Of a stretch of DNA of 64,000 nucleotides, positions 1-64,000 are shown in pieces. Made by a program: the position numbers and the translations under genes. The stretch spans positions 62,001 through 126,000 of the forward strand of contig JAPDFW010000116.1 of NCBI GenBank assembly GCA_028826165.1, written 5' to 3'. The DNA is from Anaeramoeba ignava BMAN. Lineage: Eukaryota; Protista; Anaeramoebae. Positions within the stretch are counted from its first letter, which is position 1, and the number at the start of each line of letters is the position of its first letter. Under the pieces are notes generated by a model, which was not told where the DNA came from, ran no database searches, and saw only the letters and a list, made by a program, of their open reading frames with translations.

Positions 1-153
1 TACAAAATATATTTATATATATTCAAATTATAAAAAATATATTCAAATAAATATATTTATATTACAAAATATATTTAAATTAATAAATATATTTAAATTA
101 CAAAATATATTCAAATAAATATATTTAATTATAAAAATTAATTAAATTTAAAG

Positions 154-593
154 GTTATTATGGCAACAAATAGAGCAGATACTCTTGATCCTGCTTTATT
201 AAGACCAGGAAGATTAGATCGTAAAATTTATTTCCCAATTCCTGATAGAAGACAAAAAAGATTAATTTTCCAAGTTATTACAAGTAAAATGAATTTAAGT
301 GAAGATGTAGATCTTGAAGATTGTAAATTTATTATTAATTCTCTAAAATAAAAAATAAAATAATTTTTTTAATTTAATTTTAAAAATAAAAATAAAAATA
401 AAAATAAAAATAAAAATAAAAAGATGTTTCAAGAACTGATAAAATAAGTCCAGCTGATATTAGATCTATTTGTATGGAAGCAGGAATGCAAGCAGTAAGA
501 AAGAATCGATATGTTATTTTACCAACAGATTTTGAGAAAGGATATAAAAAGAACGTTAAAAAAAGAGATCAAGAATTTGAATTCTATCGATAA
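154..593 (+). CDS. RPT3: 26S proteasome AAA-ATPase regulatory subunit 6B, last two exons (154-322, 424-593); 5' part lies upstream of the window
   Basis: [28 protein letters not shown] motif. GT-AG intron 323-423 joins in frame to [41 protein letters not shown]...QEFEFYR*, a typical Rpt3/PSMC4 C-terminus. Confidence 0.93.
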
Positions 594-801
594 TCAAAAA
601 AAAAAAGAGAAAAAAAAAATTTTTTTTCTTTCAAAATTCCACTTTTTTTTTTTGCTTTTTTTTTTTAAAATTTCAATTCAATTCAATTCAATTCAATTTT
701 CCAATTTAAAAAAAAAGTCACAATAAATAAATTCAATTCAATTCAATTCAATTTAAAAAAGAAAAAGAAAGAAAAAAATTTTTTCATTTTTTCTCTTCTC
801 A

Positions 802-3800
802 ATGAATAAAAAGAATATTATCATTGGATCTACTCTTCTTGCAGCTATTGGAGCTGGAGTTTATGCTTGGCAAAAAACTACAACAAAAAAATGTAAAAGA
901 AACAATTCAAAATTATTTTTCTAAATTTTTTAAATTGATTTTTTTATTTTTATTTTTAAAATTAAAAAATTAAAACAATTAAGTTGAAAAAGAAGTAAGT
1001 TTTCTTTATTAAAAAATTAAAACAAAAAGAAAAATTTTTTATTAAATTTTTTTTCCTTAATTTTTTTTTCTTTTTTTATCTATTTATTCTATTAGAGAAT
1101 TGCAATAATTGGATCAGGAAATTGGTAAATAATTAATTTTACAAAATATTCTCTTATTAAAAAAATATTTATTATTCCTGAAATTAAATTATTTTTTTTT
1201 TCTTTTATTTGATCAAAAAAAAAATTTTCTTCTTTTTTTTTTTGCTTTTTCTTAATAAATTTAATTTAATTTAGGGGAATGGCTATTTCAAGAATTATTG
1301 GTTTAAATGTTCTTGATAATCTTGATTTATTTGAAAAAGAAGTTAGAGTTTATGTTTATGAAGAATTAATTGATGGTAAAAAATTAACTGAAATTATCAA
1401 CACTCAACACGAAAATGTCAAGTAAATTAAAATCTAAATCAAAATCAAAAATTCAAAATCAAAATCAAAATCAAAATCAAAATCAAAATTCATTTATAAA
1501 ATTAAAATTAAAATCAAAATTAAAATCAAAATCAAAATCAAAATCAAAATCAAAATCAAAATCAAAATCAAAAATCAAAATCAAAATTAAAATCAAAATC
1601 AAAAAAATCAAAATCAAAATTAAAATTAAAAAAATCAAAATCAAAAATTAAAAATTAAAAATTTATCAAAATCAAAATTAAAATCAAAATTAAAATCAAA
1701 ATCAAAATTAAAATCAAAATCAAAATCAAAATCAAAATCAAAATCAAAATCAAAATCAAAATCAAAATTAAAAAATCAAAATCAAAATCAAAATCAAAAT
1801 CAAAAATTAAAATTAAAATCAAAATCAAAAATCAAAATCAAAATTAAAATCAAAATCAAAATCAAAATCAAAATCAAAATCAAAATCAAAATCAAAATCA
1901 AAATCAAAATCAAAATCAAAATCAAAATCAAAATCAAAATTAAAATCAAAATCAAAATCAAAATCAAAATCAAAATTAAAATTAAAAATCAAAAAAAATA
2001 AAATCAAAATAAAAATCAAAATCAAAATCAAAATCAAAATTAAAATCAAAAATCAAAATCAAAATCAAAATCAAAATCAAAATCAAAATCAAAATCAAAA
2101 TCAAAATCAAAATCAAAATCAAAATTAAAATCAAAATTAAAATTAAAATCAAAATTAAAATCAAAATCAAAATCAAAATCAAAATCAAAATCAAAATCAA
2201 AATCAAAATTCATTTATAAAATCAAAATCAAAATCAAAATCAAAATCAAAATTAAAATCAAAATCAAAATCAAAATCAAAATCAAAATCAAAATCAAAAT
2301 TAAATTAAAATCAAAATCAAAATCAAAATCAAAATCAAAATCAAAATCAAAATAAAAATCAAAATAAAAATCAAAATCAAAATTAAAATTAAAATCAAAA
2401 TCAAAATCAAAATCAAAATCAAAATCAAAATCAAAATTATTTTGTTTCAAAATTTTTTGTGATAAAAGATATCTTTCTGGAATCAAAATTCCTGAAAATG
2501 TTATTGCAATTCCAGATATTGTTAAAGCTGTAACAGATGCAACAGTTCTTGTTTTTGTCACACCACATCAATTCCTTCCCAAAATGCTTGACCAATTAAA
2601 AGGGAATATTATACCTGGAGCTCGAGCAATTACATTAATAAAAGGATTTGTTGTTGATGAAAAAGATGAACTTCATTTAATTTCTAAGATGATTTCAGAC
2701 AAATTAGAAATTGAAGTATCAGCATTAATGGGTGCAAATGTTGCAAATGAAGTTGCTAGAGATGAATTTTGTGAAACCACCATTGGTATCACAATTAAAT
2801 ATTAAATTGAATTAAATATTGAATTAAATATTGAATATTGAATATTAAATTGAATTAAATATTGAATATTAAATATTGAATATTAAATTAAATAAATTGA
2901 ATTAAATTGAATTAAATATTAAATTGAATTAAATATTAAATTGAATTAAATATTGAATATTGAATATTGAATTGAATTAAATTAAATATTGAATTGAATA
3001 TTAAATATTAAATTGAATTAAATATTAAATTGAATTAAATATTAAATATTAAATTGAATTAAATATTAAATATTACACCTTTTCAACTTTGGTTTAAACC
3101 TTTTGCAAAAATATTTAAACCTTTTGCAAAAATATTTAAACCTTTTGCAAAAATATTTAAACCTTTTGCAAAAATTTTAAACCTTTTTTTTATTTAAACC
3201 CTTGACTTTTGAAAATTTCATCTAAACTTTTATTTTTCTTTTTTGAAAAAAATTTGGAAGATGATGAAAAAGATTGTGAATTGAAAATGAGAATACAAAA
3301 TCTCAATTCATTTTGATTTTCAAAAATCAAGAATATATTCTTTGTTCAAAGTTTTGGGAATAATATTTCTACTGATATATGATAATCAATTTGGGGATTT
3401 CTCCAGAGTTCTTGTTAACTTTCTTTGATCAAATCAAGCAGAGATTATTGATTTGTGAATTGTTGAAAAGCAACACAATTTTTCACTGTTAAATAAACAT
3501 TTTCACCACGATTAAGAAAAGGAGAATAAGATGAAAGAAAATGTATAGAAGGGAGAAGTTGTTCCAATATTTCTGTGGTCATATTAGAGTGATGAAAATA
3601 TAACATTATAAGAGATAAATTTAAAGCCTTCATCTTTAAGTAATACATGAAAACAATATGGTAAAAAGTCAATAAAGTCAATAGAATTAAATGCACCAAT
3701 TTGAATCTTGGATTGAATTAATCCAAAATTTGGTTCACTTTCATCTCTTTGAGATTGTATCATTATTTGGAAGAAAAAATAAAAATTAGATATCTTCAAA

Positions 3801-5076
3801 AAAAAATTCAACCTGTTATTTATTGAGAGTCAAAAAAGTTGAAACCAAATACTGAAATCGACAAGGGTTTAAATTAAAAAAAAAGGTTTAAAATTTTTGC
3901 AAAAGGTTTAAATATTTTTGTAAAAGGTTTAAATATTTTTGCAAAAGGTTTAAATATTTTTGCAAAAGGTTTAAATATTTTTGCAAAAGGTTTAAACCAA
4001 AGTTGAAAAGGTGTAAATTGAATTAAATTAAATTAAATTAAATTGAATTAAATATTAAATTGAATTAAATATTAAATTGAATTAAATATTAAATTGAATT
4101 AAATATTAAATATTGAATATTAAATTAAATTAAATATTAAATTGAATTAAATATTAAATTGAATTAAATATTAAATATTAAATTGAATTAAATATTAAAT
4201 ATTAAATATTGAATATTGAATATTAAATATTGAATTAAATTGAATTAAATATTAAATTGAATTAAATTGAATTAAATTAAATATTAAATATTAAATATTA
4301 AATATTAAATATTAAATATTAAATTGAATTAAATATTGAATTAAATATTAAATTAGGTTGTAAGAATAAAAACGATCATGAAATGTTTAAGACTTTATTT
4401 GATCGACCTACTTTTAAAGTAAATGTTGTTTCTGATGTATATGGAGTTGAATTATGTGGATCTTTGAAGAATATTGTTGCACTTGGAGCAGGTTTTTGTG
4501 ATGGATTAGGATTAGGAGGAAATACTAAAGCTGCAATTATAAGAATAGGACTTATTGAAATGAAAAAATTTGCTCATATGTTCTTTTCAGGTGTTCGTGA
4601 AGAAACTTTCCTTGAAAGCTGTGGAATTGCAGATTTAATTACTACATGCACTGGAGGAAGAAACAGAAAGGTTTCTGAAGCTTTTGTGAAGACTAAAAAA
4701 GTAATTATTGAAATTTTAAATAATTCCTAATTTTTTATTTGCTTTTTTTTAAATTGTTCCTAATTTTTTATTTGCTTTTTTTTTTAAATTTTTTATTTTT
4801 AGTCTTGGGTTGATTTGGAAAAAGAATTGCTTGGTGGTCAAAAACTTCAAGGAACTTTAACTGCAGATGAAGTTTACAGAGTTTTAAAGAAGCAAAACAA
4901 ACTTAATGAGTAAAAAATTAATTTAATTTTTTAATAATTTAATTTTTAATTTTTAATAATTTAATTTTTTAATTTTAATTAGTTTCCCATTGTTTGTTAC
5001 AATTTATCGAATTGTTAAAGGTGAAATTCAAGCAAATTTAATTACTCAATTTGAAACAGCTTACAAAAAAGATTAA
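802..5076 (+). CDS. GPD1: NAD-dependent glycerol-3-phosphate dehydrogenase with an N-terminal hydrophobic extension; exons 802-892, 984-994, 1096-1124, 1275-1421, 2469-2785, 4357-4700, 4803-4909, 4983-5076
   Basis: Spliced product has [74 protein letters not shown] and FPLF motifs. All introns are GT-AG with consistent phases. Confidence 0.93.
1422..2468 (+). repeat. (CAAAAT/TAAAAT)n hexamer microsatellite filling GPD1 intron 4
   Basis: About 1 kb of tandem caaaat units between GT at 1422 and AG at 2468. Confidence 0.95.
3076..4013 (-). mobile_element. Non-autonomous IS630/Tc1-mariner DNA transposon relic (938 bp) inserted in GPD1 intron 5
   Basis: Inverted repeats CACCTTTTCAACTTTGGTTTAAACC... 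at 3076-3204 and 3862-4013, built from 21-bp subrepeats. TA flanks both ends (3074-75, 4014-15). Minus-strand peptide fragments [12 protein letters not shown] and [22 protein letters not shown] resemble the DDE-family LPPYSPxLNPIE motif. Confidence 0.88.
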
Positions 5077-5285
5077 AACAAAATTATCAAATTTTTCTTC
5101 TTCATTTTTTCTTCTTTCTATTTTTCTTTTTTCATTTCATTTCATTTCATTCTTTTTCTTTCTATTTTTCTTTTTTCAAACAAAATCCACTTTTTTTTTT
5201 TTGGAAAACGGAATTAAAAAAAAAATTCATTTTTTTATTTTTATTTTTTTTTTCATTTTTTTCCTTTTTTAAAAAAAAACTAAAA

Positions 5286-8200
5286 ATGAATTTTATTCAA
5301 CAATATCAAGAAGGAGTTGATTTATTAAAACAATCAAAATTTAAAAAATCAATAGAAATATTCAGTAATTTAATATCACAAAGCGAAGCATCATTTTTTT
5401 ATTACAATCGAGGACTTGCATATAAAGGAGAAAAAGAATTCCAAAAAGCAGTTGAAGATTTTACAAAAGTAATTGAAATGGAAGAAAGTAATGAAGCCTT
5501 AAATAGTCGTGCAATTACATATAGTTCAATGCATAATTATTCAGCAGCTTTAGCCGATTATGATAAAATAATAGAAAATCATAATAAAAAAAATCAAGAA
5601 GAAAATCATAAGAAAGAAAATCAAGAAAAAAATCAAATTAAAGAAATTTATCTTAAAAATCAAGCAATTTTATTTTTTTTAATGGGTGATTTTTATAATG
5701 CTTATAATAGTTTCAAAAAAATAGTTGAAATTACTGATAATAAGGTGGAAATTCTTTATCAAATTGGTTTAATTTTTTTGCATTTGAAAAAGTATGAAGA
5801 AGCATATCAAACGTTTCTTCTTATAAATAATGCTTTTAAACAAGAACAAGATGAATATATGAAAAGTTTGAATTATTTCGGAATAGCCAAATCTTTTTAC
5901 AAAGTGAATGTAATATTTTATTTTTATATTTTATATTTAATATTTTTTATATTTATATTTAATATTTAATATTTAATATTTAATATTTAATATTTAATAT
6001 TTAATATTTAATATTTAATATTTAATATTTATATTTTAATATTTAATATTTTATTTTTAATATTTAATATTTAATATTTAATATTTTTATTTTATTTAAT
6101 ATTTAATATTTATATTTAATATTTAATATTTAATATTTTATTTAATTTTAATATTTTAATATTTAATATTTTAATATTTTTATTTAATATTTAATATTTA
6201 ATATTTAATATTTAATATTTATTATTTTTATATTTTTAATATTTTTAATTTATTTTATATTTTATTTTATATTTTTAATATTTTAATATTTAATATTTAA
6301 ATTTAATATTTAATATTTAATATTTATATTTTTAATATTTAATATTTTATTTTTAATATTTAATATTTTATTTTTAATATTTAATATTTAATATTTAATA
6401 TTTATTATTTAATATTTATTATTTAATATTTATTATTTAATATTTATTATTTAATATTTATTATTTAATATTTAATATTTAATATTTAATCTTGTAAAAA
6501 AAAGATTCGTTCTCCAAAAATTAAACCTCCTGAAATATCTCAAATGCTTCAAAAAGCTATTAAATTCATAAATGCTGCAATCAAAAAAGACCCAAAAAAT
6601 CCCGAATTCTATTTTTGGCAAGCAAAATTTTACAGAAAAGATTCTCAATTTAAAAAAGCAATGGATTTAATTGATCAAAATTTAACACAAAACTTTAAAA
6701 TTCCATTTTGTTTAATTGAAAAATCAAAGATATATATTGAACAAAAACAACCAGAAAAAGCATTTGATATATGCCAAAAAATCAGCATACAAGATTTAGA
6801 AAATCAAGAAATTTTGTGGAAAACAAGCAAAATTTACTCGAAAATCTCAAAACCAGAATTATCAATTCCTTTATTAACAAAACTAATTCAAAAATTACAA
6901 AATCCAAATGAAAAACACCAAAAAATATTTTTACTTAGATCCAAAGAATATGAAAAAATCAACAAATTTTTACCTGCAATTTCTGATTTTGAAACGGCAA
7001 AAATTTTGAGTCGTTCAAATCTTCCAGTTAATATTCAAAAAAATGAATTCGAAAAGGAACATGAACAAATTTTCAATAAAATCAATGATTTTTGCAAAAA
7101 AAAAGAAAATAAAGAACGAATTAAATTATTGGAATGCACATCAGAAAAAACTGTGATTGAGGTTGAAGATCCAAATGTGATTTCACCTCCTTTAGATACT
7201 TTACTTTTTATTATGAGAAAAAAACAAAAAGTTAACAATTTGATGAAAATTGCAAAAAAAACACAATCTTTAATAAATACAAAAAATACCATTTTCGAAA
7301 TTACCAATTTGAAACAAGGAATGAATTACAGTATTTATCTTTTTGCCATTTTCGCTAATTTCCACTGTTTTGGTTTTTCAGTTCCAAAAGAATCTCAAGA
7401 AAATCAACAAAAAGTGGATGAAAAATTCACCCAAAAATTGGATCATAAATTTTCGACAATTCTTAAATTAGTAACTAAAGATTTTTCAATTCCTGATTCA
7501 GTTTTTAAAGAGAAAGATAATAAAGAGAAAGATAATAAAGAGAAAGATAATAAAGAGAAAGATAATAAAGAGAAAGATAATAAAGAGAAAGATAATGAAG
7601 AGAAAGATAATGAAGAGAAAGATAATGAAGAGAAAGATAATGAAGAGAAAGAAGATTTTAAAGAAACAGTAAAAAAGATGGATCTAAATTTGAAAAATTT
7701 GGAGAATATTTTTAAAGAGAAATTAAAAGAGAAATTACAAGAGAAAGAGAAACAAAAAAAGCCACCAAAACAAAAAAAGTCATCAAAGCAAGAAACAAAA
7801 CAAGCAAATCAAACAAATCAATCAAAACAAACAAATCAAGCAAAACAAGAAACAAAACAAACAAATCAATCAAAACAAACAAATCAATCAAAACAAGAAA
7901 CAAGACAAACAAATCAAACAAATCAAACAAAACAAGAAACAAATCAAACAAATCAAAAAAATCAAACAAATCAAACAAATCAAACAAAACAAGAAACAAG
8001 ACAAACAAATCAAACAAATCAAACAAATCAAACAATACAAGAAACAAGACAAACAAGACAACATTCAGATAAATCACAACAATTAAATCAATCACAAAAA
8101 TTAAATCAATCAAATCAAGAAACAAGACAAACAAGACAAACAAATCAAACAAATCAAACAAATCAAACAAATCAAAAAAATCAAACAAATCAAACAAAAC

Positions 8201-8487
8201 AAGAAACAAGACAAACAAATCAAACAAATCAAACAAATCAAACAAATCAAACAAATCAAACAATACAAGAAACAAGACAAACAAGACAACATTCAGATAA
8301 ATCACAACAATTAAATCAATCACAAAAATTAAATAAATCAAATCAATCAAATCAAACAAATCAATCACAACAATTAAATCAATCACAACGATTAAATCAA
8401 TCAAATAAATCAAATAAATCAAATAAATCAAGAAATAAATCAAGAAATAAAAGAAAATCAAATAAATCAAATCAATCAATCAAATAA
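5286..8487 (+). CDS. TPR-repeat protein with a low-complexity (KEKDN / QTNQ) C-terminus; exons 5286-5909 and 6505-8487 (3' end uncertain because the repeats continue to ~8790)
   Basis: TPR consensus (YYNRGLAY..EFQKAVEDFTKVIE; ALNSRAITY..YSAALADYDKII; LYQIGLIF..KYEEA). Phase-0 intron 5910-6504 is filled with (ATTTAAT)n. Confidence 0.8.
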
Positions 8488-8982
8488 ATCAATCACATCA
8501 ATTAAATCAATCAAATAAATCAAATCAAATAAATCAAATCAATCAAATCAATCAAATAAATCAAACAAATAAATCAATCACAACAATTAAATCAATCAAA
8601 TCAATTAAATCAATCACAAAAATTAAATCAATCACAACGATTAAATAAAAGAAAATCAATCAAGAAATAAAAGAAATCAAATAAATCAAGAAATAAAAGA
8701 AAATCAAATAAATCAAATCAATCAAGAAAATAAATAAGAAAAATCAATCAAATAAATCAAATCAATCAAATAAATCAAATCAAACAAATAAATAAGAAAA
8801 ATCAAACCAAAAATTAATTTTAATAGGGAAGTTTTCTTTCTTTTTTTTTGATGGAAGAAGAAAATAAAAAAAAAACAAAAAGATTAAAAAGTTCTTTTTT
8901 TGGATTGAAAAGGAAAAAAAAATGAAAAAAATTAAAAGGAAAAAAATTAAAATTTGTAATTAAAATTAAAAAGGAAGAGGAA

Positions 8983-11900
8983 TTAAATCTGTTCTACATA
9001 ATTGTAAGGGAATGTTCCTTTTCTTCCATTAAGTTCACCATGCCACCAACCAGAATCATCTTTTTTAAGTAAAATAATTATATCTCCTTTTGAAAATGAA
9101 AGTTCATCAGAACTTGTAGCTTCATAAGCAAATAGAGCTTTTACTCTTGGTTCATTTTGTTTTGGAGAAGTATTTCTTGCTCTTGGAATTGGAGGTGGAC
9201 CTTTAATATAAAATTAAATCAAATTAAATCAAATATTAAATGAAATATTTAATATAAAATTAAATCAAATATTAAATATAAAATTAAATCAAATATTAAA
9301 TCAAATATTAAATAAAATTAAATCAAATATTAAATAAAATTAAATCAAATATTAAATCAAATATTAAATCAAATTAAATCAAATTAAATCAAATTAAATC
9401 AAATATTAAATATAAAATTAAATCAAATCAAATTAAATCAAATATTAAATAAATCAATAAAATAAAAGAAAAATAAATCAAAAAAATAAAAGAAAAATCA
9501 AACCAAAATTAAAATTAAATCAAATTTTTGATATAAAAATAAAATCAAAAATATTTAATATCTTTTAATTGAAAATAAAAAATGAAAAATTAAATCAAAT
9601 TTGTAATTAAAATTAAAAGGAAAATTAAATCTGTTTAAATATAAAAAGGGAAATCTTTTATTCCATTAAAATTAAATGCAAATATTAAGAATAAAATTAA
9701 ATAAAATATTTATATCTCCTTTTGAAAATGAAATTAAATAAAATATTTAATATAAGCAAAATGAAATAATATTTAATATAAAAATTAAATCAAATATTTA
9801 ATATAAAATTAAATCAAATATTTAATAAAATTAAATGAAATATTTAATATAAAATTAAATCAAATATAAAATCAAATTAAATATAAAATTAAAATTAAAT
9901 CAAATATTTAATATAAAATTAAATCAAATATTTAATATAAAATTAAATCAAATATTTAATATAAAATTAAATCAAATATTAAATATAAAATTAAATCAAA
10001 TATTTAATATAAAATTAAATCAAATTAAATAAAATATTTAATATAAAATTAAATCAAATTAAATCAAATATTAAATATAAATTAAATCAAATTAAATCAA
10101 ATATTTAATATAAAATTAAATAAAAATTAAATAAATATTTAATATAAAATTAAATATAAAATTAAATCAAATATTTAATATATAAAATTAAATCAAATAT
10201 TAAATCAAAAAATTAAATCAAATATTTAAATCAAAAATTAAATATAAAATTAAATCAAATATTAAAACAAATATTTAATATAAAATTAAATCAAATATTT
10301 AATATAAAATTAAATCAAATATTTAATATAAAATTAAATCAAATATAAAATTAAATCAAATATTTAATATAAAATTAAATTAAATATTTAATATAAAATT
10401 AAATCAAATTAAATCAAATATTTAATATAAAATTAAATAAAATATTAAATATAAAATTAAACCAAATATTTAATATAAAATTAAATAAAATATTTAATAT
10501 AAAATTAAATAAAATATTAAATATAAAATTAAATAAAATATTTAAAATAAAATTAAATCAAATATTTAATATAAAATTAAATCAAATATTTAATATAAAA
10601 TTAAATCAAATTTTAATATAAAATTAAATAAAATATTAAATCAAATATTAAAAATAAAATTAAATTTTAATACCTCGAGATCGAGGAGTAATTTGAGGAG
10701 GAGGACCACGAGTAGGAGAAGGACCACGAGTAGGAGAATTAGATTTAGGAGAAGTAGTTCTAGCTCTAGGAGTAAGAGTAGGAGGAGGACCTCTAGTAGG
10801 AGTAGGAGATTTAGGAGAAGTAGTTCTAGCTCTTGGAGTAAGAGGAGGAGGACCTCTTGAAGTTCTTGGCGGAGGTTTCTGTGGATGATTAGAAGGAGAG
10901 GATGATCTAGCACGCGGAATCATAGGAGGCGGACCTCTGCGAGATCGTGGTGTGGGACGAGGACCTGTTGGAATAATAGGTGGTGGTCCTCTTCCTGTTC
11001 GTGGAGGTGGAGAACTGCGGGTCTCAGTTGGTGAATACCCTCCACCACTGTTGTCACTATATCCCCCCTTAAACGCTATTGCTCGCGGTCGAGTATCTGA
11101 AGATAACCCCTGGATAACCCCCACTGATAAAGCCTTGCTACTTCCCTTCAAATTCGGGAAAAATGGATTTGCTGTTGAATCCATTTTGAATGAGATTTCT
11201 CGGAAATTCCCCTTTTTTTCTTTCGATTGAAATGAGTCGCTAAAAGTCAATGTGAAAGATCCTCCAATTGCTTCTATTTTTTCTTTTAAAACCGTTATCA
11301 ACTCTGTTTTCTTATCATCTTCAATGAAAAAATCATAATCACTAATTTTGAGATTTACAAATGAATCCGCAAGAGTGGAAAGCTGCGCGCCTTGGATATT
11401 CATGAGGGGAATTCTGCGAGCAATCTGAAGCTGTTTGATTTTCTTCTTGTTGACCTTAACACTAACGAGAGCAATTGAATACAAAGCGTTCTCAGTAACC
11501 AATAAATCACGATCTTCTCTTCGCGCGATCTTTCGGAATCTTGAGTAACCGACTAAATATACTTTGTTAGAATAAAACAACTTCTCGTTTTCATAGTTCG
11601 CTTTTTCCATCACAAGTCGGATTTTTGGATTTGACATGTAGTTGATGTAATCACCGTTGAAAACACGATTTATTGATAACCTTCTGCGCTGTTTTTTCCC
11701 GAATAGAAGATCCGAGGCTTGCGCGCGCAGCTCGAGAAAGTATTTCCTTGCCTTCCACATTCGGTAGCATTTTTGGATCTTTCGTGCTGATTCGTGGTAT
11801 TTTCTCTCGCGCATTTCTTCGATCAAGAAAAGTGATTCAGGATGGCGAATAAAAACCTTTGTTTTTCCAAGTTGCCATTCTTTTTGGTCGAGTTGGATGT

Positions 11901-14549
11901 AATTCAAAAGGATCTTGCAGCCCTCTTCAGGCGGGCCTTTGAAATAGGGCCATGTCTTATCACAAAGCACACCGTAATGATGAACAAAACGGTCGAATTC
12001 CTGTCGAAACGCAAAACCTGCTCTTCTGACTCTGACGTTTTCAAGAAGACCCAAGTATCTTACTTGATGGGTCACTAGCTCAGTGTCTGATGTGCATGGT
12101 TTCTTGTTGGGATTGGGTCGGATGCAACGGATGTAACTTGGTACGCATTTCATCAGATTTTCAACCAATTCACTTGCGTTTTCTCTCACTTTTGTTCCAG
12201 TTGAAGTTGGTCTTTTTTTATTATCAGTTGATATTTTTTCTGGGAAGAGAGAAACAAGAAACCCAAACTCACTTGATTGCGCCAGTTGTATCAAATCATT
12301 GAACAAAGTGTCAGTGTTTTTCTCGCAAAAACCAAGAGCTTCATATTCCACTTCGCCTGCATAATGGTGGATCGAGAACCGAGTGCTTGATTGCATTGAC
12401 CGCATGTACCGTTGATGTCCGTTGAGTTGCTCGTCAAGCTTCGCTAGCAGTTTCTCGTCTTGGCTTTGGATCTGGCTCTGAGGCATCAAGCATACATCGT
12501 TCAATATTGTTATGATTCCCGGCGGTTTTTTCCCTTCAATTAAATCACAACATATTTTGTTGTCAAAATAATCAATCGGTTCCCATTTGATTCCCTCTTT
12601 GACATATTCCTCCTGCTCCATTTTCAATGTTAATTCAATGAAGATTTGCTGCAGTTTCTCGTTGACAAAATTAATGCAAAACTGTTCGAACCCGTTATTT
12701 TTGAAAATTTCAAACCCGAAAATATCCAGAATGCCAAGAACTAAAACACTTTGTGTTTCCCCCAATGACTTATTAACACAATCCACGATGTGGTCAAACA
12801 TTCGTGTGTAGATAGCCTTTGCAAGGGCGTCTCTTGAGAAATACGCTTGATCAACATTTTGAGGAACATTATAAGTGGTTCCTCTTCTTGAGGTTGACAT
12901 TCCAGTTTGGATTGTTCGGAAAGTGAGAGCATAAGATAATGCCATTGGATCCACTCCGAGCAAGCCTGCAGTCCAAGAGAGTTGGTTTTCATCCTGTACT
13001 TTTGAATTTCCGTTATCATCAGGATAAAACGTGATATTTCCCAAATGAAGAATTGCTGCGACTGTTCGAAATAGGTCATTTTGTTCATCCTCATTTAGTC
13101 CGATATCCGTCATTGATTGTCTTGTTAAATTGTATTCTTTTGTTTCATCCATTCCGTCTGTCTGTGGTTTTTGTCCTTGGTTTGTGTAGAAGAAATCATC
13201 TGGTGATGTTATTCCGTAGTATTCTCGTACATCTTTTGGTGCTCCCATTGTGAGTTGATAAAATATATGGAATGTTCTTTCTCCTAGTTGTTGATATACT
13301 ACTCGTGATTTTTCTAGTAAGTAATTTCGTACTCTTCCTCCTTCTGGTGATCCGAATTCATTGAATTGAATTTCCAAGTATTTTCCCTAATTTTAAAAAA
13401 AAATTCAATTAAAATTTAATAAAAAAATAAAATAATAATAAAAATTTAAATCAATAAAATTTTAAATAAATTAAAATTTAAATCAATTAAAATTTTAAAT
13501 CAATAAAATTTTAAATAAAAATAATTTAAATTTTTTGCTTACAAATCGACTTGAATTGTTGTTTTGTAATGTTGTTGCATTTCCAAATGATTCTAAAATT
13601 TGATTACTTTGTAAAATGACTTTTTTTACTTTTTCTATTCCTGGTCCTCCTCCTGAAACTGCTGAAATATATTGCATAACTAATTTAGCTGATTCTGTTT
13701 TTCCTGCTCCACTCTCACCTCTAATTTATTTAATTTAGATTTAATTTTTAATTTTGATTTTAAATTTTTAATTTTGATTTAATTTTTAATATTATTTTTA
13801 ATTTTAATTTTATTTTTAATTTTAATTTGATTTAATTTTAATTCTATTTTTAATTTTGATTAGTTGAATTTCCTTGTTCTCAAAAAAAGAAAAATAAAGA
13901 AAAAAAAAATAAAATTAAATAAATTACGTGATAATAATAGCTTGACTTTGTTTTCTTGAAGTTAAATCATGATAAACTCTATCAGCTAAAGAATAGATAT
14001 GAGGAGCTAATTCATGTGAATATTTTCCTCTATATTCTTTAATCTTCTCATCTGAATACATTCCATCAATTTTTCTGTAAGGATTAACTGCAACAAGTAC
14101 AAAACCAATATAAGTCTAATTACCATTCCAAAATTTAATTTAAATTTAATAAACAAAAAATAAATAAATAAACAAACAAACAAACAAACAAACAAACAAA
14201 CAAACAAACAAATAAACAAATAAACAAATAAAAAATATATTAATATTAATTAATTAAAAAATATTTCAATTTAAATTAAAATGTTATTCTCAATTCATTT
14301 TGAATCAAAATAAACCAAAAAAAATGTCAAAAATAATTGAAATTCCAAAATGAAAAAAAAAAAGCAAAAAAAAATAAATAAAATAAAAAAAAAATTTTTT
14401 TAATTTTAAATTCTAATTTTTACATAAATAATTTCTGCTTGTAATCTTTTTTTTAAATTTTCAACAATTTGAGATTCCGTTATTTTCGTTAAAAGGACTA
14501 AATCATCAACTCCAACTCGATTTGCTGTTGATTCCCAAGTAAATCCCAT
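8983..14549 (-). CDS. MYO1: Long-tailed class I myosin (motor, IQ, TH1, Pro/Gly/Arg-rich TH2, SH3); exons 14549-14424, 14115-13928, 13720-13543, 13386-10674, 9200-8983
   Basis: [30 protein letters not shown]-loop, [39 protein letters not shown] and GKTKVFI motifs. Last exon encodes an SH3 domain ([35 protein letters not shown]). Confidence 0.95.
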
Positions 14550-14769
14550 TTTATCTAAAAAGTAAAAAAAATTAAAAAAAATTAAAAAAAGAAAAAAAAG
14601 AAAAAAAAAGAAAAAAAGAAGAAAAATGAAATTGTTTTTTTTATTAAAAATTATTTTTTTTTTTGCTTTTTTTATTTACCAAATCAAAAAAAATAAAAAT
14701 AAAAAATATAAAAAATAAAAAAAAGGGAAAATCAATTCTTCTTTTTTTTTAACAATTTATCTTTCCATA

Positions 14770-16620
14770 AACCCAATTACAACACAATCCAAAACAATTT
14801 AATAATCAATTTCAAATCCATATTTAAAAATAATCCAAAAAAATTTAAATCAATTTCAAATCCATATTTAAAAATAATCCAAAACAATTTAATCAATTTA
14901 ATATTTAAAATCAATTTCAATTTAATATTTAAAATCAATATCAAATTAATATTTAAAATCAATTTAATATTTAAAATCAATTTCAATTTAATATTTAAAA
15001 TCAATTTAATATTTAAAATCAATTTCAAATCAATATTTAAAATCAATATCAATTTAATATTTAAAATTAAATCAATATTTAAAATCAATTTCAATTTAAT
15101 ATTTAAAAATAATCCAAAAAAATTTAAATCAATTTAATATTTAAAATCAATGTCAAATTAATATTTAAAATCAATTTCAATTTAATATTTAAAATCAATT
15201 TCAATTTAATATTTAAAATCAATTTCAATTTAATATTTAAAAATAATCCAAAAAATTTAATCAATTTAATATTTAAAATCAATTTCAAATCAATATTTAA
15301 AAATAATTTCAAATCCATATTTAAAATCAATGTCAAATTAATATTTAAAATCAATATTTAAAAATAATTTCAATTTAATATTTAAAAATAATCCAAAAAA
15401 TTTAATCAATTTAATATTTTAAAATCAATTTAAATTTAATATTTAATATTTAAAAATCAATTTAATATTTAAAAATAATTTCAAATCAATATTTAAAATC
15501 AATTTCAAATCCATATTTAAAATCTAATTTAATATTTAAAATCAATTTCAATTTAATATTTAAAATCAATTTCAATTTAATATTTAAAAATAATTTAAAA
15601 TCCATATTTAAAAATCAATATCAATTTAATATTTAAAATCAATTTAATATTTAAAATTAAATCAATATTTAAAAATAATTTCAATTTAATATTTAAAATT
15701 AATATCAATTTAATATTTAAAAATAATCTAAAAACAATTTAATCAAATCAATATTTAAAATCAATTTCAAATCAATATTTAAAAATAATTTCAATTTAAT
15801 ATTTAAAATCAATTTAATATTTAATATTTAAAATTAATGTCAATTTAATATTTAAAATCAATTTCAATTTAATATTTAAAAATAATCCAAAAAAATTTAA
15901 TCAATTTAATATTTAAATCAATGTCAAATTAATATTTAAAATCAATATTTAAAAATAATTTCAAATCAATATTTAAAATCAATGTCAATTTAATATTTAA
16001 AATCAATTTAATATTTAAAATCAATTTAATATTTAAAATCAATTTCAAATTAATATTTAAAATCAATATCAATTTAATATTTAAAAATAAAATCAATTTC
16101 AATTTAATATTTAAAATCAATGTCAAATCAATATTTAAAATCAATTTCAATTTAATATTTAAAAATAATCCAAAAAAATTTAATCAAATCAATTTCAATT
16201 TAATATTTAATTTCAATTTCAATTTAATATTTAAAATAATATCAATTTAATATTTAAAATCAATTTCAAATCAATATTTAAAAATAATCCAAAACAATTT
16301 AAATCAATTTAATATTTAAAATCAATTTCAAATTAATATTTAATAATCAATTTCAAATCAATATTTAAAATTAATCCAAAAAATTTAAATCAATTTAATA
16401 TTTAATATCAATTTAATATTTAAAAATAATCCAAAAAAATTTAATCAATTTAATATTTAATATTTAAAAATAATATCAATTTAATATTTAAAAATAATCC
16501 AAAAAATTTAATCAATTTAATATTTAAAATCAATATCAAATCAATATTTAAAATCAATTTCAATTTAATATTTAAAAATAATTTCAATTTAATATTTAAA
16601 ATCAATTTAATATTTAATCT
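14770..16620. repeat. Intergenic AT-rich modular minisatellite (AATCAATTTCAATTTAATATTTAA-type units)
   Basis: About 1.85 kb of shuffled 18-24-bp modules between the divergent myosin I and ferritin starts. Confidence 0.85.
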
Positions 16621-16741
16621 AAATTGAAAAAATTGTTTTTTTTTTGATCAAAAAAGAAAGAGGGATTAAAAAAATTTTTTAAAATTAATTAAAATCATTT
16701 TTTTTTTACAAATTTTTTTTTACAAATTATCAAACAAAGAA

Positions 16742-17245
16742 ATGGACGCAAAATTAGTAGAAGCAATTAGCATCCAAATCCGAGAAGAATACGACAGTGC
16801 ATTTTTATATTTAGCGATGTTAGGATGGTGTACAAGAAAAGGATATTCAGGAGCATCACATTGGCTTAAAATACAAGTTGAAGAAGAATTTTCACACGCA
16901 CTTAAATTTTACAACTATTTATCCAAAAACGGTGAAATTGCCGTTATTTTACCTCATAAACAACAACCAACTGAATTTGATGGTTTTCTTCAAATTTTTC
17001 AAGCAACTTTTAAACACGAACAATTTATTACTTCTAAAATTAATCAACTTTGTAAATTGGCTGATGAACTTAATGATAAAAAAACTAGGCAATTCCTTGT
17101 TTGGTTTGAAGATGAACAAGTTGAAGAAGAAGAAAATGCTCAAGCAAATTTGGATCTTTTTAAGAAATTTGATAATGATTTCTCAAAAGTTGATGCTGAA
17201 ATGGCTAAAAGAGTTTTGGTTTCTTCAGAAGATAAAAAGAAATAA
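16742..17245 (+). CDS. ftnA: Non-heme ferritin, prokaryotic FtnA-like, intronless
   Basis: 167 aa with ferroxidase-centre pattern QIREEYDSAFLY..EEEFSHA..HEQFIT..FLVWFEDEQVEEE, characteristic of bacterial/archaeal ferritins. Confidence 0.88.
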   Translation: MDAKLVEAISIQIREEYDSAFLYLAMLGWCTRKGYSGASHWLKIQVEEEFSHALKFYNYLSKNGEIAVILPHKQQPTEFDGFLQIFQATFKHEQFITSKINQLCKLADELNDKKTRQFLVWFEDEQVEEEENAQANLDLFKKFDNDFSKVDAEMAKRVLVSSEDKKK

Positions 17246-17331
17246 TTATCTTTTTTCTTTTTTTCTTTCTTTCTTTCTTTCTTTCTTTTCAAAAACAAAA
17301 AAATGAATTTCAAATCCAAAATTTTTTTAAA

Positions 17332-18035
17332 AAATGAAAATAGATTTAATTTAATATTTAATTTATAAATCAATTTAAAAATATAATTTAATATTTAATT
17401 TTATTATTAAAATAATAATTTATTGTTTTAGATTTAAATATTTTCTTTATTTAAATATTTAACATATAAATATAAAAAATGAGAATAGATTTAATTTAAT
17501 ATTAAAATTAAAATTAATTTAAAAATATAATTTCTAAATTAATTTTATTATTAAAATATTAATTTATTGTTTTTAGATTTAAATATTTTATTATTTAAAA
17601 ATATTTAACATATAAATATAAAAGAATAAAAATAGATTTAATTTAATATTTAATTTATAAATTAATTTAAAAATATAATTTAATATTTAATTTCATTATT
17701 AAAATAATAATTTATTGTTTTAGATTTAAATATTTTATTATTTAAATATTTAACATATAAATATAAAAATAAGAATAGATTTAATTTAATATTTAATTTA
17801 TAAATTAATTTAAAAATATAATTTAATATTTTAATTTTATTATTAAAATGATAATTTATTGTTTTAGATTTAAATATTTTATTATTTAAATATTTAACAT
17901 ATAAATATAAAAAATGAAAATAGATTTAATTTAATATTCAATTTATAAATCAATTTAAAAATATAATTTAATATTTAATTTTATTATTAAAATAATAATT
18001 TAATGTTTTAGATTTAAATATTTTATTATTTAAAA
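17332..18035. repeat. Tandem repeat of a ~145-bp unit, about 5 copies
   Basis: TAGATTTAATTTAATATT recurs at 17341, 17486, 17633, 17776 and 17921. Confidence 0.9.
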
Positions 18036-18421
18036 ATATTTTGAAAATTGATTTTTGAAATTAAAATTTTATCTTTTTTTTGAATTAAATTGAATTAATA
18101 TTAATTTGGAAATTTGTTTTAAAATTTAAATTTATTAATAATTTTTAAATTCCAAAAAAAAAATTAAATTAAAAATTAAATTAAAATAATTTTCCTTTTT
18201 TTTTTAATAATAAAAATTAATAAAAAATAATAATAATTTATTAATAAATTAATTTAAAATAATAAATTAAAAAGAAAATTAAATTAATTATTAATTTAAA
18301 TTTATTCTTATTTTTTATATTTTTATTTATTTTCAAAATCCACTTTTTATTTTTTTTTTTTAAATTTTTTTTTCATTTTTTTCCTTTTTTTTAAAAAACA
18401 AAAACAAAAACAAAAAACAAA

Positions 18422-21400
18422 ATGGATAATAATAATAATAACCAAATTCAAAATGCAAATCAAAATCAAAATGAAAATGAAATGAAAAATTTAGAAAAAA
18501 AAGTAACAAAAAATTTAATTAAAAATTATTCAAACCTTTTAAATGGAAATTCATTTAAAGATTTTTCAATTTTTGTTGAGAATAAATCAAATCCTTTTGA
18601 AATTAAAGTTCATAAATCAATTTTATCTTCAAGATCTTCTTTTTTTAATGAGTTTTTAAAGGGCAAGAATCATCTCTTTATTTCTTTAAATCAATTTAAT
18701 AAAAAGAAATGGAATCAATTTTGAGTTATATTTATTATGGAAATATTTCTTTTGAGAATCAAGAAAATCTTATTCAATTATTAGAAATTTCAATTTATTT
18801 TAAATTAAATTTATTGAAAGAAATTATTCAAAAAAAAATTTTAAATTCAATTAATTATTCAAATTTTTTCCAATTTTTATTCCAAAATCGAAATTTAAAT
18901 TCAAATGAAATTGAAATAAAATGTTTTGAATTAATAAATCAAAATTTTTCCCAAATTCAAAATAATGAGAATTTATTCAATTTAACTAAAGAAGAAATTA
19001 TCAAATTTATTCAATTTAAACAAGAAAAAAAAGAAATTTTTCAATTTGATTTTTTTCAATTTTTAAATAATTGGATTGAAAAAAGAATTGAAAAATTAAA
19101 AGGAAAGAAAGAAAAAGAAAGAGAAATTGAAAAGAAAAGATTATTTCATTCTTTTTTTTCATTATTTGATAAAGATTCAATTTCAAAACAAGATTTTGAT
19201 AAATTAAAACAATTTGATATTTTTCTTCCAAAATCTTTTTTAATTGAAAACAAAGAGAAAGAAATTGAAGAGAATCAAAAAGAAATTGAAAACAAATTTA
19301 TTCAAGAGAATCAACAAATGAAAATTGAAATTGAAGAAAAAGATAAGGAAAACCAACAAATGAAACCTATTTTTGATAAATATCAACAAAAATATCAAAA
19401 ATATTTGGAATTTGAAAAGAAATTAGAACCAATTAAAACCAATTTTCCTCAATTTTCAGAAACAAGAATTATTACAGAAGAAGAATATGCTAAGAAATTA
19501 CAAGAATGGATAAATGATAATGATTTTTTTTCTAAAATGAAAAAAGGATTTTCAACAAAAAGAGATGGATTTGATTGTGAAAATTGGCATAAAGCAGTTG
19601 ATGGGAAAGGAAAAACATTAGTTATTATCAAAACAAAAGATAATTTTATTTTTGGAGGTTTTACTCAAGTTGGATGGACAAATGATAAATCAAAATGGAG
19701 AGAAGAAGATAGAAATAGGGATGATGGATTTATTCCAGATTCAAATGCATTTATTTTTTCATTAAGAAATGATAAAGGAGATAGAAAACCAGAGAAGTTT
19801 ACAATTAGAAAAGAACAAGAAGAATATGCAATTTTTTATAATTTAGAGGTTGGTCCAACTTTTGGATGTAAATATAAATAATTTATATTTAATAAATATT
19901 TATTATTATAATTAAAATTAAATTAATAAATAATTCAAAATATTAATATAATAAATAATATCATTATTTCAATTTAAAATAAAATTAATTTTAAATTAAA
20001 TTATTATTAATTATTATTAAAATTAATTATTTATCTTTATTAAAATAGTTCGTAAATAATTTATATTTAATAAATATTTATTATTATAATTAAAATTAAA
20101 TTAATAAATAATCCAAAATATTAATATAATAAATAATATTATTATTTCAATTTAAAATAAAATAAATTTTAAATTAAATTATTATTAATTATTATTAAAA
20201 TTAATTATTTATCTTTATTAAAATAGATAGTAAATAATTATATTTAATAAATATTTATTATTATAATTAAAATTAAATTAATAAATAATCCAAAATATTA
20301 ATATAATAAATAATATTATTATTTCAATTTAAAATAAAATTAATTTTAAATTAAATTATTATTAATTATTATTAAAATTAATTATTTATCTTTATTAAAA
20401 TAGATGGTAAATAATTTATATTTAATAAATATTTATTATTTATAATTAAAATTAAATTAATAAATAATCCAAAATATTAATATAATAAATAATATTATTA
20501 TTTCAATTTAAAATAAAATTAATTTTAAATTAAATTATTATTAATTATTATTATTAAAATTAATTATTTATCTTTATTAAAATAGCTGGTAAATAATTTA
20601 TATTTAATAAATATTTATTATTTATAATTAAAATTAAATTAATAAATAATCCAAAAATATTAATATAATAAATAATATTATTATTTCAATTTAAAATAAA
20701 ATTAATTTTAAATTAAATTATTATTAATTATTATTAAAATTAATTATTTATTTTTATTAAAAATAGATAGTAAATAATTTATTATTTAATAAATATTTAT
20801 TATTATAATTAAAATTAAATTAATAAATAATCTAAAATATTAATATAATAAATAATATTATTATTTTAATTTAAAATAAAACAATTTTAAATTAAATTAT
20901 TATTAATTATTATTAAAATTAATTATTTATCTTTTATTAAAATAGTTCGTAAATAATTTATATTTAATAAATATTTATTATTATAATTAAAATTAAATTA
21001 ATAAATAATCCAAAATATTAATATAATAAATAATATTATTATTTCAATTTAAAATAAAATTAATTTTTAAATTAAATTATTATTAATTATTATTAAAATT
21101 AATTATTTATCTTTATTAAAATAGATTGTAAATAATTTATATTTAATAAATATTTATTATTATAATTAAAATTAAATTAATAAATAATCCAAAATATTAA
21201 TATAATAAATAATATTATTATTTCAATTTAAAATAAAATTAATTTTAAATTAAATTATTATTAATTATTATTCAAATTAATTATTTATCTTTATTAAAAT
21301 AGATTGTAAATAATTTATATTTAATAAATATTTATTATTATAATTAAAATTAAATTAATAAATAATCCAAAATATTAATATAATAAATAATATTATTATT

Positions 21401-21650
21401 TAAATTTAAAATAAAATTAATTTTAAATTAAATTATTATTAATTATTATTAAAATTAATTATTTATCTTTATTAAAATAATTATAGCTGATATTTTTTTC
21501 ATCTTCACTTTAGCAACTGGTTATTCAAATTTTGGTCTTAGTTATAATCTACCTAATGGAATTGAATGTGAAACAGATGAAGCTAAAAGTTATTTAGCTG
21601 GTTCTTTTAATAAATGGAAAGTTGATGAAGTTGAGACTTATTTCATTTAA
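18422..21650 (+). CDS. BTB/POZ - coiled coil - TLDc protein; large exon 18422-19867 (probable 1-nt error near 18705), up to eight 3-nt micro-exons, terminal exon 21487-21650
   Basis: BTB (FKDFSIFV..IKVHKSILSSRS.FF; ILSYIYYG). TLDc (RDGF...WHKAVDGKGKTLVIIKT..FIFGGFT; AFIFSL; GPTFG). Terminal exon reads DIFFIFTLATGYSNFGLSYNLPNG..SYLAGSFNKWKVDEVETYFI*. Confidence 0.85.
19868..21486 (+). repeat. Tandem array of nine near-identical 174-181-nt GT..AG introns separated by eight 3-nt candidate exons (TTC 20049, ATA 20227, ATG 20404, CTG 20586, ATA 20767, TTC 20946, ATT 21125, ATT 21303)
   Basis: Every junction reads ...TTTATTAAAATAG|NTN|GTAAATAATT...; the triplet is the main site of substitution between units. 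Confidence 0.9.
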
Positions 21651-22042
21651 AAACTTTTTTTTCATTTTTTTTTCAAAATTCAATTCAATTTTAATTTACT
21701 TTCAATCAAATTTAAATTCTTTAAATCAATAAATAAGAAACAAATTTAATTTTAAATAATTTAATTTAAATTTAAAAATATTATTAAAAAGAAGATTAAA
21801 TTGAAAAAAAGAAAAATCAAAAAAATAAAAAAATTGAAAACAGAAATTAATAATAATTAAATAAATAATTGTTAATAAAATATATAAAATAGAATTAATT
21901 TTAAATTTAATTATTTAATATTCTTGATTTAATTTTTGAAAAAGATTTGAAAGGAAATTTGGATTTATTTAATTATCAAATAATCAAATAATCAAATAAA
22001 AAAAAGTGGAAATAAAAAAGAAAAGAAAAGAAAAGGAAAATA

Positions 22043-22954
22043 TCAATCTCTTTTATAAGGAGATTTTCTCAAAACTTTTCTAACGCAAGAAGTAAAAGCA
22101 ATAATAAAAATAAGACTCAAGATAATCCAAACAGCGATATCACCAGGAAATTCAACAATTTTATTTGCAAAACCAGTTTTATTATCTTTTCCATATTTGG
22201 AACTAATTGAAAGCATTGCAGCAAAAACATAATAACCAGTAGTAAGTTGACCAGTTCCAAAAAGAGTTCCGAAAGCAAGTTGACCAAGAACACAAACACC
22301 TGCAGTAACTTGACCCAGAGAAACAATACCAAGTGAAAGCATTCCAAAAGAAAAAACACCCATTGAAAGAAGACCAACTGAAAAAATTCCAAAAGAAAAA
22401 AGTCCGGCAGAAAATAACGGAATTCCAAAAATTCGCAATCCACAAAAACAGCCAACAGCGTATTTGGTAACACAGGGATCCTTTGGGGTTTTGTTTTGGC
22501 GGTTGTGTTCGTAATTTTGTTGGAAATTGTTATCCAAAAATAAGTTTTGACGTTTATAAGGAGGATCTTCATATTGATGATGATTTTCAACTTCATCTTG
22601 AAAAATTGAAGGATCAAAAATTTCTTCATCTTTTTTTGCCTTTTTTGCTTTTTTTTTTTTTTTTTCTTTTTTTTCTTTTTTTAAGTCAGTAAATTTTTCC
22701 GTTGAATATGCATTTGGATTTTGTTGTTCTTGATATAATTCGGTTTCATATTGAGGCGGTTTTGGAACGTCTATATTGTAATCATATCCAAATGTTGGTT
22801 CAGGATTTCGATTTATATCTTGCATTTCATATTCTTGTGTTGGATTGTTTTGATAATATGGATTTTCGTTTGGTTGGTAATATGGATTTTCCCCGAATGT
22901 ATTGCTATCTACTGTTTGTGGTTCAATGTTTCCTTGCTGGTTATATGGATCCAT
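22043..22954 (-). CDS. Hypothetical membrane protein with Gly-periodic hydrophobic pentapeptide repeats and a C-terminal TM helix
   Basis: Intact ORF, first ATG at 22954. Acidic Tyr/Pro/Gln-rich N-terminus, then GLFSFGIFSVGLLSMGVFSFGMLSLGIVSLGQVTAG..., and WIILSLIFIIAF near the end. Confidence 0.7.
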   Translation of the reverse strand: MDPYNQQGNIEPQTVDSNTFGENPYYQPNENPYYQNNPTQEYEMQDINRNPEPTFGYDYNIDVPKPPQYETELYQEQQNPNAYSTEKFTDLKKEKKEKKKKKAKKAKKDEEIFDPSIFQDEVENHHQYEDPPYKRQNLFLDNNFQQNYEHNRQNKTPKDPCVTKYAVGCFCGLRIFGIPLFSAGLFSFGIFSVGLLSMGVFSFGMLSLGIVSLGQVTAGVCVLGQLAFGTLFGTGQLTTGYYVFAAMLSISSKYGKDNKTGFANKIVEFPGDIAVWIILSLIFIIAFTSCVRKVLRKSPYKRD

Positions 22955-23158
22955 TTCTAGTTCTTTCAAATTTTAATAAAAAAAAATAAATAAAAAACGA
23001 AAAAATGAAAAATGAAAAAATTCAAATTTAAATTTAAATTTTTTCTGATGAGTCAACATCTCTTTATTTTTGATTTTGATTTTAATTTTAATTTAGATTT
23101 TAATTTTAATTTTAATTTTTTTTTAATTTTTAAATTGATTTTAATTTTAATTTTGATT

Positions 23159-24942
23159 TTAATTATTAAATTTATTAATTAATAAATCAAATAAATTTGG
23201 ATTTGTTTGATTTAATTGAAAATAATCAATTCCTGTTTCTAATTCATCAATTATTTCTTGTGTAATTTGAATTTCATCTTTAATTTGATTTGAATAAATC
23301 CAATATTCAAATATTTGAAATGATTTATTACTTAATTCACTATAATCTGTAACTTTATTTGATTTATCATTTGTTACAGATAAAAACATTCCTCGATATA
23401 ATTCACTTCTCATTATTAATATTAATTTAGGAAATTTATATTGTTTTTCTTTTCTTTCAATTATAAAATCTTTTTCATTTTCATTTAAATAAATTCTTTT
23501 AATTGTTTCTTCAATTTTTTCATTTGAATTTATAATTTCTTTAATTTCAGAATATAATTTTGGATTTATTATTCTGTTTGAATAAATCATTTCAAATATT
23601 TGATTTGATTCTTTAATTGATTTTTTTGAAATAATTTCTTGAAGTTTTTCAATTTCATTTTGATTTAATCTGTATTTCAATATTAATTTATGAGCTTCAA
23701 TTATTTCTCCATTTTCGGTTTTAAATGAAATATTACAAAATTCTTTTCTTCTAAATAATTTTATCAAATCTTCTTCAAGATTGGAAAAAGAAGAGGAGAA
23801 TAATAAAGAAATGAATTTCTAAATCCACAAGAAATATGATAATTAGAAATATTTTCATTAAATCTTAATTTAGGAAGTTCAATTTGAATTGGAATTAATT
23901 GATCTTTTATATCTCTAATTCCTAATTGACCATGTTCATTATTTCCAAATACAATTAATTTTGAATTGGAAGTTAAAATCAAAGTATGATCATTTCCAAC
24001 AGAAAAATCAATAATATTATCATTTTCAAATAAAGATGATTTGATTTCAGTAAATTCATAAATATTTTCATATTCATTTTTGCCAAGTCCATTACATGAA
24101 TAATTTCCACATGAATAAAGTTTTCTTTTTGGATTTTGATTTTGATTTTCATTTTCAATCAACATTATTGAATGAAAATATCCAGATTGAATATCAATTA
24201 TTTTACCTTTTGGAATATTTTGTATTTTGGTTAATTTTTTGATTTTTATTTCTTCTTCTTTTTTTGATTCTCCTAATCCAAGTTGTCCAAATTGATTATA
24301 GCCGCATCCAAATAATTCTTGATTTGAATTCAAAAGAAAAACATGATTTGAAGAATTTCCTGAAAATATTTTAGAAACATTTTTCATCATTAAAATTGGT
24401 TTTTCTGTTTTTTTAAGTGTTTCAGAATCAAATCCAAGTTCACCATAATAATTAGAACCAATTCCATAAACATTTTGATTTGAAGTTAATAAATAAATTG
24501 AAAAAGCTCCAGAAACAATATCTTCAATTATTCTATCATTTGTATCTTCAATTAATGATGAAATATTGATAAATTTATTTGGATTTTTTGGATTAATATT
24601 TTTTCCTTTGGCAAATACATTTCCTTCTATTGTTAAAATAGCTTCATTATAACCACCAACAGTTACTTTTTGAATATTTTCTTCAATTTGGATTTCTTCA
24701 GGATTTTGATTTGAATATTGCTTATTTAAATATTCTATTGCTTTTCCATTTTCAAAAAGGAAAATTGTTGAAAAATAACCTGATGAAATTTGTTTAATTT
24801 GTTTTTCATTTTCATTTTCATTTTCATTTTCATTTTCATTTTCATTTTCAAATTTAAATTGAATTGGTTTTGTTATTTTATCTGGTTTATTTTTGAAAAG
24901 TTTTGGATTTTCATTTAAACCAAAAAATAAACAATCATTCAT
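23159..24942 (-). CDS. RCC1-repeat + tandem BTB protein, copy 1; split by a 1-nt deletion near 23793 (pseudogene or assembly error)
   Basis: Collinear with copies 2 and 3. The + strand reads AAGAAGAGGAG here versus AAGAAGGAGGAG in the intact copies, splitting ORFs 24942-23764 and 23767-23159. Confidence 0.85.
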
Positions 24943-25039
24943 TTTTTGAAAAAGTAAAAAAATGAAAAAATAAATTTTGGATTTTTAATTTTGATTTTTA
25001 ATTTTAATTTTAATTTTAATTTTGATTTTAATTTTAATT

Positions 25040-26812
25040 TTAATTTTGATTTTGATTATTAAATTTGTTAATTAATAAATCAATTAAATTTGGATTTGTT
25101 TGATTTAATTGAAAATAATCAATTCCTGTTTCTAATTCATCAATTATTTCTTGTGTAATTTGAATTTCATCTTTAATTTGATTTGAATAAATCCAATATT
25201 CAAATATTTGAAATGATTTATTACTTAATTCACTATAATCTGTAACTTTATTTGAAGTATCTTCTGTTACAGATAAAAACATTCCTCGATATAATTCACT
25301 TCTCATTATTAATATTAATTTTGGAAATTTATATTGTTTTTCTTTTCTTTCAATTATAAAATCTTTTTCATTTTCATTTTCATTTAAATAAATTCTTTTC
25401 ATTGTTTCTTCAATTTTTTCATTGGAATTTATAATTTCTTTAATTTCAGAATATAATTTTGGATTTATTATTCTGTTTGAATAAATCATTTCAAATATTT
25501 GATTTGATTCTTTAATTGATTTTTTTGAAATAATTTCTTGAAGTTTTTCAATTTCATTTTGATTTAATCTATATTTCAATATTAATTTATGAGCTTCAAT
25601 TATTTCTCCATTTTTGGTTTTAAATGAAATATTACAAAATTCTTTTCTTCTAAATAGTTTTATCAAATCTTCTTCAAGATTGGAAAAAGAAGGAGGAGAA
25701 TAATAAAGAAATGAATTATAATTTCCACAAGAAATATGATAATTAGAAATATATTCATTAAATCTTAATTTAGGAAGTTCAATTTGAATTGGAATTAATT
25801 GATCTTTTGTATCTCCAGTTCCTAATTGACCATGTTCATTATTTCCAAATACTATTAATTTTGAATTGGAAGTTAAAATCAAATTATGATAATCTCCAAC
25901 AGAAAAATCAAGAATATTATTATTTTCAAATAAAGATGATTTGATTTCAGTAAATTCATAAGTATTTCGCTTTTTGTCAAGTCCATTACATTCATAATCT
26001 CCACATGAATAAAGTTTTCTTTTTGGATTTTCATTTTCATTTTCATTTTCAATCAACATTATTGAATGAAAATATCCAGATTGAATATCAATTATTTTGC
26101 CTTTTGGAATATTTTGGATTTGTGTTAATTTATGGATTTCTTCTTCTTTTTTTGATTCTCCTAATCCAAGTTGACCAAAATTACTCCAACCACATCCAAA
26201 TAGTTCTTGATTTGAATTTAAAAGAAAAACATGAAGTGAAGAATTTCCTGAAAATATTTTAGAAACATTTTTCATCATTAAAATTGGTTTTTTTGTTTCT
26301 TTAAGTGTTTCAGAATCAAAACCAAGTTGACAAAAAAAATTATCACCAATTCCATAAACATTTTGATTTGAAGTTAATAAATAAATTGAAGTGTATCCAG
26401 AAACAATATCTTCAATTATTCTATCATTTGTATCTTCAATTAATGATGAAATATTGATAAATTGATTTGGATTTTCTGGATTAATATCTTCTCCTTTGGC
26501 AAATACATTTCCTTCTATTGTTAAAATAGCTTCATTTTCATAACCAACAGTTACTTTTTGAATATTTTCTTCAATTTGGATTTCTTCAGGATTTTGATTT
26601 GAATCTCTTAAATATTCTATTGCTTTTCCATTTTTAAAAAGGAAAATTGTTGAAAAATAACTTGATGAAATTTGTTTAATTTGCTTTTCATTTTCATTTT
26701 CATTTTCATTTTCATTTTCAAATTTAAATTGAATTGGTTTTGTTATTTTATCTGTTTCATTTTTGAAAAGTTTTGGATTTTCATTTAAACCAAAAAATAA
26801 ACAATCATTCAT
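25040..26812 (-). CDS. RCC1-repeat beta-propeller + BTB protein, copy 2 (590 aa, intronless)
   Basis: RCC1 blades (FGCG.SNFGQLGLG, SVGDYHNLIL..FGNNEHGQLGTG). BTB motifs (FCNISF..IEAHKLIL; KDFII..FPKLILIMRSELYRGMF). Confidence 0.92.
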   Translation of the reverse strand: MNDCLFFGLNENPKLFKNETDKITKPIQFKFENENENENENEKQIKQISSSYFSTIFLFKNGKAIEYLRDSNQNPEEIQIEENIQKVTVGYENEAILTIEGNVFAKGEDINPENPNQFINISSLIEDTNDRIIEDIVSGYTSIYLLTSNQNVYGIGDNFFCQLGFDSETLKETKKPILMMKNVSKIFSGNSSLHVFLLNSNQELFGCGWSNFGQLGLGESKKEEEIHKLTQIQNIPKGKIIDIQSGYFHSIMLIENENENENPKRKLYSCGDYECNGLDKKRNTYEFTEIKSSLFENNNILDFSVGDYHNLILTSNSKLIVFGNNEHGQLGTGDTKDQLIPIQIELPKLRFNEYISNYHISCGNYNSFLYYSPPSFSNLEEDLIKLFRRKEFCNISFKTKNGEIIEAHKLILKYRLNQNEIEKLQEIISKKSIKESNQIFEMIYSNRIINPKLYSEIKEIINSNEKIEETMKRIYLNENENEKDFIIERKEKQYKFPKLILIMRSELYRGMFLSVTEDTSNKVTDYSELSNKSFQIFEYWIYSNQIKDEIQITQEIIDELETGIDYFQLNQTNPNLIDLLINKFNNQNQN

Positions 26813-26924
26813 TTTTTGAAAAGAAAAAAAATGAAAAAATAAATTTTGGATTTTAATTTTGATTTTAATTTTGATTTTAATTTTAATTTTAATTTTAATT
26901 TTAATTTTAATTTTGATTTTAATT

Positions 26925-28691
26925 TTAATTTTGATTATTAAATTTATTAATTAATAAATCAATTAAATTTGGATTTGTTTGATTTAATTGAAAATAATCA
27001 ATTCCTGTTTCTAATTCATCAATTATTTCTTGTGTAATTTGAATTTCATCTTTAATTTGATTTGAATAAATCCAATATTCAAATATTTGAAATGATTTAT
27101 TACTTAATTCACTATAATCTGTAACTTTATTTGAAGTATCTTCTGTTACAGATAAAAACATTCCTCTATATAATTCACTTCTCATTATTAATATTAATTT
27201 TGGGAATTTATATTGTTTTTCTTTTCTTTCAATTATAAAATCTTTTTCATTTTCATTTAAATAAATTCTTTTCATTGTTTCTTCTATTTTTTCATTTGAA
27301 TTTATAATTTCTTTAATTTCATAATATAATTTTGGATTTATTATTCTATTTGAATAAATCATTTCAAATATTTGATTTGATTCTTTAATTGATTTTTTTG
27401 AAATAATTTCTTGAAGTTTTTCAATTTCATTTTGATTTAATCCATATTTCAATATTAATTTATGAGCTTCAATCATTTCTCCATTCTTGGTTTTAAATGA
27501 AATATCACAAAATTCTTTTCTTCTAAATAATTTTATCAAATCTTCTTCAAGATTGGAAAAAGAAGGAGGAGAGTAATAAAGAAATGAATTTTGCCAACCA
27601 CAAGAAAGATGATAATTGGAAATATCTTCATTAAATCTTAATTTAGGAAGTTCAATTTGAATTGGAATTAATTGATGTTTTGTATCTCCAGTTCCTAATT
27701 GACCATGTTCATTATTTCCAAATACTATTAATTTTGAATTGGAAGTTAAAATCAAATTATGATCAAATCCAACAGAAAAATCAAGAATATTATTATTTTC
27801 AAATAAAGATGATTTGATTTCAGTAAATTCATAAGTATTTTCATATTCATTTTTATCAAGTCCATTATTTAGATAATATCCACATGAATAAAGTTTTCTT
27901 TTTGGATTTTGATTTTCATTTTCATTTTCATTTTCATTTTCAATCAACATTATTGAATGTTTAATCCCACATTGAATATCAATTATTTTACCTTTTGGAA
28001 TATTTTGGATTTGTGTTAATTTTTGGATTTCTGTATTTTTGTTTATTGATTTTCCTAATCCAAGTTGACCAAAATTACTCCAACCACATCCAAATAATTC
28101 TTGATTTGAATTTAAAAGAAAAACATGAATTGAAGTATTTCCTGAAAATATTTTAGAAACATTTTTCATCATTAAAATTGGTTTTTGTGTACTTAGAAGT
28201 GTTTCAGAATCAAAACCAAGTTGACAAAAAAAATCATCACCAATTCCATAAGCATTTTGATTTGAAGTTAATAAGTAAATTGAACTATATCCAGAAAAAA
28301 TATCTTGAATTATTCTATCATTTCTATCTTCAATTAATGATGAAATATTGATAAATTGATTTGGATTTTTTGGATTAATTTCTTCTCCTTTGGCAAATAC
28401 ATTTCCTTCTATTGTTAAAATAGCTTCATTTTCATTACCAACAGTTAGTTTTTGAATATTTTCTTCAATTTCAATTTCTTTAAGATTTTCACTTAAATAT
28501 TCTATTGCTTTTCCATTTTCAAAAAGGAAAATTATTCGTTCTTCGTTTGATGAAATTTGTTTAATTTGTTTTTCATTTTCATTTTCATTTTCATTTCCAA
28601 ATTTAAATTGAATTGGTTTTGTTATTTTAATTGATTCATTTTTTAAAAGTTTTTGAAATTGATTTAAACCAAAAAATAAACAATCATTCAT
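26925..28691 (-). CDS. RCC1-repeat beta-propeller + BTB protein, copy 3 (588 aa, intronless)
   Basis: Same architecture as copy 2, head-to-tail with ~100-bp spacers. Confidence 0.92.
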   Translation of the reverse strand: MNDCLFFGLNQFQKLLKNESIKITKPIQFKFGNENENENEKQIKQISSNEERIIFLFENGKAIEYLSENLKEIEIEENIQKLTVGNENEAILTIEGNVFAKGEEINPKNPNQFINISSLIEDRNDRIIQDIFSGYSSIYLLTSNQNAYGIGDDFFCQLGFDSETLLSTQKPILMMKNVSKIFSGNTSIHVFLLNSNQELFGCGWSNFGQLGLGKSINKNTEIQKLTQIQNIPKGKIIDIQCGIKHSIMLIENENENENENQNPKRKLYSCGYYLNNGLDKNEYENTYEFTEIKSSLFENNNILDFSVGFDHNLILTSNSKLIVFGNNEHGQLGTGDTKHQLIPIQIELPKLRFNEDISNYHLSCGWQNSFLYYSPPSFSNLEEDLIKLFRRKEFCDISFKTKNGEMIEAHKLILKYGLNQNEIEKLQEIISKKSIKESNQIFEMIYSNRIINPKLYYEIKEIINSNEKIEETMKRIYLNENEKDFIIERKEKQYKFPKLILIMRSELYRGMFLSVTEDTSNKVTDYSELSNKSFQIFEYWIYSNQIKDEIQITQEIIDELETGIDYFQLNQTNPNLIDLLINKFNNQN

Positions 28692-29047
28692 TTTTTTAAA
28701 AAGTAAAAAAAATGAAATCTTAAAATAAAAATAATTTTTTCTTTTTTCTTTTTCTTTCTTGATCTTTTTAATTAAAAAATAATTTTACTTATTTTGCCTT
28801 TTCATTATTTTTTCTTTATTTTTTTTTGTTATTTTTTCTTTTTCATTATTTTAATTTTTCATTTTTTCTTTCTTTTTCTTTCTTTTTCTTTTTTTCATTT
28901 CTTTTTATTTTTTGACAAGAAAAAAAAAAAACAAATTTTAAAAAAAGAGAAAAAGTGCGTTAATAAATTGAAAAAAAAAAATTTAAATTAAAAAAATTAA
29001 ATTAAAAAAATTTTTTTTTCGAAAAACAAAATAAAAAGAAATTAATA

Positions 29048-32000
29048 ATGAGTTGTTGGGAAAAAACAAATAAATTTGGAGTAGCACTTTATTCTTTTAA
29101 AAACAAAGATGCCAAAACTGAACTCCCTCTTAAAATAGGGGATCCCCTTCATATTAAAGAAGAATCAAAAGATTGGTTTCGAGTAAAAAACATTTTAACC
29201 CAAAGAATTGGAATTGTACCAAAAAATTATGTTGATATTATCAATGATCCTCCACCAAATAAAGAAGAATATTTGAAATTGAAAATTTTGCCTTCAATAA
29301 AAACAAATCCAATTATAATTGAAAGTCAAAATGTGTTGATTGAATGGAAAAAACTATTGGATCATATTTGTTATCAAGAGAAAAACTTCAAGAAATTCAG
29401 TGAATTGAAATACAGTATATTAACTTTAATGGGATATCGAGAGAATATGTTAAAAAACAAAGAGCCAAATGAAGAAACAATTAAAATTCAAGAAAATCAA
29501 ATCATTGATTCAATTGATAGATGCAAAAGATTACTTAATATTCCTGTTTTTCCAAGAAGAGAAAATGGAGAAATTGCAGATGAAAATAATATTGGCTTGA
29601 TTAATCTTTATCAATTACATTCTGATCAAATTGCTCAAAACAAAGGAATCACTCAAAAAATTGAGGCTCAATCAACTGGACAAACTGATAATAATCAACT
29701 ACTTCTTGATTTTCAAATGGCTATTCTTCAACTTCCTTCTGAAATGGAACTTCAATTTTTTTTGTTTGATAATGATAAATCTGAGCAAGTTTCTGAGTCT
29801 TATTCTTTTAGGATTGAAAGAAGTGGAATGCATGCAGATATTAATCTTCATGGGAAACTTAAGACTATTTTCAAAGGTATTCAATTTATAAAATTTAAAA
29901 ATAATTTTTATAAAATTTATATAATTTTTTTTATAATTTTCTTTATAATTTTTTCTAGATATCCCAAATTCCGATCTTACACCAAATTTATATCTAGTTT
30001 GTAGAATGATGAGATTAGGAGTTTTACTAATTGATGAAAAACTACAAAAAAAATATAGTAAAAAAAAATGTCGAGAATATAGAAGACCATTTGGATGTGG
30101 AATATTACAATTATCAGAAACAATTCTCAAATACTCAAAAGGAAACATGAAAGAGGAAACAATCAACATGTTTTTACACAGCAGTGATTTTAACTTTTTC
30201 AAACTCCACAAAATGCTAATTTCTGGTGAACAAGGATTGAAACCATTACCTGGTTTGGGTGTTAAAATTTCATGGGTTTTATACGCCGGTGAATATGAAG
30301 ATCTTTTAAGTATCAAAGAATTGGAACTCAATAATAAACTCAATGAAATGGAAAATGCTGAAATGATTCCAACTGATATTGAATCAAATATTGAAACTGA
30401 AAATGAACAAAAAATCGAAAGTGAAAAATCATTTGATCAAAAAACTGAAAATGAAAATCAAAATGAAAATCAAAGTGAAAATCAAAATCAAATTGAAAAT
30501 CAAAATCAAAATCAAAATCAAAATCAAAATCAAAATCAAATTGAAAATCAAAATCAAAGTGAAAATCAAAATGTAAATGAACAGGAAAAGGAAAACAAAG
30601 AATCAGAAACAAGTATTCAAACAAACAGTATAAAAATTGAAACCCAAAATAAAAAAGAACTTGAATCAAAAAATAAAGAGGAACAAGAATATATTGAATC
30701 ACTCAAACATTTCAAACATATTAAAAGCAGTCAGCAAATGAAGTTTCCAGAAGTGATTCTTCCATCATACATTCGGAATGATCTTTATATCACAGTTCAT
30801 TCTGGAGAATTTCTTCAAGATCGTAAACGTTCTGCTAAAAATGTTGAGATGAGAATTTATGTTCGCAAAAACAATGCTGAGAAATTTGATGATTTTGTTG
30901 AAAATTGTATTTCTTTTGGAAATGCAAATGAAACAATCAATTTTTACAAAACATATGTTTATTACCATAAAAACAATCCTTTTTGGGAAGAGACTATTCG
31001 AATTACAATGCCAACTCATTTATTTGAAGAAACACATTTATATATTGAAGCTTATCATTGCACAACCAATGAAAATCATGATAACAAACTTTTTGGATTT
31101 GCTTTTCTTCCTTTTTTCCAGAATGAAGCAATGATTAAACAAGGAAAAGTAACATTACCAACATATAAATATGTTCTCAAAACATTGAAAGAAGAACCAA
31201 CCTTTTATCTTCAGCAACCTGATCCAAAACTGTAAATAATTTGCAAAAACCATTTATAAAAATTATTTAAATATTAAAAATTAAAAAAAATTTTTTTAAA
31301 TAGAAAACAAAAATCAAAATTAACTCAAAGAAAAGAACAAATTGAGCTCTCAATCAATCTATGCTCAACAAAACTTACCCAAGTTTCAAACATCATTGGA
31401 TTACTCAAATGGAAAGGTCACAGCGATGACTTATCCAAAATTCTAAAAGATTTAACATTTTCTGCTCCTTCCGAAATTGTCAAATTTATTCGAGAAATTC
31501 TTGATACATTATTTCAATTACTTGAAGAAAAAGGAAAAGATGAACAAAGTCGAAAAATGATATATGAATCAATTGATTTTGTGATTGGAATTGTTGCAGA
31601 CAAACGATTCAAAACATTTATGCCAGTTGTCAACGATTATATCCAAACAAGATTCTCAAGAGCTTCAGATAGCAAAGATGAAAACACATCAAAAGAAAAT
31701 GAAATACTTACTAAATCACTTTGCAAAGTGTATGTTTTCTACATGGATAAGCTCAAATCAATGCTTTCTGATTTCCAAGAATCAAACAGAAAAACTCTAT
31801 TAAACACACTTAGAGTAATTGAATATGTTTTCAAATTCATCATTTATTCCTGGCTTTTGAACATCCACGAAAACCCCAACGAAGCAAATAACCAACAAAA
31901 ATTCATCTCTGATATTAAAGGTATTATATTAAAGCTCCAAGACTTAATGTCGCGTACTCAACCTGTTTGGATCAATGCTGCTCAAGATATGGCGCTCAGA

Positions 32001-34797
32001 AATCTCAAATCAATTTTTTTCGATTTATCAAAAGTTCTTCGACAAGATGATCTCACAAATTCATTCAAATCAATGATTCTGTCAATTCGAATGGAATCAC
32101 TTAAAGGATTGAATCATTCAAAACTCGACTGGATCATCAGTTTGCTTAAACAGGGTTTGTTTGATGATCCAGACTCTCGTTCTGTTATTTTCCCTTTGCT
32201 TTTTGAGCAAATATCTTTCCATTACAAACAATCAGAAGAAGAACTCAAACTTTGTATTGATATTGTTAAGATTATCATCAACAAGGCTTTTGAGGATTTA
32301 CGTTTGCCGGATTCCAAAAATTCTCGAAATTTCATCAAAGATATTTATTCTTTACCAAGAAAAATATTCGAATTACTCGCTCATATTAAGTATTTAGAAG
32401 AACAAGAAATCGAAGAAGTAAAATCAAAATATGAGAAAAAATTCCAGAAATCACAAAAAGAAGATAAACAACAAGACCCAAAAAAACCAACTCAACCAAA
32501 AAATACTCAAATTACATCTATTGAAGATACAAAAGAATATAAAGATAAAATTGCGCGTGTGAAAAGTAAAAGAGAAGAATTAACAAGAAGTTTAGTCACT
32601 TGTATTTTGATGCTATTTTCCACAGTAAACGAAAAAGAAATCAATTTATTTTTTGAAAATTATGATTCAAGACTAAGAGTAAGACCAAGATTTCTTGATA
32701 GTACTTTCTCTCTTTTTATGGATTTAATAAAAAATCCTATTTATCTTGATGATTTCGAACGGTTCGAAATGATTCAATACAAAATTATCATGAAAGGATT
32801 CAAAATGTTTCATACATTGATGAAAAATTTCACTGGAAGATCCTTTATATTTAAATTATGGAATTTGTATTTGGAAACTCTAATTTGTTTTATAAATTTA
32901 CCAAAGCTTCAACTTGAGAAATTATCAAATTTTGAGAAGCATAAAATACTTGAATTATGTGGTGGAGATTTAAGGTTAATATGTGTTGATTTATTGGATA
33001 ATTCTTGGAAATTGATTGGAAAAAGAGAATATGATTTCATTTCAAATAAAACAGAAGATTTTCTTTCTTTTATGTTACTTGATAATGAGAAAATAAAAGA
33101 ACTTGGTTTAAATATTTATTATTCAATGTTGAAATGTGAGATTGAAAAAACTCAAAATTTCAAGCAAATTGAACAAAGTACTGTTGATACAATTTATCAT
33201 TTTATTCGGGAAGAAAAGGATAAGAAATTTACTGATTATTTCTTTAAAAATATTGAACCCAAATTCAAGCAAGATTCAAAACTGAAAGAAAAGGTTAAAA
33301 TTAAAATTTAAAATTGAAATAAAATAATTTAAATATTTTTATAAATTTATTAGAGTTCAAACTTTGTTGAACAAGTTCATCAATTAATGAACCAAATTAC
33401 AAAATTGAAAGATTATCCAGAACAAGAAAAATACGAAGATGAAAGAACATTTGTATTACTCAATTTAATGGATTATTTATACAGAACAAAAAGATACTCA
33501 ATGTATTCAAGATATACTCATTTATTAAGTCAATTACATTTTAAAAATGGAAATTTCACAGAAGCTGCATTAGCTTTAACAAAAGTAATAGAAATCTTGG
33601 AATGGAATGAAGAAACAATAGAGGAAAAAATGGATGAAGGAATGTTTAATTATCCAAGAGAGTCTTCTTCTTCTCGAAAAGAAAGAATCATCTTAAATGC
33701 TATTGATTACTTTGATAAAGGAAAATCTTGGGAAAATACAATTAGTTTAATTGATTCTTTACAAGAACAATATCAAAAGAATTATGAATATGAGAAATTA
33801 TCAGATTTAATGAAAAGAAAAGGTGAAATGTATTCCAAAATTGTTTCAACAGAAAGATTTTTTGCAAATTATTTTAGAATTGGTTATTATGGAAATGGTT
33901 TTAATCAAGAAATTTATCGTGAATTTAAAAACAAAGAGTTTATTTATCGTGGAGCAGAACTTGAACAATTAAGTGTTTTTATGGAAAAGATTAAAGCAAA
34001 GTTTCCTGAAGCTAAGATTGGTTCAGATGATCCAAATATTGCAGATAAAAATAAAAATATACAATATATTCAGATATCATCATTAACAACTTCATCATTT
34101 GAAGAAGTAATTAATTTAATTTAATTTAATTTAATTTAAATTAAAAATTGAAATTTGATTTAAAATTTTATAGAAAGAAGGGAAAAAAAAAGAATACGAT
34201 CCAAAAATGCCTGAAAAGATTAAAAGATTTTATCAAAATAACGGACTTCAAGTATTTATGTATTCAAAACCATTCCGTAAAACAAAAGAAAAAAGTGATA
34301 ATGAATTTAAAGATTTATGGCTTCGAACAACATATTTAATTTCAGAAGATCCATTCCCATTATTTATAAGAAGATCACCAGTCAAAGAAAAGATTATTGT
34401 TGAATTATCACCAATTCATAATGCAATCAATAGTGTAAATGAAAAGAATGATGATTTAGAAAAAATGATAACAAAATATGAGGATTATGATGGGAAGAAT
34501 GTAAGTCCATTCTCTATGGCTTTTAATGGAGTTATTGATGCTGCTGTTAATGGTGGAGTGTTTAGATATCAAGATGCATTTTTTAATCCTGATTTTTTAA
34601 AAGAAGATAAACAACATGAAAATCTTGTTAAAGAATTAAAATTATCTTTAAAGAAACAACAAGAAATACTTGAAGCTGGTGTTTCTTTACATTCAAGAAT
34701 TTGTCCTGATGAAATGAGACCTTTCCATGAAAATATGGAAAAACAATTTGCTAAAATGAAAGGACTTATTTTACCAAGTCTTCAAGATTTAAATTGA
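29048..34797 (+). CDS. DOCK-A/B (DOCK180-like) Rac GEF: SH3, DHR1/C2, DHR2; exons 29048-29876, 29959-31231, 31304-33293, 33354-34106, 34174-34797
   Basis: N-terminal SH3 (ALYSF..ELPLKIGD..DWF..GIVPKNYV). YRRPFGCG, RNDLYITV.SGEF, VYYHKNNPFWEETI (DHR1). NFTEAAL, YFRIGYYG, KEFIYRG, GVIDAAVNGG (DHR2). Confidence 0.93.
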
Positions 34798-35020
34798 TTT
34801 CTTTCTTTTTTTTATTTTTTCCTTTTAATTCTTTAATAATTATAATTTTTGTTCCACTTTTTTTTTTTTTTACTCTTTTTTTCTTTCTTTCTTTTTCTGA
34901 TTCTTTTTCACACACAAAAAAAAAATAACAAAATCTTAATAAAAGAATCAAATCCAAAAAACATTTTTTTTTATTTTAAAGAATTATACATTTTGATTAA
35001 TTTTTTAAATTTAATAAAAA

Positions 35021-36764
35021 TTATTTTCTGTAATTTGATTTTGAAATAAAACCACTTTCAACTTCAGCAATTTTTCTTTTAAGAGAACTAATTTCCTTTT
35101 CATAATTTTCATTAACTCTTTTCAAAATAGAATTTTCAGTTGAAGAAGTTTGAAGTTGATTTTGAGATTCTTCAATTTTTGAAATTAATCTTCTATTTTC
35201 TTCAATTAATGTTTGTTGAATTGAATCTAATTGAATATGTTTTTCAGATTTTGAATTTTGATTTAATTCTTCAATTTGTTTTTTAAGTTGATCTTTTTCT
35301 TCTCTAAATATTTCATTTTCTTTCAATAATTTTTCAATTTCAATAACTAAATTTTTATTGGCTTCAATTAAATCTGAACTAATTTTTGCTTGATTTAATA
35401 AACTTTGGTTTTCTAATTCAAGTTTTTTATTCAAATTTTCAATATTTTCTTGATTTTGTTTTAATTTATCAATTTCTTCTTTTAAAATTAAAACTTCATT
35501 TTCAAGTTCATTTTGTTTTTTATTTGAATTTTCTTGTGAAGTTTTAAGTAATTCATTTTGTTCTTCAAGATTTTGTGCATTTTCTTTAAGTTTCTCGTTT
35601 TTATTCAATAAATTTTCAATTTCTTCACTTAATTTTTGATTAACAGAAATTAAAGTTGAATGAACACTTGTTTTCACTTTATCATTATCATTATCACTAT
35701 TATTCACATTTATGCTTGTATTTATTATTGGTATATTTTTCTCTTGATTTTTCAAAGAAGGATAAGTTTGCGGCACTTCAGGTTTATTGGCAGAATTTGA
35801 TAAAGAATCATTTTGATCCAAATTTTGTTTTATTTTTGTTTTTGGTTTTGTTTTTGGTTTTGGAAAATATTGACCTATTTTCTTTGTTTTAACATGTGCT
35901 TCTATTTGTTTTGAATCTGGGGTTTTTGGCTCTGGATTCTCTATATTCTTTTCACTAAATGAAACTTTAAGATTCTTGTTCTTGTTTCTTTTTTCTTTTG
36001 GTATTTTAAGTTGCATTTTATCTGTTCTTGGACTAAATTGTTGTTTTCCTGGGTCTTCATGAGGTCGTGATTCTGAATTGTTTGGTGATTTACGTGCTAC
36101 TTTTAATTTTAAGCTTCTTCGCTTAAATTTCTTTGATGGATCTGGTGATGGAAATTTTATTTCCTTTGTTGTTTTTGTTGGTGAATTAAGTGATTTTTGC
36201 TCATTTATTTTCCCTTTTTCAACTTGTTTTTTGATTGCTCTTTTATTTAAAGTTAAACTACGTAAAACTTTATGTGGAAAATTTTGCTTTTTGTTGTTCT
36301 TGTTTTGGTTTTTTAATTGAGTTTAAATTGCCTTGATTTTTAACATATTGGATCGTTTTTTTGGATGTTGTATTTGTATTTTGTAAAGTTTCGCCTAATG
36401 AACCGTTTTTGGATTTTTTTTGTGAGTAAATTTTATGTTGATTATTTATTGTTTTTTTATTTGATTACTTTTTTTTCCATGTTGTTCGCAATAGAACTTT
36501 CCGTCCTTAATTACTACGCTTGTTGGATATAGTTGTAATTGGCAATGCTCACATCTTTTTGTTTGTTTTGTTTGTTTTGTAAACATTTGTTTTTGTTAGT
36601 TATTTTTTTTCTCTTTTTATTCGTTTTGTTTTTTATTTGTTTTTTTTTTACTTGAGACAATTTTTATGAACTACTAAATCGTTAATAACAAATCTATCAA
36701 TTATTTTAACTGGATTTTTGCAAATAACACATGTATTTGTTTTTATATATGAATTAGATATCAT
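35021..36764 (-). CDS. LIM-domain protein with a C-terminal coiled coil; model needs homopolymer frameshift corrections around 36300-36450
   Basis: ATG at 36764. CVICKNPV..DRFVINDLVVHKNCLK|CEHCQLQL...DGKFYCEQH is a complete LIM zinc-finger across an intron at ~36555-36651. Downstream ORF 36016-35021 is a heptad coiled coil. The link between the two parts is inferred. Confidence 0.65.
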
Positions 36765-37045
36765 TCTTCTTTTTAAATTTTTTTTTTGAAATTAAAAAAA
36801 GCAAAAAAAAAATGAAAAAAAAAATTTCCAAAAAAAAAAAAATTTTTTTTAATCAAATTTAGATCAAATTTAAGAAGTAAAAAACTTCTAAAATAATTCA
36901 AATTTAAATTTAAATTCAATTCCAATTTAAAAAGAAAATTATTTTTATTCCACTTTTAATTATTTTTTCAATTTATTTTTTTTTTCATTTTTTTTTTCTA
37001 TCATTTTTTCTATCATTTTTTTTTCTTTAAATAATAATTATAAAA

Positions 37046-40000
37046 ATGGGAAATTGTTGTGGAATTGAACAAACAGAAGAACAAAAAGCATTAATTGAAA
37101 GGAATAACATAATTGAAAAAGAAATGAAAAAAGAAAAAACAAAGCAATTTAGTAGAATAAAAATTCTATTACTTGGTAATTAAAACAATAATAAAAAAAG
37201 CAATAATAAAATTGAAGCATCAAAAAATAACAAACAATTTGAAAATATGAAAAAAAGGTGCTGGAGAATCAGGAAAAAGTACATTATTTAAGCAAATGAA
37301 ATTATTACAAAATGGGAAATTTTCTGATCAAGATGTTGAATATTTTAAACCTCATATTTATTATAATTGTATTACACAAATGAAAGTACTTGTTCTTGCT
37401 GCAGAAAGATTAGGGATTCCAATTGATAATACTGTAATTTAATCAATTTATAAAATCAAAATTAAAATTATAAAATTAAAATTCATTTATAAAATTCAAA
37501 TTCAAATTAAAATTAAAATTAAAATTCAAATTCAAATTAAAATTATAATTAAAAAGGAAATTGCTGAAAAAATTAAAGAAATCAAAGCTACAAATTTAGA
37601 ATGGAATGATTTATTTACAGATTGGATAAAAATTTTATGGAAAGATCCAGGAATTCAAAAAACATATGAATTTAAAGATACAAATTTTCAATTAAATGAA
37701 TCAAGTTCATAGTAATTATTTATTTAAAAATTAAAATGGAATTTAAAATGAAATTAAATTTAAAATGGAATTAAATTTAAAATGAAATTAAATTTAAAAT
37801 GAAATTAAATTTAAAATGAAATTAAAATTAAAATGAAATTAAATTTAAAATGAAATTAAATTTAAAATGAAATTAAATTTAAAATGGAATTAAATTTAAA
37901 ATGAAATTAAATTTAAAATGGAATTAAATTTAAAATGGAATTAAATTTAAAATGGAATTAAATTTAAAATGGAATTAAATTTAAAATGAAATTAAATTTA
38001 AAATGAAATTAAATTTAAAATGAAATTAAATTTAAAATGAAATTAAAATTAAATTTAAAATGAAATTAAATTTAAAATGAAATTAAATTTAAAATGGAAT
38101 TAAAATTAAAATTAAATTTAAAATGAAATTAAATTTGAAATGGAATTAAATTTAAAATGAAATTAAATTTAAAATGAAATGGAATTAAAATGGAATTAAA
38201 ATGGAATTAAAATGGAATTAAATTTAAAATGAAATTTAATTTAAAATGGAATTAAATTTAAAATGGAATTAAAATGGAATTAAAATGAAATTAAATTTAA
38301 AATGAAATTAAATTTAAAATGGAATTAAATTTAAAATGGAATTAAATTTAAAATGAAATTAAATTTAAAATGAAATTAAATTTAAAATTAAATTAAATTT
38401 AAAATGAAATTAAAATTAAAATGAAATTAAATTTAAAATTAAATTAAATTTAAAATGGAATTAAATTTAAAATGGAATTAAATTTAAAATTAAATTTAAA
38501 ATGGAATTAAAATTAAAATGAAATTAAATTTAAAATGAAATTGAATTTAAAATGGAATTAAATTTAAAATGGAATTAAATTTAAAATGGAATTAAAATGA
38601 AATTAAATTTAAAATGGAATTAAATTAAAATGAAATTAAATTTAAAATGAAATTAAAATGAAATGGAATTAAATTTAAAATGAAATTAAATTTAAAATGG
38701 AATTAAATTTAAAATGGAATTAAATTTAAAATGGAATTAAATTTAAAATGGAATTAAATTTAAAATGGAATTAAATTTAAATTGAAATTAAAATGAAATT
38801 AAAATGAAATGAAATTGAAATGGAATTAAATTTAAAATGGAATTAAATTTAAAATTGAATTAAAATGAAATTAAATTTAAAAATTAAATTAAATTTAAAA
38901 TGAAATGGAATTAAAATGAAATTAAATTTAAAAATTAAAATGGAATTAAATTTAAAATGGAATTAAATTTAAAATGGAATTAAAATGGAATTAAAATGAA
39001 ATTAAATTTAAAATGAAATTAAATTTAAAATGAAATTAAAATTAAATTTAAAATTAAAATGGAATTAAAATGGAATTAAATTTAAAATGGAATTAAATTT
39101 AAAATGGAATTAAATTTAAAATGAAATGGAATTAAAATGAAATTAAATTTAAAATGAAATTAAAATGAAATTAAATTTGAAATGGAATTAAATTTAAAAT
39201 GAAATTAAATTTAAAATTAAAATGAAATTAAATTTAATTTAAAATGGAATTAAATTTATAAATAATAATTTTTTGATAAAAAAAAAGTTTCTTTGAAAAT
39301 ATTGAAAGAATTGGAGCAAATGATTATATTCCAACAAAAGATGATATTCTTCGAGTTAGATCAAGAACAGAACAAATAGAACAAGCATTATTTAAAGTTC
39401 ATGATTTGGAATTTGTTTTAATTGATGTTGGAGGACAAAGAACAGCAAGAAGAAAATGGTTAAAAAAAAACTATTTATAAAATTATTTAATATTAATATT
39501 AAAATTAAATTAAATCATTTTGAATATATATTTTATAATTTCAGGATTCATTGTTTTGAAGATGCTACTACCGTTATTTTTTGTGCTTCTCTTATTGATT
39601 ATGATCAAACACTTAGAGAAGATTTTTCAGTTAATAGAATGAAAGTAAATTTTCAAAAAGAAAACAAAAAGAAAAGAATTCATTTTAATTTTTGAAATCA
39701 TTTTAAAACAAAACAAATCAAAACAAATCAAAAGGAATCTTTAACTTTATTTCATGAAATTTGTACAAGTCCTTGGTTTTTACATTCTTCAATTGTTTTA
39801 TTTTTAAACAAAAAAGATCTTTTAAAAGAAAAAGTGAAGAAAAGAGATCCAAGTGTTTTTTTTAAAGATTATTCTGGTATTTTTATTTAAAATCAAAACA
39901 AAATTAAAATCCAAAAATTAAAATTAAATCCAAAAATTAAAATTAAAAACAAAATTAAAATTAAAAACAAAATTAAAATTAAAAAAAAAAGGAAAACCAA

Positions 40001-40191
40001 ATAATTATCAAGATTCTTATCTTTTTATTAAGAATAAATTTAAAAAAATAAGTGGTTTAGAAAGTAATTCTATAAGACCTCTTTATATTTTTAAAACTTG
40101 TGCAATTGATACTGAAAATATTGATAAAATTTTTAAATCAGTTTCAGATACAATTATGAGATCAACAGTTAAAAAAATTGATTTGATCTAA
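37046..40191 (+). CDS. Heterotrimeric G-protein alpha subunit; exons 37046-37175, 37258-37433, 37557-37711, 39288-39458, 39545-39644, 39735-39876, 39992-40191
   Basis: MGNCC lipidation motif, [46 protein letters not shown]. Intron phases are consistent. Confidence 0.94.
37712..39287 (+). repeat. G-alpha intron filled with a ~17-bp (AAATTAAATTTAAAATG/GAATTAAATTTAAAATG) minisatellite
   Basis: About 1.5 kb of tandem units between GT at 37712 and AG at 39287. Confidence 0.92.
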
Positions 40192-40566
40192 TATTTGATA
40201 TTTCAATTACAAATAACCATTTTTCTTTTTGTTTTTCTTTTTTGCTTCTTTTCTTTTTTGCTTTTTTTCTTTAATCAAAATGCGAAAAATAATTTTTTTT
40301 CGATTTTTTTTTTCCACTTTTTTGATCGATCAATTTGACTTCTTTTACTTTTTTTTTTTTACAATAATTTGCTATTTTCTTCTATTTTCTTTTTTCTTCT
40401 TTCTTCTTTCTTCTTTCTTCTTTTTTTTTGTTGTTTTTTTTTGTGTTTTTTTTTTTTGAGAAATCAATAAAAATAAAAACAAAAACAAAAACAAAAACAA
40501 AAATAAGAAAATGTTTTTTTTTTAAATTTATTTTTTTCATTTTTTTTCTTTTTTTTAAAATTTTGA

Positions 40567-43500
40567 ATGTCTCAAACTGATTCAACTAAAACAGAAACAG
40601 AAACAGAACAAGAAAAAGAAACACAAAAATTAGCAATAAAATCTTCATTTCTTTTTGATTTTGAAACAGAAATAAAATCAATTTCATTAAAAAGAGATGA
40701 ATTAAAAGATTTTTTACTTTTAACACAAAATCAACTTGAAGTTAATGATAAAAAAAGAGAAACAAGAATTAAAGAAAAAGAAGTAAAATTTCAATTAAAA
40801 TTCATTTATAAAATTTCAATTAAAATTCATTTATAAAATTAAAATTTCAATTAAAATTAAAATTCATTTATAAAATTATAATTAAAATTCATTTATAAAA
40901 TTAAATTTAAAATTAAAATAAAAATTAAATTTAAAATTAAAATTCATTTATAATTAAAATTTAGAAACAATTCCCTAAAAGCCTTTTTAATTTCCATCAA
41001 GAATGTGAAAAAGTTTTTCTTAATGATTGGAAAATTTTCAAATTCAAAAATCGAATTTATCAAGATCAACATGAAATCAAACAAGAAATAGAAACACCCG
41101 AAGCACAAAAATTTGAGATAGATTATGAAGAATCACAAACACAAGATAACTTCACAAAATTAATGAATTATTCATTTGAATCTGAAAAAGACGAACAAAA
41201 AGAGGATTTAAGTAATGAAGTGATTGAAGATGAAGATCTGAATTTCTCTTTATTAAAAATACCAAATCGAGATAAAGCTTTAATTGCAAACAAAACAGAA
41301 AGAGAAAAGAATATGAAGAATCTGTTCAATGTTTACAGTCAAAAGGATATAACCCAATATATTGGAGATCCAAGAATTCCTTTTAAACCTTTTATTAATT
41401 CACCTGAATATCAAATCTTTGTAGAATTTGTTGATCTATCTTTGAATTTTAAAGAACAACTAGAACCCTTTTATTTTTCTTTAGCTTTATTTGATCTTCG
41501 AAGAAAAACAAGAATTTCTGAGAATTTTTATTTCCAATTCAATGAAGAAAAATTTAGTTTTCTTCCTTCAAATCAAAAAGACAGTGGAATTAGTCTTGTG
41601 ACTCAATCCAAAAGGGCAGTGTTTAATATATCTGAACCATCAAAGGATATATTTTTACTTTTAACAATATCAACAATTTTCCAAGGAGATCATGAAGCAA
41701 AAGCTGATATTTATTCGAAACCTGTAGATATTTAAACAAAAATTAATTTATAATAATTTTAATTTTAAAATTTTTATTTAAATTTTTTTAAAAAGGTCCC
41801 GACAAAACAAAAATTATACGACAAACTAAAATCCCAAATCACAGATTCTTGCAAAAAATTCAGCCAATTCAAACAAGACTTCACTTGGGCAATGTTTCCT
41901 TTATTTAGTTTTGATCGAAGAACAAAACAACTTTGCGAAACATTTTTAAGCAATAAAATCCAGCAATTTTCGCCTTTATATCGAATCAAAGATTTCACAA
42001 GCGAAGAGCAGTTTTTCAAATTTTTAGGCGAACAAAAAGCAACAATGAAAAAACAAAGCTCAATACCAGGATTTTGCTCGTTCAAAATTGCGCGAATCAA
42101 TGAGCAAAACAGAAAAGAACTTTTTGGAAACTCAACAATTTTTGATCCGTCAATGAGAGTTGTTGAAGACAATCAAGACACGAAAACAGCGGTTTTAGAA
42201 ATGGAAGATTTTGCGCTAAGTGCCAAACGAGCAGTTAATTATTGCTTTGTGAATAACTTATATATTTATCCAAAATTCCTGACAATCTCGAGCATCAAAG
42301 GAAGTTCGATCCAAAATATTGAGATTAAAATACAATTAAAAGAGGATGATAAAGATATACAGTCTCCAGGACTTCCTGTGTTCTATGGAAGGATTCTTGA
42401 GAAGAAATTTGTTGATTTCCGATATGTGAATATTCAGTATAAAACGCGCAAGCCACATTTTAATGACGAGATAAAAATAGCACTTCCATTGAATTTGACG
42501 CACAAACATCATTTATTATTTACTTTTTATAACCTCAATCACAAGGACAAAAAACAGCAAGGAAAGGAACTCTTTGGACATGCTGTGGTCCCAATATTCC
42601 AGCCTGATTTCTTGATTGAAGGAAAGTTCCAAGTGCCAGTATGTATGGCGTTATCCTCATCAGGATATTTATCATCATCCGAATTGGTGATGCAAGAAAA
42701 ACAGAAAAATTATTTTGAATTGGAGTCGAAAATTATCAGTTCAGTGTATCCTCAGGACAAAGACGTGATGGGGTTTCTGAAGAGTATTGAGATGCTTTCC
42801 CGCAACGGCAAGGAGGATCTTGTCCAATCAATGCAAGTTCTGCGCAAGCACAGCGCAAATTTCCACGATATTTTGATCCAATTTCTCCCTGTTTTATTCA
42901 ATGTTCTTTTGGATATAATGACAAACAAACAACAAGATGATCCGTTATTGCGGGAGGAGGCGTTCCATACCTTTGCGCAGTTGAGTTTTGAGGTGATCCA
43001 AATACGTGAAGCGTTGGAAGTGGATGTTCTTCAGAATTATGTTGATTATGTTTTTAATAATTTTGACAACGGAAAAAGAGAGATTTTCCAGGAACTTGTT
43101 GGTCAATGGAATAAGGCGTTGGAACATGATTTGAGTCAGGTTTCTGATCCGCAAAATATCCAATCCGAAGGGAATGCGTTTGTGAATCCTACACGGTTTT
43201 TCTTTGATTTAATTATCAAGTCAATGGTTCTGTATTTGGATTTTAATGGAAAATTGAATAGCAACCAAAGGCTGGATTTGTTTGGGATTGATTTTTTGGA
43301 TGGGATGCGAAATTTAGTGAGAAATTTGAACAAAGAAGTTGTTGTTCGATTTATAAAAGGATTGAATGTTGCGAAAAGATTGAATCAAGCAATCGCACTT
43401 TTTCTGAAGGATTTAATCGATATTTGCGATGTGAGCTTTGTCTTTGAAATTGTGGAAAGTTATATAGAAGCACTTCAGACTCAGGATGTGAACATACAAA

Positions 43501-46500
43501 TATTAAGCTACGAATTCATAAACTTGTTTGTGGAGCATGAGAATTACGTTCAGTTCAATATTCCTGTGATGCCAACATACACGAGCTCGACAAACCTCGT
43601 TGAGTTTCTATCTCAGCGGCATTTACTCTCGGGAATCATCATCCAAAGCGTGTTCAAAACGCTAGAGATGAAGGATGTCAACAACAAAATACGATCCATT
43701 GCGATCACAACGCTGCAGAATTTGTTGCACAAGCACGATATCGATCCGCGCTTTCAGACACCCCAAATCAAGTCACGGATCGCAATTATTTATCATCTTT
43801 TTGTCTTATTCATGATCGACAAAATGGATGTTTATAAGGATTTCCCCCGAGAATTGAGAAGGGATCTTCTCATCTCCTTTTTATACATCTTGAAAATGAT
43901 TGATAAACACTATTTTATCCAGTGGTGGTGTTTTGAGGGAATCAGTCGCCGCATCGATTTTTTCCAATTGCTTGAGTTGTGCATTGATTCTTTCGATTAT
44001 CTCGGCAAAAAAAAAGCTTGAAGAGATTGAAAAGAACAAGGAGGAAACTGCGCGACATAATACAAACAACCTCGAAATGCTGAAGCATATCGAGCAATCT
44101 TACGACACTTCCAATTTGATGTCGCGTAAAAAGCGGGATTATCCAACTCTGCGTTTAGGAAACAAGCGCGGATTGAAAGAATCACCAAAGCAATATGATC
44201 GCGGAATGGAAAATGCAGGAGGATTTTCACCCGGACCAACAAACATTACTGAGTTGGCTATTCAGCAGTTGCAGTTCCAAGGAAAATCAGGAACTGTGAG
44301 GAATTTGGATTCTCAAGATGATGCAAAAATAATCCAAAAAACATAGATTTAACGGAAAATAGGGACACACGTCAAAAAGCAAAAAATGAAAAATCGGAAG
44401 TGGAAAATTTAAATTCAGTTCAAACACCGAAAAACCAATTTGAGAAAATTTTGGATCTCAACAAATCCAGCACAATCACATCAACAACATCGATAAACAG
44501 ACCTACATCACTTCAGAACCCGACATTTGAGGGGAATCTCTCGACACAAGTAAACCTGATTATCCTTGACATTCTCGAGAATATTGTGCAGGCGACATGG
44601 AAGGATCTGCAGAAGGAGCAGTGCGAGAAGGAAACAAGCATTCTTGGGATGATTTTCCACACGGTGATTGCAATGTATCAGCACAACCAATCAGAAACTC
44701 TTCTGCGGAATCTTTTCAACACAACGATCACAATGATCATGATTTTCGAGAAAGTGATATTTAAACAGAACATCAAGTTCCTGTCTGAATTGTGCACAGA
44801 ACTGCTTGTGAAAACGGTTTATCATAACCCTGAAGTAAGAAGAGCAGCAAATGTTATGCTTTATTTGATATTTAAACGAAATTACCGAGTTTGCGGAGAT
44901 TTCTCGCGCTCAAAGATCCACACAATCATCGCATTTTCACGGCTTGTGGGGGATCCAACAACATTCAAAGCGGAGAAATACGTGCGCAAAACATTGCGAA
45001 TATTGGATGTTTACGCAGAGAAAGAGGATGCGAAAATGGCAAAATTTGTTGGGATGATGAAGGAGCATTCACAAGAAATGGCGAAGATCCTTCACGACTC
45101 AATCAAACTAAAGAAATACGGACACGATCCCGAGATGACATCTGATCTGTATCACAGAATTGCGGACGGATATCGTGAGGCTCCAGATCTTCGTCTTGCA
45201 TGGCTCGAATCACTACACAAATTCAACTGTGAAAAGGGGAACACAACTGAGGCAGCTTATGATCAAATCCACATCGCAGCGCTTGTTGCGGAGTATCTCC
45301 ATCTTACTGATCCCCGCAGCGATTTCCTTCCTCAAGGTGCTAAGGGTCTTGTTAATATATCTCCAACATGCGCCGAAGAGGCGTATAAAAGTAAGAAGCT
45401 TGATTTCACACGACTCTCACAGTCTCCAAGCTTCACGCAAAACGGATTTCTTCTTCTTCTTCAACGTCTTGTCAACGCACTCAAAAAGGAGAAGCTTTTC
45501 GAGCTACAAATCCAGGCTTATAAAATCCTCATCCCCATTTACGAACATCTCCAGGACTATCCCGCGCTCTCTCGCTCACATCTCGAGCTCAAATCTGCAT
45601 ATGACGAGCTCATCAAGGAAAACATGTTCAACGCAGGCGAGCGAGCGTTCGGTATGTTTTTCCGTGTCGGTTTTTACGGAAAACGCTTTGGTGAACTTGA
45701 CAGCAAAGAGTTTATTTACCGCGAATCAGGCTTGACCCACTTGTTCACTCTTACAGAAAGACTCAAATCTCAATTTGTTGCGCTTTTCGGTGAACAGAAC
45801 GTTGTCATAATTCAATCTTCTTCGTCCGTTGATGTCACAAAACTTGAACTGGCAAAAGTTTATATTCAAATCACCGCTGTCAAACCCTATTTTGAAGAGG
45901 AAGAAGACAAGCAGCGTGTTTCAGAGTTCCAGCGCTCGTTCAATGTGTCTCAATTCCACTTCCAAACCCCATTCACAAAATCGGGAAAGTCTCAAGGTCC
46001 AATTTCTGAACAGTGGATGAAGAAAACTATCCTTTTTTGCAAAGGCCAATTTCCTTATGTTGTTAAAAGACTTCCTGTTGTCAAAAAAATTGAACAAGAT
46101 TTTTCGCCGATCCAAGTTTCAACAGAAAATCTCAAAGAGAAAAACATTCAACTCGAACGGATTCTCAATTCACGCATTAAGGATATCAAAAATCTTCAAT
46201 CCATTCTTTCCGGTACTTGTCTCACTTCCGTTAATGTTGGTCCTTTTGAGATTTGCAAAGTGTTTTTGAGTGAACCCCAAAATTTCGATACTCAAAATAT
46301 TAAGGATCTTCGCAGTGAATTCCATAAATTTTTGCTTCTTCTTCAACAGGGAATTAATGTTAATGAACGTTATGCAAAAGATGCTCAAAAAGAATTCCAA
46401 GAAGCTGTCAAAATAGGTTATGCAAAACTTAAAGAACATATTGAACCTTATCTTTCTGAAGATGGTGTTTCAAAAGAAATTCTTGAACTTCACAAACTCA

Positions 46501-46541
46501 ATACTAACTTAACTTTGGATATGGATTTCTCAAATAATTAA
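40567..46541 (+). CDS. DOCK-C/D (zizimin-like) GEF; exons 40567-40782, 40965-41723, 41796-46541, with two A-run frameshifts near 44010 and 44330
   Basis: EPFYFSLALFD..RISENFYF, NNLYIYP, FNDEIKIALPLNLTHKHHLLFTFY (DHR1). DPEMTSDLYHRIADGY..APDLRLAWLESL, FFRVGFYG..KEFIYRE, YIQITAV.PYF, SVNVGP (DHR2). No SH3 domain. Confidence 0.92.
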
Positions 46542-46769
46542 AAAAAAATCTTTTTTCTTTTTTCTTTTTTCTTTTTTCTTTAATCAAAAAAAAATTTAAT
46601 AAAATCCAATTTTTCTTTTTTTCTTTTTTTTTAATTTTTTCAATTTCAATTCAAATTGTTTCTTGAAATTTATTTAATCTTTTTTGTATTTGGAAAGGAA
46701 AAAAAAAATATATCAAAAAACCAAGAACAGTTTTTTTTCTTTTTCAAAATCTAATTCAAAAAAAAAATT

Positions 46770-51631
<4,862 letters not shown>

Positions 51632-51899
51632 ATTAAAAATAATAACTAAATGTCAATTTAAAAGTTTTTTTTTTTTTATGTTGTTTTTGTTTTTGTTTTT
51701 GTTTTTGTTTTTGTAAATTTTTTTAATAAAAAAAAATAATAAAAAATGAAAAAAAAAAATAAAAAAAATTTTTTTCCTTCTTTTTCTTTTGTTTTTTTCT
51801 TTTGTTTTTTCTCCTTTTTATTTTTTTTTTCTCCTTTTCTTTTTTTCCTTTTTTTCCTTTTTTTTCATTTTTCATTTTTCATTTTTTTTATTTTTATAA

Positions 51900-52840
51900 A
51901 TGCAGAGAGATTTTGAAAGTGTTTTTGAAAAAGGAAAAAGCGATTATTTAAAAAAATATGAAGAAGATAAAAATCAAATCAAAAAAGAAGTTGATGATTT
52001 ATATCATAAAATAACTGATTGGTTTTTAAAAGAAGATAAAAAACAAGAAGAAAGAATTGAAAATCAAATAAATTATTTTCAAGAATTAAATCTTCAAAAA
52101 GAAGAAGCAATAAAACAAATTGGAGTAGATATAGTAAATTTAGAAAATTTCAAAGACAAAATTGAATCAATAAAACTTCAAGATAAAAAAGATGATGAAG
52201 AAATCAAATTAAAAGAGTTGAATGAATTAATTAAAGAAACAAAAGAAGAACTTGCAAAAGAGAAAAAGGAATTAAATGAAACAATAAAACAAGAAAACAA
52301 TTTAGATAAAGTATATGGAACTACAAAAACATCAAACAAAGATACACTTGTTTACAAAAGTGATGATTTAACCAAAAAAATTAAAAAAGAAATTGAAACA
52401 AAAAACAAATTAAAAAAGTTTGCAATTATTCAAAATGATATTCTTATTTTTGAATACAATTCCCAAAAAAAGCAATTTATTTACAAATGTGATGCTACTT
52501 ATAATAAAAAAAAATACAAAGAAATTGTTTTAAATGAAAGACCTCAAGTTTTAGAAACTCGAATAAAAATTATTGCGAAATTTCGATCATTTTATGTAAA
52601 TTTTAATTTTAATTTTAATTTTAATTTTAATTTTAATTTTAATTTTAATTTTAATTTTAATTATTTTAATTTTAATTTTAATTTTGTTTTTTTAATTTTA
52701 ATTTTAATTTTAATTTTAATTTTAATTTTAATTTTAATTTTAATTTTAATTTTAATTTTAATTATTTTAATTTATTTTAAAAGGTGGATGAAGAAAATAA
52801 AACCATTTATGCTGAATGCGAAACTCTTCATACAATTTAA
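51900..52840 (+). CDS. Hypothetical coiled-coil protein, possibly with a PH-like C-terminus; exons 51900-52595 and 52784-52840
   Basis: Charged heptad N-terminus. Phase-0 GT-AG intron filled with (TTTTAA)n joins to VDEENKTIYAECETLHTI*. The PH-like assignment is weak. Confidence 0.65.
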
Positions 52841-53010
52841 AAAGAAAAAAAAAGAAAAAGATTTTTTAATTCCAAAAAATTTTCAATCAAAAATTTCACT
52901 TTTTTTTTTTCCTTTTATTTTTTTTTTCCTCATTTCCCAAAAAGATTTTCCAATTCAAAATGATTTTGATTTCTATTCCTTTTTAATAAAAAAAATTTCA
53001 AAAAAAAAAT

Positions 53011-56000
53011 TTAATCTAAATATTTTTTGGGAATAAATTGAATTAAAGGTGATTCATTTTCGTTTTCATTTTGATTTTGATTTTGATTTTCATTTTGATT
53101 TTCATCTTCATTATAATCATCATTTTCATTATAATTTTCATAAAATAATAAAATATCAACAAAATCTGGAATTTTAGATCGAAGTGAATTTTCTTTATCA
53201 AATAATTCTAAAACTTCTTTAATAACTGTTCCTTCAACAAAATCATCATTAATCATTTCTCTAATAATATCTCCAAAAAATTCATATGCTTTTGGTGAAT
53301 TAATTATTATATTTTTTAAATTTTTTGTTTCTTGAATTATTGCTTCTTTTGAATTAGGTTTTATTATTTCTTTTGAATCTTGAATTAGATCTAAATAATA
53401 GCTAACATAATCTGCTGATTCTTTAGAATCAAAAATGAAATCACAAATTGAACAAAAAATTTGTTGAAATGAAACTTGTTTAAGAATATTTTTGAAAAAA
53501 TTTGGAGTATCTCTGTTTTTTTCTCGGAAATGTTGAATAAATTCTTTAATTTTTTGATTTGAACTTTTTTTTTTTTTTTTATAAAATTTTTTATAAATTA
53601 ATTTTTAATTTAAAATCAAAATTATTAAAAAATAATAATTTACTTATTTTCTTGTTCGATTGGTTTTTCTTTCTATATTTTTCGATTTGGATAATTAAAT
53701 TTAGGTGCTAATTTTAATTTTAATTTTAATTTTAATTTTAATTTTAATTTTAATTTTAATTTTAATTTTAATTTTTTATAAATGAATTTTAATTTTAATT
53801 TTAATTTTAATTTTAATTTTAATTTTAATTTTGGAATTTTTTTTGTTTTTGAATTTTAATAATGGTTTTGAAGTTGGAAATTTTCTATTTTGGAATATTT
53901 TTGTTTTTCTATTATAAAAATTTTTCTTTATTAAAAATTGATTATTAAAAAAATTGATTATTAAAAAAATTGATTATTAAAAAAATTGATTATTAAATTA
54001 CCATTAATCTATATCGAACTCTTGGAGTTAAACTTTCATTTTTAATCATTTCTTTAATTCTTTTTTCATAATTTCTAACAACTTTCTTCTTTTTAAATTT
54101 ATTTTGGTTTGTTTTTGATTTATCAGAATTTTGATATTCACTTATTAATAATTTAGGTCCAACAGTCATTAATAATTGACATGCAGTTTCTATTGAATCA
54201 TCTTGAATATCATCAAATAATTCATCTAAACATTGATAGATAATATAAACTTTGATCATTTCTTGTCGATAAAGTTCTCCAATAAATCTTGCATTTCCAA
54301 GTGTATTTCTTCGATCTTTTCTTTTTTCTTCTTTATTTTTATCAGAAGAATCTTGTTTAAATAAAGATCTTGATTTTTCATATAAAGATCGACATTTTCG
54401 AAGTAATTGTATTTTAAATGTTATTTGTCCTTTTTTTCTTGGATCAGGATCATCAAATGTTGTTTTTAATTCTTTATTTAAACTTGATGCAAATTTTGAA
54501 TAAAGTTCTGAATAAAGTTGTTCATTTATTGCTTTCTGAAAAAATAATTCAATTATATTATTTAATTCATCTAAATTATTAATTGGAATTTTAATAAATT
54601 TCTTTAAAATTCTTTCAAAATTTTGATCAGCAAGTTTATTCAACAATCTAATTTAAATAAATAAACTTTTAAATTATTTAAGGGTTTTAATTTATTTTTT
54701 TTATAATCTTCTTACGATCTATATTCCTTAATTTTATCATCAAGTGTTTGTGGTTCAGTTTCATCTTCTTCAAGTGTAGCTTTCCATGGATTATCTGAAT
54801 GAATAATTTCTTTAAATTTATTTCTTTCATAATAGGTTTGTCTTTTTGCAAATGAAGGTGGAATACTAAAGTTTTTTGGATGATGACTAACATGATTATT
54901 CATTTTCATTTTATGTTTAATTTCTTCCATTTGTTGATCTTTATATCGAATTAATCCTGGTGATTCATTTTCAATTTGATTTTCATTTTTTTGGTCATTT
55001 TCTTTTGATTCTATTTGTGAATTAATATTAATTTCTTTTTGAATTTGTTTTTTTAACTCTTCTTGAATTTGTTTTTTTAATTCTTCTTTTAATTCTTCTT
55101 TTATTTGTTCTTTTAATTCTTCTTTTAATTCTTCTTTTAATTCTTCTTTTATTTGTTCTTTTAATTCTTCTTTTATATGTTCTTTTAATTCTTCTTTTAT
55201 ATTATTAGAAAGTAAATTTAATTTCTTTTTTTCGATTTGTCCGTTTTGATTTTGATTTTCATTTTCATTTTGATTTTGATTTTGATTTTGATTTTGATTT
55301 TGATTTTTTTGAGGATTTGTAAAAAGATATTTTTAGGTTGATTTTGATTTTGATTTTGATTTTGATTTTGATTTTGATTTTGATTTTGATTTTGATTTTG
55401 ATTTTGATTTTGATTTTGATTTTCATTTTCATTTTGATTTTGATTTTGATTTTGATTTTGATTTTGATTTTGATTTTTTTGAGGATTTGTAAAAAAAGAT
55501 ATTTTAGGTTGATTTTGATTTTGATTTTGATTTTGATTTTGATTTTGATTTTGATTTGGATTTTCATTTTTTGTAAAAAGATATTTTGATTTTGATTTTT
55601 GATTTTGATTTTGATTTTGATTTTTTTTGATTTGTAAAAAGATATTGATTTTGATTTTGATTTTGATTTTGATTTTGATTTTGATTTTGATTTTCATTTT
55701 CATTTTCATGTTCATTTTGATTTTCATTTTCATGTTCATTTTGATTTTGATTTTGATTTTGATTTTGATTTTGATTTTGATTTTGATTTTGATTTTGATT
55801 TTGATTTTGATTTTGATTTTCATTTTGATTTTGATTTTTATTTTCATTTTGATTTTCATATTCATTTTGATTTTGATTTTGATTTTGATTTTGATTTTGA
55901 TTTTGATTTTGATTTTGATTTTTTTGAGGATTTGCAAAAAAAGATGTTTTAGGTTGATTTTGATTTTGATTTTGATTTTGATTTTGATTTTGATTTTGAT

Positions 56001-56798
56001 TTTGATTTTGATTTTCATTTTCATTTTGATTTTGATTTTGATTTTGATTTTTGATTTTGATTTTGATTTTGATTTTGATTTTTTTGAGAATTTGCAAAAA
56101 AAGATGTTTTAGGTTGATTTTGATTTTGATTTTGATTTTTTTGAGAATTTGCAAAAAAAGATGTTTTAGGTTGATTTTGATTTTGAGTTGAAAAAATGGA
56201 TGTTTTAGGTTGATTTTGATTTTGATTTTGATTTTGATTTTGATTTTGATTTTGATTTTGATTTTGATTTTGATTTTTTTGAGGATTTGCAAAAAAAGAT
56301 GTTTTAGGTTGATTTTTGATTTTGATTTTGATTTGAAAAAATGGATGTTTTAGGTTGATTTTGATTTTGATTTTGATCCCTTTTTGCAAAAAAAGATGAG
56401 TTAGGAGGATTATTTTGACTCAAAGAAAAATTTGCAAAAAGATTATGAGTTTGTTTTTTTGCAAATAAATCTTGAGTTTTTGAAACTTCCATTTGTGAAG
56501 GTTGACTCATTGTTTGTTCATTTACATGTTGAGAATTTGTTCTGTTTGCGGGAGTGATTGCCCAAAAACAGGACCTCCTTGTTTTGCAAAAAATGATGTA
56601 GTTTTGTCTAATTGGTGATTGTTGTGGAAGATTCTTAAAGTTTGATGAGAAAAGTCCTGGTTTTGTATTTTGTGTTGGTGTATTTGGGTTTTTGTTTGAA
56701 AATAATGTTAATCCTGTTGTTCCATTTTGTGGTTTGTTTTGTGATGGTGAAGAATTTCCAGTTGAATGTTCAGGTCTTTTTCCCCATAAACTTGTCAT
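53011..56798 (-). CDS. EIF4G: eIF4G-like protein copy 2 with a different N-terminus (PKTSFFANPQK/NQ repeats); possibly degenerating
   Basis: 53011-54961 is nearly identical to 46770-48941. The exon equivalent to 47654-47561 has lost both splice sites. The N-terminal repeat region has several frameshifts. Confidence 0.65.
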
Positions 56799-57025
56799 AA
56801 TTAACTAAACAAAAAAAAAATTAAAAAAAATTAAAAAATGAAAAAAAAAGGAAAAAATGAATTTTCCAATTTTTCCTTTTTTTTTTTAAAATAATTGCAA
56901 AAAAAAAAGATTTTAAAATTGAATTTGATTTTGGTTTATTTCTTTTTAATTAGAAAAAAAAGGAAAAAGAAAAATTATGTTGTTTTTTTTGTTGATTTTG
57001 AAAAAAGAAATTAATCATTTTTGAT

Positions 57026-60000
57026 TTAAATTTTTTTGAAAAACTTATTAAAAAGCCATCTGAGTGAAATAAAAATGAAAAGAAGGAAGATAATTGTAGT
57101 AATCAATTCTTTCCAAACGAATTTATCAGCATTTTTCATTTTCTTGATAATTGATCTTTCTTTTTTTGCAAAATGAAGAGGAAATGAATTTGGATTGATC
57201 AAATAAAGTTGAGAAACTTCTTGAAGTTGTTTAAGTTGTAAATAATTAAGAGTTTGGTCAACTTTATCAAAATATAAACCTTTGACAAATTGTTGAATAA
57301 TTTTATAGCTTTTTTGAGTTATATCTTGAAAAGAATTGCTTTTAATTGATATTTGGTTATTATTATTGTTATTATTATTATTGTTATTTTCATTTGAATT
57401 TTCATTTGAATTTTCATTTGAATTTTCTTCAATTTGATCAAAATAATCACTTCTTGCAAATAAAATCAATTTGTGAACTAAAACTTTGTTTTTTTCAACA
57501 ATAATTTGAAAATCTTTAGTCGAATTATCTGAATATAATTTGGCGAAATCTTTTGAAAAATTGCTTAAATTTTGTTGATAATCACTTGAGGGTAAAGTGG
57601 TTCCAATTTCTTTTGTGATTTGAATAAGTGAACTAAGATAAAGAGGATCAAGAACTCCTGAATAAATGTATTTCATGAATTCTTTGACAATTATTAAAGT
57701 ATATTTTTTCAAAACAGAAAGTGTTTTTTCTAGTTTTTTTTCTCCAATTCTTGCTTTAAGAATCAATGAATGTGATCTTGTTGTTCCGTTTGAACAATCA
57801 ATATCAATATCTGTATATGCTTGATCAGTAAATAATTCATAGAGGTCTTGGCCAAGTGGTGAATATTGTTTAATTTGCGTTCTTTTTGAAACATTATGCA
57901 ATGAATTTAATGCTTTCTTTGAATATTTTTAAATAAATTTTTTAAATAAATTTTTAAATAAATTTTTAAATAAATTTTTAAATAAATTTTTAAATAAATT
58001 TTTAAATAAATTTTTAAATAAATTTGTAAATAAATTTTTAAATAAATTTATAAATAAATTTGTAAATAAATTTTTAAATAAATTTGTAAATAAATTTTTA
58101 AATAAATTTTTAAATAAATTTGTAAATAAATTTGTAAATAAATTTATAAATAAATTTTTAAATAAATTTTTAAATAAATTTTTAAATAAATTTTTAAATA
58201 AATTTTTAATTTCAAACAGTTCTGATTTTTTCATCTTCTGTTGTTAAATATAAAATTCGTAAAGTATCTAATGAACAATTTTGAGTGCAAGCATATATTA
58301 ATGCATGTTCATTTTGTTTCTAAAGTTTTTTATATATTTTTAAATTTAAATTTAAAATTAATTTAAAATTAAAATTAAAATTAATTCTAAACATTAGATG
58401 ATTCTAAAGGACATCCTGCAACAACTAAAGCATAAATAATTGCAGAATCAACTTGTTTTTGAATTCCAATATGTAAAGCTCGAAATCCCTTTCAAATTTC
58501 AAATTTTTAATTTTTAATTTTTAATCTTTAATTTTTAATTTTTTAATTTTTAATTTTTAATCTTTAATCTTTCATCTTTAATTTCAAATTTTTAATTTTT
58601 AATTTTTAATATTTTTAATTTTTAATTTTGAAAACAAAATACAAAAATAATTTCAAATATTTTTTTTAATATTTAATTTTAATTTCTTAAAAATTTTTAA
58701 TTTTTAATATTTACAACCTAATTTTGAAAACAAAAATACAAAAATAAATAGCATTTCTTAAAAAAATTTCTTATCAAAAATAGCAAACATTCTAATTTTA
58801 AAAAAATAAACAAATTTTAAAATGAAAATTAATAATAAAAATAAAAATAATAATTATTAACATTTTTCGAATAAACATTTGCTCCTTGTTCAATTAAATA
58901 ATTAACAATTTCTATTTTTCCTGAAATTACTGCATTATGTAATGGTGTATATCCCTAAATTTCAATTAAAAAAACAAGAAATGAAATTAAAAACAATTTT
59001 TTTTAAAAGAAAAATTTAAATCAATTTTACTTCCTGAAAAAAATATAAATAATTAAATTGAAAATTAAATTAAAATTAAAATTAAAAATTACTTTCTAAA
59101 AATTAAAACAAAGTTAAAAATTAATTTTTTTTTGTAACAAAATAAATATATAAATATATATAAATATATATAAATTATTTTTCAAACATTTTTCAAATTT
59201 ATTTTTGCTCCATTTTCAATAAGAAGTTTTATAACTTGTACATCTGCTCCATGTAAACATGCAAAATGTAAAGGTGAATTTAACTGAATAAATAGAAATT
59301 TAAAATTAAAAAGAAACTAAAAAGAAACCTTTTTTTTTCGTTAAACAATTTTTACATTCTTTTTTCAAAATGAAAAAAATATAAGAAGATTTTTTGTTTA
59401 ATTAAAAAATTTTTACATTCTAATAAAATTAAAATAAATTTAAAATAAATTGAATGAAAATCAAATTATATTTTGAAAAAATTTTACATCAACAATTCTT
59501 GGATCAGCAGAACCTTCAATTAATACTTGAAAACTTTCTAATGAAACTAAACTAGTGCAAGCTTTATGAAGAGAAGTTTGATTCTTTAAAGAAAATAATT
59601 TTTTTATAAATTTTTCCAATTAAAATTAAAATAACAAATTTTACTGACTAAAGAATATCAAAAAGAAAAATATAAATTTCCATTTTGAAAAAAAAGAATG
59701 ATTTAAATTACTGACTAAAAAATTAAAATTAAAATTAAAATTAAAATTAAAATTAAAATTAAAATTAAAATTAAAATTAAAATTAAAATTAAAAATTAAA
59801 ATTAAAATTAAAATTAAAATTAAAATTAAAATTAAAATTAAAATTAAAATTAAAAATAAAATTAAAATTATTTTTGTTTTCAAACATCTGGTTCATTTGG
59901 ATTTGAACCTAATGTAATCATCATAATTAATGCTTCTGGTGTTGGTTTATTTTTACATAAAATATGAAGAGGGATTTCTTGCTATTAATTATTAATTAAT

Positions 60001-60942
60001 TATTTTTTTTAAAAACAGAAAAAAAGTTTAAAAAATTTGAAAGAATAAAATCAAAAAATACATTCTAAATAAATTAATAAATAAAACAATTAATATAAGA
60101 AATAGAAAAAGAAAACGATTAATTAATAAAGATTACATACTAAAATTTATTTATAATTTTAATAATAAATTTATTTACAATTTTAATAATAAATTTATTT
60201 ATAATTTTAATAATAAATTTATTTATAATTTTAATAATAAATTTATTTATAATTTTAATAATAAATTTATTTATAATTTTAATAATAAATTTATTTATAA
60301 TTTTTAATAATAAATAAATTTATTTATAATTTTAATAATAAATTTATTTATAATTTTAATAATAAATTTATTTATAATTTTTAATAATAAATTTATTTAC
60401 AATTTTAATAATAAATTTATTTTATTTTAATAATAAATTTATTTACAATTTTAATAATAAATTTATTTTTTTAATAATAAATTTATTTACAATTTTAATA
60501 ATAAATTTATTTATAATTTTAATAATAAATTTATTTATAATTTTAATAATAAATTTATTTATAATTTTAATAATAAATTTATTTACAATTTTAATAATAA
60601 ATTTATTTACAATTTTAATAATAAATTTATTTATAATTTTAATAATAAATTTATTTACATTTTTTAAAACAACATCAGAACCGGCAAAAATAAGTGCACG
60701 TAAAATTTCAGGAAGAATATTTTGAACTGAACAAGCATAATGAAGTATGGTTTCATTCTTAATAAAAAATAAAGTAATTAAGAAAACACGTTTTTTTTTA
60801 TTATTTAATTTTGATTTTAATTTTAATTTTAATTTTAATTTTGATTTTTTACTCCAGAATTTGATAAATCAAGTTTTTCTTTTAAAATTTGTTCAACTTT
60901 AAATAAATCATTTAAAGCAACTGCTTCTCTTAATCTTTGCAT
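57026..60942 (-). CDS. Ankyrin-repeat + tandem BTB + C-terminal TM protein; main exons 60942-60853, 60757-60659, 59981-59886, 59583-59488, 59283-59188, 58954-58862, 58488-58393, 58319-58218, 57916-57026, plus ten 3-nt micro-exons
   Basis: One ankyrin repeat per phase-0 exon (NETILHYAC, QEIPLHILC, NQTSLHKAC, LNSPLHFAC, GYTPLHNAV, GFRALHIGI). BTB motifs (YTDIDI..SHSLILKAR; KDFQI..VHKLILFARSDYF). Terminal ITTIIFLLFIFISLRWLF helix. Confidence 0.88.
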
Positions 60943-61061
60943 GATAAAAATAGAAAAAAGTAAAAAGAAAAAAAAGAAAAAAAATGATTTCAAAAAAAAA
61001 AAAGAAAAAATCTTTATTTTCAATTTTCGTTTTTCTCATTTTATTTTTTCATTAAAATTCA
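60943..61061. promoter_or_regulatory. Probable compact bidirectional promoter between the ankyrin-BTB gene and IDI1
   Basis: Only 119 bp separate two divergent ATGs, with an A-rich half switching to a T-rich half. Function is inferred from position only. Confidence 0.45.
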
Positions 61062-61814
61062 ATGGAGAATTTAGATAAAACCCAAATGGAGTTTATGAAT
61101 GATGAATACTGCATTGTTGTGGATTTAAATGATAAACCACAACGTTCTGAAACTAAAATCAAATGTAAAAAAAATTTGATCTAAAAATAAAAAAAAAAAT
61201 CTTAAAAAAAAATCTTAAAAAAAAAAATCAAAAATATTCGGAATGAAAATAATTGAAATAAAGGCCATCAAGAAAATATTCTTCACAGAGCTTTCAGTGT
61301 TTTTATTTTCAACACAAAGAATGAATTATTACTTCAAAAACGTTCAGAAAATAAAATAACATTTCCCAATGTTTGGACTAATACATGTTGCTCTCATCCT
61401 TTATATAATCAACAAGAACTCCAAGAGAAAAATCAAGAAGGAGTTAAAAGAGCAGCAATTAGAAAGCTAGAGCATGAATTAGGAATTCATAATGAAGTAA
61501 AATGGGAAGAAATTATTTTCATAACACGCATTTATTACGAAGCAAAATTTGATGATAAATGGGGAGAACATGAAATTGATTATATTCTTTTGATTCATAA
61601 AGATGTGAATGTTCAGATTAACTACAACGAAGTGTCAGAGATTAAATATGTGAATGAGGATGAGTTGAAAAAAATTATTGAAGAAGGAAATGTTTCACCT
61701 TGGTTTAAATTAATTTCAGAAAAATTTTTGTTTGATTTATGGGAAAAATTAAAAGAAAAAGATTATGATTTTAATAAAGGAAATGATTTTTCAAAAATTA
61801 TTCATTTAAAATAA
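61062..61814 (+). CDS. IDI1: Isopentenyl-diphosphate delta-isomerase type 1; exons 61062-61164 and 61264-61814
   Basis: KCH..LHRAFSVFIFN..LLLQKRS..KITFPNVWTNTCCSHP, AAIRKLEHELGI, WGEHEIDYIL, SPWF. Confidence 0.95.
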
Positions 61815-62203
61815 AACTAAATTTTTATCCAATTTTTAATTTTTGATTTTAATTTTAATTTTAATTTTAATTTTGATTTTAAATTTTAATTTTTGATTTT
61901 GATTTTTAATTTTGATTTTGAATTGATTTTAATTTTTGATTTTAATTTTTGATTTTAATTTTTAATTTTGAATTGATTTTGATTTTGATTTTAATTTTAA
62001 TTTTAATTTTAAATTGATTTTAAATTGATTTTGAATTGAGAATGGTTTTATTTCATTTGAACTAAATTTGGATTGAATTTTGAAAAAGAAAAAGATCAAA
62101 AAAAGTCAAAATGAAGAATGAAAATGAATGAAAATGAAAGTGAAAAAGAAAATGAAAATGAGAATGAAAATCAAAATGAAAATGAGAATGAAAATCAAAA
62201 TGA

Positions 62204-64000
62204 TTAGATTTTCTTTGTAGCAAAGAACCAATCTTTTGCATCAACTGATTTTTGATGAGTTCTGACTTCAGCCATTTCAACTGTGTTTGGAGGAGGAACA
62301 ATAACATCTTCACCTGGTTTCCAATTTGCTGGAGTTGCAACTTTGTTTTTGTCTGATGTTTGCATTGCAACAAGAAGTCTCATGATTTCATCCATGTTTC
62401 TTCCATTAGAAAGTGGATAGTAAATAATTGCTCGAATAATTGCTTGTGGATCAATTATGAATACTGCTCGAACAGTTTGTGTTTTACTTGTGGATTGATG
62501 AAGCATTCCAAATTTCTTAGCAACATTCATATCTGAATCACTTTTTAATTTTTTATCCGATTTTAATTTTAATTTTAATTTTAATTTTAAATTGAATTTT
62601 AATTTTAATTTTAATTTTAATATTAATTTTGATTTTAATTTTAATTTTGATTTTAATTTAAATTTTAATTTAAATTTTAATTTTAATATTAATTTTAATT
62701 TTAATTTTAATTTTAATTTTAATTTTAATTTTAATTTTAATTTTAATTTTAATTTTAATTTTAATTTTAATTTTAATTTTAATTTTAATTTTAATTTTAA
62801 TTTTAATTTTAATTTTAATTTTAATTTTAATTTTAATTTTAATTTTTAATTTTAATTTTAATTTTTAATTTTAATTTTAATTTTAATTTTAATTTTAATT
62901 TTAATTTTAATTTTAATTTTAATTTTAATTTTAATTTTAATTTTAATTTTAATTTTAATTTTGATTTTAATTTTGATTTTGATTTTGGATTTTGATTTTA
63001 GTTTTAATTTTAATTTTAATTTTAATTTTAATTTTAATTTTAATTTTAATTTTAATTTTAATTTTAATTTTAATTTTAATTTTAATTTTAATTTTAATTT
63101 TTAAATTTAATTTTAAATTTACGCAATAACAGGGAATGTGATTTGAACTTTTTCCATATCTTTATATTTAATCTTTTCTTCAATAGTTCTAACCCATGCA
63201 ATATGACTGAAATTACTATCAATACTTAATCCAATTAATTCACAATTAAGTTTTTGGAAATCTTTATGCATAGTAGCAAAAGTCATAAATTCAGTTGTGC
63301 AAACAGGTGTAAAATCTATTTAATTTTATTTTTGATTTTAAATTGATTTTGATTTTAATTTTAATTTTAATTTTAATTTTAATTTTGATTTTGATTTTGA
63401 TTTTGATTTTAATTTTAATTTTAATTTTAATTTTGATTTTAATTTTGATTTTGATTTTAATTTTAATTTTAATTTTAATTTTAATTTTAATTTTAATTTT
63501 AATTTTAAATTTTAATTTTAATTTTAATTTTAATTTTAATTTTAATTTTAATTTTAATTTTAATTTTAATTTTAATTTTAATTTTAATTTTAATTTTAAT
63601 TTTAATTTTAATTTTAATTTTAATTTTAATTTTAATTTTAATTTTGATTTTAATTTTAATTTTAATTTTGATTTTAATTTTAATTTTAATTTTAATTTTA
63701 ATTTTGATTTTAATTTTAATTTTAATTTTAATTTTGATTTTGATTTTGATTTTGATTTTGAATTTAATTTTAAATTTAATTTTGATTTAATTTTGATTAT
63801 TAAATTGAATTTTAATTTTAATTTTGATTTTAATTTTAATTTTAAATATAATTTTATTTTAATTGTTGTAAAGGAGAATAAAAGTTGTAAAAAAATTAAA
63901 TTAAATTACCTCCAGGATGTGAAAACAAAATAACCCATTTTCCTGAAAAATGTTGTGGAAATTTAATTGGTCCCATTGTAGTTTCTGCTTCAAATTCAGG
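62204..64000 (-). CDS. Peroxiredoxin, Prx6/TDXH prokaryote-like; exons >64000-63910, 63315-63123, 62540-62204 (5' end outside the window)
   Basis: WVILFSHPG|[10 protein letters not shown] active site, [52 protein letters not shown]. Both introns are (TTTTAA)n-filled. Confidence 0.92.

Follow-up and report, generated by a model that had tools for sequence, protein, structure and literature searches.

Tandem near-identical introns parted by candidate single-codon exons in a BTB-TLDc gene family of Anaeramoeba ignava

Results

The window, by which we mean the whole stretch of 64,000 nucleotides analysed here, comes from the 42.8 Mb, 147-contig genome assembly of Anaeramoeba ignava, and contains a BTB-BACK-TLDc gene on the plus strand (NCBI protein P0001) and an ankyrin-repeat and BTB gene on the minus strand (Table 1). 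The BTB-TLDc gene encodes a product of about 535 residues with a polar, N/Q-rich N-terminus and a BTB domain (Pfam) upstream of the TLDc domain. The identity of the latter is supported by Pfam TLD (E 9e-16), an AF2 model with pLDDT 95, and a Foldseek match to 6r82 (E 6e-9, TM approximately 0.7).

Exon 1 of this gene is broken by a one-base frameshift at a run of five A (18701-18705). The frameshift is probably a long-read homopolymer error, because 17 paralogs have six A at this position and three other paralogs share the short run; the assembly is nanopore-based (PMC11550330). We rejected the frameshift as proof of a pseudogene. The NCBI model P0001 bridges the site by omitting about 470 nt (window 18667-19138) and so loses most of the BTB-BACK region, an omission that is probably an annotation patch.

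Table 1. Positions of the exons and introns of the two genes in the window
Feature	Position	Strand	Remarks
Exon 1, BTB-BACK-TLDc gene	18422..19867	+	Ends GPTFG plus one base (phase 1); Pfam BTB and TLD; NCBI protein P0001
First intron of array	19868-20048	+	Six extra bases after donor, as usual for first units
3-nt exon 1, TTC	20049..20051	+	AG..GT flanks
3-nt exon 2, ATA	20227..20229	+	AG..GT flanks
3-nt exon 3, ATG	20404..20406	+	AG..GT flanks
3-nt exon 4, CTG	20586..20588	+	AG..GT flanks
3-nt exon 5, ATA	20767..20769	+	AG..GT flanks
3-nt exon 6, TTC	20946..20948	+	AG..GT flanks
3-nt exon 7, ATT	21125..21127	+	AG..GT flanks
3-nt exon 8, ATT	21303..21305	+	AG..GT flanks
Seven internal introns (span 20052..21302)	20052-20226, 20230-20403, 20407-20585, 20589-20766, 20770-20945, 20949-21124, 21128-21302	+	174-179 nt, about 97% A+T
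Last intron	21306-21486	+	Six extra bases before acceptor, as usual for last units
Terminal exon	21487..21650	+	Final 53 TLDc residues and stop; agrees with paralog C-termini
Ankyrin-repeat and BTB gene	57029..60942	-	Same device as TLDc array; internal control
Ankyrin pair 1, TAT, AAT	60139-60137, 60064-60062	-	AG..GT flanks, phase 0
Ankyrin pair 2, TCA, TCA	59714-59712, 59647-59645	-	AG..GT flanks, phase 0
Ankyrin pair 3, AAT, AAT	59419-59417, 59358-59356	-	AG..GT flanks, phase 0
Ankyrin pair 4, AAA, GAA	59095-59093, 59033-59031	-	AG..GT flanks, phase 0
Ankyrin pair 5, AAT, GTT	58791-58789, 58717-58715	-	AG..GT flanks, phase 0

Between exon 1 and the terminal exon, the original prediction had placed nine GT..AG introns of almost identical sequence, with eight triplet spacers of five different values between them, and this arrangement was confirmed: the units measure 174-181 nt, all nine begin with GTAAAT and finish with ATAG, and the triplets and their order are those predicted. 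Within 19868-21486, GT and AG dinucleotides occur only at unit ends, apart from AG/GT overlapping the spacers. Pairs of units differ by 0-6 substitutions, and TRF describes the array as 9.0 copies of period 178 at 96%. It was likewise correct that all 256 subsets of the spacers are free of stop codons in this array; they encode 177 distinct peptides, and local translation gives FP, YT, YA, SA or YS for single inclusions and FHNADIHYS for full inclusion, as proposed. The predicted resemblance between spacers 4-6 and the first bases of the last exon proved to be at chance level (P 0.13 under a strict and 0.51 under a loose definition), and a special meaning for the match was rejected.

The array is one member of a large set. 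The TLDc part has more than 150 scored paralogs and the BTB-TLDc family more than 500 candidate matches, whilst the array unit itself has at least 902 matches in the genome, of which the 150 best were listed, at 97-100% identity. Among 45 readable paralog loci we found 29 arrays, many of them partial, with 0 to 19 or more spacers, and every array with exon 1 in view begins at one and the same TLDc codon. Arrays with both ends in view have 0, 1, 1, 1, 2, 2, 6, 6, 8, 8, 8 and 19 spacers. The 3-nt length holds for 181 of the 194 spacers, all of them phase 1-1, and the remaining 13 can be read as a triplet with a lengthened or shortened homopolymer run. Across the array paralogs, first introns usually carry six additional bases after the donor and last introns six before the acceptor; one locus, L038, has a single intron with both six-base extras and no spacer. 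At two other loci, L029 and L040, the last-type intron is absent and a spacer-like triplet continues directly into a terminal exon like that of array-free paralogs, a layout for which the ancestral state, intron loss and a chimera are possible readings.

Units diverge by 2.4% within arrays and 2.8% between arrays, compared with 13% for the adjacent exon 1 and about 50% per base for the spacers. The contrast between units and exon 1 indicates that units have been exchanged between genes or have spread very recently. Older arrays lie behind TLDc genes on contig C1, where the junction motif and the same spectrum of spacers are found at irregular spacings of about 60-230 nt; the junction thus outlives the homology of the intron bodies. 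Ten double-length gaps show decayed junctions. The older C1 arrays at 1057922-1073178 and 942329-942797 (minus strand) belong to tandem genes with related spacer order and irregular intron lengths. Our analysis supports tandem duplication of an intron plus 3 nt as the source of the units, as had been proposed, and adds that the array belongs to a genome-wide family with units common to several genes, and that the same device is present in ankyrin genes. A metagenome scan returned 49 distant loci, none of them Anaeramoeba-like and none array-bearing. A tree built from 70 TLDc sequences lacked the resolution to place array gain and loss in sequence.

The spacers bear the marks of coding sequence. 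The motif WWWWTAG-N3-GTAAAW occurs 1857 times genome-wide, compared with 171 and 193 occurrences at the control spacings of 4 and 6 nt; the reversed pattern, which has a different dinucleotide make-up, was set aside. In a genome of 80% A+T, the triplets of these 1857 motifs include TAA only 5 times and TAG once, but TGG 17 times. Of the 10 TGA triplets, no fewer than five belong to TLDc arrays and are out of frame there. Heterozygosity at the three spacer positions is 0.65, 0.25 and 0.69, against a mean of 0.027 for the intron bodies, with the caution that polymorphism extends to four C positions within the intron body (0.27-0.59). G accounts for 20 of 24,944 intron-body bases and for about 21% of spacer bases. 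The middle spacer base, which is the wobble position in phase 1, is T in 155 of 181 spacers (86% N-T-N). When spacers were compared with the codon-position composition of TLDc exons, phase 1 gave a lnL of -637, the other phases -808 and -750, and intron composition -1210; with distinct spacer types only, phase 1 remained best (-79 versus -93 and -88). Each spacer has the AG and GT flanks of a microexon with spliceable introns on both sides, and the intron ends are of the same type as those of the ankyrin-gene introns. Composition, stop avoidance and flanks together support the prediction that the spacers act as 3-nt coding exons and the units as introns.

The order of the spacers offers a view of how many might be included. 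In phase 1, a spacer that begins with AA, AG or GA forms a stop codon after T. In genomic order, none of the 12 stop-prone spacers follows T, against a shuffled mean of 3.3-3.6 (P 0.012); on ten distinct contexts, a small sample in which some contexts are related, P is 0.036. Single inclusion would produce a stop in 7 of 179 cases compared with a shuffled mean of 5.6, and thus shows no avoidance. Some subset of spacers makes a stop in 5 of 26 arrays, and all subsets are open in the other 21. Because stops are avoided when spacers are read in genomic order and are not avoided when they are taken singly, inclusion in order is favoured over free subsets and over the choice of one spacer. Freedom from stops in every subset holds for the window array but not in general; the proposed free use of all subsets is not supported as stated, nor is the proposed Dscam-like selection of one spacer, which shows no stop depletion. 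On the minus strand of contig C35 (351862-352619), AAT, AAC and AAT stand behind a 4-nt spacer, which implies a phase-1 stop or a local phase shift; this AAT-then-AAC case may break the in-order avoidance of stops.

NCBI models join the first donor to the last acceptor in nearly all array genes. Two models run exon 1 into the first spacer and end there, perhaps because of RNA hints or as a product of the gene finder. Exons this small are commonly missed by short-read aligners and gene finders (PMC8831610). Protein searches returned only A. ignava NCBI models and no transcript-derived sequence.

The ankyrin-BTB gene serves as an internal control. Its ten 3-nt exons (span 58715..60139) sit in unrelated introns, mostly of 58-92 nt, and each of five consecutive ankyrin repeats is followed by exactly two of them. 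Solved ankyrins (PDB) have a repeat period of 33 residues. The 31-residue exon at 58954-58862 corresponds to Pfam Ank positions 2-32 of 33, three other exons also stop at position 32, and the 33-residue repeat is complete only with both 3-nt exons, for example as N-K-E-G-Y-T-P-L-H. In the first and last repeats the same two codons lie inside a large exon, and the composition of the ankyrin 3-nt exons fits phase 0. This evidence from homology suggests that A. ignava does include consecutive 3-nt exons. The 3-nt pairs sit at the hairpin tips of the ankyrin repeats, which are used for binding.

The AF2 model of the TLDc domain places the insertion site in a turn that is flanked by a bridge at F136 and by the strand of residues 140-142. 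Loops of array-free paralogs reach 12 residues at this position, with 2-3 residues the commonest length, and a 12-residue loop is modelled as lower-confidence coil with the fold intact. Both the fold model and the loops of array-free paralogs support the predicted location of the spacers in an insertion-tolerant surface loop. Read in order, the spacers encode loops with many D, Y, F, N, I, V, S and G residues. Full inclusion in the longest array would produce a loop of about 21 residues, beyond the array-free maximum of 12.

Discussion

Our analysis indicates that the array is real, family-wide and very probably coding, and it is quite likely that the spacers reach mRNA in some form. Our best reading, which we hold to be about evenly poised between right and wrong, is that spacers are included in order and that the loop owes its diversity to intron-plus-codon units being duplicated, lost and exchanged. 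What we infer for inclusion in mRNA, the number of spacers included, the recombination mechanism and the role in binding runs as follows. The array would consist of real spliceosomal introns parted by one-codon, phase-1 exons, each of which would lengthen by one residue the turn that joins GPxFG to the following TLDc strand. Arrays may have been seeded by duplication of an intron along with the opening triplet of the exon that follows it, a route suggested by the identity of common spacers with the first triplets of terminal exons. Splicing would proceed in genomic order, taking in all spacers or contiguous runs of them, such that the loop of the window gene could be, for example, FHNADIHYS and not the annotated single S. 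The near-identical introns would provide handles for recombination and the diversity would lie mainly in the DNA: unequal crossing-over and conversion could add, remove and swap whole codons in frame, and units could move between paralogs. Selection would hold the wobble base as T, so that most reshuffled orders are stop-free, and vary the two bases that change the amino acid. Such a device would probably serve a large BTB protein family (adaptors of the Cullin-3 type) by varying a binding surface.

Several other explanations of the arrays deserve consideration. Combinatorial splicing, in which spacers are variably included or skipped to give many loop isoforms per gene (the 177 peptides of the window array), could coexist with ordered inclusion, and leakiness is to be expected of 3-nt exons with identical flanks. 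The N-T-N spacers never form a stop in any order, and every subset is open in the window array and in most of the arrays. However, the N-T-N pattern is equally explained by robustness to reshuffling in the DNA, five arrays whose genomic order is open contain stop-making subsets, and the length of the ankyrin repeat requires both of its 3-nt exons; we regard this explanation as unlikely, though of appreciable probability. A mutually exclusive choice of the Dscam type, with exactly one spacer per transcript, would yield the 2-3 residue loop that is commonest amongst array-free paralogs, some of which read like single-spacer products (FP in L024, FH in L036). Nevertheless, stops under single inclusion are as numerous as after shuffling, the introns have sufficient length to allow joining of adjacent exons, and a G-free unit offers little for docking or selector pairing, all of which makes such a choice very improbable.

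It is also conceivable that splicing removes the array entire, as a single long intron, in which case the units would be a satellite that spreads within an intron by gene conversion and the spacers would be relics of exon starts. The NCBI models do skip the array, the L038 locus with one intron and no spacer demonstrates that a one-residue loop exists, units are homogenized between loci, ten junctions have decayed, and the common spacers ATG, CTG, GTT and ATT equal the first triplets of terminal exons. Yet, as the bodies decay to A+T, the spacers retain their G and C and show variation at the two replacement positions, they avoid stops, the junction motifs on C1 outlive body homology, and an ankyrin gene of the same organism needs its 3-nt exons; we consider removal as a single intron improbable. 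An expanded repeat produced in assembly, with spacers generated by error, could be suspected from the nanopore-based assembly and the visible homopolymer errors, but errors would not yield wobble-phased codons, avoidance of stops, non-repetitive ankyrin pairs or irregular old arrays, and an artefact is hardly credible.

The arrays can be set against a number of known systems. Introner elements are many near-identical spliceosomal introns in one genome, but they are dispersed at new sites, whereas the A. ignava copies at the loci read stand in tandem at a single codon within one gene family, and the spacers are not a repeated target duplication. In Dscam1, tandemly duplicated alternative exons of a binding domain encode half or whole domains, of which one is chosen; a single choice is disfavoured in A. 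ignava by the stop test, although all single inclusions are open in the window array taken alone. Plant and animal microexons (1-15 nt) include examples of 3 nt and smaller; annotation usually overlooks them, and they may lie next to one another (PMC8831610). The adjacent microexons described there are pairs in conserved genes, in contrast to the tandem runs of 8 to 19 or more variable single codons in A. ignava. Schistosoma MEGs have exons of 3-81 bp, 10-20 per gene, and generate variants by alternative splicing of central exons (bioRxiv 10.1101/2023.06.21.545858). Both systems have runs of very short, frame-symmetric exons. MEG exons, however, are mostly of about 15 bp, make up most of a secreted protein and are separated by introns of up to 5 kb; those of A. 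ignava are 3 nt long, lie between short clonal introns common to several genes, and would contribute 8 codons to a single loop of a folded intracellular domain in the BTB-TLDc protein of the window.

The ROCO-LRR and NB-ARC-TPR proteins of Ectocarpus are candidate receptors whose binding surface is diversified by shuffling of repeat exons under diversifying selection (PMC3341825). The shuffled unit is a whole repeat in Ectocarpus and one codon in A. ignava. By analogy, the A. ignava arrays may work most like Schistosoma MEGs and, in purpose, resemble the exon shuffling of Ectocarpus. The TLDc proteins NCOA7, OXR1, TBC1D24 and mEAK-7 bind V-ATPase (PMC8804929, PMC13543948) and share the fold of the A. 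ignava domain, which is fused to BTB and varied in the GPxFG-side loop. Our literature search found no description of single-codon exon arrays between cloned introns, and neither micro-exons nor TLDc came up in a search of the genome paper with its supplements.

Were the spacers to be included, the spliceosome of A. ignava would join 8 to 20 consecutive 3-nt exons, which exceeds anything found in our literature search. The genome would hold some 1,700 candidate single-codon exons, and those checked are absent from gene models. The series of 0, 1, 2, 6, 8 and 19 spacers, together with young and old arrays, may document how tandem duplication gives rise to micro-exons in nature. Such a device could vary both the length and the sequence of a loop without a frameshift, and it is seen in two unrelated families of binding domains. 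A broader scheme, possible but on balance doubtful, is a general codon-by-codon diversification of binding loops, in which common intron-plus-codon cassettes of the TLDc and ankyrin adaptor families are reshuffled in DNA and variably spliced to give each cell or lineage a recognition repertoire, perhaps directed at symbionts or intruders. With a generated repertoire demonstrated, the arrangement would count as categorically new.

Additional observations

Other arrays in the genome resemble phase 0, with periods near 75 and 107 nt: C1:409308-413057 (minus strand), C1:1796390-1796940 (plus strand), C25:12805-13266, C28:3451-3931, and C57:8925-9507, 436531-436696 and 593649-595383. Their triplets resemble whole codons in having A or T as the last base (28 of 28 on C1:409308-413057), and several of them have the common order CCA/GAA/AAA/CCT. 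Four motifs each with a constant 6-nt spacer occur at C70:137225-137676 (ATCAAA) and C67:402788-403788 on the minus strand (GATGAT), and are possibly arrays of two-codon exons.

Further repeats were observed in the window. A 144-bp AT-rich tandem repeat of 4.9 copies (17328-18034) lies immediately upstream of the BTB-TLDc gene, and one intron of the ankyrin-BTB gene is inflated by a 24-bp tandem repeat (60143-60664). Tandem ORFs at 23159-28691 (minus strand) have repeats in common, and one short motif recurs unchanged at 23346, 25239 and 27118; we interpret them as a local gene triplication. Judged by eye, an AhpC/peroxiredoxin-like C-terminus lies on the minus strand at 61040-61760, and an isopentenyl-diphosphate isomerase-like gene, opposite strand, at 62205-62600 (minus strand).

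Follow-up and report, generated by a model that had tools for sequence, protein, structure and literature searches.

Paired single-codon exons, probably spliced in, at the hairpin tips of an Anaeramoeba ignava ankyrin-BTB gene

In the window, the 64,000-nucleotide stretch of A. ignava DNA analysed here, a minus-strand gene for an ankyrin-BTB protein carries ten 3-nt cassettes, arranged in five pairs between exons that each encode one ankyrin repeat. The micro-exons are very likely real, and we consider it probable that the cassettes are translated 3-nt exons routinely included in the main mRNA of this gene. The preliminary description had proposed the splicing of consecutive single-codon exons into the mRNA. 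That proposal is strongly supported by transcripts of sister genes, not by the gene's own cDNA, so for the window gene itself we infer inclusion from its sisters. Exons of 3 nt have been known as rare single cases; in A. ignava they form a genome-wide class, placed back to back and at variable residues of binding domains.

Structure of the ankyrin-BTB gene

The gene lies on the minus strand, starting with an ATG at 60942 and ending with a stop at 57026. Its capping exon is followed by seven exons of ankyrin type, and the last exon combines a BTB match with a hydrophobic tail (Table 1). Beyond the span originally assigned to it (58393-60757), the gene includes its first exon, one exon of 34 codons and a BTB exon of 296 codons. 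The large ankyrin exons of 99, 96, 96, 96, 93 and 96 nt are all open and in phase 0, every splice site of the gene is canonical, and there is no stop among its ten triplets. Pfam Ank matches were found in four of the seven ankyrin exons, two of them over the cut-off, and these four exons cover Ank positions 2/3 to 32; these matches, together with a paralog structure model of pLDDT 92.6, identify the repeats as ankyrin (PF00023). The BTB domain was recognized by a partial match to PF00651 (E 3e-7), which makes the Cullin-3-type adaptor of the preliminary description a putative one. ABTB1-like proteins combine N-terminal ankyrin repeats with a following BTB region, and the window gene has the same order; unlike them, the Anaeramoeba family is expanded and its member in the window has a hydrophobic C-terminal tail. 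The long introns at 60140-60658, 59715-59885 and 57917-58217 (minus strand) consist of simple satellites in which AG is nearly absent from the transcribed strand. A divergent neighbor at about 61090-61730 on the plus strand, some 150 nt from the ATG, is presumably an isopentenyl-diphosphate isomerase, judged by its motifs.

Table 1. Features of the ankyrin-BTB gene and of the cassette array in the BTB-TLDc gene (positions in the window)
Feature	Position	Strand	Remarks
Exon 1, ATG, N-terminal capping repeat	60853..60942	-	90 nt; aligns to residues 1-30 of paralog transcript protein P0151
Ankyrin exon, 99 nt	60659..60757	-	Pfam Ank positions 3-32
3-nt exon TAT (Tyr), pair 1	60137..60139	-	AG/GT flanks; preceded by 519-nt satellite-filled intron
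3-nt exon AAT (Asn), pair 1	60062..60064	-	AG/GT flanks; D-N in paralog transcript at pair-1 junction
Ankyrin exon, 96 nt	59886..59981	-	no Pfam match alone; 20/28 end residues identical to P0151
3-nt exon TCA (Ser), pair 2	59712..59714	-	AG/GT flanks
3-nt exon TCA (Ser), pair 2	59645..59647	-	AG/GT flanks; K-T in paralog at pair-2 junction
Ankyrin exon, 96 nt	59488..59583	-	weak Pfam Ank match
3-nt exon AAT (Asn), pair 3	59417..59419	-	AG/GT flanks; N-E in paralog at pair-3 junction
3-nt exon AAT (Asn), pair 3	59356..59358	-	AG/GT flanks
Ankyrin exon, 96 nt	59188..59283	-	Pfam Ank E 1e-7
3-nt exon AAA (Lys), pair 4	59093..59095	-	AG/GT flanks; K-S in paralog at pair-4 junction
3-nt exon GAA (Glu), pair 4	59031..59033	-	AG/GT flanks
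Ankyrin exon, 93 nt	58862..58954	-	Pfam Ank E 8e-9
3-nt exon AAT (Asn), pair 5	58789..58791	-	AG/GT flanks; D-T in paralog at pair-5 junction
3-nt exon GTT (Val), pair 5	58715..58717	-	AG/GT flanks
Ankyrin exon, 96 nt	58393..58488	-	aligns to P0151 residues 203-234
Control intron, 73 nt, no cassette	58320..58392	-	both tip residues in next exon
Final ankyrin-like exon, 102 nt	58218..58319	-	aligned to P0151
Last exon: BTB region, hydrophobic C-terminal tail, stop	57026..57916	-	Pfam BTB E 3e-7, residues 127-173; tail common to P0151
Nine near-identical introns with eight 3-nt cassettes between them, TLDc-domain loop	19868..21486	+	phase 1
TLDc cassettes	20049, 20227, 20404, 20586, 20767, 20946, 21125, 21303	+	cloned 174-181-nt introns

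The ten cassettes between the ankyrin exons

All ten AG-NNN-GT cassettes lie where the preliminary description had placed them, with the same triplets and with AG before and GT after every one of them; the introns within pairs, described as 58-72 nt long, measure 72, 64, 58, 59 and 71 nt. The sixth junction likewise serves as the internal control it was said to be: a single 73-nt intron (58392-58320) holds no cassette, and K-Q opens the next exon. Each micro-exon thus has canonical AG and GT flanks and a spliceable intron on either side. A. ignava introns are reported to be 91.9% A+T (PMC11550330), and the cassettes could in principle be chance motifs in such introns, with repeats that are naturally 31-32 residues long, as in the NCBI models. 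Exactly two AG-NNN-GT sites are present in each of the five composite introns, whereas spacers other than 3 nt, in the range 0-12 nt, account for 0-2 sites in total. Among 2000 dinucleotide shuffles the mean was 0.48 cassettes and the maximum 4, and none reached the observed 10. Elsewhere in the window, a 5-nt AG..GT cassette with clean intron-like flanks is present at 51423-51427 (minus strand).

Transcripts of sister genes contain the single-codon exons

Three NCBI models were compared with the full-length EukProt proteins that fall into the same 90% clusters; judged by their names, these proteins are transcriptome-assembly ORFs. Two-residue inserts are the sole difference: P0151 has five relative to NCBI model P0001, P0152 has one relative to P0009, and P0154 has seven relative to P0017. 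The transcriptome-derived proteins of three paralogs therefore have two extra residues at 13 of 13 junctions, all absent from the NCBI models. Wherever cassettes could be compared with genomic DNA, their codons specify exactly the inserted residues (9/9): in L050, AAA and AGT correspond to the insert KS, and in L037, GCT corresponds to A, AGA and GGA to RG, AAT and AAT to NN, and AAA and TCT to KS. In these paralogs, the triplets are thus retained in the mature transcript. The NCBI models checked (P0001-P0031) omit the micro-exon residues, giving repeats of 32 residues versus 34 in the transcripts. This omission, seen in the models of all paralogs checked, is what the chance-motif explanation has in its favor; the shuffle test, the length spectrum of the spacers, the exact transcript matches and the stop-free triplets all oppose it. 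The transcript-derived proteins refute it for the family, and for the window gene it is most improbable.

The closest paralog of the window gene is P0151, with 47-50% identity in the last exon. When the exons of the window gene were placed singly on P0151, exactly two residues were left over at the same five junctions, and when they were placed on the NCBI model instead, none were left there. The P0151 residues at these junctions are DN, KT, NE, KS and DT, compared with the predicted YN, SS, NN, KE and NV, so that three of ten predicted tip residues are identical between the window gene and its expressed paralog. The window gene's own protein was not found in protein searches run exon by exon. 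This absence, along with the satellites that have swollen several of its introns, would fit a family that uses micro-exons but in which the window gene is silent or its cassettes unused, the mRNA joining the large exons directly or retaining introns. We regard such a state as very unlikely, since the exons are open and in phase, the splice sites canonical and the triplets stop-free, and the three residues are shared with an expressed paralog.

Distribution in the family, the genome and a second species

Several cassettes, mostly paired, are present in 21 BTB-bearing paralog loci of A. ignava. Junctions that lack two consensus residues mostly hold two cassettes, three that lack one residue hold one cassette each, and those that lack none have short single introns; this 2/1/0 rule is broken at a few paralog junctions. 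A relaxed motif searched in 58 A. ignava loci gave 132 matches with a 3-nt spacer, versus 4-18 for each of the other spacer lengths between 0 and 12 nt. Stop codons are absent from a set of 157 triplets in which 14 would be expected from the flanking composition (P about 4e-7), and the GC content of the cassettes is 0.20 versus 0.10 in the flanks, as expected of coding constraint. The comparison of micro-exon residues with those of intronless ankyrin repeats had only 14 repeats to draw on.

Across the A. ignava genome (42.8 Mb, 147 contigs), a strict pattern gave 844 matches at 3 nt, versus 72 at 2 nt, 70 at 4 nt and 104 at 6 nt. The reversed-pattern control for 3 nt gave 381 matches, and the neighboring spacer lengths are therefore the better comparison. 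The roughly 770 matches above neighboring lengths are a lower bound, as the strict pattern missed most of the cassettes of the window gene itself. In a separate array at C1:409302-412866 (minus strand) of genome G000, about 28 listed cassettes of 3 nt lie roughly 75 nt apart and share a nearly constant flank; their triplets are highly varied.

In genomic DNA of two strains of A. flamelloides, a cassette pair is found at junctions that are two residues short, and full-length junctions are mostly without a cassette; chance motif matches in long introns of this species were left out of the count. The two strains are 98-100% alike in the flanks, too close to reveal selection. Single AAA cassettes occur in A. 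flamelloides L062 (416 and 7650) and L065 (711 and 6713) at junctions where both tip residues are already present, and a three-residue tip would result if they were used.

Position in the ankyrin fold and a model for splicing

The exon register places the cassette residues at ankyrin positions 2 and 3, in agreement with the earlier claim that they are among the positions randomized in designed ankyrins; both belong to the high-entropy positions that one such library randomizes (PMC4308713). An AlphaFold model of P0151 puts the inserts in the loops between repeats, and the pLDDT of the ankyrin region was 92.6 with the inserts and 91.4 without them, so the models did not separate included from skipped forms. 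Every one of the 144 introns at 48 two-cassette junctions has GT-AG ends; their minimum lengths are 52-56 nt and their median lengths 67-76 nt. An A at position +3 is present in about 91% of micro-exon donors versus 69% of the preceding large-exon donors (P 0.002). Within these introns AG and GT are rarer than expected, although the shortfall is modest (AG, 136 versus about 205 expected), and no clear branch-point motif was found in them above the AT background.

These features suggest a model in which three phase-0 introns interrupt the ankyrin hairpin at consecutive codon boundaries, after positions 1, 2 and 3, each a full GT-AG intron with a minimum length of about 52 nt. A 3-nt exon has no room for a spliceosome at either end of it at once, so the introns are most likely recognized individually, by intron definition in a pre-mRNA that is extremely AT-rich and has few AG and GT dinucleotides, and removed in turn. 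Removal one by one would add one codon per step, and the end product would be an ordinary ankyrin-BTB protein with repeats of 33-34 residues. Either intron gain or the duplication of a unit made of one intron and one codon may have given rise to the arrangement, and duplications of repeats and of genes could then have carried it through the family. We rejected zero-length recursive sites (an AG/GT ratchet) as an account of the cassettes, because three bases per site are kept in the paralog transcripts and the 58 loci hold only 8 sites at 0 nt compared with 132 at 3 nt. The GTT exon of pair 5 starts with GT and could double as a zero-length site.

Comparison with known micro-exon systems

Isolated 3-nt micro-exons are known from animals, in mouse Ncam, Drosophila troponin T and cytohesin-1 (PMC8042270, PMC6314551). 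Like those of Anaeramoeba, they encode one codon each and keep the frame, and that of cytohesin lies at a ligand-binding site. The animal exons are single and included tissue-specifically, whereas those of Anaeramoeba form consecutive pairs in many repeats of at least 21 paralogs and, in assembled transcripts, give no sign yet of regulation. Plant micro-exons of 1-15 nt number 2,398 in ten species, with 9 nt the most frequent length (PMC8831610), and resemble the Anaeramoeba exons in being mostly included, tied to protein motifs and overlooked by annotation. In A. ignava, by contrast, 3 nt is the dominant class, within one genome and in tandem. The flanking introns of plant micro-exons are removed successively, which makes them the best working model of mechanism for Anaeramoeba, where sequential removal is, by this analogy, most likely (PMC8831610).

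The micro-exon genes (MEGs) of Schistosoma also have very short exons in runs, mostly multiples of three, but their exons are mostly 15 nt, form most of a secreted protein and are accompanied by known splice variants and long introns (PMC10526429). The single codons of Anaeramoeba alternate with one-repeat exons, belong to a folded, presumably intracellular domain and are separated by inner introns of 52-91 nt. Membership in the MEG family was rejected, the micro-exons making up only 30 of about 1690 coding nt. Brown-algal ROCO and NB-ARC-TPR genes, with one repeat per exon, are likewise a large repeat-binding family built of modular exons, and the modularity of these LRR/TPR receptors has been proposed as a source of binding diversity (PMC3341825, PMC11378527). 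In brown algae whole repeats are reported to be shuffled or skipped, whereas in Anaeramoeba the exons correspond to individual contact residues.

A literature search that covered few subscription papers found nothing on Anaeramoeba micro-exons and no report of consecutive single-codon exons family-wide at binding-loop positions. The genes offer a natural system for studying how successive exons that are too short for exon definition are spliced and how introns originate at neighboring codon boundaries, and many published Anaeramoeba protein models are without their loop-tip residues.

Inclusion versus skipping of the cassettes

In line with the preliminary description, which suggested that skipping could tune the binding surface, the exons could be real and yet skipped at meaningful rates, yielding up to four isoforms per junction, or 1024 over five junctions, all in frame and with differing hairpin tips and binding specificities. 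If regulated, such skipping would be a new way to generate recognition diversity. Every cassette is symmetric, in phase 0 and located where contact residues vary (PMC4308713), and the similar pLDDT with and without inserts (92.6 versus 91.4) leaves room for shortened forms. At the sixth junction, moreover, P0151 (residues 225-236) is two residues shorter than the window gene. In the P0151 gene, on contig C93, this junction lies across a satellite intron that is over 1.3 kb long (L032 1-1330, partial), and the shortening may be either a true deletion or skipped cassettes. Both residues are nevertheless included at 13 of 13 transcript junctions, although these are assemblies, which report the major form only, so that minor skipping would be invisible in them. 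There are as many cassettes as the fold requires and none left over to choose among; the micro-exon donors are strong; and skipping would merely delete tip residues, never exchange them. We therefore consider frequent skipping in the window gene rather unlikely and routine inclusion the better explanation.

Intron-plus-codon arrays in BTB-TLDc genes

A second gene in the window, encoding a BTB-TLDc protein (18423-21650, plus strand), contains eight 3-nt cassettes (Table 1). Its introns are 92-100% identical, with no internal AG or GT in the eight units counted. The cassettes all have T in the middle position and lie in phase 1, so each codon would be built from two neighboring cassettes. Among the eight units, the difference per site is 0.49 in the triplets versus 0.013 in the introns, about 38 times higher. 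A 21-nt signature of the unit occurs 348 times in the genome, compared with once for a control; the signature arrays reach about 16 units and in paired cases (C21, C13 and two on C1) lie directly before TLDc last exons. The arrays show that intron-plus-codon units multiply by tandem duplication.

The corresponding TLDc loop has 1-12 residues in 100 or so paralog models. The arrays, with up to about 16 cassettes, exceed these loops, which suggests a possible choice among micro-exons there and lends skipping some support; the TLDc arrays are the better candidate for combinatorial use than the ankyrin gene. Tentatively, single-codon exons might act as a codon-by-codon diversifier of binding surfaces in the expanded BTB adaptor families of Anaeramoeba, skipping or choice varying the hairpin tips of ankyrin-BTB proteins and writing the variable loops of BTB-TLDc proteins. 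This proposal is doubtful as a whole and likelier for the TLDc arrays than for the ankyrin gene of the window; if true, a single-celled eukaryote would be generating a recognition repertoire by splicing. The first exon of the BTB-TLDc gene shifts frame near 18690-18715, perhaps through a homopolymer assembly error.
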